Positions 1 through 64,000 of a stretch of DNA of 64,000 nt are shown one piece after another (the stretch's first letter is position 1; every line of letters starts with the position of its first letter). The position numbers and the translations under genes were made by a program. Source of the DNA: Malacoraja senta (Eukaryota). The notes beneath the pieces were generated by a model, which did not search any database, was not told the origin of the DNA, and saw nothing but the letters and a program-made list of their open reading frames with translations. Location of the stretch: contig CM075989.1 in NCBI GenBank assembly GCA_038087875.1, forward strand, positions 16,804,001 through 16,868,000, read 5' to 3'.

Positions 1-398
1 AGCTAGGATTGTTGTCTTCAGAACAGAAACCGTGGAGAGACTTAACGTGTATACAGTCATAAGGGGTCCAGACAAATTAAGTAGGAAAAACCCAATTCTG
101 TTACCAGAGAGATCAAAAACTAGTAGCCGAGACTGGGCAACAGATTGGAGGGGATCTGCAGATATGGAGTAGACATTCAGGACTGAGCTGAGGACGTCAG
201 CCTGTCAGTCACACACCGCCTGTCAGTCAAACACCGCCTGTCAATCATGCTGAAGAAGGGTCTCGACCCGAAACATCTCCCATTCCTTCTCTCCAGAGAT
301 GCCCGACCCGCTGAGTTACTCCAGCATTTTGTGCGTATCTTCTATCAATCACGGCACCAGCTATCAGCCTTGCTTTTCCAAACATAAAACTTTTCTTG

Positions 399-588
399 TG
401 TAAGAAGGAACTGCAAATGCTGGTTTACACCGAAGACAGACACAAAATGCTGGAGTAACTCAGCGGGAGAGGCAGCATCTCTGGAAAGACCCTTCACCCA
501 TTTCTCTCTCTAGAGATGCTGCCTGTCCTGCTAAGTTACTCCAGCATTTTGTGTCTATCTTTGGTGTAAACCAGCATCTGCAGTTCCT
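399..588. mobile_element. Inverted pair of Penelope-like terminal-repeat fragments (fold-back)
   Basis: GTAAGAAGGAACTGCAAATGCTGGTTTACACC...AAATGCTGGAGTAACTCAGC is followed by its reverse complement ...GTTACTCCAGCATTTTGTGTCTATCTTTGGTGTAAACCAGCATCTGCAGTTCCTT. The same module adjoins GIY-YIG-tail-coding fragments elsewhere in the window. Confidence 0.7.
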
Positions 589-1233
589 TTTTTTTCCCTC
601 AAAAGATTTTCAAAAATTATAAATATTATTCCTTGGCCTCTGCTGCATCAAACAAACAATTTAAGATGCCGACTATGACAGTAGCTGAGATTATGAATTT
701 GTTTTATATAATTCAATATTATTAAATATAATTGAAATTGAGATTATGAGTCTGAAGGAGGGTCCCGACTCAAAACGTCACATCCATGTTCTCTGGAGAT
801 GCTGCCTGACCCGCTTAGTTACTCCAGCAATTTGTGCCTTTCACTCAGATTATGTGTTTTAATGGCAAGATCACTTTCCTACCCATTGACTGCTTTCTTC
901 ATTCTCTGTGGTGAGCTCTCACTATTTTTAAGCTTACATATTTAATAGTGTAATGTCCAAAATGTTTTTCATCCTCTTTTTGCACTAACCATCGCAATAC
1001 CAATACCAATTCTATCAAATAGCTAGAACTTGGTGATAAATTAGGTTGTGAACCTTCAGGGGTTGTCCAATTCTCTGCAGGAATCAAAGTGACTCATGAC
1101 TCAACTCATTGCATGATTTATGACTCAATTCATCGCATGAACATTATGATTGGCAAATGATTTTCAAAGGTTTGCGAGAATATTTGTATTTAAGAAGATT
1201 TTTCTACAATCCATTATGATATCTAGAATCAAT

Positions 1234-2062
1234 TATTGTCACCAAGCCAACAAAAGCTACCGATTCTGGGGTCCTCCCCTTTTTCCATGATGTCACCCAT
1301 TATCAGGAGCGCTATGCTCTCATAACCAAATTGCCTGCTCAAGGCCCATGGAATTCCAACCAAACTCATAAGCTGATAATCGTATGTGGTTTGTAGTGTG
1401 CTCTACTTTTTTTTTTTTTTGAAATTATTTTTTATTGGAGGTAAGTACATATATTAAAATCGATACCAGTCTTACATTTTTAAATTACTAATATCGTCCA
1501 TTATTATTACAATGTCTCCAATACTTTAAAAAAAAATTTTTTTTTAACTAAATAGAACTAAAAAGATAGATGAAATAAGGAAAGAAAGAGAAAAAAGAGA
1601 AGAAACAAAAAAAAAAGAAACAAAAACAAAACAAAAAACAAAAACATATTGTCACCAAGCCAACAAAAGCTACCGATTCTGGGGTCTTTCTCCCCTTTTT
1701 CCATGATGTCACCCATTATCAGGAGCGCTATGCTCTCATAACCAAATTGCCTGCTCAAGGCCCATGGAATTCCAACCAAACTCATAAGCTGATAATCGTA
1801 TGTGGTTTGTAGTGTGTGCTCTACTTTTTTTTTTTTTTTTAATTATTTTTTATTGGAGGTAAGTACATATATTAAAATCGATACCAGTCTTACATTTTTA
1901 AATTACTAATATCGTCCATTATTATTACAATGTCTCCAATACTTTTTTAAATTTTTTTTTTTAACTAAATAGAACTAAAAAGATAGATGAAATAAGGAAA
2001 GAAAGAGAAAAAAGAGAAGAAACAAAAAAAAAGAAACAAAAACAAAACAAAAAACAAAAACA
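1234..2062. repeat. ~413-bp tandem duplication (1234-1646 and 1647-2062) spanning the 3' junction of the L1 insertion
   Basis: TATTGTCACCAAGCCAACAAAAGCTACCGATTCTGGGGTC starts at both 1234 and 1647. The copies differ mostly in homopolymer and dinucleotide run lengths. Confidence 0.9.
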
Positions 2063-3495
2063 AAAAAACAAAAAAAAAGAAAGAGATAATAAAGAAGAAT
2101 GCAATAATTTAATACGATAAAAAACTTCATTCGAGATATATTCGTACATTTCAGAGTATAACATTTCATCTATTCCTTGGCACGGGTGTTAGTCAGGTTC
2201 TCGTGCTGAACCATTCTGACCCTTTAAATAGTCAATAAAGGGAGACCATGTTCCGACGAATAGTTCCTGTTTGTCCAACAGGACAAGTCTAATTCTTTCC
2301 AAGTGTAAGGTCTCCGTCATTTCTATAATCCACATTTTGATTGTGGGGGTTATAGGGCCTTTCCAAAATTTTAGAATTAATTTTTTCCCAGTTATTATAC
2401 TATAATCAATAAAGTTTCTTTGAGTTGATGTAAATGTTTGATTTAGTTCTAATGTTCCAAGTATTATTAATTTTGGATCCGGGTCCAATTGAATGCTAGT
2501 CACTTTAGATATTATTGTGAAAATATTTACCCAGAAACTTTTAATTTTTATGCAATTTGCAAACATATGAGATAAGTTAGCTTCTAAATGTTGACATTTA
2601 TCACATATTGGTGAGATATGTGGGAAAATGTTATTTAATTTTGTTTTAGAATAATGTAATCTATGTATTACTTTGAATTGTATTAGAGAATGTCTGGCAT
2701 TTAATGAACATTGATGTATGTGTTGTAAACTTTCTTCCCAAGTATCTTTCGTTATTATTTGATTTAGTTATTTTTCCCAAGTTTGTCTGTGTAAGTCCGT
2801 CAATGGAATATCACTGTCTAATAAAATATTATATATATAAGATGTTAGTTTTTCTGTATTAGGATGTTTATTCCAACAGTCGTCTAAAATTTCTGAATTT
2901 CTAATTCTAAAATTTCGAGTATTTGCTTTTACGTAATCTCTAAGTTGAAGATATCTGAAAAAATCATTTACTTGAAGTCCATAAGTCTGTTGCAACTCCT
3001 GAAATGAAAGAAAAGTGCCTTCCTTATAAAGTTGTCCCATCTTTTTAATTCCATAGTTTTTCCATTGTGTGAAACCTTTGTCCAACCATGAGGGCTTAAA
3101 CAAAGGGTTATTCGCAATTGGAAGAAAAAGTGATAAATTATCTAGTTTTAATGTCTTTTTTAATTGTTTCCAAATTCGCATAGTACTATATATTATAGGA
3201 TTTTCCCTATAAATTTTTTTATTTAATTTAGTAGCAAATAGTATCGAGCCGATTTCAAAAGGTGAGCAATCTTCCTTTTCCATTTTTAACCAATCTGGTT
3301 GTTGATCTATTTCTTCCAACCAAAAATTCATATTTTTAATGTTAACTGCCCAAAAATAAAACAAAAGTTTGGTAAAACCAAACCTCCATTTATTTTTGAT
3401 TTGCACAGATGTTTTTTGCTTATCCTATGATTCTTATAATCTCAGATAAAGTCACTGACAATGGAATCTAACTTTTTTAAAAAGTTTTTTGACAA
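1826..3495 (-). mobile_element. 5'-truncated L1/Tx1-clade LINE (ORF2 C-terminal region, 3' UTR, poly-A)
   Basis: Minus ORFs 2768-3406 (WKQLKK...FLSFQELQQTYGL...FFRYLQLRDY) and 2189-2566, preceded by a CDKC...HMFANC zinc-binding motif. A plus-strand poly-T starts near 1825. 15-bp TSD AGTGTGTGCTCTACT at 1811-1825 and 3496-3510. Confidence 0.9.
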
Positions 3496-4611
3496 AGTGT
3501 GTGCTCTACTGCCAAAGAAATGGAACCTATGGATCCATTTGGAAAAGAAGATGGAAGTTTATTCCCCAATTTCCTGGTAAATAATTGTCTCTCAACCCAC
3601 ACCACTAAATAGGCAGCAGTATTCAGATGATTTATGGGATTTTTCAGTGCACAACATGGCTGCATGTTTCCTCACATTTGTTTCCACACATGGCTTGATT
3701 GTACTCGTGTGCAGTAAGCAAGATAGCAAGCAAACAAAAGCTATTCATAGTACCTTGGTACATCTGACAATAATAAACCATTAGATTGCAAACATGACCT
3801 CACATTCATTATCTGTAGACTTCTTCAGGCTGCACTAGGGATGTGAAAACATCTATGTGAATGCAAGTCTTTTTTCACTTCTGGAAAGAATGGTTAAAAA
3901 AACCCAGAGTATAACATTTCCATTCTCATTGAGAAAATTATAATTCATTTATTTGCGTGCAAATAAGGAAAAAGGGGAAGCACTTTTACATAGAATTGCG
4001 TACAGTTTAGGCCACAGTAACATGTACTGCATTCCATCTCTACACATTGTCAGCACTTCCTACTATTCCTTCCTCCCTTGTGTGTTTAACCACCTTTCCC
4101 TTAACTTCTTCTATGCTGTTCACGTCAACAACTTGTGATATTGTGTTCCACATTCCCATCAATGTTTGTATGATGCAGTTTCTCCTGAATTCTCATCTTA
4201 TTTGTGGTTCTTAGTTTTGAAGCTCCACACAAGAGTAACAAATATCATCTTTATGAATCCACTACAATTTTAACATTGTTCATTGGGACGCCTCTTTGTC
4301 ATTTTTCCAGAGGATATAATCCAAGCCTTGGCCCAAGTTATTACATTTTTCCTGTTGGTTATAATGTCCAAATTCTAGATGTCATACATGTAATTATTTG
4401 CTGTCTCTTCATTTTATAATATGGAGACTATGGCTGTTCAAATTATTCCGAATATGGTCTAATTACATTTCTATGCATATTCAAATCTATCCTTCTCACA
4501 ATGGATCCAAGTATTAAATATAGAAAGATAGACACAAAATGCTGGAGTAACTCAGCGAGCCCGCCAGCATCTCTGGAGAAAATGGATAAGTGACATTTCG
4601 GGACTCGAAGG

Positions 4612-4920
4612 AGGCAGGGTGGTGCAGTGGTAGAGTTGCTGCCTTACAGCGCTTGCAGCGCCAGGGACCTGGGTTCGGTCCCTACGGATGCTGTCTGTAT
4701 AGAGTTTGTATGTTCTCCCCGTGACCACATAGGTTTTCTCTGAGATCTTCAGTTTTCTCCCACACTCCAAAGACGTACAGGTTTGTAGGTTAGTTGGCTT
4801 GGTATAAGTGTAAATTGTCCCTAGTGTTTGTAGGATAGTGTTAATGTGCTGGGATTGCTGGTCAGTGCTGACTCGGTGGGCCGAAGGGCCAGATTCGGCA
4901 CTGTATCTCTAAACTAAACT
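4612..4920 (+). mobile_element. tRNA-derived V-SINE (HE1-like), near full length
   Basis: A-box TGGTGCAGTGG (4620-4630), B-box GGTTCGGTCC (4672-4681), V-domain-like GAGTTTGTATGTTCTCCCCGTG...TCCCACACTCCAAAGAC, CR1-type tail GGGCCGAAGGGCC...CTGTATCT and a (CTAAA)n end. It is inserted into a Penelope-like terminal repeat. Confidence 0.8.
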
Positions 4921-5249
4921 GGACCCTTCTTCAGACATTTTATTAATATAATATTTCATTACAAACATTAGATGTGCTTTGTGATTTTCTCAAACTGCAT
5001 TGGTGTGTCCATAGTTCGTTTTAGCAAATTTCGCATTTAGTCATTATCTTCATCCCAAAAGTACAACCTCTTAAAGCTCGTTGTCATTCTGCAAGTTTGT
5101 TAAAGTTAAAGTGAGATAGAAGTGAAGTCAAGGTAGTTGATCCTGTAGAAAGGAATAATGGCATGAAGCATTCATAGACTAGCCAGGAGGGTTCTAATAC
5201 AAAGGCTAAAGTTATTCCAATTCGAGGAAGATCAGATCAGAGTCTAGGA

Positions 5250-5845
5250 CCAGAATCCATAACCTCAGAATAAAAGGACATACCTTTAGAAAGGAGATGA
5301 GGAATTTCTTTAGTTGGAGGGTGGTGAATTTGTGGAATCCTGCCAGATGGCTGAAGGCCAAGTCAATGGATATTTTTCAGGCGGAGATTGACAGATTCTT
5401 GATTAATAAGGATATCAGGGATTGTGGGAAGTGGTAGGAGAGTGGGATTGAGAGGGAAAGATAGATCAGCCATGATTCAATGGCGGAGTAGACTTGATGG
5501 GCCGAATGGCTTAATTCTGCTCCTAGAACCTATGAACATGAATTATTTGAGAAGATGGGTAGGTACACTAGTTTGAATACCAGCTTCATTGAAGGGGCAT
5601 CTCAATAAATCTGCTGTAAATTAGGATATAATTGAGTCAGAATTAGTCATTGAAATAATCACATCTTCATGACACATCATGTCAGCAAGAACATTGTGGA
5701 TACAGAGAATATGGGTGTCAGGGGTAATGGGGAGAAGGCAGGAGAATGGGGTTGAGAGGGAAAGATAGATCAGCCATGATTCAATGGCGGAGTAAACTTG
5801 ATGGGCCGACTGGCCTAATTCTGCTCCTATAACTTGTGAACTTAT
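5250..5845 (+). mobile_element. Two CR1/HER1-like LINE 3' fragments
   Basis: Typical CR1 3' end (AGGACCAG...CTCAGAATAAAAGG...GGGTGGTGAATTTGTGGAA...GATCAGCCATGAT...GGGCCGAATGGC..AATTCTGCTCCTA); the tail portion occurs twice. Confidence 0.7.
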
Positions 5846-6236
5846 GAAACAAGAAATTACATCACATGCCTGAACCTCAAATTTAAATAGCAATATTTGC
5901 ATGGTTCATTGAGAAAATTGGAAGTGAAACAAAGAAGGGAAATCAGCTTCAAAAACCCCGCAGGAAGGAGGAGGTGGGGAAGTAACTTGTTAGTATCTGG
6001 TAAATTCAGAAATATATTCAGAACATATCGAGACAAAATAGAAACTAATGAATCTCTGCTGGAAAGTATGAACAATTCCTCTACTGCCAGTAAGGCAGCG
6101 GTATTCAGGGACTGGGGAAAAACTTTAAAGAAGTGCAATGAAACTAAAGATGTAATTTGTAATATCCAATGAAGATCAGCAGCAATCTTCTGTATTAAAA
6201 GTAATCAATGTAGGTAGACAAAGGAAGATGCTTGTG

Positions 6237-6640
6237 TTTAAGAAGGAACTGCAGATGCTGGAAAATCGAAGGTACACAAAAATGCTGGAGAAACTCAGCG
6301 GGTGCAGCAGCATCTATGGAGCGAAGGAAATAGGTAACGTTTCGGGCCGAAACCCTTCTTCAGACTGATAGGGGGTGGGGAGAAGAAAGGAAAAAAGGAA
6401 AAAGGCGGAGGAGGAGCCCGAGGGCTGGGGGAGGGGAGGAGACAACCAGATGGCTGATGAAGGGGAGGGGACAGCAAGGGCTAGCAGAATTGGGAGAATT
6501 CAATGTTCAAGCCCCCAGGATGTAGACTGCCCAAGCGGAATATGAGGTGCATTTCCTCCAATTTACGGTGTTGCTCGCTGTGGCCATGGAGGAGACCCAG
6601 GACAGAGAGGTCAGATACGGAATGGGAGGGGGAGTGGGAG
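6237..6640 (-). mobile_element. Penelope-like element 3' fragment: GIY-YIG C-terminus plus terminal repeat with hammerhead core
   Basis: ORF 6481-6669 ends SDLSVLGLLHGHSEQHRKLEEMHLIFRLGSLHPGGLNIEFSQF, typical of the PLE endonuclease tail. Minus-strand CTGAAGA-AGGGTTTCGGCCC-GAAAC-GTT at ~6333-6366. Confidence 0.8.
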
Positions 6641-7459
6641 TTGATTTGTGTTTGTTGGAGATCAATCATTCCAACCTCAGAAAATCACGCAGGAGGCCCT
6701 GTAGGCAGTACCCCAGGCCCAGCCAGCCGAAGTTCCTTTTACACCATGAATCATTTATCACTAGGTAAGTATTGTCAGCAAGTATCATTCCAGCATTCCC
6801 CAAAGGAAGGTTATGAAAGCTAACCGTGTCTTTCTTTACAGACCATTTACAGTTTGTAAATCCCTCAGCTGTTTCCCACGTTGGCCCTTCATCTCAATGG
6901 GGTTAGAGTATTAAAGTAAGGAATTTTCTCTGTAAATGTACAAGGCTCCAGTGAGATGTCATCTGCAATACTGCAAACAATTGTGTTGCTCCTTCTTAAA
7001 GACAGAAATTATGTCAATAGAGACAGTTAAGAGAAAGTTCACTTTGGTGATCCGAGTGTGGAGGTCTATAAAGAAAGTTGAAACAAGTTGAAACTCAGTG
7101 GAGTTTATAGAGGTGATTTTACTGAATTAATAAGTCTCTTGGGGGGAGAGGGAGTGGGGGCGGGTTGGTAGAGAGAATAAAAGCTGTGGGGAAGTTTCCT
7201 TTAAATGGAATGTCCAGAACTGGAGAACCTAGTTTTAGAATAAAGATGTGGCCATTTAAAACTTCTCAACACAGAGAGGCGTGGAAGCAGAGTATTTGTG
7301 CACATTTAAAGCCGAGAAATATACATTTCTAATCTGTAAAAAAAATCAACGGTCATGGAGAAACGCAGGATTATGGACTGAAGAAGAAATGTTAGTTCAG
7401 TGATGTTTCCATTGAATGGCCTATTCTATGTTCATTTCTTATGTTCTGTAAAGAAAGAC

Positions 7460-8037
7460 GCATACTACCTCAGGCAACTGAGGAAATTCAGTCTCTCTGA
7501 GGATCCTTCAGTGCTTCTACTCTGGGGCTGTAGAAAGCATCTTGTCCGGCAACATCACAATCTGGTTTGGGAACTGCTCTGCCCAGGACAAGAAGGCTCT
7601 GCAGAGAGTAGTGCATTCAGCCGAACGCACCATGGGAACTACAATCACCCCCCTGCAGGACCTATACACCAGGAGGTGCAGATCCAGAGCCAGCAAGATC
7701 ATGAAGGACCCCTACCACCACAACAACGGACTGTTCCAGCTACTACGGTCAGGCAAACGCCTCTGCTGTCATGCTGTGTAAACAGAGAGGATGAGACGGA
7801 GTTTCTTCCCACAGGCCATCAGGATTGCAAACTCTTATCTCACCAGGGACTAATTTACTGTACTAATTTACTGTTATGTTGTGTCTTTTTAAAATTGCTG
7901 TTTTTTTCCTAATATGTAAATACTAATTCTGTTCTATTCTGTTCTGTAGTTTTTTTGCACAATCCGCAGGCATTGCCACTTTCATTTCACTGCACATCTT
8001 GTATGTGTATGTGACAAATAAAGTTGACTTGACTTGA
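7460..8037 (+). mobile_element. Rex1/Babar-clade LINE 3' fragment
   Basis: YYLRQLRKF...ESILSGNITIWFGNCSAQDKKALQRVVHSAERTMG...KIMKDPYHHNNGLFQLLRSGKRL, followed by AATAAAG and a (TTGAC)n tail. Confidence 0.8.
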
Positions 8038-9254
8038 TAGCTTTCAAAATGTTTCATTGGGGAATGCACAACATGCTGCAATGATACTTGATGACAAAAC
8101 TATCCGATTGATAAGTAACTGATGGTATAAAAGGAACTTCAGGTTACATGGTCAAAGACAGATTCACCTAAAGCCACAATCCCGGACTTAAGTGCTGAAA
8201 TCTTTCTAAATATATTTTGAATGTTTTAATCTCAAAAGCAAACAAACTCAACCCACCTGAAATCACCTTTAAACTATATAAAAATATATATTAATATATA
8301 TTTTTAACATTGGGAAGATTTAAGAGTTGAAATAATAAATGATTTGATTGTCTTTTTAAATTGCCAAATTATTTTATGTCAGCTGTTTTTCCACTTACAC
8401 CTTGTACATGACACACAATTGAGTCATGGAGTTATTTATGCTTCTGTGACAATTTTTTGTTGAGTTTATCTCAACTTCACTCCCTGGCTGGTTTCTATAA
8501 CGAGTCTAGTATAAATCTGCAGACAGCAGACTTATAATGAATCTTTGACAGCAACTTTGTAATTTCTGCATTTACACATATATTTAAATTCTTAAGATAA
8601 GGTTGGTTTTGTGGGATAGTGATGGTATGTTCAGATAGTTCCAGCATCATCTGGGCACAGGGTTGTGGCATCTTAGAGCACAGTGTAGAGATGTTGTATC
8701 TTCCTGAGTAACAGATTTCACTCTGCATTTTAATGCGTACTGTCTGTTCTCAGCTTCATTATATGAAAGCACCACAGTGCATGCCCAGAATACAAGTTGA
8801 ATCATTTCATAAGTTTTTGTTTTTAAATTTAGTTGGTGACAAGACTTTCCGATTGTTTCAGCGATTAGCTAATTTAATCTCACCTGCAGTGAAAAGATCA
8901 CATGTTTCAGTATAAGGTTGTGATGCATGTGGTTGGGGTATTTTAACATCAGAAGTGTGGGTTATGACCTTTGTATTTACGTCATGGTGTATTGGTGCCA
9001 AAAATTGGAAAATAATTCATATTTTTGTATATCAACTTGGTTTGTTTCCATAAAGTATTTCTCTAAAGAATTGTACATTGATTCTACTTGAACCGATTAG
9101 GAAAGTTGCTAGATCAGATATAATAGGAAACAGGAAATGGCCAGCCGAGGAGGCTTTGAAGTAAAAACTTTTCTTTTTGTGCCTTTTACATTCCTAAAAT
9201 ATCTCAGTGCAGTTCACACCAGTTGTATGAATGTCACTGTCACTGACAATATTC

Positions 9255-10228
9255 AGGCTGGAGGTCTGTGAGCAGTGGAGTTCCAGAGGGATATTGTGAT
9301 ATATATATATAAATGACTTGGACGTAAGCATAGACGGGTTGGTTGGTAAGTTTGAAGATGACACCAAGATTGCTAGGGTCATGGACTGTGAGGTAGGCTG
9401 TCAAAGCATATAGCAGGATAATAGATCGGGAACAGAAATGCGCAGATAACTGGCAGAGAATCCGAGCAAGTATGAGGTGTTGAATTTTGGGAGGTTGAAT
9501 GTTGAATTTAACCTCCCAAAATATACAATTAATGGAAGACCCATACCAGCATTGATGTATAGAGGGGTCTTAGAGTTCAAGCCTATAACTCCCTGAAAGT
9601 GGTAACACTAGTAGTGGTAAAGAGTACATATGGTATGCTTGCTTTCGTATGTCGGGCATTGAGTATGAGACAGGAAGTCATATTTATAGGACTCTGGTTA
9701 GGCCATATATGTAGTAGTATTGCACGTAGTTCTAGTTGCCCCATTAGAGAAAGGATGTGGTGGCTTTTGAAATGGTGCAGAGGAGGTTTACCAGAATGAT
9801 GCCTGGATTAGCGAGTATTAGCTACAGGGGGAGGTTGGACAAACTTGGATTGTTTTCTATAGGTGAGACCTGGTAGAAGGATTTAAAATTATAATGTATT
9901 GATAGGGTAGACAGTCAGAACATTTTTCCCAGGATCGAAATATCAAATCCTATAGGGCATAGCTTTAAGATGAGAGGAGAAAATTTTAATGAGATGTGCG
10001 GGGCAAGGTTTTTTACACAGAGGGTGGTGAGTACCTGGAACATGTTGCTAAGGGTGGTGGTGGAAGTAGATACAATAGTGCCCTTTACGAGACTTTTGGA
10101 TGGGCACATGGATATGTTAGGAATGGAGGGATATGGATCATGTGCAGGCAGATAAGAGATGGTCTTGGCATCATTTTCAGAACAACATTGTGGGCTGAAG
10201 AACCTGATCCTGTGCTGTACTGTTCTAT
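9255..10228 (+). mobile_element. Degenerate CR1-like LINE (RT C-terminal part and 3' end)
   Basis: Remnants YINDLD...KFEDDTKI and YGMLAF, FFTQRVVSTWN, and a CR1 tail GGGCTGAAGAACCTGATCCTGTGCTGTA. Confidence 0.75.
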
Positions 10229-10368
10229 ATTTGCAATTGAGACAGTCAAGTTATTTACAGCAAGGTCTCAGAGGCAATTTTAACATAAATAACTAGAAAA
10301 CATTCAGTTGGCATTATTTCTGGAAGAATGACTCGGATAACTACTATACTAATAGCCTGTAGTATAAT

Positions 10369-11020
10369 GTAGAAACAAGGAACTGCAGAGGCTGGTTTAC
10401 AACAAAAGACACAAAGTGTGGAAGTAACTCAGCAGGTCAGCTAGCATTTCTGGAGAACATGGATAGGTGATGTTTTGGGTCAGACACTTCTTCAGACTGG
10501 TTATGGGGAGGGGAGTAGAAAGCTTGCGCAGGACAATGTATGGTAAATAATAGGTGGAAATAGATGAAACAGACGAGGGGGATTTCTGATAGACAGATGG
10601 TGGGGCAAAGGACAAGAGATGAAAAAGATAGAAAATGAGAGACAAAAGGATTGAAGAGTTGCAAATTGTGAAACGAGAGGAAGGAATGTAGGTAGAGGGG
10701 AGAAATAGATATGAGTCCAGGTTAGGTACAGGGGAGGGATCAGGGAACAAAATGGAGCAGGTTTGGAGTTTCTGAAAATTGGCGAATTCAATGTCCATAC
10801 CGATGGGTTGTTAGCTACCCAAGAGGAATATGGAGATGCAGTTCCTCCAGTTTGCGTGTGGCCTCACTCTGGCAATGGAGGAGGCCCCAGGACAGAAAGG
10901 TCAGTATTGGAATGGGAAGGGGAGTTAAAATGGTTAGCAACACCAGATGCAGTAGATGAGGTGCATGTGAACTCTCTTCCCACCCAAACCACTTCCTCCC
11001 CAGACACCCCTGTCACCGCA
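10369..11020 (-). mobile_element. Penelope-like element 3' fragment
   Basis: Minus ORFs contain VANHFNSPSHSNTDLSVLG and MDIEFANF; the terminal-repeat module with a degenerate hammerhead core lies at ~10465-10498. Confidence 0.7.
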
Positions 11021-11024
11021 GGAG

Positions 11025-12030
11025 ATAGACAATAGACAATAAGTGCAGGAGTAGCCATTCGGCCCTTTGAGCCAGCACTGCCATTCACTATGATCATGGC
11101 TGATCATCCACAATCAGTACCCCGTTCCTGCCTTCTCCCCAAATCCCTTACTCTGCTATCTTTAAGAGCTCTATCTATCTCTTTAAAGCATCCAGAGAAT
11201 TGGCCTCCACTGCCTTCTGAGGCAGAGAATTCCACAGACTCACAACTCTCTAGGTAACATTTTTATTTTCCTCATCTCAGTTCTAAATGGCCTACCCCTT
11301 ATTCTTAAACTCTGGTCCCTGATTCTGGACTCCCCCAACATCGGGACCATGTTTCCTGCCTCTAGCGTGTCCAATCACCTTAATAATCTTTTATGTTTCA
11401 ATAAGATTCCCTCTCATCCTTCTAAATTCCAGTGTATACAAGCCCAGTCGCTCCATTCCTTCAACATATGACAGTCCCGCCATCCCAGGAATTAACCTTG
11501 TGAACTTACGCTGCACACCCTCAATAGCAAGAATGTTGGAGACCAAAACTGCACACAATACTCCAGGTGTGGTCTCACTAGGACCCTGTACAACTGCAGA
11601 AGGACATCTTTGCTCCTATGCTCAACTCCGCTTGTTATGATAGCCAACATGCCATTAGCTTTCTTCACTGTCTGCTGTACCTGCATGCTTACTTTCAGTG
11701 ACTGATGAACAAGGACACCCAGATCTCGTACTTACCCTTTTTCGAACTTGACACCATTCAGATAACAATCTGCCTTCCTGTTCTTGCCACCAAAGTGGAT
11801 AAACTCACATTTATCCACATTAGACTGCATCTGACATGCATCTGCCCACTCATCCAACCTGTCCAAGTCACCCGCATCCTCATAGCATCCTCCTCACAGT
11901 TCACACTACCACCCAGCTTTGTGTCATCTGCAAAATTGCTAATGTTACTTTTAATCCCTTCATCTAAATCATTAATGTATATCGTAAATAGCTGCGGTCC
12001 CAGCACCGAGCCTTGCGGTACCCCATGGTC
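11025..12030 (-). mobile_element. CR1-like LINE fragment (RT domain to 3' tail)
   Basis: GVPQGSVLGPQLFTIYINDLDEGIKSNISNFADDTKLGG and VKKANGMLA...LYRVLVRPHLEYCVQFWSP; the tail appears on + as (GACAATA)n at ~11027-11041. Confidence 0.9.
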
Positions 12031-12889
12031 AATCTTAATTGACTGGTCATTACCTACCATTCTGAAAGGGACCCATTAATCCCTACTTAAGATGTAACAC
12101 CTTCCAGCAGTAGTCTTTGCAGGTGAGACCGAGTTTCACGTGCACCTCATAAATATATATGTAATGTATGTAAATATATTCATTTATTCATTCATCATCG
12201 TTGAAAACATTAGCGACGCAGTGGTGCTGGTTTCCTACAGGAACGGTGACGGACGCACCACATATCTCTGTCCTCCAGTTCCTGCGGACTTCCGCCTCTG
12301 GAAGTATAGGATTTTGGTGTGTGCTTTATCATCATTCCTTACAATGCTATGTACGACAGTGATCGCAACTTCAACTGAAGTGTGGATGGCCGTTGGCTCG
12401 CTAGAAGCTCATCCGCCCTTTGACTGGTCTTGTTTTTGGTCCTGCTGGGGGTCCACAGCCCCCTCCTCACCTGGCAAACCAGGTGGAGGAGACGGTTTAG
12501 TCGCCGACTATCCGACCATGGAGCAGGTAGCACGGGATTACATGGTACCCGTGGCAGGGGGAACTCACCCCCGACCTCATATAATATATAATATTAATTA
12601 GTAATTACAATTAAAATAACAAATATTAATTAATTTAAAAATAATAATATATATATATGGTCTTATAACGTGCTGATCTCAAACTCGACAGAAATGCAGT
12701 CAAGTGGAATTGAGAAAGAATGGGTTGATACCAAAGTATCTTTGGTTGATACTGTCGTGGGATCGTGCTATGCTCACTTTGACCACCTCTTTCTCTGTAA
12801 CATGCGTGACTGTTCTTAAAGTGAATCGTTGGTAAAGCCTTGGGAGGTTCTGGCATTGAGAATTGCAGTCCCTTTCTTTGCAAGTTATT

Positions 12890-13055
12890 TAAGAAGTGAA
12901 ATGTCTACAGAATTGGTACTGCTGATATTGAGATGGAATGCCCGGGGTGGGGCGGCGTTACTTCTGTGTCATTTCCCTTTCAGATCGAGAAGTGAGATCG
13001 AGATGGGAAATTGGTTTGCCCGCAACGTCAGTGCGTAAGCAGCGGGGAACCCCAA
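12890..13055 (+). promoter_or_regulatory. CpG-rich proximal promoter region of the BCL2A1-like gene with a candidate NF-kB site
   Basis: GGGGAACCCC (13044-13053) fits GGGRNNYYCC. Also a GC box GGGGCGG near 12949, CRE half-site CGTCA (13026-13030) and ETS/IRF-like AGAAGTGAAA near 12892. CpG density is locally high through exon 1. Confidence 0.45.
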
Positions 13056-13082
13056 CGCGGTCGTGAGCAGAGAATAAATATA

Positions 13083-13567
13083 ATGAGCGAGGATGTGATG
13101 CTTGGGTCGTCGCTGTTGACTGAGATGCAAGCGCCTGAAATGATTATGGGCTGCGAACATCCAAACTCGGAGGGGTTCTGCTACTTACTGGCGTTGGATT
13201 ATTTCCGCTTTGTGCTAGACGGCTCGGAGTCGCAGCCGGCGGCCAACAGAGCGGCTGAAACTCTGCGCCGCTCCGGCTCCTCGTTGCTCGCAGACGGCCA
13301 GGAATTACAGCGCTGCGTCGACAAATTAAACCTGGGGTCGTGGAAGAGACGAAGCGAGTGCTCCCCGACTTAATGAGAGAGGTCTACTCGGACGGGATTG
13401 ATAACTGGGGCAGGATTGTAACTTTGTACACTTTCTGTGGGGCCCTGGTCAGGCACTTGATAGAGAAGGGCGTTCCGGAGCGAGAGCTGATAGAAGAGGT
13501 AGCTCATTGTGTCGCCCAATACACTTGGACTCACCAAGCTGCGTGGATCAAAGAGAATGGAGGCTGG
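13083..13567 (+). CDS. BCL2A1: BCL2A1 (Bfl-1/A1)-like anti-apoptotic protein, coding exon 1 (1-nt deletion at ~13334-13340 in this sequence)
   Basis: N-terminal helix YLLALDYFRFVL resembles A1 YRLAQDYLQCVL. After the shift come BH1 EVYSDGIDNWGRIVTLYTF and BH2 WIKENGGW, then a phase-0 donor GTAAGA at 13568. It lies next to MTHFS on the same strand, as BCL2A1 does in tetrapods. The start could also be the ATG at 13146. Confidence 0.85.
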
Positions 13568-16117
13568 GTAAGAGGAAGATTTTGATCAACTTTGAACCAG
13601 TGTGCGCCCGCTCACGCGTCGTCATTTCAGTTTAAATGTTTGGTGGTGGGTTGTATTTTAGAGTCAGAGAGTCACACAGCATGGAAACAGGGCCTTCGGT
13701 CCAATAATGGTAAAGGGACAGGCAACTTGTCACCCCTCCCCACCCCACCACATCAAACCAAAGAAACGTGCCCACTGTTTCTTTATCTTATCTACTCATT
13801 AGATCTTGATTGACTGAAGGGACATTTTTTTGGTATTGGATTCATCATTTCAAATTAATCACTGTATGAAAAGCATTTTCCCAGATATCCTGTTTTCCAT
13901 TTATTCATTTTCATATTATGCTTTACCTTGAAATATTTTTCTGACCTCACTGCGTTGCCATTTAATACCTTGTTCACCTGTATGAACCCCTCCCCCCCCC
14001 TCCCCTCTTGTGACTGCTTTCAGAGGAAAATCAACACCTTTTAAAAAAAAATCAACTACCAAAACTCAATACTTTGATTCCGATTCTAAAGAAGGGTTCC
14101 TACCCAAAACGTCACATATCATTTTTCTCAAGAGATGCTGCCTGAATCACTGAGTTGTTCCTGCACTTTGTGTCTTAACTTTGATTCCAGCATTGGTCTC
14201 ACAGGTGCTCTGCATTACTTCTATGACCAATTATTTTACTGATGTTTTAGTAACTAAAAAACTAGGCCTAGGTGTAGCCTGATCCGATGTTATTATACAT
14301 CATCTAGTCTCCACTCAACTAGTCCAACACTGTAATCAAACATGCTATTGCAAATCCAAACTTACTAGATCTCTCCAACATCGATTACATGCTTGACATA
14401 TTGATTTTTCTCTTCCATTGGGTTTAACCTTCAGCTCATTTACTGACTATACATCTCTTGCTGAAGGTCTTGGCTGCAATGGTTTTGCTTTGGCCAGGTG
14501 CCATGGGTTGGACTTGGCCTGAGAGACCACTAGGTGTCAAATCTCACCAGTCCCTGTGAAGAAATTCTATAATCCATCAGCTCAAATGCCAATCAACAGC
14601 TGAACGGAGCCAGTGTTTCTTCATTTCCTGGTTCTGTGTGTGGCAGAGCCACCTGCTAACCTTTCCCATCCCAATGCCCTTATAACAAGCTTCCTTGTGG
14701 TAACATAGAAACAGTGAAGGTCAATTTGTCTGCAGTTTATTTATCAATTTACCTATTTATTTTAATAGCAAATAAGGATGAGCAGACATTTCTGTTGACT
14801 TGAATATATTGGTATTTTTTGCAGATTACGGTGTCCAAAAAAAATCTGTTTATAAAGGGAACTTTATTAATTTTGTTGCTTAGGCAATATGTAGAAGGCA
14901 GATGTTGAATTTTTTGAATATGTTGAATATTTTTTTTAACACCAAGATAAATTTATCATGATAAAGCTTATATGAAGGAGAATGTCTATCAAATGTAACA
15001 TTTAACAAACAGGACACTAATGTGTGTGTTGGTGTCAAAAACGCATTGCTAACTAACAAGGAAGAGTGAGGAGGTTATAAGTGGTAATTCTGAGTTCCTC
15101 TTCTTACTAGTGCCCTGGTGTGGGTCCGTTGGTTGAACCTGTGTGGTAACAGCACAATACCATGTTGCTGGATTATCTGTACATCAGTCAGCTGGATGAC
15201 CTAAACATTTCACTCACCTCTACAAAACTCTGTTATATCTTTCTCTGATAATATCTTTCCAGTAGTGGGAGAGTCTAAGACCAGAGGACCCAGCTTCAGA
15301 ATAAAAGGTCGTACCTTTTAAATAGAGATGAGGAAGAATTTATTTACAATTATTTTATGAGGAAGAATTTATAAGCTGGAGGTTGGTGAGTCTGTGGAAT
15401 TCGTTGTCACAGATGGCAGTGGAGGCCATTGGGTATTTTATAGGCAGAGATTGGCAGGTTCTTGCTTAGTAAGGCCGTCAAAGGTTATTGGAAAAGACAG
15501 AATGAGGATGAGAGGGTAAAATAAGGTGGAAGAAAGAAAACATTGAACTGTTGGCAAATTAGTGTGACCCTCAAAGATGGGGACTTGCTCAAATGCATTA
15601 TCAAAGACTTCCTAGCAGGAAAAGATTTAATAGGAATCTGAGGGGTAACTTTTTCACACAAAGGGTGGTGAGTGTATGGAACAAGCTGCCAAAGGAGGTA
15701 GTTGAGGCTGGGACTATCCCAACGTTTAAGAAACAGTTTGGCAGGTACATGGATAGGACAAGTTTGGAGTGATATGGACAAAACGCAGGCAGGTGGGACT
15801 AGTGTAGCTGGGATATTTTGACCGGTGTGGCAAGTTGGTCTGAAGGGCCTGTTTCCACACTGTATCACTCTATGACCCCCATGACTAGAAAAATCACAAT
15901 TTGATTAAACAGGTAAAGGTTTGGTAAATGTTAAAAATTGAGTTTGACACATCTGCTGGAGTTTTTGTTTGGATGTATTAATTGGGGCTGATGTGAGGGG
16001 ATGCCCTCAACATTTATTATGGTAAACTATAACACAAACTGTAAAACTGACTCCATGTTTAAAGTAATGTGCAGAAATACTTTACATTTATTGATGTTAA
16101 ATGTACTCTTCTAACAG

Positions 16118-16231
16118 GAGAAAGGATTTGTGGACCACTTCCAGCAGAAAAAGAATCCGCATTTATATGCCAAGATAGCTGCTTTCACGGGGATTGTTGC
16201 TGCCTTTTCCTTTGTGATCTACCAGCATTGA
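16118..16231 (+). CDS. BCL2A1: BCL2A1-like coding exon 2 (EKGFVDHFQQKKNPHLYAKIAAFTGIVAAFSFVIYQH*)
   Basis: Acceptor TCTTCTAACAG (AG at 16116-16117). It continues BH2 as GGW|EKGFVDHF (compare A1 GGW|ENGFVKKF), then a hydrophobic tail and TGA at 16229-16231. Confidence 0.85.
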   Translation, partial: EKGFVDHFQQKKNPHLYAKIAAFTGIVAAFSFVIYQH

Positions 16232-16373
16232 AAACGTGGGAGTGGATTCCACACATCAGAAACCTAAGCAGCAGGTGACCATTATCCTTGAACTGACAAC
16301 CTGGCACAGGACTTGGTCTAATTAACTTTTGTGAAGTTTGTTGCATCTGAGCAAAGATGAAGAATTTATGTGC

Positions 16374-16379
16374 AATAAA
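16374..16379 (+). terminator. Candidate polyadenylation signal of the BCL2A1-like gene
   Basis: AATAAA ~140 nt after the stop codon, followed by T-rich sequence. Confidence 0.5.
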
Positions 16380-18359
16380 ATTAAACTTATTTTATGGCAA
16401 TTGGAATTTAGTTTTATTTTCAATAAGTAAACAATGAGAAATAAATATTTGTGTTTATATATTCCTATTATGGGAACTCAGGATGTCTCAACTGTTCACT
16501 ATTCTTTAGTGCGATTTATAATTTTTCTCTTTGTGGTTCACAATTTTATTCAATTTTGTGCCATCCATGTACTGTATTTCCAATCTCAGGTCATTAATAT
16601 AGATCATAAAAAGCCACGGTCCTAACAACAATTCCATGGGAATGGTTAACAATGTCTTTTTTATGCCATGTGTTTCAGCCTTACTAATAAGCTTGTTATG
16701 CAGCACCTTATCAATAGTGTTCTGGAAGTCCATGTCCTTCTTCTAGGGCAGTCCCTCGGAATTGAGGATGACTTGCTAACACTCTGGTTTTGTGGTTGTG
16801 ATGTAGTTAATGAGGCTAGCCTGAGTACTGCTGTCTCTATGCAAGAGGGAGCTGATGAGGCAGGTAGATAATTTCTGTCATGGTATGATCCCTCTGCCAC
16901 TTGCACAGTGCCTCTGTGTGCTCCTGATTCATACCCTTGAGGTTCTCAGTACCATCCCAAATACTGCTTCTCTGCTTTGGACAGCCATGGGTCAGAGGCA
17001 GCTAAGAGCCAGTGCAAATGTTGCACTTCCTCAAAGATCCCTGAATCTACCCCTCTGTCTGTTTGGTACATCACATCTACTTTATTATCTTCACCAAATC
17101 CATCTTTCACCACATCAAACATAATTAAGCCTGACCTGGCTTGTTTAATCCATTTCCCACAGGCAAAAAATAATCCTATCATGGATTAATGCCTCAAATT
17201 GAAGACAGATGGAAAGTTCTCATTTAGTACCTTAGCACATTTGTGCACAGGTTTTCATTTTTTGCCCTCAGTAGTCTCACTCGTCCATATACCCCACATC
17301 ATCACAATATCACAATATTTAGATTATCAAAGGAAAAGGAGACAAAAATAATGAGTAATAAACCAAGCTGCTGGAGGAATTTAGGGAGGAACTTAGCAAG
17401 CCACACATCTTCTGTGCAGTGGAATGATAAATGATGTTTCGGATCAGGATCCATCTTTAGTTCCTACAACGCTATGTTTTTAGCTCAAGATTCCAGCAAC
17501 TACAATCTCTTGCGATTCAGATGCAAAATGAATTATTTGAGGGAGGTCAATTTGCAGTGGAATGAGAATGCAAATTGTTATCAAAAATTGACGGGAAAAC
17601 TTTGGCCGAACAATGGGCTGTCTTTTAAGCCATAGATAATTCAGGTAAGGTCGAGATGCCACCCCTCCGCATTCCTTTCTTTCCATATCCTTCCCGAACA
17701 CAAAGCGGAAATATATGCACTGACCAGTTCTGCCTCTTTTGGAGCCAAGTTTCTGTTACTGTAACCATATATTTCCACTTGAATGTCTGTGCCGAAAGTT
17801 CCCCAACTTAATTTCCCACACTCTACGGTACATATCAAATTTGTTTTTATTTTCATTTTCACTAAACCCAGCAAAATTCTTAGGTTCATGTAATCTTATG
17901 TGAATTGTCTATTTTTTCTTTGCTCTTTTAAATCCTAGTATTTCTCCTTGCACTCATTCAATTTCCTGCTGCACTCTTATGCTTGTACACTCTTTGTTAG
18001 CCTTGGCTGACGTAACAGAAGACTGGAGGTAGTAAATATTTTTCTTTTATTCCGAAATAGCAGTGGGAATAGATCATAATTCCCCTAATACTGATGTAAG
18101 GCTCAACAACCCGCAATAGGGGAATTACGGTGAAAAAACCTTTACATGTCAGGTTTCATGATCTTTGGAAAGGCGGGGACTATGATTTGATGGAGGCAGC
18201 TTTGTTTATTGCTGGAGAATTTCACTCACAAATTTGTTTGAATATTTGAGGAAGTAATTAAGAAAATGATAAAGGCAGCGCATTCAATGTGGTATTGGTG
18301 GGCGTTATCAGGGTTTTTGACATGCTCATGCACGGTAGGCTGGTCCAGGAAGTTAAAGC

Positions 18360-18960
18360 AGTTCAGTTCAATTTATTGTCACGTGTACCAAGGTATAGTG
18401 AAAAGCCTTTGTTGTGTGCTAACCAGCCAACGGAAAGACAATACATTCTAATCGAGCCATTGTCAGTGTACATACATGATAAGGGAATAACGTTTAGTGC
18501 AAGGTAAAGCCAGTAAAGTCCGATCAAATATAGTCCGAGGGTCCCCGATGAGGTAGATTGTAGTTCAGGACTGCTCTCTGGTTATGGTAGGATGGTTCAG
18601 TTGCCTGAGAACAGCTGGGAATAAACTCCTTGAATCTGGAGGTGTTCGTTTTCACACTTCTATACCTTTTGCTCGATGGGGGAGGGGAGAAGAGGGAGTG
18701 GCCAGGGTGCGACTCGGCCTTGCTGAGGCAGCATGAGGTAGAGTCAATGGAAGGGAAGTTGGTTTGTGTGATGGTCTGGGCTGCGTCCACAATTTGCCGC
18801 AATTTATTGCGGTCTTGGATGGAGCTGTTCCCAAACCAAGCTGTGATGCATCCTGATAAAATGCTTTCTCCGACTTTCTCTGTAGAAGTTGGAGGGGACA
18901 TGCTGAATGTCCTAAGCTTTCTTAGGAAGTAGAAGTGTTGGTGCGCTTACTTGGTCGTTA
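18360..18960 (-). mobile_element. Rex1/Babar-clade LINE 3' fragment
   Basis: ORF 18524-18901: ESILSGCITAWFGNSSIQDRNKLRQIVDAAQTIT...SHPGHSLFSPPPSSKRYRSVKTNTSRFK. The tail appears on + as TTTATTGTCAC at ~18372. Confidence 0.8.
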
Positions 18961-20123
18961 AATCAGTATGGCTGGTTAGTACATTTCAAGAAAAGTTTCA
19001 AGAGATGTCTAAGAAACACAAAATTTGGAATTTGTTGAATTTTGAGAGATGATTGGCAATTATTGGTGAATATCCCAATGTTAGTTGTGACTCCAGCAGT
19101 CACAATTGTGTAATCATTCGTGCATCCCTTCAACACCTAGTGAGTAGGTGATTTTGGTTTGGGTTTATTTCGGTCATGTGTATGAAGGTACAGTGAAAAG
19201 CTTTGTTTGCATGTTATCCAAACTAATCAGATATACTCTCCAAGGACACAATCAAGTCAAACCATGGACAATACACGATACGATAGAACTTTATTTATCC
19301 CAGGAGGGAAATTGATCTGCCAACAGTCATTAAACACAAAATACATGAACCATGAAATTAAAGTGCTGAGTGGAAAGGATTGGGGGATGTGCAAAGATTG
19401 GGGAGAGGAGTTTGTTTACCCCATGACGGAGGGAGGGGGGTGGAGTTGTATTTTGATCGCCACAGGGAAGAAGGATCCTCTGTGGGATTCTGTACTGAAT
19501 CTTGGTGGAACCAGTCTGTTGCTGATGGTACTCCTCAGGTTGACCAGTGTGTCATGGAGGAGCACATATATAGAGCATAGGGGAAGATACAGGTTTCAGA
19601 ATATATTTCTCAGCATTGTATCTCATCAGTTCCATAAACAAAAGGACAATACCTTAGCTTATTGTTCAGAAGCCTTATTAACAGAGGGGAAGAAGTTTAA
19701 AAGAAAGATGACTGATTTAGCTCCTGAGATACTACCTAGCTGAATCTTGGAGTGTTTCCTGTCATTAAAGCTATGCCAGAGTATGTGCTTCACAAAAGCT
19801 ATATGTTTACCATGCGTCTCACGGCAGAGAGGAAGGCTGAATGACCATTTGTGTCATCTCCATTCTAAAGGTACGCCCTTTTATTCAGAGGCTGTGCCCT
19901 CTGGTCCCACTGAAAACATCCTTTTCATGTCCACTCTATCTAGGCTGTTCATTATTCAGTTCATTGCACTCTGGCTCTTTGCCATGCCCTGCAAAAAATC
20001 ATTTACACCTTCCTTTGCAAAAGTTACCAATTATCTTTCTGCATCATGATTCCTGCTCAAAACAGGAGAGAGGGGGTAGGGAGAGAGGGGGGGGGGGGGG
20101 AGGAGGAGGAAAGAGAGGGAGGT

Positions 20124-20323
20124 NNNNNNNNNNNNNNNNNNNNNNNNNNNNNNNNNNNNNNNNNNNNNNNNNNNNNNNNNNNNNNNNNNNNNNNNNNNNN
20201 NNNNNNNNNNNNNNNNNNNNNNNNNNNNNNNNNNNNNNNNNNNNNNNNNNNNNNNNNNNNNNNNNNNNNNNNNNNNNNNNNNNNNNNNNNNNNNNNNNNN
20301 NNNNNNNNNNNNNNNNNNNNNNN
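20124..20323. other. Assembly gap (200 N)
   Basis: A run of N, flanked on the left by G/GA-rich low-complexity sequence. Confidence 1.
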
Positions 20324-20344
20324 ATCATGGTCTGTTTGCCTACA

Positions 20345-21380
20345 AGTACAAAAAAGAAAGGCACCAGTTCCTATACTTGCTCCCTCACCTCCACCCAGGG
20401 TCCCCAGCAATCTTTCAAGGTGACACCTGTACTTATACTTGCTCCTTAACCTTCATCCAGGGACCACAGCAGTCCTTTCAGGTGACACCTGTCCATATAC
20501 CTTCTCTCTCATCTCCATCTTGGCACCCCCGCAGTCCTTCCAGGTGAGACAGAGGTTCACGTGCACTTCCTCTAACCTCATCTACTGCACCGGTGTTCCC
20601 GATATGGCCTCCTGGACACTGGCTTGGCTGAGACCAAGTGTAGACTTGCCGACTGTTTTGTCGAACACTTGCGCTCTATCTGCCAAGGTCTACTGAATCT
20701 CCTGTTGGTTAACCTTTTTAATATCTCTTCCAATTCCTTTAAAAAAATATATATATATTTATTTTTATTAGAAGCAATTGTACAAGAATAAAACATTCGG
20801 CATGTAAAATTATACAATTATTGTACAGCCTCAATTTTGACCTTTTAACCTGAAAATGAGAAAGAAGAAGAGAAGGAAAAAGTGAAAAGTGAAAAGATAG
20901 GACTACCCTAGACTACCAAAGTAGTGTGGCCAAAGAGTGAGTAAAGATATAAGAGAGGAAAAGGAAAAAAAAGAGAAAAAAGTGGAGATATACCTGTCCC
21001 TCGTACCCCCCCCCCTAACCCACCTCACCCAACCCATAGTTGGATTTAAATCCATATTTGTGTTGCTCCATACTATCCTTGTAAGAATTTGGTAAAGGGT
21101 GTCCATGTCTTGAAAATTGATCTAGTTTTTCTGCCAAGACAAGCCTAATATTTTCCAAATGTAGTGTCTCGGACATGTTTGTAATCCACATCTATCTCTT
21201 CCAATTCCCATAGCAACTTTTCTGTCCTGGACCTCCTCCAATCTCCCCCCCCCCCCCCTCCCTCACCTGGCACCTATTTCCCCCCATCAGCTTAGACCTA
21301 CATTCCTTCTTTAGCATCACAATTCGCCACTCTTCAAATCTGATGTCTTAACATCTTCCGTCTTTTCATCGCTTCCCTTT
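20345..21380 (+). mobile_element. Penelope-like element fragment (GIY-YIG region), interrupted by an L1 3' end
   Basis: TCPYTFSLISILAPPQSFQVRQRFTCTSSNLIYC in ORF 20439-20696; a ~63-bp unit occurs three times at ~20365-20545. Confidence 0.65.
20738..21192 (-). mobile_element. Short 5'-truncated L1-like insertion
   Basis: The minus strand encodes WITNMSETLHLENIRLVL, matching WIIEMTETLHLERIRLVL in the L1 at 2189-2566. 16-bp TSD TATCTCTTCCAATTCC at 20722-20737 and 21193-21208. Confidence 0.8.
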
Positions 21381-21713
21381 GTCCAATCATCTGCAACTTT
21401 TTATCCAGCATCATTTCCACCGGCCACATGCTCCTCCATGGTGTAGGAAGGAACTGCAGATGCTGGTTTAAACTGAAGAAGGGTCTCGACCCGAAGTGTC
21501 CTCCATGGTTCTGCAGTTTTCTATGTAGTTATTCCATTCCCTTTTCAAAATTATTATTCAATTTCCATCCACCACCCTTACATTCAGAACATTTTCAACC
21601 CAGGACAACATGGTGACTTCTGCAATTATCAAATTAGTTGATTAACTTAAATTAAAACCTTTTATGTGCCTTTCTACATCATTCCAACTGATTAGCTCTT
21701 TTTTTCCTTTCAG

Positions 21714-21976
21714 TTACTGGCTCATCCCAAGTACCAGAACTGCCAAAGAGTTGCTGTCTTTCTGAGCATGTCTGATGAAATTCAGACAGAAGATATAATA
21801 AAAAGATGTGTTCCAATGTGGAAAACAGTGTTTCATTCCACGGTACAAGACTGGAAGCAACCACATGGATATGGTAAAGCTCAGCTCAGCTGAAGAAATC
21901 CACAACCTGCCCCTGACTTCCTGGAACATTCACCAGCCTGCAGAAGATGTGTTGCTGGAAGAGGCTCTAACCACAG
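21714..21976 (+). CDS. MTHFS: 5-formyltetrahydrofolate cyclo-ligase (MTHFS) exon 2, with one extra A in the A-run at 21800-21804
   Basis: Acceptor TTTTCCTTTCAG, then [30 protein letters not shown] / [57 protein letters not shown], collinear with vertebrate MTHFS. Donor GT at 21977; phase 1 after removing the extra base. Confidence 0.92.
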
Positions 21977-22394
21977 GTTGGTAATTAACTTGGGAATTTA
22001 TTGCTTTTGGACTTTAAACATCTTATTCTTAAGGATTTTACTGAGGCATGGGGCTCTTACACTTGGTTCTCCACATCACAAAGACCTCGAACTCTGTATC
22101 ATCACATATCTTTGCGTTGCCTCAGTCCAAGTTCAGCTGAAATCTTTACCCATCGGTTTGTTCTCTTTAAATTTCGTAACTCCGATGCTGCCTTTGCTGG
22201 CCTCCCATCTTCCACCCTTCATAAATCCCTGTACTGGTAAACTGTGTGTTGACTACTAAAGCAGCAACGCCATGATTTTAAATTTCAACTATGTTCAAAT
22301 AACCCTTCCTGCAATTCCCCTGTTCCCAATTAAGCAACATCCATTCCTCCAACTCAACTTCTGCTGTTAAATCCTTTAGTCTTAAAATATGTGT

Positions 22395-23320
22395 CGGTGG
22401 GGGTGCTGCAAGCCGGCAGCCCTGCCAGCAGCGTTAGTTTTTCTACTTTTTTTTGTTTTTTTTAGTGTGTCCTAATGTGTGTTTTTGGTGTCTCTCTGTG
22501 TGTCTTGTGTGGGGGGTGGTGTGGGGGCTAAGGGGGAAACCGCTTTAGTCGCCTCCTCCACTTTTTCCATGTCGCCTCCCCCGTGGCCTAACAGAAAGGA
22601 TCAGTGCGGCCTTTCCCGGAGACGTGCCCGGGGCTTCAGCGGCAAGCGCAGCGCGGACTCTCGTCGCGGAGCGGGCGAGCCCTCACCGGGGGTCGCCGGA
22701 GGGGAGCGCTCCCGTTTGCTGGCCCGCGGCAGCCTGAAGCCGCGGTGTGCGGAGCTCCAGCTAGCGCAGCGTCCGCAGCCTGGGATCCCACGTTGGGGAC
22801 CTGGGAGGAGAAGAGCTCCAACGGCCGGACCGCGGCCAACTTTTCTACCGCGGGCGCGGGCGGGGACATACCATCCGGAGCGGGGTCCCTCGCGGGGACC
22901 CCTGGAGAGGAGCTCCGACCGCCGGCCCTGCGGTCTGCGGTGCTGCCGGCTGCAGCGCGGCGGGGACTTTAGATCTTCGAACCGCCGGCCTGCGGCCTAC
23001 ACCAACCTGAAGACGTGGTCTCCGGTGGGGAGGCACCAATTCAGGGACTTACCTGGAATTTACCTGGACTTTACCTTGTCTACACATCTGGACGCCCGCA
23101 GCGGCGGCTGCGGAGGGTTGAGGTCCCGACCACGGGGGGAAATGGAGGAGGACTGGCCAAATTTTGTGCCTTCCACCACAGTGATGAATGCTGTGGTGGA
23201 TGTTTGTGTTAAATTTTTATTGTGTTTTTGTGTGTTATTTTTTCATTGTACTGCTGCTGGCAAATTCATTTCACTTGCACTTTATGAGCAAGTGACGAAT
23301 AAAACTGATTGATTGATTGA
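22395..23320 (+). mobile_element. CpG-rich non-coding retroposon (SINE-like) with a Rex1-type 3' tail, inside MTHFS intron 2
   Basis: Ends GTGACGAATAAAAC(TGAT)n. It shares a TCCACCACAG...CTGTGGTGGA hairpin and 3' end with elements at ~49453-49693, ~54010-54755 and 55283-55732. Confidence 0.6.
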
Positions 23321-26300
23321 TGTGAATTATTCCAATAACTGGTTCACTTGCTTTAGCAACTGTGATGAAAATGTGGCTTCATAAAAACCAGCAAAGAAAG
23401 TATGTTTTCAAATGGTAATTTATGGTTTACAGCTTTTTGTCTTTTTTTAAGGTGCTCTTGCTGGTATTGTGCAGTGTGCTTCTAGCCTTTTCATTAAATA
23501 TTTAACTAGGTTATATATTCACCAAAACAGACGTTGGTCAATATAATCTTTGGATGGTTCCAGAAACGAACTAACTAAAATCTGTATGTGTTTGCATCAT
23601 CAATTTTACCTCATTGTTCCAATAACAAAGTATTATTGTATTTAAATCTACTAATTCTGACCATATTTACAATGCTCATTGATCATACAAGTGCAGCTTG
23701 TAACTATTCCCTTTAAGGACCAACACTCTGATTCTGTTTTATTGTTTGCCACGTTGACCATTTGAACGTGATGCAAAATTGACTAACTCTATGCTGTGAT
23801 GTTTGCTGAAGCTAAGAATGCACTTCAAACAATGACACAGCAAAACAGGTTACTGACTGCGATTGTGATTGTTAGCATTTAAAACTGCTATAAGGCCGTG
23901 CATAGAGTAGACGCAAAGTTAATTAGATTATATATCTGAGAGATAAAAGGGCTAAATGTGTACTTCTTTTAAGCTTTACTTCTTTACTTCTTTTCAAGCC
24001 TGAAGTGAAACAATGGCAAACTTTGTTTGTGAAATCCCAAAATGGTGATGTTTACATCTTGGGTCCAATGGAAGCTGTTCCAAGGCCATTCAGCTGAAAA
24101 TTTAACTTCTTCTTTCCCAGTTCAAATCCAATGTAATCCCAGCATTTTGTATTCTACATTTATTTCTTGGAAGCACATTTCTCCAGCTTGCGGAATATCA
24201 GCTGAAATAGGAAATATTTACGCTTGGTGTCAATTTAATGGTTCATTTTTGCTTAGCACCACTCAAATACCATCTGTGCATTATATACCGCATTTGGTAT
24301 TGGATTGCTGTCTGATTTACCATAAAATATAGCCCAACTTTGCTCTCGAGGATAAAATAAACCTATACAATTGAGATTGAATGCTCCTGGGTCATTTCAT
24401 GTCACTAAAAATTAGCCAGGCACTTCCTGGCCTGAATCACATTGAACATCTAATATGATTTCAGCTGCAGGCAGGTATAACATGATGCCATTCCCATGCA
24501 CTGCTCCTTTTCATGGGAAGCATTCTCCACATTGAAACACTCACAGTTCCAGCTGTGGACTCGAAGTGGAACTAGCCTAAATAGCTTTGTAATCCCCAAT
24601 TTCCATTTATATTTTTCCAGGTCTAATCTTGCGCTATTGCTCCATTCACATTTCCTTTAATATCTCACAGTCTAAACCCAATCTCTCACTTGTTCCCCAT
24701 TCCCTCTGACATTTAACTTAGCCTAACCCCACTTTGCCACCTGATACTTATGGCTTTCAAAAATTCTCCTCTGCGCAAGGCAGGCAAAAATATAAACAAT
24801 CTCTTGGGGATCTGCAAGGCTCTCCTCTCATTTATAATTAATTGTAAACAATTTGAATGAAAGCAAACAGCCAAGATTGAAATCTGCTGACAAAGCCAAA
24901 TGGGCTTTGAACAGCACATTCTAATCTCCCTCAGTGTTTACTTCATTCTAAACCTCTTTGAACTGTCTTTATGCCATTATAATAAGGATACCAATAATAT
25001 AAACAGTACTCTAGATGCGATCTTACCAGTGCCCAGAACAGTTGCACAGGACTTCTTTACTTTTATAGTTCACCTGCTTTGCCATAAAGGTCAATGTTCC
25101 ATTTGTGTTTGTAATTATTTGCTGCACCCACATGTTACCATGTTAATACGATGACGGCCAGATCAGTCTTAATCACAGCCTTCTGCAGTCTCTCCATTTG
25201 TTCAATATTCTGCTTTTCTATTCTTGCTGTGAAAGTGAAATAACTTCTAAACCCTAACTGGCAACGTTACTATTTATGACCTCAATCGAACAACACCTTG
25301 ATAACAATCAGTTCTTGTACTTTCCTGTGATGAGATGCTCAAACGTGTCTCTAGATGAGACAGCTAAAATCTTGTGTCCCTGTGTTTCTAAAGTAATCCC
25401 AACCATCTTAATTTTCTTATGTCACTAAATGACCTGCATATCAACATCTGCTTTCAACAATTTTGACCTCTTTAAATGTTTCATTTATCTGGTCTTGTGT
25501 GCTAAATTGTTATCTCATATTTACCCAATGTGTCCAATCTGCCTAATTGTCCTATTAGGATTCTTTCTATAGTCTTTTCCAATCCACCTAATAATTTGAA
25601 GTGCCACTGATCTGGTTTTGTCAGAAAATTTCAGTATTGATCTCTTGCTTCTAAAATCCAAATTGTTTATGTTGGATTATAAATGAGTTTATAATTACAG
25701 GAATCCCCTTGAGAATGTCTTTATTCTTTGCCTTCTGTAAGGGAAATGCAGTGCCTCACACACATTTGGTTACCACATTTGCGTTACCTAATGACTTGCA
25801 TAATACTGGGTGTATTTTTGAATTCTTTGTTTTAAATGAAAGCACTGCCTTTCAAATTACTTAAGTCAAACATAATTTTCAAATTGTGGCTTAGAACTAA
25901 TGTAGAAACATTTTAATTTATTTTATAAGAATACTTAAGAGTTACGTCATAACAACAAGCCTCTCTATAGATTCCCTCTTTTACAATTTTGCCATAGCAT
26001 CTTTTTATTTTTATCTTCTAAATAAGTGAAATCTTGTTGCGTTTCCTGAACGTGTTTGATATGCAGACTGGTTTCTGTTAAATATGAATCTTTCTGTAAA
26101 CTATTTCCTTGTCAGCACGTCTCAATTGATAACATTCTCACCTGTCACTCGGAAGATAGTAGATTCAAATTAAATTTTGTCCCACTTGAGGACACAGATT
26201 AATCTAACACTTGGGTAAATCTATCTGTCAGTCAATGCTTCTCCATGTCAAAGTAGAAGTTAGATTGAGGTCCATTATGCCTGGAGGGGTGGGGGGTAAA

Positions 26301-27522
26301 ATATTACCTGGTTTATTTTGAACATGAGCAGAATTGTTCCAATTGTGATAACCAATATTTAACCCTGAATTCATATCTTAAAACAGATTGTACCCACAGT
26401 TTGTTGACATAGTATAATGCTGTCGTGTTGCTGCATAAATGAATTTGATCATTTGATAAATCATTGTATGACTTGTTTATCAATGAATTGCATTGAGTAC
26501 ACTGGGGATATGCTGCACTTGTGTTTGGAAGTGTCTGGACAGACATTTGTCAGCGAATCATTCATCATGGATACAGGTCTTTCAGACCAACTTGTCCACC
26601 AGTGGGCACCTTTCCTTACTAATCCCATCTGCCAGTAAGTGGTCCATGGCCTTCCATGCCTAGTTTTCAGTGCTCATCTAGCCACTTCTTAAATTCTGCC
26701 AGTGACCTAGCTTCAGCTTATTCTCCCAAGCAGCGCATCAACATTACTCAATGCTCTTCTTGACATTTCCACTAATTTCAGTTACATATGCATGGCCCAT
26801 GGGGAAGATGATCTCCACTGCATAAGGTGCCTACCTCTCCGTAACTTACCATTCTGACTGACTGGTCTGACTGCTCTGATGGGTACTTCCAGCATTTGCA
26901 TGGAATCACCCACCACAGAAGCACAGAAGTCGGCTGTTCTCTAGAGTTCAGGAAAATTAGAGGTGATCACATTGAAATGTACAAATTCCTACACCACTTG
27001 ACAGGAAGGATGCACAGGATGATGTCTCCCCTGGCTGAGGTGTTGAGAACAAGGTGCTACAGATTTACAATAAAGCATTGCACATTGATGAGAAAGACTT
27101 CACTCAGTGGATGGTAAATTCTTGGTATTTACTTCTCAAAAGATCATGGGGAAACTCATTTGCTGAGCAGAGATCAGTGAGCTTTTAGTTACGAAGGGAA
27201 TCAAGAGACATGGAGTTTGTGCTGCAATTCAGTGCTGAGGTGAATAAATCACTCAGGATCTTATTGAATGGTGGAGCAGCCACAAGGGCCAAATGGCCGT
27301 TTCCTACTCCTGCTTCCATTTCTGAGTTTCTAATGGGAAAGAATATTCTTAACTCTCTTTGACATTGTGCTACGTTGTCTTATACATCCTTCTGGGAGAG
27401 CGGACACATCCTTAGTTTAATGTGACACCAGAATAATTCCCTGTACATCCAATTGCTAGAACAGATTGTCAATTCAGATTTTTTTTGTGCACATTTCTCG
27501 AATGGATCATGAAACCATTACG

Positions 27523-28080
27523 TGTAAGAAGGAACTGCAGATGCTGGTTCAAACCGAAAATAGACACAAAAAGTTGGAGTAACTCAGCGGGACAGGCAGC
27601 ATCTCTGGAGAGAAAGAATGGGTTTCGTTTCGGGTCGAGACCCTTCATCAGACTGGTTAGGGATAAGGGAAACAAGAGATATACACGGTGATGTGGAGAG
27701 ATAAAGAACAATGAATGAAAGATATGTAAAAAAAGTAACGATGATAAAGGAAATAGGCCATTGTTAGCTGTTTGTTGGGTGAAAATGCAAAGCTAGTGCA
27801 ACTTGGGTGTGGAGGGACAGAGAGAGGAATGCTGGGGCCAATGAGATAAATCAACATTCATACCACTGGGCTGTAAGCTGCCCATGTGAACTATCCTCCA
27901 ATTGGTGTTTAGTCTCACTCTGATACTTGAGGAGACCTAGGACAGAAAGGTCTGTGTAGAAATGGGAAGGAGAATTAAACTGTCCAGCACCCGGGAGATC
28001 AGGTATGTTCAGGCGGGCTGAGCCAAGGTGTCCCGCAAAACGATCGCCCAGTCTGCATTGTTCTCGCCGATGTATAAGAG
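27523..28080 (-). mobile_element. Penelope-like element 3' fragment with terminal repeat
   Basis: ORF 27851-28132: RLGDRFAGHL...QFNSPSHFYTDLSVLGLL. Minus-strand hammerhead-like core CTGATGA-AGGGTCTCGACCC-GAAAC at ~27620-27654. Confidence 0.75.
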
Positions 28081-30941
28081 TTTGAATCGGAGACAAAATT
28101 TTGCTGCAGCAAAGGGAACAATTATCAGGCATGCACTAACCTACAGTGAACTGGAGAGAGTTGTCAGAGGCAGAGCAGACTTAGTGACCAAGTGTTGTAT
28201 CCAGCCTGTGGGTCAATCAATAGAGTAATTGGGTTTTAGTGTGTTAAGTGTATACCATTTAATTTCATATTTAGGCAGACGCATCAGATGTTAAGGCCCA
28301 TTTCTGAAGAAAGGTCTCGACCCGAAACGTCACCCATTCCTTCTGTCCAGAGATGTCCTTCTGTCCAGAGATTCCTTCTGTCCAGAGTTACTCCAGCATT
28401 TTGTGTCTACCTCCAATTTTTAACCATTGGGATCCTTAAGTCTTGTTTATGGTACATTCTTTTCTCCAAATGATATTGTCATAAACAATTGTCTTACATT
28501 TTATAATATAACTTTATTTAATTGTTCATATTTATTTTGCCTCCATTTGGGTACATTAAATCTCCTGCTACTATTGGCGTTGAAAATGCCCAATTTACCC
28601 AGCAGATGGCAGTGCACTACAAATCTTTGCGAGTTGTTCAAAGTGCTGACCTCCATCAAGTGGCCTGCCTTTGCTAATACCTTTACCTCTGCTTCTTTGT
28701 AGAAGTCCTGATGTCGAATGAGTGTAGACCTGCTCTTAAGCTGTTAATTCAAGTTCCATCTGTCGATTTTTGAACTGACCTTTCTTACGCTATGACATTG
28801 AGTTCTGTGATACAGCATAGACTTGTCGTGCTGCATTACTATGAGCTTACTCTAAGCCATTAATGGTGGTGCTGGTTGAATCATTGTAACAATGTTCATA
28901 TCAGTGGATATTGTCAAGAAGATGATGCCATTTTTGAGTTGCACTGGTATGAAAGGGGATTTGTTTATGTTTTGTCTAAATCAAATTGAACCTGCACATG
29001 AGTCAAATGTCAGGGGAATACGATGACTATAGTTACAACACTGGCATCTCCCCAACAGTGTGGAAAACTGCATAATACATAAATTGCTGGATTGCATCTA
29101 AATATGATTAACCACTTCCATCGAGCATCCTTCAGGCTTAAAAAGCTGCTTGAATCAACAATGAATTAAAGGCCAGGCATTTCTTGAATGTTTACTGTGG
29201 AGACCACTTGAGAACTCCTATCTGAAAGCCAGTGAAATCAGCTGACTGGGCTAATGTTATTTGAGTTTTCAAAATAAACAGCATGGTTTCTGTACAACAG
29301 ATTTCAGAGTGTGCGTTGCTGTGAGTGAAGGGGCTTTGGTGAGCACAGGGATGACAGAGTAATGGGGGTCATTTTATAAATTAGAATGATGGCAGGCGAG
29401 ATCAGTCCATGTGTTGTAAGGCCTGCATTACGTGGGGATTTTGGAGACGTTCCTTGCTGTCTGGATGGCCACTTCTGCAGCCAGTGTCATCAGCATGAGC
29501 TCTGGGTGATGGATTCAATGCCTGTTCGAGACACGACAGTGCTGAGAGGTACGTTGGGAGCACTTTTAGAGTTGGCCTCTCTGCAGCTTAAGGAAACACT
29601 GTTAGAAGGGAATGCGTGATCACCAGGGAGAGGAAGAAAAGTAGGCAGGTAGTTGGGAAGTCCCAGAGTACATGTCACTCTGGAAACTCTTCCGATGTTG
29701 GAAAACAGTCGGGATGCATGCTTCTTTGTGGAGTACAACTGAAGCAAAATCGTGGTGAGTGATTCAGCTGCACAAGGGAAAGAACAGGAGGCCCAAGGGC
29801 ATTAATGGTAGGAGACTTGATAGGGATACCTGAAATTTGATATTGACTCGGTAAGGCTGCACTGTTCAGAAGGAAGATGAGGCACTGAACATCTTCAGAG
29901 ATGCTGCCTGTCCCGCTGAGTTACTCCAGCATTTTGTGTTTACCTGAGGCACTGAAGTGTTCAGTCTCCCCATTACTATAGTCCTGAAGCCCCGATGTCC
30001 CATTGTAACACAAAAACAATGGCTATTGTACATTTTTATTTCATCGTATCCATTCCATGCTTTATCCTACCCAACATCTATTCCCACAGCCTGATATTTT
30101 TCAGGGCTGTAGCAATTGATATTTAATATTGTGGTTAATCTTGCGCACACTTTTCAGGATGGATACAGATCTGGTGAGAAGAGGAAAGCTGATGGATATA
30201 GTCTGTTGTTCACAGGTTTTACCTCCTGGAGAAAGTCTATTCATGAATTATGCTGCAAAGAATAATGAGGTCTAAGATAGAGGACTAGTGGCAGCTAGTT
30301 TGTGGATAATCTGCCTCAGTGTTTGACTAAAAGCAAAAACAGCTGGAAATGCTCAGCAGTCAAGGAGCACGATGAAGAGAGAATAGAGTACTAATTTTCA
30401 TTAGAAATGTGTATTTGGCGGGATTTAAGTACCCAATCATTGTAACTCGGCTACGATTGGGTACAAAATGATACCAGAGAGAAAGAAAGAAATAAGGAAC
30501 AGTAAGAGAATATTAATGTGCAGTGAGGAGGCATTGCTCTCATTTTCCTGTAATGCAGGTACCTAATGTGGATTAAAGGGACATAGAATTCATTTAGATA
30601 TTAAGTTTAGGTGCGAAACTGATCCCACATCAGGGAGATGTGGAAAGTGAAATCCATTATTCACTTAAGAGTGTTTGTTTTCCTTCCAGGGGATTGTTGG
30701 GGGAGTGAGACCTGGGGGTCTAGGGTATCAGTGCTGCCTGACCCACTGAGTTACTCCAGGATTTTTGTCTACATCATTTAGTAAGATAATATTTTACCTC
30801 CATGCCACTGTGCTCACTAACCCAATATCTTTGATTGCCTAAATATCTAAAACCCTATTGATCGCTCTATCAAACACACTCAGCATCATCCCAGTTGGTT
30901 GAAAATTTCAATTGTCCCCAAACCACTGGGTAAACCTCGAA

Positions 30942-31575
30942 GCTAATGGCATGTTGGCCTTCATAACAAGAGAGTTGAGTATAGGAGCAAAGAGGTCATT
31001 CTGCAGTTGTATAGGGCCCTGGTGAGACCACACCTGGAGTATTGTGTGCAGTTTTGGTCTCCAAATTTGAGGAAGGACATTCTTGCTATTGAGGGAGTGC
31101 GGCGTAGGTTCATGAGGTTTATCCCCGGGATGGCGAGACTGTCATGTGATGAAAGAATGGAGCGACTGGGATTGGATACACTAGAATTTAGAAGGAACTT
31201 ATTGAAACATATAAAATTATTGAGGGATTGGACACGCTAGAGGCAGGAAACACGTTCCTGATGTTGGGGGAGTCCAGAACCAGGGGCCACAGTTTAAGAA
31301 TAAGGGATAGGCCATTTGGAACGGAGATGAGAAAAATCTTTTTCACCCAGAGATTTGTGAATCTGCGGAATTTGCTGCCTCAGAAGGCAGTGGAGGCCAA
31401 TTTCTGGATGCTTTCAAGAGAGAATTAGATAGAGCTCTTAAAGATAGTGGAGTCAAGGGATATGGGGAGAAGGCAGGAACGGGGTACTGCGGATGATCAG
31501 CCATGATCACAGTGAATGGCGGTGCCTGGCTCAAAGGGCCGAATGGCCTATTTTGCACCTATTGTCTATTGTCTA
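30942..31575 (+). mobile_element. CR1-like LINE 3' fragment
   Basis: LYRALVRPHLEYCVQFWSPNLRKDILAIEGV...ESRTRGHSLRIR...FFTQRFVNL, with a (TATTGTC)n tail. Confidence 0.9.
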
Positions 31576-32461
31576 CTAAAGAGATTTATTCTCATGTCAG
31601 TCCTTAATGGCTAACTCCTTTGTTTGAGACTGTGATCACTGGTTTTAGACATCCCAGCAAAGGATTTGTCTTTATTTCACTGATAACACGTCCCATTATC
31701 TTAGCTCAAAAGTATGGGCCCTAATTTCTCTTCAGTCATCAATCTGCCACCTCAGTATTTAACCTACTGCACCTTTGTTGTGCTCCCTCCTTCACATAAT
31801 GGAAGGACAAACCTGTACAAAATATTTTCGGCATGTTCTCAGTGTTACCCTCTATAATCAGAACATGATGTCTTTACTGTTCTTTATTCTTCTACTCAGA
31901 TCTTCCAATGAAGGCAATGCACCATTTGACTTCCCAGTTGCTACTGAATCTGCTTAATCCCTTAATCTTTAGTGCTTTGTGTACAAGGACACTCTGGTCC
32001 CTCTGAACACCTTTTCATTTCTCGCCATTCACAAAAATACTCTGCTTTTCTATTTTTTGTTCGTCCGAAAGCTCCAAATTCTACTGTTCCCCTGAATCTG
32101 GCTTTCCTTTTCTTCCCCACTTGTATCTCTCTCTCTCTCTCATTATTCCATCTCCCCACTTAACCTTCCCCACCACCTTCTACTTAGCCTCCCCACCTCC
32201 CCCTCTGACCAACTGCTCATTCTCTGCTGGTATACAGTTACTCCTTGGCATAATGCTCACTCCTCGGATAGATATCTGATCTTGTCCTAATCTTTTCATT
32301 ACCTTCCAACCTCAATTTATTGTTGTAAAGTGGAATGCTTTAATCAACATTTAAAAGCCATTCATCATATTGGTGATGTTTTAATTAAAGTCATGTCATT
32401 ATTTGTTTTACTACCAGCTGTGAGAATCAATACACAAAAGTCCAATCACGATGCTTTAGTC

Positions 32462-32467
32462 TTTATT
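32462..32467 (-). terminator. Candidate poly(A) signal of the nested C1q-domain gene
   Basis: TTTATT on + (AATAAA on -) about 770 nt beyond the TAG; another candidate lies near 32316. Confidence 0.3.
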
Positions 32468-33233
32468 GATAAATCTGCAAACAGCGGTAGCTACTGACTA
32501 CATTCTATAAAATACAGCATGCGTGCATTATCTTTGCACCTTTGAAGTTACATTTGCCTTGTTTTGCCAAGCAGGCCATGATTTAATGTGTAGGAAGGAA
32601 CTGCAGATGCTGGTTCAAACTGAAGATTGACACGAAATGCTGGAGCAACTATAGTTATAGGAGAAAGGGAAACGAGAGATATAACGAGCTCTATCTCTCA
32701 TTTCCCTTCCCCTGACTCTTAGTTTAAAGATGGGTCTCGACCGGAAACGTCACCCGTTCCTTCTCTCCAGCGATGCTCCCTTTCCTCGCTGAGTTACTCC
32801 AGCATTTTGTATCTATCTTCAGGCCATGATTTAACTTCCATTCAGACACGGTCTTCAATGATCCGTGCCTTTGGCTCCTCTGCACGGTACTTCATACTTA
32901 GCTTCTAACTCTTTGGCTCTTTTTCAACATTTATCTATGAACTGGATTAATTATTGGAGCACATTCTGCAACAGCCCAAGCAATAAGCATTTTTTTAAAG
33001 CGAAAACACACTTGAAATCATTTGTGATTTCCAGGGACAATCCACTCTCCTTTTTGGTGTCTGGACATGTGAGATTGGTGTGACAAAATCTTTGTCTGTA
33101 AAATTGAGCACGTTATTTTCTGACTACTGAAATGAGTATTCAGTAGGTTGTGCTTGAAACGTTAGCCTCTATCCCACCAAGCTCTTATATTGCAACACCG
33201 AAGATAAGAATGAACCCTGACATTTCACGCTGA

Positions 33234-33631
33234 CTACTTAAACTGACAATATATGAGAAATCCCTTGAAGCTGATCGATCCATCCCGGCTCCAGAGTGTT
33301 CCTTTTTCAAGCAGGACCCACACAGAGTCATACCTTTGGAGTTCCAATATGACATTCTGGACAGTGAGCTGGCTGGTATTTGGTGCCAGCACACTGTGGA
33401 TGTTACTGATTCTTGTGCCATTCTTCATCAGGACCACGTCAGTTTGAACCCCTTGCATTGGCAGAGCAGAAAAACTGAAGAAGTATGTCCCAGCCAAAGG
33501 GCTTGAGAACTTCCCAGTTTTCAAATTGAATGCTCCGGCTTTGTTGGCCCTGACCTTATCATAAATAATGATCTGGTTGGGCACATTCACATGATTGTCT
33601 GTATTACGCTCTGCATCAAAACTCACGTTGC
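33234..33631 (-). CDS. Secreted globular C1q-domain protein, last coding exon (entire gC1q domain)
   Basis: VSFDAERN...IIIYDKVRANKAGAFNLKTGKFSSPLAGTYFFSFS...VVLMKNG...QNVILELQRYDSVWVLL...ISFKGFLIY carries the standard gC1q motifs. Acceptor CTTTCACAG, phase 1; TAG at 33236-33234. Confidence 0.92.
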
Positions 33632-34972
33632 CTGTGAAAGTAAAAATCGTAGATTGATCCTAATGGCAATATGACTACTTTTATTGTCTCTCCTTATTGA
33701 TGATGTAAAGATTAAAGTGTAGAGCACAATCCACCTTGTATATAAGCAAACAAAATTCAAACAATTTGAGGCAATTGACTCTTGGATTGGAAATGGAAAA
33801 GTGCAAATCACATTCTAGAGCATTTAATTATGGGGTTATTCAAAGGGAAAGCAGTTGAATACTGAGAGAAAAATAAAAATGGGCAGCTTTGATAGAGTCA
33901 ATGGCCCGGGCAGCGTTTAGCTGCATTCCTGTAACAGACTACAGAATTGCATTTCAGAACGGCAAAGTTGGAGCTTCCTGAGGAACCAAAGGGTTGAGAG
34001 TAGGTGAATCAGCAAGGGAGAGAAGTGGGCGTACGACAGATGTTGGGTTAATAATACAGGTGAAACCAGGTTGAATACGAAAAGATTAGAGGGGAAAATG
34101 AAAAAGCATATAAAAGATAATACATGGACAGTCAACATAAATTAAGCTTCTATAGAGTAAATTAAGAAAATTCCCCTTGGTTGAAATGTCAGGATCCAGA
34201 AAAAAATATAAACTTCTTTATTGCAGCAATTAGTGATGACCTGAAATGCATTATCCTCGATAACGTGCAGACAGTAAATTTGGTCATGTTTATCAAACAA
34301 GAATTGGAGAACTACTTGAAGGAACAATGTTTCCAAGCACAAGAAAGGAGCCAATGGATCAGTCTATCACAAGTACTCCTCGAAGAATTTGAACTGGATT
34401 GGATGGATTACAGTAAATGTCCTTTTTGTGCTGGAATGAGTTACTTCCAGTTTATGTATCTGGCAGGTTGTTGCAGAGTAAATGTACTCCTAAAAAAGAT
34501 ACAAAGTGCCAGAATAACTTAGTGGATCAGGCAGCATCCCTGGAGAACATGGGTACGTGACATTTTGGGTCGGGACCCTTAGTACTAATTATAGGTTTAT
34601 CATCTGTGGCCTTTGTCCAACTATATGCCAATCAAAACCCCGCCTCGCCTATGTTTACCAATTACTGACCGTGATTTGTCATTCCCCCTCCTCTCTTCCC
34701 GGTTTCCCTCCCTCTCCTCCCACCCCTAAAAAAAGTCAGTTTGAAGAAGAATCCCGACCCTCTGAGTTACTCCAGCACTTTGTGTATTTTTCTATAGACC
34801 AACAACTTGTTTCTAAATCTACCTGGAATTAGTTATGGTGTAATTATTATTATTGACACGAGATTAATATGTTTTATTAACTCATGAATTAACTCATGGT
34901 TGAATTACGTGGCCATCATGGCAACAACAATTCGTTATACCCACAACTTTTTTTTTGCAAAAGAAAACTCAC

Positions 34973-35063
34973 CTCTGCACTGAATATTATCCTTTCTCAT
35001 TTTGGGATTTACCATTTGAGCCTGGTGCAGTGGTTTCACATCCATTTCTTCATCAGGTGTTTT
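34973..35063 (-). CDS. C1q-domain gene coding exon 3 (KTPDEEMDVKPLHQAQMVNPKMRKDNIQCR-G)
   Basis: 91 nt, acceptor ...GGTTCAG, donor AG|GTGAGT. Phase 0 in and phase 1 out, matching both neighbours; no stops. Confidence 0.75.
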
Positions 35064-35788
35064 CTGAACCATTCAAATAATTGGAAGAAAACTCATCAAT
35101 TGTTTAGGCCATTCATTAATAAAGAATCAATCAATCAATCAATTAATTAATTAATCCCTAATAGTGTTTTTTTTGTTGCCAAAAGTCATTTTGGAAGATC
35201 TTAACACTTTAAACCGTACAATGCAAAATTACTTTTGAATCTTTAACACAAGATATATTTGGCTTCTGTGATGGTTTATGTAAAACGTATATTGCAGAGG
35301 AAATAATGTCAACTGGAAGAGACACGACCATGAAGAAATTCAAATAATAGAATGATAACTTAAATGGAAGATGTTTGGGATCCACATTCAATGAACAAGG
35401 ATAGGATTGGTGGGGGAGTTAGAGGGTGAAATAAGATGTATAGATAAAAAGAGAGTGAGAGAGGAAGAAAGAGTAGCAGTAAGGCGCAAAAGGAGAATAA
35501 AGATGTAGAAGGAGGGAAGGAGCATAGGAACAGATGCAAGGCAAGAGAAAGGATGGGAAGAAACAGTAAAAGATCATGAAGCAAACTAATCAGATACAGA
35601 ACGGTGATATCAGAGCAAAGATAAATAATTGGACAATCAAAGAATAACAGGAACAGAGAGATGAAGGGAAAGAGTGCAAAATGAACTGGAATATTGTGAC
35701 CGTAAGGGGGGAAAGGCAGAGAAAGAAATAACTGGTGTAATTCAAATGGAGTATTAGAAAATACATATAATGAATTTTCTATCCTTAC

Positions 35789-35866
35789 CTGAAAATCTTC
35801 CAGATGATCGTCCAAAGTGCTCGATTGATAGATACAGTAAAAGAGGATCAAATACAGCAGGTTTCT
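35789..35866 (-). CDS. C1q-domain gene coding exon 2 (signal peptide: RNLLYLILFYCIYQSSTLDDHLEDFQ)
   Basis: 78 nt, acceptor TTTTATTTTATTTCAG, donor CAG|GTAAGG; a hydrophobic stretch followed by small residues (S-S-T). Confidence 0.75.
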
Positions 35867-35945
35867 CTGAAATAAAATAAAACATCCTTTCACTTGGGCA
35901 AAAAGAACCACATTTGTTAAACATTGCCAATGCAACTTCACATAC

Positions 35946-35948
35946 CAT
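35946..35948 (-). CDS. C1q-domain gene exon 1 coding part (initiator ATG only)
   Basis: ATCAAAATG|GTATGT (A at -3, good donor), then a 79-nt intron to exon 2. Total CDS is 3+78+91+398 = 570 nt, i.e. 189 aa plus stop. Confidence 0.65.
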
Positions 35949-36018
35949 TTTGATCACAGCAGCTTTCTTCTCTCCAACCTCTTGTTCAGCCAATGTGTTT
36001 GATCTTCAGGTCGTTTGG

Positions 36019-36024
36019 TTTATA
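36019..36024 (-). promoter_or_regulatory. TATA box of the nested C1q-domain gene
   Basis: TATAAA on the minus strand ~70 nt upstream of the ATG, implying a start site near 35995. Confidence 0.55.
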
Positions 36025-37326
36025 ACTCCTTCTGTTTCACACATTTGAAGCATCGCCAAATGAGATTTGGTAATATTTTGGTGCTTCCTCCAAATATGTC
36101 GTAAGTCCAGCCTCCAAAGTAGCAAACCCAGAGTCAGTATCATTCTTGCTGATGAATCATCCCTAAATGTTTATGAACATGTTGCTGAGTTTGCCAACTC
36201 GAGGCACTGTCCTGAACAAATCGAGGGCCATACGGGCATCTGAGAAGAATGGTGTTGTTGTCACTTCACACATGCACACACAAAATAATCCTCGCATCTT
36301 CATCCTGAGTCCTAGCTTCCAGTTCTTGGAATCATTTCGTTGGTACTTCTGTAGCTTTTGCTTTTCTGTCCACTTCTGACTTGTTTCTTCTGTTATATCA
36401 CAAACAGAGCCAGGGGTAAACTATTTGGGCTTCAATCCTGCTCCACTATTCATTCAAAATAATGATTGATCTTTCTCATTATGATAATGATTGATCTTTC
36501 TCCTGCATTATGTCAATATCCCTTAATATCCAGAAATCTATTCTCTGAACACAAGTAAGCAACTGCTAAGAAAATAATTAAACAATGAAGTACATTAAAG
36601 TAGATTTCCACAATTTTATTAATAGTAAACTTGATGTTCCCTTGATCTTTATACATTATAATAATGTGTTTCATGAAGTATGACGTACTGTTAAACATCT
36701 TGAGATTATGAAAAGCCCTCTAATTCCAAGATATTTTTCTTGAATACTTTTTTAGCTTCACGTTTTCTAGAACCAATAATATTCTCACATCTTGCTTGCC
36801 TTAGAAAAGCTTGTATTGGCCTGAAATGTGTGCCTTTTCTGTTTTTATTGCAGCTTTACAGTATCTACAGTTTCTTACTTTAAGAATAGAGGACAAGGCT
36901 TTGTTGGATTTTTTATTTAGTTGTGTGGAGCCTCTTCTATACGGTCCCATTAAATGCTTCCAGATCATCATCATGGTGAAAGGAGTCTATTTGAGGGCAA
37001 CAATAAAAACTTCTGTTATTCTTAACTTTAAACAACTTCTGAAATATTTCACAACAGCTTTATTAAACAAGACTTAATATTTATATTACTACCTTAAACT
37101 TCCTATTATTTTGCATTCAGTAAAAGTCACACAGATGTAGTCCAAAAATATTTGATATCAACCCATGCAACAAATGAAAACAGAAAGACAGGGGCTTGCT
37201 TGTTCAAGTTCCTCAGCTGGACACTCTCTTCTGACATGTAGTTTGGTGTGTTTTTTTTAACCTTCATATGGTTATGTACTTGATATTCTTTCTCTTTCAA
37301 CTTAGTATTCATGCTCTTTCAAACAG

Positions 37327-37550
37327 GAGGCCTTGATCTGATCCTGATGCCTGGACTGGGGTTCGACAAACATGGCAACAGATTGGGAAGAGGGAAGGGT
37401 TACTATGACACTTACCTGGAGCGTTGTCTTAAGCATCCAAAGGGCAAACCCTACACAATTGCCTTGGCCTTCAAGGAGCAGATATGTGATCTGGTGCCTG
37501 TGACTGAAAGTGATAAGCTAATTGATGAAGTATTGTATGAGACATCGTAG
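37327..37550 (+). CDS. MTHFS: MTHFS exon 3 (last coding exon)
   Basis: Acceptor TTTCAAACAG, then (G)[73 protein letters not shown], containing the [10 protein letters not shown] signature. AATAAA at 37596 and 37812. Confidence 0.96.
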
Positions 37551-38909
37551 ATGAGTTCATTGGATCCTGATGAATTGGACAGGAAGATCATTCTAAATAA
37601 AGGACAGCGATTATCCATGAACATTGAAAATAATAATAATTTAATTTGACTTTCTGCTAATCAGTGGTGAAGAACATTAATGACAACAATTATGAGAAAT
37701 AGATTTTACCTGTTGAACTGTTTCATAAAGTTGGAAACACAAGTATTGGCAATTTATATATTTTTATGCAAAATACATATCATAATACATCTTTAATTAA
37801 CTTTTTAATTTAATAAAGATTTTTATTGTAACATGTTCAATCATTTATTTGTTCTCACAAAACAGCAAAGTTCATTCTTCAATGCTCTTTGCAATTTTAC
37901 ATCTTGATGTAAGTCTGGTCCTGCCCTCCACTGCCTTAGGCCTTAGTATGTATTATGCACAGAAATACGAAGGTTTTGGATGGAGCCCATTCTGCTGTGG
38001 AATGGAATTGACACTATTTTGCCAAATTATCTTCTTTATGAACCATTGGCAATTGGACCTCTTTCATTATATGAAAGCATTTGTTGTCATGTCTGTTGTG
38101 ATCTTTGTACGTCAAGCCAGTTCAGCTGCACACACAGGAGAATAAATGAGGAGGAAACAGTTTGAGAACATTTTATCATTATCAAGGTATTAGATGACTT
38201 AGCTGGCATAAAGTGGATAAATCCCCATGGTCTGGTAGGATGTATTCTAAACTGCTATGGGAGGCAAGGGAGGTAATTGCTGGGGCCCTGATAAACTTCT
38301 ATATCTTCACTGGCCACAGGTCGGTGCTGGGTGCCTGGAATAAATCAAATGCAGTACCCTTATTCAAGAAGGGCAGCAGAGAGAGGTAAGCCTGGTAATT
38401 GCAGGTCAAGACAGTAGTAGCGAAGATATTAGAAAAAAATATGTGGGATGGGATTAATCTGTATTTTGAAAGGCAGGGGTTAATCAAAGACAATGCTCAG
38501 TGTGGTGTTTGTTGTAGTGATCACCGCGCAGTGGTTAAGTTCCTATCTGGTGCATTGAAACTGCCTGCTACACAGCTGAAGGAGGACATTAAGAATCATG
38601 CTGTGTCTCAGTGCTACTGTAAAGCATTAGAATCACACCCTCTCAGGAAATAATAGTCCTGGAACTAGCCAATAAATCCTGCACCATCTGTGGAAAATGA
38701 ACGGTGAACATGTATCAGGTTGATGACGTTTCATCAATCTTCCAAAGAGTTCACAGAGACAAATAGGGCTCCAGAGGTTGACCGATAAAGACTACACAAC
38801 TGAACTGTAACCTCCTCCCCTTGTAGTGCAGCCTACTTGAAGTAAAAGCCCACAATCTGCTAACCTTCTGCTTTCTCTTGCTGTCTGGTAGTTAATGATT
38901 TGTTATTGA

Positions 38910-39460
38910 TATTGGTTTATTATTGTCATGTATACTGAGACACAGTGAAATTATTTATTTTGCTTGCTATCCAGTCAAATCATTCTATGTATGAGTGCAA
39001 TTAATCCTTGCACAAATACAACTGGTAATGCAAAGAGAAAAACAGAATGCATTATATAGTATTGCAGCTACAGAAGAACTGCAGAACAAAACAAGTGCAA
39101 GGCAGCATCGAGGTAGGTTGGGAGTTCTGGACTCCACTCTTAACTTAAGAAAGGTCAGATTAGTAGCCTGATAATAGCAGGGAAGAAGCTTTTTCGGAGC
39201 CTGATGGTACAAGCTTTTATTTCTTCTGCCCAACAGGAAAAGAAGAAGGAATGACCGAGCTGTTAGCGGTCCTTCATTGTGTTGGCTGCTCTCTCAGGGT
39301 AGCCTGGAGTGGAGATGGAGTCAGTGGGGGGGAGGGGGGGGGGGGGGTAATTTGCATGGTGGACTGGGCTACACCTACAACTCCTTGAAATTTCTTGCTG
39401 TCTTGGTCAGAACAGTTGCCCAAACTAAGTTGTGCTGCAATCCATAGGATACTTTCTACA
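38910..39460 (-). mobile_element. Degenerate Rex1/Babar LINE 3' fragment
   Basis: VESILWIAAQLSLGNCSDQDSKKFQGVV in ORF 39274-39474; tail motif TTTATTATTGTCA at ~38916. Confidence 0.6.
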
Positions 39461-41249
39461 GTGCAAAAAATCACGAGTACAATAGAGTAGATAAATGCAC
39501 AGTCTTTTGCCCATACGGGAATCGAGAACCAGAGGACATGGGTTTAAGGTGAGGGGGTAAATATATAATAGGAACCTGAGGGATAACATTTTTACATAAA
39601 GGGTATGGAACGAGCTTCTGGAGGACGTAGTTGAGGCAGTTACTATTGCAACATTTAAGAAACATTTGGACAGGTACACGGATAGGTTTAGAGGGATATG
39701 GACCAAACGCAGGCAGGTGGGTCTAGTGAAAATGGGGCATGTTGATCGGCATGGGCAAGTTGAGCTGAAGTGCCTGTTCCCACACTGTATGACTGAATCT
39801 ATGCATCTATAAAGTTGGAGTCTTTGGCAACATGCCAAATTGCATTGGATTTGTATGTATTCCCAAATCCTTTCACTGCTCTCTAGTACTGACATTCGAG
39901 ATGTGTGCTGTGATGGACTGTGCTGGAATCTGGTGGTACATGCGTTCAAGTGGTTACACTCACTAAAGCCTCACTGGATCAGGCCCTCACATGGAATTAG
40001 TGCTGCCTTGTGAGAGCTGTACAACTGAGCCTGGAAAAAAATAGGCATTTTCCAAAGAGGCTTTTATCAAACATTTCTTAATGATTGGATGATAGCCGGT
40101 CCCAACAAGTTCACACATTGTGTGTCGGTTTATTAGTTTGACAATGACTGATAACCATTGGTAGTCCTCCTCTCAGGAATTAGGCAGGTCAATTTGTATT
40201 ATTGATTGATCCCATTTATGCAGTTTTTGAAAATGTAGAGTTTACAGGGAAATGCTGTCCAAGAAATCAAAGGGGAAATCAATCCAATTATATTTGCTGT
40301 CGTTGTCAGTGAAGGTGATTTAGTTGCCATTTTGCAGACACAAGCAGAAACAAGTGAGCCCACTGGTTAACATTGTCCCAATTAATCTCTCACAGAACAT
40401 TTGCATGTCACTATGGTTAACTTAGTCAAGTCCTGGCATCAGCTGAGACCAAGGATATTGTCAATATCTTCAGACCCATCCATTGCCTGAGTAATGCATC
40501 CTCACAGATCCAATGACCTGGCTTTGATCCTGCCCTCCAGAATTGTCTATGTGGAGTTTGCACGATCTCCCTGAGATGGTGTGTATGTGGAAAGGATGTT
40601 TCCACTAGTGGGAGAGTCAAGGACCAGAGGCCATAACCTCAGAATAAAATAACGTCTCATTAGAAAGGAAATGAGGAACAACTTCTTTAGTGGGTGGGTG
40701 ATGAATCTGTGGAATTCATTGCCACAGAGGGCTGTGGAGGCCAAGTCAATGAATATGTTTAAGACGGAGATTGACAGATTCATCATTAGTACAGGTGTCC
40801 GTGGTTATGGGCAGGAGAATGGGTTTGCGAGGGAAAGATGGATCAGCCACGATTGAATGGCGGATGGGCCGATTGGCCTAATTCTGCTCCTATAACTTAT
40901 GAACTTATGATCATGTAGAAACACGGAAGTAAGGTGCTGGATTACACAAAAGGACATAGTGTTCCGATCCGAAAGGTTGTGTATCCATGTTTTCCAGAGA
41001 TGCTGCTTGACCTGCTGGATTGCTCCAGCACTTTGTATCCTCTCCGTGATCATGTTAGTTTTCTCTGGGTGCTCCCGTTCCCTCCCACATTCCAAAGCTG
41101 AGCAAGTTAGCAGGTTAATTGTCGACTGTAAATGCACCATGAGTAGGTGGGCAGCAGGAGAACCATTGGGGAGTTGTTGGACATGTGAAAGAGAATAGGT
41201 TACATGAAAATAAATGTGTGAATTGGATTAATGGACTACTTAGTGTCGG

Positions 41250-42000
41250 TGATAATTGCTCATTTCTAAGCTTCCCCCCCCCAGTAAAAACACTGAATCA
41301 AGCACTTGAATCAATTAAATTTTATTTTACCAAAAGCGCATCACAGATCACACACTACCTATCCCACCGCAGGTTCGATCCTTGCGTCCATTTGTTCAAG
41401 CCCTCTAGGCCTCACGCAGAATAGAGGCACTCCAGAAGGGAACGCGGTCCTGAGCGCTCTTCCAGAAGATCGACCCTGAGCCTCGTGACCATGGACTTTT
41501 ATATGTCCCGGGAACTCGAGGGGCCGAACCACACGGGGGTTGTCTCTTAATCACCCAATTACAGATATCAATTAACTCCGTACAAAACAGGCATTTCCCT
41601 AACCCAAGGATACAACAGTTCAATACATTGTATTCGCAACCGACTTCGAGATGAAGTCAACTGATTACCCTGATTAACAGAAATCTCAGACAAGGCTCAA
41701 CACCCCATCCAATCAACACTTAGCAGTCAGACTCTGCAACATTATTTACAAGGTGTATGTTTTTTTTTGCAGCCATCCAATCTATTTAATGCATTTAGCA
41801 CCAGATTGACAGGGTTTGCAAGGATTCCCATTCTTTGCTTGCAAATTGTATCTACGTTCCAGACTCCCTGGCACCTGACGCAGCCTGTCCCAGTCATGCA
41901 GAGAGCAATTCCAATTCCAATTTGACCAAATCTCCCAGCAACCCTGAAACTTAACCCCATTATTGAAGTCCTAGCTGGTCCAATTTAGCCAGGATTAACA
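41250..42000 (-). repeat. 3' LTR
   Basis: TG...CA termini; on the minus strand, TATAAAA (41503-41497) and AATAAA (41326-41321). Confidence 0.9.
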
Positions 42001-42012
42001 TTCCTTCCTTTT
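42001..42012 (-). other. Polypurine tract
   Basis: TTCCTTCCTTTT on + (AAAAGGAAGGAA on -) directly abutting the 3' LTR. Confidence 0.8.
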
Positions 42013-44476
42013 ATCATTATGATAACCCATCATAAATGATAACCAAAGTGGCTCAGTAATCAGCTAACCAGATATACATGAGTGTACTTTACATTTCCCA
42101 TCCATCAGTAACACAAGATGATGTTGTTTCTTCTCAGAATCTTGTAAAGCGTCCCGAGTTTTCATGGGCATGACTTCACAAGTCCTGTCTGAGGAGTCTT
42201 CACCTCCAGAGTTTTTGTGGGCGTGAATTCCCTCCATCTGTGTTCCTGCCCAGTCTTCCATCACCTTCCACAGTCAAACCTAAACCCTAGAAAAATCCTA
42301 AGAAGCAAGTTACAAAGGACAAAGGACATTTATTGTCACATACACCAAATGGTGTAGTGAAATTTGTTCTTGCCATGCAGCACAAATAGAATAAGTTACC
42401 ATTATGCACTCATGCTTTCCCACACATTCGCTATTTCTATTTCACTTGAACCAAGCCCTAATCTATTATCTATTGAACCTATCATATTGTCCTGTTTCCC
42501 TATATCCCTACAGGAAATCATATACATTTCAGCTGGGTTGAGTCCAGATTCCCCTAAAGGCGTGACTTTAATTTGAAGCAAACCATGATAAATGTTCCAA
42601 TTTAACCAAATTCAGTCTCATCCTTCAAATTACTATTCCGAATTTCAATGCCCATTTCTTCTTCATTCCACAGCATTGTAGCCGATAATACAATTCCCTT
42701 CCAATTCCTGTGGAATTCCCAGCTGTTCAAATTTAAACAATCAATTTCTCTTACTATTAATTTCATCCTCAGCCCAATCAAAAATGCCAAATCTAGGGAC
42801 AATTTATTTTCACCTTGATAATATAAGCCTTTTTACCATCAAGGGGTAAACAATTCAAATCCATCGGGCGAATACACATCGGCTCTGCTATTCCCAATAC
42901 AATTCAAGTTTCCCCCTATAGTTAACCAAGTCCGTCCTCCATTTTTCTCTTATTTATGTATGACTGGTTACTATGCTAATTCTCCACTATGTTGTTTCTT
43001 TATTCTATTAGCTCTTATTGTGTTAGCTTTTACTATGTTAGCTTTGTTCTCTGTCTAGGGGTTCTCGCTTTAATTCTATTGGCTTCGTTGTCTTTTATTT
43101 TATTGGCTTCGTTGTCTAGGGGTTCTCGCTCTTATAGTTCTCAATCCCTGAATGATTTCTTAATCCGGTCTCTTAAAGGGAAGTCCTGTTGCTCACAGTT
43201 CCTCTTTTGACCATGTCCAATTATATTCCAATTCCAATTCTCATTTTAAGTTCCAAGTTTTATTCCAATTTTTAATCCCAATTTTAATGCAACTCTCATA
43301 TTCCCTAAGTAATTCCATATTACCAGATCTTTCCAAGTTCCATCCTCCTTGATGCCCTTTAAACAATCCTTTCCATCTTTGTCCCCCTTTCTGAGGACGA
43401 GATAACGTCAGTTAATCATCAAACTCCAATTAGTCCTGTCAGATTCCACAAGTCTATTCCAAATCTAAAAACAAATTTTAAGTCCCTCCAATTCATCACA
43501 ACCCAATTTTGAGACCGAATCCAAAATTTATATATTTATTTCTAAACCCCATAATTTGGATGCAATTCAGTTATTCTGCCCCAAACCACAGAGAAATATT
43601 TTATTTGAAATCAATCCTTTAAAGTGAGGTCTGTCCCAGAAGTCATTATAAGTTGTTGATGTTATTTCCTTCAAAGATGTTAAAAGTGTCCTTTATTCTC
43701 CTTCCTTTTATTCTTCCAGTAGCCAGGTGATCTGAAGTTAGGCACTAGGGTAGGTCTGTTGCTACGGAGTGGGGATTGCTGGCCTTCCCAAATATCTTAA
43801 AGGGGCAGGACAGTATAAATTCTTCCTGCTGGTCACCTTTTTCTGAGGAGCTACATTACCTTCTGCTCTCTTCTTCCCGTTCTTAGGGGTCTGTGTATTC
43901 TTTTACCTCACTCGCCAGATAGTCTCTTGTTGACACACTGTCCTGCAGGCACAAAACTCAGCAATACATTAGCGCAATATCTTCTTTTCCCCACTCCCAT
44001 TCCTCCTGCACAATAAGTTTGTTTCTTCTCTCCATAGTGCCATTTCCATTCCTCAGTTGTTATCTTTTCGCATGCTAGCTACTATGTTATTCTTGCCATT
44101 CTCTTTCAGTGAGAATTCTCTGAGAGTCAGATTCGATGTATCTTTCCCGGTTAGGAAGGGGTGATGCTACAGTACTTTTTCTTAGGCCAGAGGATGCCTT
44201 TTAATTTCATCAGATGACATGGTTGCTCACTGGCAGGTCAGAGCCACTGAAATGGGTTAGACTGTCTCTTCCCCCTGGCCTCCCTGATTCCCCTGCCAGT
44301 GGCCCCTACCTTCAGGGTCACCGGAACCTCGGTTTCCGTAACCCCGTGGCCTCTTTCTCTGTCCCCTTCCTTCCCAATGATATACCCTCATGGGACACGA
44401 CCGACTCCAGTGCCCAAGTCCTCCACAGCTAAAGCATTGATCGGGCCGGATTGCTCTACAACCTCACCAGCCAAAC

Positions 44477-45664
44477 CTAGGAAAGGTTGGTTCTGTAAAT
44501 GGGAGGTCTATCTATCCAGGCCTTAAGATCTTCTTCCTCTTTATCCCCATTCGTTCTTATCTCCTTTATTTGGACCTCTAACCTCCGTGCTGCCGTTGGA
44601 CCCGGCTGCCTTGACGTTTGATTGTCTGTGGTCTGGGGAACATTTACATGTGATGCAGGCATTTCCCTACACACACATTGTCTGCGGGGATCTCTTCCTA
44701 AATTCTCTTCTGTGGTGACTTGTTCCGATGCCACAATATTATTTATGTCCGGATCAATCCACCCATATTCTCCCCCTATCTCACCCCCTGAAAGGCTATT
44801 TGTTTAATCCCGGTACCTCAAGAAGGATTCTTTTACTCTTTCACTACTGGAATCCCTAATCAATTTCGGCACCGATGTCGACAAAGTCATTTTCCAAGCT
44901 CCTGGGTTTCCCTTATTATTATCTTTCACCCGTGGGACAATCCCAGGAGATAGAAGATCCCTTCCCGATGTTTCTGTGTTAGATTCAAATTTAGGGGGAG
45001 GAGCTGAAGTTAACGTTGACCCCTCCCGTGTGCCCCGCTCGCAAGCTGCTCACGGTTCCTCTGATTTGGGAACATGAGAGTTTTCTGGTGGACACTGGCT
45101 CTATATCTACTCCGAAGAACTCTGCCCAGTTTGGCATATTATTCCCTTCAAGGGGTGCAAACCCTTTCTCATATTTACCCGATTTAATTTCCGTTGGCAC
45201 CTTCCCTTTGAGAGCCGTCTCAGCAGTCTCTTTTTTGAAAGATGACACTCTCTCCTGCTCCTGCTCTTGCTGTTGGCTTATTAATTTCCCTTGTCCCCGC
45301 TCTGAAATGTCCTGAGATGGATCAGGTGTCTTATCTTCTCCTATCCCCAATTTACAAGCCGCCATTGTTAGGGTGGACAGTAAAAAATGTCCTATTATTT
45401 ATTTTTCTCCCAGTGAAGAATGCTTTCCACATCTGAATTAACTTGTTTGCTTCTTCATTATTCCCATAATCTCTAATGATTCTTTCTACATAGTTTATCC
45501 CGATCAAAGACTTCACCCAACAGCTAAAGTTGATCTTTTAAAAATGCATTTAATTTCCCCGATAATCCCCTCAGTCTATCTGCTTCATTTGGAAGCTCCC
45601 TGCAAATTATCCTTATCGGGCTGTCCAATCTGTTTTATCGATCCTTCTCAGAGACATTCCCCAT
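44477..45664 (-). pseudogene. Decayed gag-like reading frame (matrix-like N-terminus)
   Basis: From the ATG at 45664: MGNVSEKDR*NRLDSPIRIICRELPNEADRLRGLSGKLNAFLKDQL*LLG, then after a shift SLIGINYVERIIRDYGNNEEANKLIQMWKAFF. The MG start fits a myristoylated Gag. Further charged ORF fragments at 44991-45365 and 44477-44734. Confidence 0.5.
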
Positions 45665-47426
45665 CTCGGAACAATGGACAAAACACAAATTGCAAAATAA
45701 AGGTTCCAGAGACTAACACCTCTTTCTCCCACTACTTCTCCCTTCTCCAAGGTCAATGGAATCTCTCTCTCACAATGGGTAACGATCTTTCCGATTCACA
45801 CCCGCTCCAGACTATCTCCCAATCACTCCTGTTTAATTATTCAAACCACACTCCTATTCAGTCTCTCCCAACTCTCTTATCGGTTAAATCACACTCGCTG
45901 CATTCAATTCCAAATTTTAAACAAAGGGTCTAGTTTCCACTCACAGTCTCTCACGCAGCAGCTTCTCACACAGCAGTCTCTTTCTTTAATTAACTTTAAG
46001 GTGGCACAAACAGATAAGCTCAAACCACGCCAACAAGACTATGACTAAGAATGGAAATATTCCCCCGATTATCAACAGCCCAAAACACACCTCAATATAA
46101 ACTATAATCATACAGTAAACCCCACTTTAATCAACTATAATCATACAGTAAACCCCACAATACAGAAAGCTATTTTTACAATTTACAAAATTATTTAAAG
46201 CACTAGCGCACAATTCACGAACACTCGATCTCGACGCCGCATCATGCTGGTATCACGCAGCGAGCCTCTCCCTCTGATACCGAAGATTTTCCCCTTCCTA
46301 GCTTACTCTTTGCTGAGGGGTACTATTCCTTTAAATGATTACTTTTCCTCCCGAATGTTACTATCCCTCTGCTAAGACTGGACTTCTATAGGGGGACCTC
46401 TATCCCTCCTCTCTAAGTTCGACAGAATTAGGGGTACCCTTCGCTATTCGGATTATTTTTCCTCAAGTAGGGCGGCTCCCGTCTCTCAGGTACTCTTCGC
46501 TATCAGGTACTAATCAACAATCGACCAGAAGGTTACTACTCACTGTTGATCAGCTGCTATTCGGAATCGATCACGGACATGCACCAACATCGAAGTTCTA
46601 TATACAGGAATTCAAATCCCACCTTACGCAGAACTTCAATTTGAAATCCAGTATTTGGAAATGTCGCTGCAAATTTAGAACACTTGAACTAGAACTTGAT
46701 CTCCTAATTTTTAGTGCGTATTTTATTACTACGCGGGCTCTCGAATCAGCTAAAATTGCCCAATTCAATTTTTTTGAACGAACTAGAGTATTCCGGACAA
46801 TCTATACCCAGTTTATCCAAGCTCGGTACCTTCTTGAAGCTCCTCATCCCAAATTTCAGAGAGAGACTCAGATTCTTACACACAGATACACCCTCTGCTA
46901 AGTACTGAGGATCCAGCACCTTGCCGCTTCGCGCTGTGAATTATCTATGCCGTTTTTCGAAGCGCAGCTTTTCAATTCACGCTCCCGGCAGCGATCCGGT
47001 CGACGATAAGACCTGTCTTTAATACCCCACCAAATTCGGATACCAGGTCTACCCTTGGGCCACCCCTCACCCGAGGATGCGCGCTAGGCTCTCGTTAAAG
47101 GCAGCTGTAGTCTGCTCAACTATGACCAATTTAGGCCTCTAACCAAGGACTGGTCCTTTAACCCCACCCCACCAGGGCCTCTAACCCTAACCTGGTTTTA
47201 TGGGTCTCTAACCCAAAGGAATGCTAACCATTCCCCCGTGCTTGCTAGACTCTGTTCTAATGATCTCGATTAGACCCTTTCCCAAGTATGCGAATGATCG
47301 ATCCGCTCCGACTCACGAGGTGCCGAAAATAAATGCGAAAACCGCACAGTGGGCCCGATTTCTGCACCCGCGATCGAAACAGCTCAACACCCTTGATCGC
47401 AAACTTGTGTTTGGGGGTCTTTTGAG

Positions 47427-47444
47427 AACCCGATCGAGCCCCCA
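47427..47444 (-). other. Primer-binding site, tRNA-Pro-like
   Basis: The minus strand reads TGGGGGCTCGATCGGGTT one base from the 5' LTR; 15/18 identical to the classical tRNA-Pro PBS TGGGGGCTCGTCCGGGAT. Confidence 0.8.
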
Positions 47445-47445
47445 A

Positions 47446-48209
47446 TGATAATTGCTCATTTCTAAACTTACTCCCAGTCTAGTTTCAGTAAAAACACTGA
47501 ATCAAGCACTTGAAACAACTAAATGTTATTTTACCAAATGTGCATCACAGATCACATACTGTACCTATCCCACCGCGGGTTCGATCCTTGCGTCCATTTG
47601 TTCAAACCCTCTAGGCCTCGCGCAGGCAGAGGCACTCCAGAAGGGTACGCGGTCCTGAACGCTCTTCCAGAAGATCGACCCTGAGCCTTGTGACCACAGA
47701 CTTTTATACGTCCCGGAAACTCGAGGGCCGAAACACACGGGGGTTGTCTCTTAATCACCCAATTACAGATATTGATTAACCGCATACATAACAGGCATTT
47801 CCCTAACCCAATGACACAACAGTTCAATACATTGTATTCACAACCGACTTCGAGATGAAGGCCACTGATTACCCTGATTAACAGAAATCTCAGACAAGGC
47901 TCAACACCCGATCAAATCAACACTTAGCAGAGTCAGACTCTGCAACATTATTTACAAATTATTTACAAGGTGTATGTCTGGTTTGCAGCCATCCAATCCA
48001 TTCTATGCATTTAGCACCAGATTGAGAGGGTTTGCAAGGCTTCCCATTCTTTGCTTGCAAATTGTATCTAAGTTCCAGACTCCCTGGCACCTCTCGCAGC
48101 CTGTCCTAGCTCTGCAGAGAGCAATTCCAATTTGACCAAATCTCCCAGCAACCCTGAAACTTAACCCCATTTTGAAGTCCTAGCTGGTTCAATTTAGCCA
48201 GGATTAATA
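47446..48209 (-). repeat. 5' LTR
   Basis: Direct repeat of 41250-42000, roughly 90-93% identical by eye. Terminal CA reads TA on +; TATAAAA retained (47708-47702); poly(A) hexamer reads AATAAC. Confidence 0.9.
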
Positions 48210-51200
48210 TCGGCATAGACTTGATGGGCCGAATGGCCTTCTATATTATAAATATGAAAGCTCAGTGGACAACACATCCATGTAATGCCTGTACCAAGTA
48301 TATCAGTTCACTGTGTTCTCTGCATCCATCCATCCATCCATCCATTTGGTTTATCAACTTTCAGTTGAGGAAATCTATGCTGAACTATGTAACTGCTTCA
48401 ATACCGTTGCAAAATATGTGCCACTTTGCCACATAGTTTAATTTGTGATGGGGCTCTGTTGGTTCTAAGGTTGTGCCTTTAACCTTTCAACTTCAGAGGA
48501 CTGAGCTTAGAAGTGTATATTGTCAAGAGGGAGCAATGAGCTGAAGCTTTGGCCAGTGACATTCCTTTGTTATTGTGCCAGTGAGCCTCTCTATTGCAAG
48601 GATAGTCCTGTCATGTAGCACCTCAGATCAATTTATACCTAATTAATGTTACGTTATAGCTCAAAAGGCTCTCCATTTTCAGATCTGTAAAATATTTTCA
48701 AAGCAGAGTTCAGTGCCATGTCAAAGTTTTGTGTTTGCAAATATCTTGACACATGAGTGGACGCATGCACCCACAATGGAAATTCAAGCATGTGAAGCGT
48801 TCACAATTTTGCCCATTGCCTGTTTTGGAATTTCTTATCTGTGCAGCTTGCAAGTTGCAAATTGGTTGATTCCAGCAACGCTTGATGGGTGAGAAAAGTA
48901 GCAGATCTAAAACTGCTGCTTACACTGCCAGTGCTATTTTAAACCAGGTCGAATTTGTTCATTTCGCTGGGTTGGGTGATGTTAACAATATAGATTGAAG
49001 TGCCACATTGTACTGTGTGAACGACACATTCATAGTTTCCACTCTCAAGATCAATTGACTTCCTTGGTCGCAATGTCACGCAGTGTTTTTTTTACTGTAG
49101 AAGACCTGTGGTCTGGACCTCATCCCTGAGCTTTAGCTTCTTCTGGTCTTTTTGACCAATGTAAGCCCTCATCTTTGAAACTTCCCCTCTTAATACTTAT
49201 TACTTTGTGTGCTCAAGTTTGATAGGATCATAGAGACGCAGTATGGAAAGAAGCCCTATGGCCCAACTTGCCCACACGGGCCAACATGTCCCATCTACTC
49301 TAGTCCCACCTACCTGCATTTGGTCCTTACCAGTCCCTCTAAACCTGTGCTATCCATGCACCTCTTTAAATGTTTCTGAAACATCCATGTTACTTTTATG
49401 GAAGGAATTTCACAATTATTCGTGTTAGAAATTTCTCATCAGAAGAAACTATGTACAATACAATAATACTTTATCAGTCAAGTATGTTTTGCAACATACG
49501 AAGAATTTCATTTGCCAAGTCAGTCGTACAAATAAAAAGCAATGGAACACACAAAATGCATTTTAACATAAACATCCACCACAGTGACTCCTCCACATTC
49601 CTCACTGTGATGGAAGGCGAAAAAAAAGTTAAATCTCTTCACTTCTTTGTTCTCCCGTGGTCGGGGGCCTCAAGCCTTCCGTTGACGGGACGATCTTGTG
49701 GGTTTTTTCCGGGTGATCCGGTTTCCTCCCACATTCCAAAGATGTGCATGTTTGTAGGTTCATTGTTTTCTGAAAATTGTCCCTAGTGTGCAGGGTAGAA
49801 CTAATGTATGTGGTGATTGCTGGTCGGCGTGGACTCGGTGGGCCGAAGGGCCCATTTCCACGCTGTACCTAAACTAAACGAAACCAAATTGAAGCTAGAC
49901 ATCTCTAAATCCAGTTGCACAGCAACACCAATATTTGGCAAATGCTTGTCAGATATGTCCTAACTTCACCACTGTGTATACAATTGTACATCCTGGTTTG
50001 AGGACAGCTCGCATCTTGTGTCTGTCCTTTCAGCTTCACCCCAACCGTGGCTGGGAGATCAACATGGCCCTGTCATTTGAGTCAAGTCACCTGGCTGCAT
50101 CTTTTAGAGATACAGCATGGAAACGGGCCCTTCGGCCCACCAGGTCCACACCATCCATTGATCTGGGTTGCTCCTCAGTGATGGGGCCTCAGAGAAGAAC
50201 CTGGAGATCAGGATTTCACCTTCCAATGAAGCAGCTGCAATTTGCACTTTTTTGACTTTTCACAGAAAGGAATAACCTCAATCGGTCACCTTCCCACTGC
50301 CTGTTCCAGATGCTGGTTTATACCGATGATAGACACAAAATGCTGGAGTAACTCCGCTGGTCAGGCAGCATCTCCGAAGAAAAGCAATAGGCTTCGGAAT
50401 CCTTCTTATGAATATGAATATTTAGGGTGAAGATGGACACAAAAAGTTGGAGAAACTCAGCGGGACAGGCATCATCTCTGGAGAGAAGGAATGGGTGACA
50501 TTCTGGGTTGAGACCCTTCTTCAGACTGGGACAGGCAGCGTCGCTGGAGAGAAATCGTTTAAACCAGCATCTGCAGTTCCTTCCTACACATGAATATTTG
50601 GGGTGATTGTTGGGATGCCAGTCAAGCGGGCTGCTTTACCCATGATAATGCTGAGCTTGAGTTAAAGTTAAACATATTCGGGCAAGTGGAGAGCATTGTG
50701 TCACACTCCTGACTGGCAGATGGTGGAAAGGCTTTAGGCGTCAGGAAATAAGAAAATCGCTGTTATCCCTGAGCATCAACAGCTTCTTCTGGTTTTAAAA
50801 AAGAAAATCCAGCATTTGCCGTTTTTTGCCTTACTTTGTTTAATCCTGCAATTTTCATTTTCCAACTGGACAACTGGTTTGCAGTGCTTCAGCTATGATG
50901 AGAGACTGGAAAGGCTAGCACCGTTTTCCTGGAGCCAAGGTAGTTAAGAGGCGACCACAACTGAGGTATATAAAGCTATGAGTAATACAGATGAGGTAAG
51001 ACTGAAGGAAACTTTTACCCATGTCAGAGAAAGATACAACTAGAGGGCACAAATTTAGAGTAAGGGGTAAGAGATTCTGTTGGGGATATGACGGGGACTT
51101 TCTCCAGCCAGAGAGTGGTGAGTACCTGGAATGACCTGCTGGAGAAAGTGGTGGAAGCAGAGTCATTGAAGCAATGTCTAGATGACCATTGAATCGCCCA

Positions 51201-54009
51201 GGCATAAAAACCTATAGGCCACATGCTGGAAAATGGGATTAACATGGATGGGTGCCCAGTGTTTGGCAAGAATGTGGTGGGCTGAATGGCCTGTTTCCAT
51301 GCTGATAGACATCAGTCTAGAGAAGGGTCTCGACCCATAAACTCACCCACCCTTTCTCTCCAGAAATGCTGCCTGACCCGCTCAGTTACTCCAGCACTTT
51401 CTGTCTACTGTATCTCCCAGCATCTGCGTCATTTCTACACATTTTGTCTGTTCCACTGCAAAATCTCCTCAATGTATGCCTACTCTGAAGAAGTTCTCCT
51501 CCTCTTTCCGATGGGGTCTGAAGAAGGGTCCCGACCCGAAAAGTCACCCGCCCCTTTTCCCCCCAGAGATGCTGCCTGACCCACTGAGTTACTCCAGCAC
51601 TTTGTGCCTATCTTCGGTATATACCAGCATCTGTAGTTCCTTTTTACACACCGTTTGCAAGCTGTATGATACTATTACTCCAAAGTCCATGGCAAATCAA
51701 CTCAGATGTGGAGTGTTCTGCCGAGCTCCAGTTTAGTATACCGGCTCAGATCTCAGGTGGTGCGGCTAAAGGTTCTAATGACCTTGAGAGTCTTCAGAGA
51801 AGCAGCAGTGTACTTGGACAAAGTCCTGCAAGAAGCAGATTAATTTCATAAACCCGATGGAGAAATCATTCAGGGAAAAGGGTCAGATCAAAAAACCCAA
51901 ATTGCTCATAATTTGCCATTTCCTGATTAGATGTGGAAAAATGGCATTTTCTTTGAACCCAATTCGGTTACTAGTAAATTAATTAGCCCGTCAAAGAGCT
52001 TTCTTCTAAGCAGCGAAACAACCAGTTAATCTTTCATTATGTAGCACATTTTTCACATTGTGCTTGAAATAATACTGCAGGAAACAAAGACACTAGGAAT
52101 TGCAGATGCTGGTTTATTTTTAAAAAAAGACACAGAGTGCTGGAGTAACTTAGCTGGCCAGGCAGCATCTCTGGAGAACATGGATATGCCACTGAAATGT
52201 CACCTATTCATGTCCTCCAGAGGTGCTACCTGACCCGTTGAGTTACTCCGGCACTTTGTGTTTTTATCTGTTGAACTGGATTAAAAAGGTAAGTTAAACT
52301 GCAAGTGGATTTCAAGAGTAGGTGAGTGAGAAACATGATTACAGGTGGTTCCATGGACATGTAAAAAGGAAAATATTGCAAAAGACAAAACATAAGCAAA
52401 TATTTTGTTCCAGCTGTGTAAATTGTAAAATTTCCCTAATGTGTGTAGGATAGTGTAAAATATGGGGATCGCTGGTCGTTGCGGACTCAGTGGGCCGAAT
52501 GGCCTGTTTCCATGCTGTATCTCTAAACTATACCAAACTAAACACATTCACGTGCGCATCCCTGTTCTAGTGCAACAAGGTAGGTGGCTGCTTTACTCAT
52601 GGGCCTGCAGTGTTGGAGCCACAGTCTTAGCCCACAACATGATATTGTGCTAATTTCAAAATGTTAACAACCAATTTAATCGCATTTGTGCACACATATA
52701 TGAGGAAAATGTCAAAATTCTGAAACTAATGACTGTTCTTGGTTATCCCCGGAACATTTGTACGGATAATTTATCCCATCCTGTATCATTGCTCCACCCT
52801 GTCAATTTATTTTGCTCATTTCTATTATCAGCACCTTGTTTTTCCTCTTTGCTTTCACCGGTTCCCTTATTGCTTTCTGCAGCTCCTCATGCTGTCTGAA
52901 CAGTTAGGATTGACTTTCTGACTTCTTGCTAACACATCAAATCCCTTCTTGCTGACCTTTGCTCAGCACCATCTGGCCAGTCCATTAATTGAAGACTGTC
53001 TTTTATGTTTCTCTTCTGACGGGACAGATCCATCCGTTCACAGGTTCCCCTAATTGCTCCACTCCTGCAACTTCTCCATTATATAACACTCATCGTGGTG
53101 ATGTTTGCTTCTGAGATTTGCCATGATATAAATCATTACATTATTACATTCCTTCTCTCCACAGATGCTGCCTGTCCCGCTGAGTTACTCCAGCATTCTG
53201 TGTCTATCTTTGGTGTAAACCAGCATCTGCAGTTCCTTCATACACACCAGAATTATTATTACACTTGTGTTAGAAAATGCAATGGTGTATTCTCAGTCCT
53301 CGGCTTTGAAAGTAATTTCTTTTGCTACGCTCCACTTTCCCCGAATATTGGCTGCAGAGTTCCGTCTGCACAAACTGCAGACTGAACAAAATGAGTTTGT
53401 AATGTGCCCTCACTATACAGTTTGTGTGGCTCGAACTTCATCCACTTTCCAAAGTGATGGATTCCAACAATATTCCAACAGACGGCTGTGAAGGCCAAGT
53501 CAATGGATATTTTTAACCAGAGATGAACAAATTCTTGATTAAGACAGTTGTCCGGGGTTATGGGACGAGGGCAGGAGAATGGGGTTGAGAGGGAAAGATA
53601 GATCAGCCATGATGGAGTGGCGGAGTAGACTCGATGGGCCGGATGGCCTAATTCTGCTCCTAAAACGTATGAATATTTATAGTTTCTGCAAGAAAATCTT
53701 TTTTATTTTTCAGATTTTTTTTGAATTGCAAGTAAAATATTTCAATACCCTGAAAATTTCGATGCCAATATTGTTGTTAACTAACAGCTGTAAGCACCGT
53801 AATATTGGGTTGTGCATTTTCACATTGATTTGTACTGCCAGTCCTTCGGGACTGGGATCGCTCAAATAAATCCAATATTTATTAATTATGCAGCATGTGT
53901 GTTAGCAACCAATATCCTTACACAGTGCCCACATGTCAGGAGCCATCTGCTCTCACTTCAACTTCTTGTCAAATTCAGCTTTCCCTCTGGCACTGAATCA
54001 ATTTCTAAT

Positions 54010-54755
54010 CAAAGATTTCAAAGGTTTCAAAGGTCTTTTATTGTCACATGTACCAATTAAGGTACAGTGATAAGCGAAATACCTTACAGCCATATGAAAA
54101 AAAAAGCAACAAGATACACAACTACATAAAAGTTAACATAAACATCCACCACAGTGGATTTCCCACATTCCTCATTGTGATGGAAGGCAAAAAAGTTCAA
54201 TCTTAATCCTCTTTATTCTCCTGCGGTCGGAGCAGTCGAACCATCCGTCGGGGCAATTGAAGCTCCCGCAGCCGGTGTTCAAAGCCCCCATGTCGGGGCA
54301 ATCGAAACTCCCGCGTCCGGGCGATCGAAACTCCTGCGTCGGGGCGGTCGAACCTCCCGTGGCTTGGAGTTCCCGAAGTCGATCTCTGACCAGAGATCGT
54401 GGGCTCCGTGATGAAAGTCCGCAAGCACCCGTGGTTGGATATCCGAGGTCGATCTCAGACAAAGGGATCGCAAGCTCCGCGATGGTAAGTCCGCAGGCGA
54501 CCGCGCTGGAGCTCTCAAAATCGGTTTCCAACAAAGGCCGCCAACTCCTCGATGTTAGGTCGCAGTGCGGACCGATATACGATACGGAAATAAAATTGCA
54601 TCTTCGTCACGGTAAGAGATTAGAAAAAGTTTCTGCCAAACCCCCCCCACCCCCACATAAAACAAGCTAAAGAACACTAAAAACATACATTTAACACATA
54701 CAATTAAAACATAAAGAAGGAAAGGACAGACAGACTGTTGGCGAGGCAGTCATTG
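54010..54755 (-). mobile_element. CpG-rich non-coding retroposon related to 22395-23320
   Basis: Tail (AAAGGTTTC-type repeats, TTTTATTGTCAC) at the left, shared hairpin at ~54145-54184, and internal imperfect GGGCAATCGAAACTCCCGC-type tandem units. Confidence 0.6.
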
Positions 54756-55068
54756 CTTCCCCCTACCCAAGCATTCCTCATTCAGGGAGACTTATTGCAA
54801 GATCTGCCAGTTACCAATTTCCTGTGGGAATTCCCTTTACTCCTGTTGCAACATCAAAGGGAAATGAACAGAAATCTCAAACAATACCTGTACTGTCTGA
54901 AGAAGGGTCTCGACTCGAAACGAGAGTCTGAATAAAGGTCTCGACCCGAAACTTCACTCATTCCTTCTCTCCAGAGATGCTACCTGAGTTACACCAGTAT
55001 TTTGTGTCTGCCTGTACTGCACAATTTCCACTGATCTTAAAAACGGTATGTTGGAAGTGTGTATATAT

Positions 55069-55818
55069 GGGTGGCACAGTGGCGCAGCGGTAGAATTGCT
55101 GCCTTACAGCACCAGAGACCTAGGTTCGATCCTGACTATTGGTGCTGTCTGTATGGAGTTTGTACATTCTCCCCATGACCTGCGTGGGTTTTCTCCAGGA
55201 TCTCTGGTTTCCTCCCACACTCCAAAGACATACAGATTTGTAGGTTCATTGGCTTGGTAAAATTGTAAATTATCCCTAATGTAATTAAGCTCCGAGGACT
55301 CTCCCGACGGCCAGGAACATCGGGCCTCCGTAGAGGCAACTGTGGTGGCCTCGATGGGCCTGACTCTGGGGAGAACTGGGTTGGGGACTGGACATTGTGC
55401 CTTCCCCCACAGTGGTGGTCATTGTGGGGGGATGATTTTGTGTGCTGTGCCTGTGCCTGTGCCTGTCAGTCCGTGTACAAGATGGCGGTCGGAGGGGAGA
55501 TGGACGCTGGCGCGAAATGGTCGCCGCTGCTCTCTCCTCAAATTGTGTTTCTTATTTTCTTTTGGTGCTTTTGAAATTGAATTCTGTCCTTGATTTGTGT
55601 ACTGTGGTGTTTTCTTATTTAATTTATTCCGATTATGTGTTTTCTGTTTTGTTGTGATTCTATGCATTGTAAGGTGTCCTTGGGTTTTAGAAAGGCGCCA
55701 GTAAATAAAATGATTATTATTATTATTATTATTAATGTGTGTAGGATAGTACTAGTGTGCAGGGATCGCAGGTTGGCTCGGACTTGGTGGGCTGAAGGGC
55801 CTGTTTCCGCACTATCTT
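55069..55818 (+). mobile_element. HE1-like V-SINE split by a nested insertion (55283-55732)
   Basis: A-box TGGCGCAGCGG, B-box GGTTCGATCC and V domain are present. The SINE resumes after an (ATT)n-tailed insert; possible TSD TAATGT at 55277-55282 and 55733-55738. Confidence 0.75.
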
Positions 55819-55919
55819 TTGTCAAATTTTGGTCAAATGTGACACTTGTGAATTCAACTTATCAACTTGTGATGTGCACTACAAACAACATTCACATTCG
55901 CACCTAATGGTAGTTGAAA

Positions 55920-56220
55920 TCACACGCTCTTACACAGACACTGACACACACGCTCACATGCTATGGTATACACTTTCACATGTATTGATACACACCTTTA
56001 CATGCACTGACACGCACTTACACAAACACTGACACACACCTGCACAGACACTAACACACACTTATACAGACACTGACAAAACATTTACATGCACTGATAT
56101 GCACTTTCACAGACACTTGACACTGACACACACATTCACGTGTACAGACACACACTTTTACATGCACTGCCACACACTTACACACTCATACACACTTTCA
56201 CAGACACGGCACAATTACAC
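55920..56220. repeat. Degenerate CA-rich low-complexity tandem repeat
   Basis: Recurring ACAGACACTGACACAC and CACTTTCACA units. Confidence 0.8.
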
Positions 56221-56619
56221 CAAACTGCAATTTCTCAAGTCACCCGTCACGTGTGGAGAGAGAAGCGGAGCTAATTGCACATCATCTTATCAAATGAATT
56301 GGTAAATATGTGTAACTTGGCTTTGTTCCCTCAGGTCTGGATTATTTCAAAATGTGTTGACAAAAAGTGTGATATTTGTTTGGAATTCATTTAATTCATT
56401 TCATATTTCAGCTCTTTTCATATTAAAACTGGTGAGTCATTTCCTTTCTCTTCCAATGTAATGTCCCCCTGGTAAATATTGGCAGCAAAGTAATTTCATA
56501 CTTCTGTTTTCTTATTTTTTACCACATGATTTCTCCTGTCTAATTCTCCACTCAACTTTTTATTTATGTGTCTGCGGAATATTTTGTACGATTTCCTTTA
56601 TATTCCTTGATAAAAACGA

Positions 56620-56935
56620 GTGGCGCAGCAGGTAGAGCTGCTGCCTCACAGTGCCAGAGAGCCGGGATCAATCCTGACCTCGGATGCTGCCTGTGTGGAG
56701 TTTGCACGTTCTCACTGTGCAAACTAGGCTTCCTGCAGGTGCTCCAGCTTCCTCCCACATCCTAAAGACGTGTGGGTTCATTGGTAAATTGATCTCTGTA
56801 AATTACCCCTGGTGCGTAGGGAGTGGGTGAGAGAGTGGGATAACATAAAACTAGTATGAATGGGTGATTGATGGTCAGTGTGGACTCAGTGGGCTGCAGG
56901 GTCTATTTCCATGCAGTATCTCAAAACTAAACTAA
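56620..56935 (+). mobile_element. HE1-like V-SINE
   Basis: TGGCGCAGCAGGTAGAGCTGCTGCCTCACAG head, GGAGTTTGCACGTTCTC V domain and (AAACT)n tail. Confidence 0.75.
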
Positions 56936-57244
56936 GTCTTATTTCATTATTCCTCTTTTTTGTTCTAACATTAATTTCCCCCTTTTCTCCAGAAGTTTGC
57001 CTGCCCATATGGTTTGTATTTACCTTTGTGCCACCCACAATACTTCATTTGCTCTTTTTGTCATGAACTGGTTTTAATTTGTTTATTTTGTTTCCGGTGG
57101 AAAACATTTTCCCCAGACTCTGTTTTTATTGCTGTACATTGCTGTTATAGATAATTGTCTACAAATAGAAACATAGAAAACATTGAAAAATAGGTGCAGG
57201 AGTAGGGCATTTGGCCCTTCAAGCCAGCACTGCCATTCAATATG

Positions 57245-58285
57245 TAGCAATGTTACAAAATTTTGAGATTTTAAAAATAAAGTCTGCAATTTATCCCATC
57301 AGATAAAGCATAAAAAGAAGTTTAATTTGACACATAATTCACTTTTATATCTTCAGTATTAAAGAAGTTATGGCCATTTTCATACTCGGAAATTAGCATC
57401 TTGTTCCCTATTGCTTTTCCATTGACTTAACACAAAAGCTGTGATCGAGGACAGTTAAAAGCCCATAACTTTCTTAAAAATTAAGATAACTGAAAGAAAT
57501 TTTCAGTTATTATAGATTGAAGCATTCTGAAACAAATATGAAACAATCTTACTTAGAAGACATGAAAGTAAAGCATATAATTAGTTAGTTACCTAATTGT
57601 AGCTAATTACAAAATTCAATTACTAGATCTAAACATCTATCAATTTCTTAAGAATAGATTGACATTTTTAAATAGCCTAAGTGTCCAAATAACATTCACA
57701 CAATAATTCACAATATAACATAATTTTTAAATCTCATTTTCATGAATTTACAGGCCAAATGGAAGGAATTGAATGTTTAATACCTGTAAATTAATGGGCA
57801 TTTAAATCATCTTGTGAGTGAGGATTTCTGGAACGCGATCTTTTGGAACGTTGATTTGCGGTGAATTTAACCCCGTATTGGCATGAAAAATACTGCCGTT
57901 AGTTCGGGGAATAAAATCACCGTGTCGCATGAAAAAATGTGAATTAAAGGCTTCTTAAGAAGCACTTTTATACATTTAAAGAAACCACTTTCGTTTACCT
58001 GTCCCGTGTGTGAAATCCGTCCCCGTTATCGGCGTTGACGCTTCAGGAGCTGCTTTTAAAATTACTCCAGCGCTGACATTGACGATTTAATAAAAATAAA
58101 AAATTCACAAAACGCCGCTAGGAACGATTTGTCAGCCAACGCTTGTACTCCAACGAAATATAATTCAGGACAAGGGAGGAGAAACCGCGTTTTAACCCCG
58201 CCCCCCCCTTAAAGGCGGCAAAATCGCGCACACGGCCAGTGGCAGAATTACAGCGCGACTGAAGGTAAGTTTTGTAACATACCTA
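57245..58285. mobile_element. Non-autonomous DNA transposon (1041 bp) inserted in a CR1 tail
   Basis: Imperfect TIRs TAGCAATGTTACAAAA and (rc) TAGGTATGTTACAAAA. CAATATG is duplicated at 57238-57244 and 58286-58292; removing the element restores the CR1 sequence GCCATTCAATATGATCATGGCTGATC. Confidence 0.85.
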
Positions 58286-58764
58286 CAATATGATCATGGC
58301 TGATCATCTAAAATCAGTACCCCGTTCCTGCTTTTTCTTCATACCACTTGATTCCTTTAGCCCTAAGATTCAATCTAACTGCCTCTTAAAAACATCCAGT
58401 GAATTAGCCTCTGCTTTCTGTGGCAGAGAATTCCACAGATTCACAACTCTCTGGGTAAATTTTTTTTTCCTCATCTCAGTCCTAAATGGCCCACCCCTTA
58501 TTCTTAAACTGTGAACCCTGGTTCTGGATTACCCCGGGAACATTTTTCCTGCATCTAGCCTGTCCAATCCTTCAAGAATTTTATATGTTTCTACAAGATC
58601 TCATCTCCTTCTAAATTCCAGTGAATACAAGCCCAGTCGACCCATTCTTTCATCATATGTCAATACCGTTATTTGTTTTATATTCGCATGTGCGTAGGAG
58701 GGAATTGCAGATGCTGGTTTACACCGAAGATAGACACAAAATGCTGGAGTAATGATCATGCTCA

Positions 58765-59100
58765 TATTTTGTTTGGGCAGCTTACAACCCAGCAATATGA
58801 ATATTGACTTTTCTAACTTCAAGTAGCCCTTGCTTTCCCTCTCTCTCTCCATTCCTCCTCGTCTGACTGTCCTACTGATTAAATGTTATCTTTGTATGCC
58901 TCATTGTCACCATCGCCTAGATCTATTCTACATTTTCCTTGAACTCTCCCCTTTGAGCTCTCCTTTTTACACCTTACCCTTCCATATCTCTCTCCCCTGA
59001 CTCTCAGTCTGAAGACGGGATTCGACCCGCAACGTCACCCATTCTCTCTATCCAGAGATGCTGTTTGATGCGCTGAGTTACTCAAGCATTTTGTGTTCAT
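58765..59100 (+). mobile_element. Penelope-like element 3' end with terminal repeat
   Basis: CTCATATTTTGTTTGGGCAGCTTACAACCCAGCAATATGAATATTGACTTTTCTAACTTC (LIFCLGSLQPSNMNIDFSNF) and a degenerate hammerhead core near 59009. Confidence 0.7.
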
Positions 59101-60944
59101 ATTGGCAAATTCTATTCTCAGCCCGTCTAAGTAGAATTGCTCCTATCTTATCGGTATTCATCTTCATTTTATCTTAAAACACAAAATGTTAAGTTGATAA
59201 TCACAGGTCCTCCCTATTTTTGTCTCTTATCGGTTCTGGTTGATTTCTTGTTATTAGAAACACCCTCCCTTGCTGAGTGTATGAGATACAGAGTTGACAA
59301 CCAGTCAATGTACTCCACTCTCCCATCCATTCCTCTTCTGGTCAATTAATTTAAAGTGGTTGAAAGTCTATGTGAGAATTTAATGTTTCTTTCCTTACTT
59401 TTGCACCTCTACCTTCCTCCCACTAACTGTTTGATGATCCCCCTTATCTATTCTGCTCAGCACATCCTCAAAGAACTTTAGAAAAAAAATGAGCTTGATG
59501 TTCCTTTCATAAATCCATGTTGACTGCTGAAACATCTTATTGCTTTCAACTCGTTCTGTTATCATTTATTCCATTGTATATTTCCATCATTTTCTCCACC
59601 ACAGATGTGAGGCTACGGGTGGAGTATGGTCTCACTTACTGCCCACCATACCACAGGAACAAACGCAGAACCTACAGAAGGTGATAACTAGAGGATCCAC
59701 TCTCTCAGAACTCTGAGCTGTAGATCCTCAATACCTGCGGATTAATTGGCTTTTAGGTTTACCAGCTTCTCCAGTGCTATTTTCTGACTAATACTTAGCG
59801 GCTTCAGTTCTCACTAAACAACAGATTATCCTCATACATCAGCAAGTTTTATTGAATCCCTCTGCCATTTCTTTATTCTCCATTATAAATTCTCCTCTCT
59901 GACTATAAGCACTCTCCACTCTCATCTGTTCCTTTTTATGGCCCATAAAGACTTTTACTGTCTGTTTTTATACTTCTTGCCAGTCTACTCTCACTTTCTT
60001 TCTTGCTTTTCTCCCAGTCCTCGAGCCTATTGCAGTCCCAGCAATTGTATAAGCCTCCTCATTCGATTCAATACTATCTTTAATTTGTAAGAAGGAACAG
60101 CGGATGCTGGTATAAACCGAAGATAGACACAAAAAGCTGGAGTAACTCAGTGGGACAGGCAGCATCTCTGGAGAGAAGGAATGGGTGACGTTTCGGGTCA
60201 AGACCCCTCTTCAGACGGGTCTTTAATTTGTAAAGTCTTTAATTTTTTTGGTCAACTGTGGATAAATCACTTTTCTTTTGGGGTTATTTTTGCCTGTGAA
60301 GAGTTTTTCACAGCTTATTTCTTTGCCTCTCCACTGTCTCAATTTATCCTCCCAAACAACCACATTCATCTTGCCTTCGTACTTTCAGAATTTCCTGACT
60401 TTAGATTTTACTTGCATTACATCACTTTGAAATCCATAGTAGAGTCGCATCACATTGCAGTTACTCTTCTCCCGTGAAGGCTGCTTGACAAGAATATTAT
60501 CAATCAACCTTTCTCATTGCACAAAACAAGGTCAAATATTTATTTTATAAAGCTGTACCGTTAATCTCCTGCCCTTACATTTTACACCCAGGCTAATAGT
60601 AATAAAATACACTTCCTTCACCGACTTAGATCCACCTTCAGAGATCTTTGGACTTGTTTGCCAAAGTCCTTCTGTTTTTGCCCTACCATTCACTTGCATG
60701 ATCTGATCCCCTCTCTGAATCCCTCTCCCCACCCCTCTGCAATTCTCTCTACAATCACCTTTGTTCCTTCTTTTGTCTACCCCACAGTAAATAAAACACC
60801 CACCTGCCATCCAAGGTATGCAGCCATCATGATAATGCTCGTGCATTGTTTAGTTTATTGTTTATTGTCACGTGTATCGAGGTACAGTCAGAAGCTTTTG
60901 TTGCGTGCTAACCAGTCAGCGGAGAGACATAGGATACAGAGACA

Positions 60945-61700
60945 AAGATTCAGATTCAGATTCAGATTCAAACTTTATTGTCATTGTGCAGTGTACAAGT
61001 ACAGAGACAACGAAATGCAGTTAGCATCTCACCCAGAAGAGCGAACATAGAATAATGGAACAGTAAAATATATATATGTACATACAGTAGCAGTAGTGCA
61101 ATTTTTCTGGGAGTAGGAGTGTCCGGTGGGGGGGGGGGGGGGGGGGGGTGGTGACTGGCAATCACCAAGGTGCAGAGTTAAGTAGTGTAACAGCCGCAGG
61201 GAAGAAGCTGTTCCTGAACCTGCTGGTCCGGCAACGGAGAAACCTGTAACACCTCCCGGATGGGAGGAGGGTAAACAGTCTGTGGTTGGGGTGAGAGCAG
61301 TCCTTGACGATGCTGCGCGCCCTTCGCAGACATCGCTTGCTCTGGACAGACTCAATGGAGGTGAGTGAGGAACCGGTGATGCGTTTGGCAGTTTTCACCA
61401 CCCTCTGCAGTGCTTTCCGGTCGGAGACAGAGCAGTTGCCATATCATCCTGTGATACAGTTAGTAAGGATGCTCTCCATGGTGCAGCGGTAGAAGTTCAC
61501 CAGAATCTGAGGAGACAGATGGACCTTCTTTAGTCTCCTCAGGAAGAAGAGACACTGGTGAGCCTTCTTGACCAGTGTTGAGGTATTGTGGGTCCAAGAG
61601 AGGTCATCAGAGATGTTGACCCCCAGAAACCTGAAGCTGGAAACACGCTCCACCTCCGTCCTGTTAATATGGATAGGGGTGTGCGTGCCACCCCTCGACC
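60945..61700 (-). mobile_element. Rex1/Babar-clade LINE 3' fragment
   Basis: VERVSSFRFLGVNISDDLSWTHNTSTLVKKAHQCLFFLRRLKK...FYRCTMESILTNCIT and VKTAKRITG...SHPNHRLFTLLPSGRCYR; (GATTCA)n tail at ~60947-60970. Confidence 0.9.
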
Positions 61701-61854
61701 TTCTGTAGATTCCCAAAGATTCCCATCTCAACATTCCTGTACTTTGCGATCTTCTGTGTGGGCACATTTAATCATCTCAAATCATTTTATCTCCAGTTGG
61801 ATAGACAGTGATTCACATGGACTATCTGAATGGCACAAGGTCCTCCCTCCTGGG

Positions 61855-62060
61855 TAGACACAAAATGCTGGAGTAACTCAGCGGGACAGGCAGCATCTCT
61901 GGAGAGAAGGAATGGGTGACGTTTCGGGTCGAGACCCTTCTTCAGACTACGAAACGTCACCAGTTCCTTCTCTCCAGAGATGCTGCCTGTCCCACTGAGT
62001 TACTCCAGCTTGTTGTGTCTATCTTTGGTTTAAACCAGCATCTGCAGTTCCTTCCTACAC
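61855..62060. mobile_element. Inverted Penelope-like terminal-repeat pair with an intact hammerhead-like core on the minus strand
   Basis: Minus strand 61948-61914 reads AGT-CTGAAGA-AGGGTCTCGACCC-GAAAC-GTC-ACCC; the two arms are reverse complements of each other. Confidence 0.75.
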
Positions 62061-63711
62061 AATGTAAGTCTTCATATCCTTAATTAAGTACAGTAATGAT
62101 AGTTTGGGTTATTTTTGATGAACTTTAAAAAAAAGTATTTTCAAAAGATACTTAGTCAGGTACATGGATAGCAAAGGTTTAGAGGGATATGGGCCAAATG
62201 CAGGCAAACGGGACTAGCTCAGATGGTGCACCTTGGTCGCTGTGGACAAGTTGGGCCAAAGGACCTGTTTCCGTGCTGTATGACTCTATCACTCCATGTA
62301 TGGACGGGTCACTTATTCCATAATAAAAATATTTGCCCTCAACCAAGTGTGTTTCCCTGATACATAGATCTCTCAGTAATGTATATTATACAAAGCACTG
62401 TGTTGATGCTGAGACCTATGGAACCCATTGGTACCAGCTTCCAATTACAAATAACCACAACAGTTGGCGCCCTTTGTCCCTCTCGATGACGCAGTTTTAC
62501 TGATCCTGATCCCATGGGCTTTGAATTTCTTGACCAGCCTGGCATGTGGATCTCATGAAAAGCCTTGCTAAAATTCCTGCCCAGCTTTACTTATAAAGGT
62601 GTCGCGAATTAACATCTTTCTCGTGTTCAATTGTTCAGTCGCTGACAGTTTAAGTTCTTTCCACAAATTGTAATCTCCTAAAATTAAGTTCAAATGGCTG
62701 CCATGGCACTGCTATCAATCTGGCCAGCTGGCACGGCAAGGAATGCTTTGGTTCCATGCATTCTAACGGGCTCTTAAATACTTATGGACAACGTGACATT
62801 TCGAAGGATGATGAAAGTGACTACCCAGTCAAAGTTATGGGGAATATTGCAGTTATGAGGGCAATACATTTTGCTGACCTTTTGCAGATCATGAATTCAA
62901 AGTTCTTCTTTAATTTAAATGTGAATGATGGAGCTCATTAACTATTGAAACACTTGTGAAATCCCAACACTGGTGCATATTTGCAAACCTTGGTGCCTAT
63001 GATCGTGTTATACCTTTTGTCAGTTAATAGTACAACTAATCATTTTCTCCCCTGTCTCCTCATCCCCCCCCCCCCCTCCCCCCTTCCATCCCTTCCCACG
63101 CTGGAAAGCAGGAGTGATCCATCCGGACCTTTGAGTCTTTTCAGCACTTTATAGAGTTATAAATTCCTACAGAATGGAAACAGGCCCTTTGGCCCTACTC
63201 ATCCATGCCAACCACGATGCTCCATCTAAGCTCGTCCCATTTCCCTGCATTTGACTCATATCCCTCTAAACCTCTCCTATCCATATACCTGTCCAAGTGT
63301 TTTTAGATGTTATTATAATACCTGTCTCAACAACCTCCGCTGGCAGCTTGTTCTATACACCCACCACCCTGTGAGTGAAAAAGTTGCACCTTGGATTCCT
63401 ATTAAATCTTGTACCTCTCCCTTTATACCTACGCCCTCTGGTTTATGATTCCTCTACCCTGCGTGGAAGACTACGCATTCACTCTAACTTTGTCATGACA
63501 GTGGCTGATCCTTTATCTTGCGCTACTTCCAAACCTAACCCATTCTTCCTTCATTCACTTAATATCTGCAGAAGCAAAAATCAGTGCTGTGAACACTGTC
63601 AGTGACTGAGCCCCAATAGGCCTCCAGCATTGCTGGCTCCCAACATCAGACAAAGCTGCCTGAACTATGTGCAAAAATATGGAGGTCACTATACCTGCAA
63701 CAGGCCCAGGA

Positions 63712-63945
63712 GTACAGTGGCACAATGGTAGAGCCGCTGCCTCACTGCGTCAGAGACATGGGTTTGATCATGACCTCGGGTGTTTGTCTATGTGGAGTTT
63801 GTACTTTCTCCCTGTGATCACGTGGGATTCCCCCCCTCCCCCCATGCTCTGGTTTCCTCCATGAAAAACTGCGATAACATAGAACTATTGTGAACGGATG
63901 ATCGATGGTCAACATTGAACCAGTGGACCGAGGGGCCTGTTGGTT
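63712..63945 (+). mobile_element. Degenerate HE1-like V-SINE
   Basis: TGGCACAATGGTAGAGCCGCTGCCTCAC head and GTGGAGTTTGTACTTTCTCCCTGTGA V domain. Confidence 0.65.
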
Positions 63946-64000
63946 GGCGGCGCGACTCACGTTGCAGCGGGCTCTGCAGTCCGTCTGTCTTTTTTATTTT

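Follow-up and report, generated by a model that had tools for sequence, protein, structure and literature searches.

A nested, collagen-less C1q gene of a skate: tandem triplication, decay of the duplicated hosts and a signature of positive selection on the binding domain

A gene for a secreted C1q-domain protein had been proposed on the minus strand within intron 2 of MTHFS in the skate Malacoraja senta, which raises the questions of whether this nested gene is real, to which C1q family it belongs and why it has stayed intact. We analysed a 64,000-nucleotide stretch of the genome (assembly GCA_038087875.1, contig CM075989.1, positions 16,804,001 to 16,868,000), hereafter the window, in whose numbering the coordinates below are given. 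The four minus-strand exons, their phases and the 189-aa ORF of the initial annotation were re-derived exactly: the exons have AG/GT ends throughout and sum to 570 nt. The coding part of exon 1 (35946–35948) is the ATG only, in phase 0, and the resulting M-R/G-N junction matches those of the paralogues and of RefSeq orthologues. Exon 2 (35789–35866) encodes a predicted signal peptide and the beginning of an acidic spacer, exon 3 (34973–35063) encodes a charged linker with one Cys and ends in phase 1, and exon 4 (33234–33631), the exon showing positive selection, contains the entire gC1q domain and the stop codon. A candidate TATA box of its own (TATAAA, 36024–36019), 76 nt 5' of the ATG, is conserved in both paralogues, and the nearest AATAAA on this strand, a candidate poly-A signal, lies 766 nt 3' of the stop (32462–32467). 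All splice sites are likewise conserved in both paralogues, the predicted junctions recur in the RefSeq orthologue models, and the M-R-N junction and linker exons are common to five RefSeq proteins from three skates. Since the RefSeq junctions and linkers match and the paralogues keep the splice sites, the model goes beyond chance, and the four-exon C1q gene is almost certainly real.

The host was mapped in the same way. MTHFS exon 2 (21714–21976, plus strand) and the intact exon 3 (37327–37550, plus strand; 99% identity to Amblyraja radiata MTHFS) enclose a 15,350-nt intron 2 (21977–37326), and the C1q gene lies wholly between the two exons on the opposite strand. In contigs from the sequencing runs X1 and X2, which represent another, related organism than X3 and X4, 21977 is spliced straight to exon-3 sequence. 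As these contigs join exon 2 to exon 3 across the gene, the nesting in MTHFS intron 2 is real, and both the exon mapping and the spliced contigs bear out the antisense location first proposed. Over the C1q gene, X1 and X2 gave shallow unspliced pieces, with no exon joint of this gene among the 15 joints listed (106 further joints exist), which is no evidence either way; a search with the C1q exon listed no matching RNA dataset. The X1/X2 contigs also join MTHFS exon 2 to an exon-1 end matching A. radiata MTHFS. Exon 1 had no match by motif, pattern or protein search in the window, the 38 loci or the genome assembly, is present in the spliced contigs, and probably sits in an assembly gap of 200 N (20124–20323).

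The C1q gene had been set apart from both of its neighbours as the one without a frameshift. MTHFS exon 2 does contain one surplus A at 21800, and this letter is missing in all four runs, including an X3 contig that is otherwise letter-identical to the window, so that the frameshift most probably reflects a consensus error in a homopolymer and the supposed distinction from MTHFS falls away. The window copy, otherwise near-identical to A. radiata MTHFS, is the sole copy in the genome assembly with both exons undamaged, and the apparent MTHFS pseudogene is thus corrected to a likely assembly error. On the other side lies a Bcl-2-family gene (13125–16231, plus strand; exon 13125–13567, last exon 16118–16231; Pfam Bcl-2), which by synteny we take to be BCL2A1-like; its exon has two 1-nt losses, found in the window copy only and both within CC runs. 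An FAH exon lies ~58 kb upstream of the window, in presumable agreement with the FAH-BCL2A1-MTHFS order of human 15q25.

The 189-aa protein has a hydrophobic N-terminus (Kyte-Doolittle 9-mer peak 2.6), whose hydrophobic stretch at residues 4–13 is kept in 9 of 9 close relatives, and one Pfam domain only. The gC1q domain is complete, as claimed: the exon 4 product matches Pfam C1q (PF00386) over profile positions 2–127 of 127 with 76.9 bits, against a cut-off of 23.7 (E 2e-21). The three sequons previously noticed were found at NVS59, NGT128 and NTS142, and the reported lack of a Gly-X-Y collagen repeat extends to 10 of 10 full-length proteins. The linker with one Cys was correct for the window protein, which has three Cys in total (12, 56 and 186), and is not universal, as eight of nine close relatives have the linker Cys and XP_078283244 has none. 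An AF2 model of the domain (pLDDT 86.9) showed the gC1q fold, a ten-strand jelly roll, with TM values of 0.85–0.92 to C1QL1, Caprin-2, Cbln1 and C1q structures. The homotrimer model scored 0.95 against 0.02 for the best control, with at least 98% of the contacts shared between runs and a pLDDT of at least 91; in a microbial calibration, 21 of 30 solved one-chain pairs but 0 of 23 monomers attained the score mark used, and as like trimers have already been solved, the prediction may reproduce those known structures. The protein is predicted to be secreted and to form homotrimers. We considered the conserved H78, S79 and Q87 (model numbering) as a sugar pocket and rejected this, since they fall in the predicted trimer contact and their conservation needs no ligand.

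To which family does such a protein belong? With one gC1q domain, a predicted signal peptide and no collagen repeat it has the sghC1q architecture, likewise signal peptide plus single gC1q in bivalve and other invertebrate sghC1q proteins (oyster clusters, the OXYL lectin). The likeness is one of architecture without orthology and does not imply carbohydrate binding for the skate protein; unlike the invertebrate genes, the skate genes are a vertebrate clade of 3+3 copies only. Published work describes tandem duplication, positive selection at few sites and a conserved fold for collagen-less C1qDC proteins of invertebrates (PMC6835236, PMC10672478); in oysters, C1qDC genes have multiplied through tandem duplications accompanied by episodes of positive selection, the products being described there as lectin-like microbe binders (PMC6835236). 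Among vertebrates, the cerebellins (CBLN1-4) and the teleost precerebellin-like proteins are secreted, collagen-less gC1q proteins, as the skate protein is predicted to be, and PMC7579410 presents a trout precerebellin-like protein as an acute-phase plasma protein. The class first assigned, cerebellin-like/sghC1q, therefore held for the collagen-less single gC1q domain, but in sequence the protein stands no nearer to the cerebellins than to the remaining C1q families. Its identity to cerebellins is 25–29%, and in a comparison by profile score, with no named Cbln in the tree, the family profile gave 56–58 bits to Cbln against 65–70 to C1QL and 68 to collagen X, ranking Cbln also below Caprin-2, adiponectin and C1qB. 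In cerebellins a conserved pair of N-terminal Cys serves to form hexamers, whereas the skate family has no conserved pair and at most one linker Cys. Their C1q domain is split across exons, whereas the skate domain occupies the single exon 4, the cerebellin-type matches in this genome being partial-domain exons. A cerebellin identity thus fails on the Cys pair, on sequence closeness and on the exon split of the domain.

In alignment to adiponectin, the two acidic Ca2+-site positions, which we take to be Ca2+ ligands in that protein, are S and Q in the skate protein, so that its canonical Ca2+ site is probably absent, as in Cbln1. The gC1q fold and secretion (here predicted) are shared with CTRP3/C1QTNF3 and CTRP4, but neither the collagen stalk of CTRP3 nor the tandem C1q domains of CTRP4 occur in the single-domain skate protein. 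The genome has separate CTRP3-like (L103) and CTRP4-like (L089) loci, as we presume them to be from their motifs. In the tree, neither L089 nor the other single-exon C1q loci group with the skate C1q clade, which sits on a long branch with 100/99 support. A CTRP3 or CTRP4 identity was accordingly rejected.

Word-indexed searches returned orthologues in A. radiata (XP_032906509), Leucoraja erinacea (XP_055517140, XP_055517142) and Rhinoraja longicauda (XP_078283244, -346, -359), all with the RefSeq name 'C1q TNF-related protein 3/4-like', and in the stingray Hypanus sabinus (XP_059808585, 'cerebellin-4-like'). These proteins of 186–203 aa have a common N-terminus, those of skates are 58–70% identical in the domain, and their names are automatic only. 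Between the skates and the stingray, the predicted signal peptide and the acidic spacer hardly vary, and the domain is hypervariable. Judged from accession order, at least one C1q accession adjoins an MTHFS accession, on a contig of matching length, in 4 of 4 species (endings, C1q + MTHFS: 506/508 + 509; 140/142 + 143/144; 243 + 244; 584 + 585), indirect evidence which suggests that the nested arrangement predates the skate-stingray split. No orthologue was returned from Mobula, Hemitrygon or Narcine, though their MTHFS proteins are in the searched collection. The initial annotation had allowed that a described orthologue at this position would remove the novelty of the gene, and as RefSeq orthologues, auto-annotated in four batoid sets, already adjoin MTHFS, that novelty is gone.

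A full HMMER scan found two proteins at ~170 bits (P0046 and P0048) that carry the same signal peptide and are sister to the batoid group, and further collagen-less single-domain relatives at 90–118 bits. These relatives from the protein library (P0046, P0048, P0056–P0092) and three paralogues on contig C9 formed one clade (SH-aLRT 96) in a rapidly built tree with 63 rows, made from proteins of at most 300 aa among the 150 listed. The C9 genes have the exon plan of the window gene, with no MTHFS on C9, and one gene of the C9 type is encoded, exons joined, by a Logan contig of 1,019 nt. We rejected as unshown the idea that the C9 cluster is ohnologous, since C9 yielded no match to Bcl-2 or MTHFS and the C9 genes have no non-coding DNA in common with the window gene. 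Among the 130 of 743 candidate ORFs scanned from the C9 and upstream C13 stretches, the neighbours seen were a GPCR and a NOS exon on C9 and FAH on C13. In the ESM Atlas, the closest clusters are mostly mollusc C1q proteins. No member of the human C1q family is a clear orthologue, and the gene is lineage-restricted, as had been supposed. Because the family is about equidistant from all solved human C1q families, the RefSeq names 'cerebellin-like' and 'CTRP3-like' are misnomers. The gene is thus of sghC1q type and auto-annotated in other batoids, with no description found in the literature, and its sequence places it in a clade of secreted C1q proteins without collagen that has so far gone unstudied.

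The genome search revealed more than one such locus: three C1q last exons and three copies of MTHFS exon 3 lie inside 150 kb. A BCL2A1-like/MTHFS/C1q block of 65–80 kb is present three times in tandem, with unit starts at region positions 13059, 89196 and 153686; that is, the block from window position 13059 recurs on contig C13 at 16.893 and 16.958 Mb. Divergence among the three units is uniform (4.1–4.4% over 22–35 kb aligned), and the copies also carry distinct insertions. Copy 2 is without MTHFS exon 2 and has a Bcl-2 exon with a stop and a frameshift, copy 3 has lost 2 nt from MTHFS exon 2 and 33 nt from exon 3, and the last Bcl-2 exon is missing from both. The C1q ORFs are open in 3 of 3 copies (189, 188 and 192 aa), each with its TATA promoter and splice sites. 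Both extra MTHFS copies are thus broken and all three C1q genes intact, a clear instance of a nested gene that outlasts the decay of its duplicated host. Upstream, a 393-nt tract (36066–36458, minus strand) matches 100% between copies 1 and 2, against the unit average of 4% divergence, and is either a conversion tract or a conserved control region. We found no paper on this gene, its triplication with host decay or its selection, though gene tables accompanying skate genome or proteome papers could list orthologues; the triplication with host decay is, as far as our searches go, new here. Together with the selection signal it is the main point of interest beyond the initial annotation.

Among the copies, exon 4 is 12.8–19.2% different, compared with 3.6–4.1% in the adjoining 1.8 kb, and this excess falls off at the exon edges; the C1q copies have changed their binding domain ~4x faster than the surrounding DNA. 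Second codon positions in exon 4 are 13–23% different (Fisher versus flanks, p 1e-5 to 1e-12), and the four-fold sites show 8 differences in 115, near flank level. MTHFS, Bcl-2 and C1q exons 2-3 of these units are only 1–5% different, with 1–2 substitutions per ~75 nt in C1q exon 2 and 1–4 in exon 3; the amino-acid excess is confined to exon 4. Pairwise, the domains differ at 39, 36 and 30 of 125 residues, while simulations without selection and with flank-like doublets gave a mean of 11 changed residues and a maximum of 25 in 10,000, and simulations at 7% divergence with 35% doublets gave P ≤0.002 for the observed residue changes. A codon-ML comparison of M1a and M2a, run with code of our own on three DNA sequences only, gave 2dL 32.6 and p 8e-8 for the domain, with omega2 ~9 on 36% of sites; the whole gene gave p 3e-10, and the longest branch (0.70, versus 0.21 and 0.29) was that of the window copy. 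The same distribution is seen in two other skates, with 3/56 N-terminal versus 49/125 domain differences in L. erinacea and 2/55 versus 20/125 in R. longicauda. The residue changes steer clear of the hydrophobic core and of strands C, D, F and H, variable sites occupying 7 of 42 hydrophobic-consensus positions versus 41 of 84 others. Six of 14 listed selected sites lie in the predicted interface, which holds ~40% of residues, so there is no enrichment either way; this count drops the C-terminal NEB sites 186-188 as alignment artefacts and leaves out two linker sites.

The dN/dS check proposed at the outset gave a divided answer, for against the M1a/M2a result the whole-domain Nei-Gojobori dN/dS of 1.0–2.0 does not exceed 1 significantly (Fisher p 0.08–0.53). 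M0 versus omega=1 gave p 0.057. Single-hit codons number 60 nonsynonymous and 14 synonymous, close to the site ratio, so that the selection signal rests on the multi-hit codons, of which there are 9–19 per copy pair. In the C9 paralogue trio, selection was not significant (p 0.24). With these points weighed, the sequences argue that the nested C1q gene is very probably under positive selection. That the signal is clear within a single genome owes to the 22–35 kb of co-duplicated DNA, which serves as an internal neutral clock, and an unstudied, misnamed C1q clade of cartilaginous fishes may thus offer one of the clearest single-genome arms-race signatures.

We propose that the intact gene encodes a predicted secreted, collagen-less C1q trimer which would recognise foreign molecules in innate defence. 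Unequal crossing-over would have produced the tandem copies, which may have been retained for the nested C1q gene and not for its MTHFS host, and kept for new specificities. The trimer would be circulating or mucosal, with a surface that tracks a changing foreign ligand, the selecting partner presumably being a microbe or parasite surface; the C1q domains would have diversified under positive selection while the MTHFS hosts of the two extra copies broke. We lean towards this account as a whole by a modest degree, its immune role being argued by analogy with secreted C1q proteins of oysters and fish. A bolder extension, which we consider unlikely, is that cartilaginous fishes possess their own clade of secreted C1q recognition proteins in a continuing arms race, and that co-regulated tandem copies in skates, with conserved trimer faces and divergent outer surfaces, form heterotrimers, whose combinations would make up a modest set of germline-encoded pattern receptors; the nested passenger would then be the sole reason for retaining the duplications, with dead copies of a folate-enzyme gene and an apoptosis gene as the price.

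The main rival is a reproductive secretion acting in sperm-egg recognition, seminal fluid or the egg jelly or capsule, its fast evolution driven by sexual or species-recognition conflict. Such a selection signature is typical of reproductive proteins, and that of C1q exon 4 fits it, as does a small predicted secreted glycoprotein with species-specific paralogue sets. The close functional precedents of collagen-less C1q proteins are, however, immune or lectin-like as far as the cited papers go, and in one literature search none of the 14 papers listed mentions C1q in its listing; we regard the reproductive reading as unlikely. Skates have in this gene a ready candidate for a part in reproductive isolation or in innate recognition. 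Appreciably less probable is a defensive secretion of skin, mucus or spine, resembling a toxin or antimicrobial precursor with a conserved signal and acidic spacer before a hypervariable domain. The nearly invariant N-terminus of batoids would suit it, and PMC10707392 reports a C1q protein, possibly of another C1q family, in dogfish skin mucus; but the main text of a paper on a freshwater stingray venom transcriptome gave 0 C1q matches. Moreover, the skate and stingray proteins have no conserved basic cleavage site following the spacer. Skates, to our knowledge, have no venom spine.

Site tests for selection can be inflated by recombination, and the exon 4 differences might mainly be short gene-conversion tracts from diverged copies or old allelic lineages, diversity being favoured but templated. 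Adjacent mismatches are abundant (37–66% in exon 4 versus 10–18% in flanks), the 41 informative codons make up 21 runs, a mild clustering or mosaicism (P 0.025), different segments of the copies are common to the L. erinacea paralogues, and the identical upstream tract of copies 1 and 2 is of the expected kind. Old donors would, however, bring silent differences, and divergence at four-fold sites stays near that of the flanks; at 13 codons each of the three copies is different, and no donor above 45% identity occurs elsewhere in the genome assembly. We consider conversion improbable as the main source and return to selection on new changes.

An importance through antisense regulation of MTHFS, the transcriptional overlap mentioned in the initial annotation, is very improbable. 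The arrangement does appear conserved from skates to stingray, but two of the three C1q copies are intact within dead hosts, the selection acts on a protein domain, and paralogues built on this exon plan occur on a different chromosome, one that has no MTHFS; the nesting is, by accession adjacency, probably an old arrangement common to a stingray, and a regulatory role finds no support. Lastly, consensus errors and a gap near the gene might point to a silent relic or to three copies made by the assembly, but this is the least credible reading of all, since the ORF, splice sites and TATA box are kept in three copies and in the four named species, the units are 4% divergent with distinct insertions, and X3, which may be the source sample, has both window-identical and paralogue-type contigs, at similar depths of 33 and 41.

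The C9 contig of the same skate assembly (G000) contains a second cluster of the clade to which the window C1q gene belongs. It consists of three paralogues, each with an open gC1q exon (identity 40-45%), at 38.90 Mb (L042:2507-2893, plus strand), 38.93 Mb (L044:9052-9438, plus strand) and 39.12 Mb (L063:8232-8618, minus strand). The exon plan of the trio matches that of the window gene and its N-terminus differs; a test for positive selection within the trio was not significant. Between the C9 copies there is a rhodopsin-type GPCR encoded by a single ORF (L058:7677-8639, plus strand), for which no relative of solved structure was found at E 1e-10, and a nitric oxide synthase exon (L068:6427-6750, minus strand) is located ~48 kb past the third copy. 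Four further clade members from the profile scan, P0056, P0060, P0077 and P0092, carry a His-rich segment directly before the C1q domain; no copy nearer to these relatives than the six known genes, namely the three tandem copies and the C9 trio, was found in G000. Elsewhere in the assembly, collagen-type C1q-domain loci occur in identically scoring pairs (C6, 9.83-10.18 Mb; C8, 33.99/34.03 Mb), which are possibly recent duplications or false assembly duplications.

Of the tandem C1q copies, 1 and 2 are identical over 393 nt just upstream of the C1q promoter (window 36066-36458); by a rough estimate, 4% divergence would leave identical stretches of at most about half this length. Copy 3 carries a 2.8-kb insertion, corresponding to window 36128-36147, with an open Tc1/Sleeping-Beauty-type transposase frame of 340 codons (L030:6768-7787, minus strand). 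The frame was inserted ~110 nt upstream of the copy 3 TATA box and may alter the expression of this copy.

A tandem array of ~44-nt repeats, in which long open frames occur, was found at 87.1-88.0 kb (L020-L021), 149.5-151.2 kb (L027-L028) and 166.0-168.6 kb (L029) from the window start. The array sits upstream of the starts of units 2 and 3, and also inside unit 3, and may have promoted unequal crossovers.

MTHFS exon 1 is absent from the whole assembly, and its place is likely the assembly gap at window 20124-20323, which is bordered by a G-rich run. The window Bcl-2-family gene (13125-16231) has two single-C losses that are absent from the other copies. Since the window copy alone retains the last exon, these losses are probably assembly errors, and the gene itself is probably functional.
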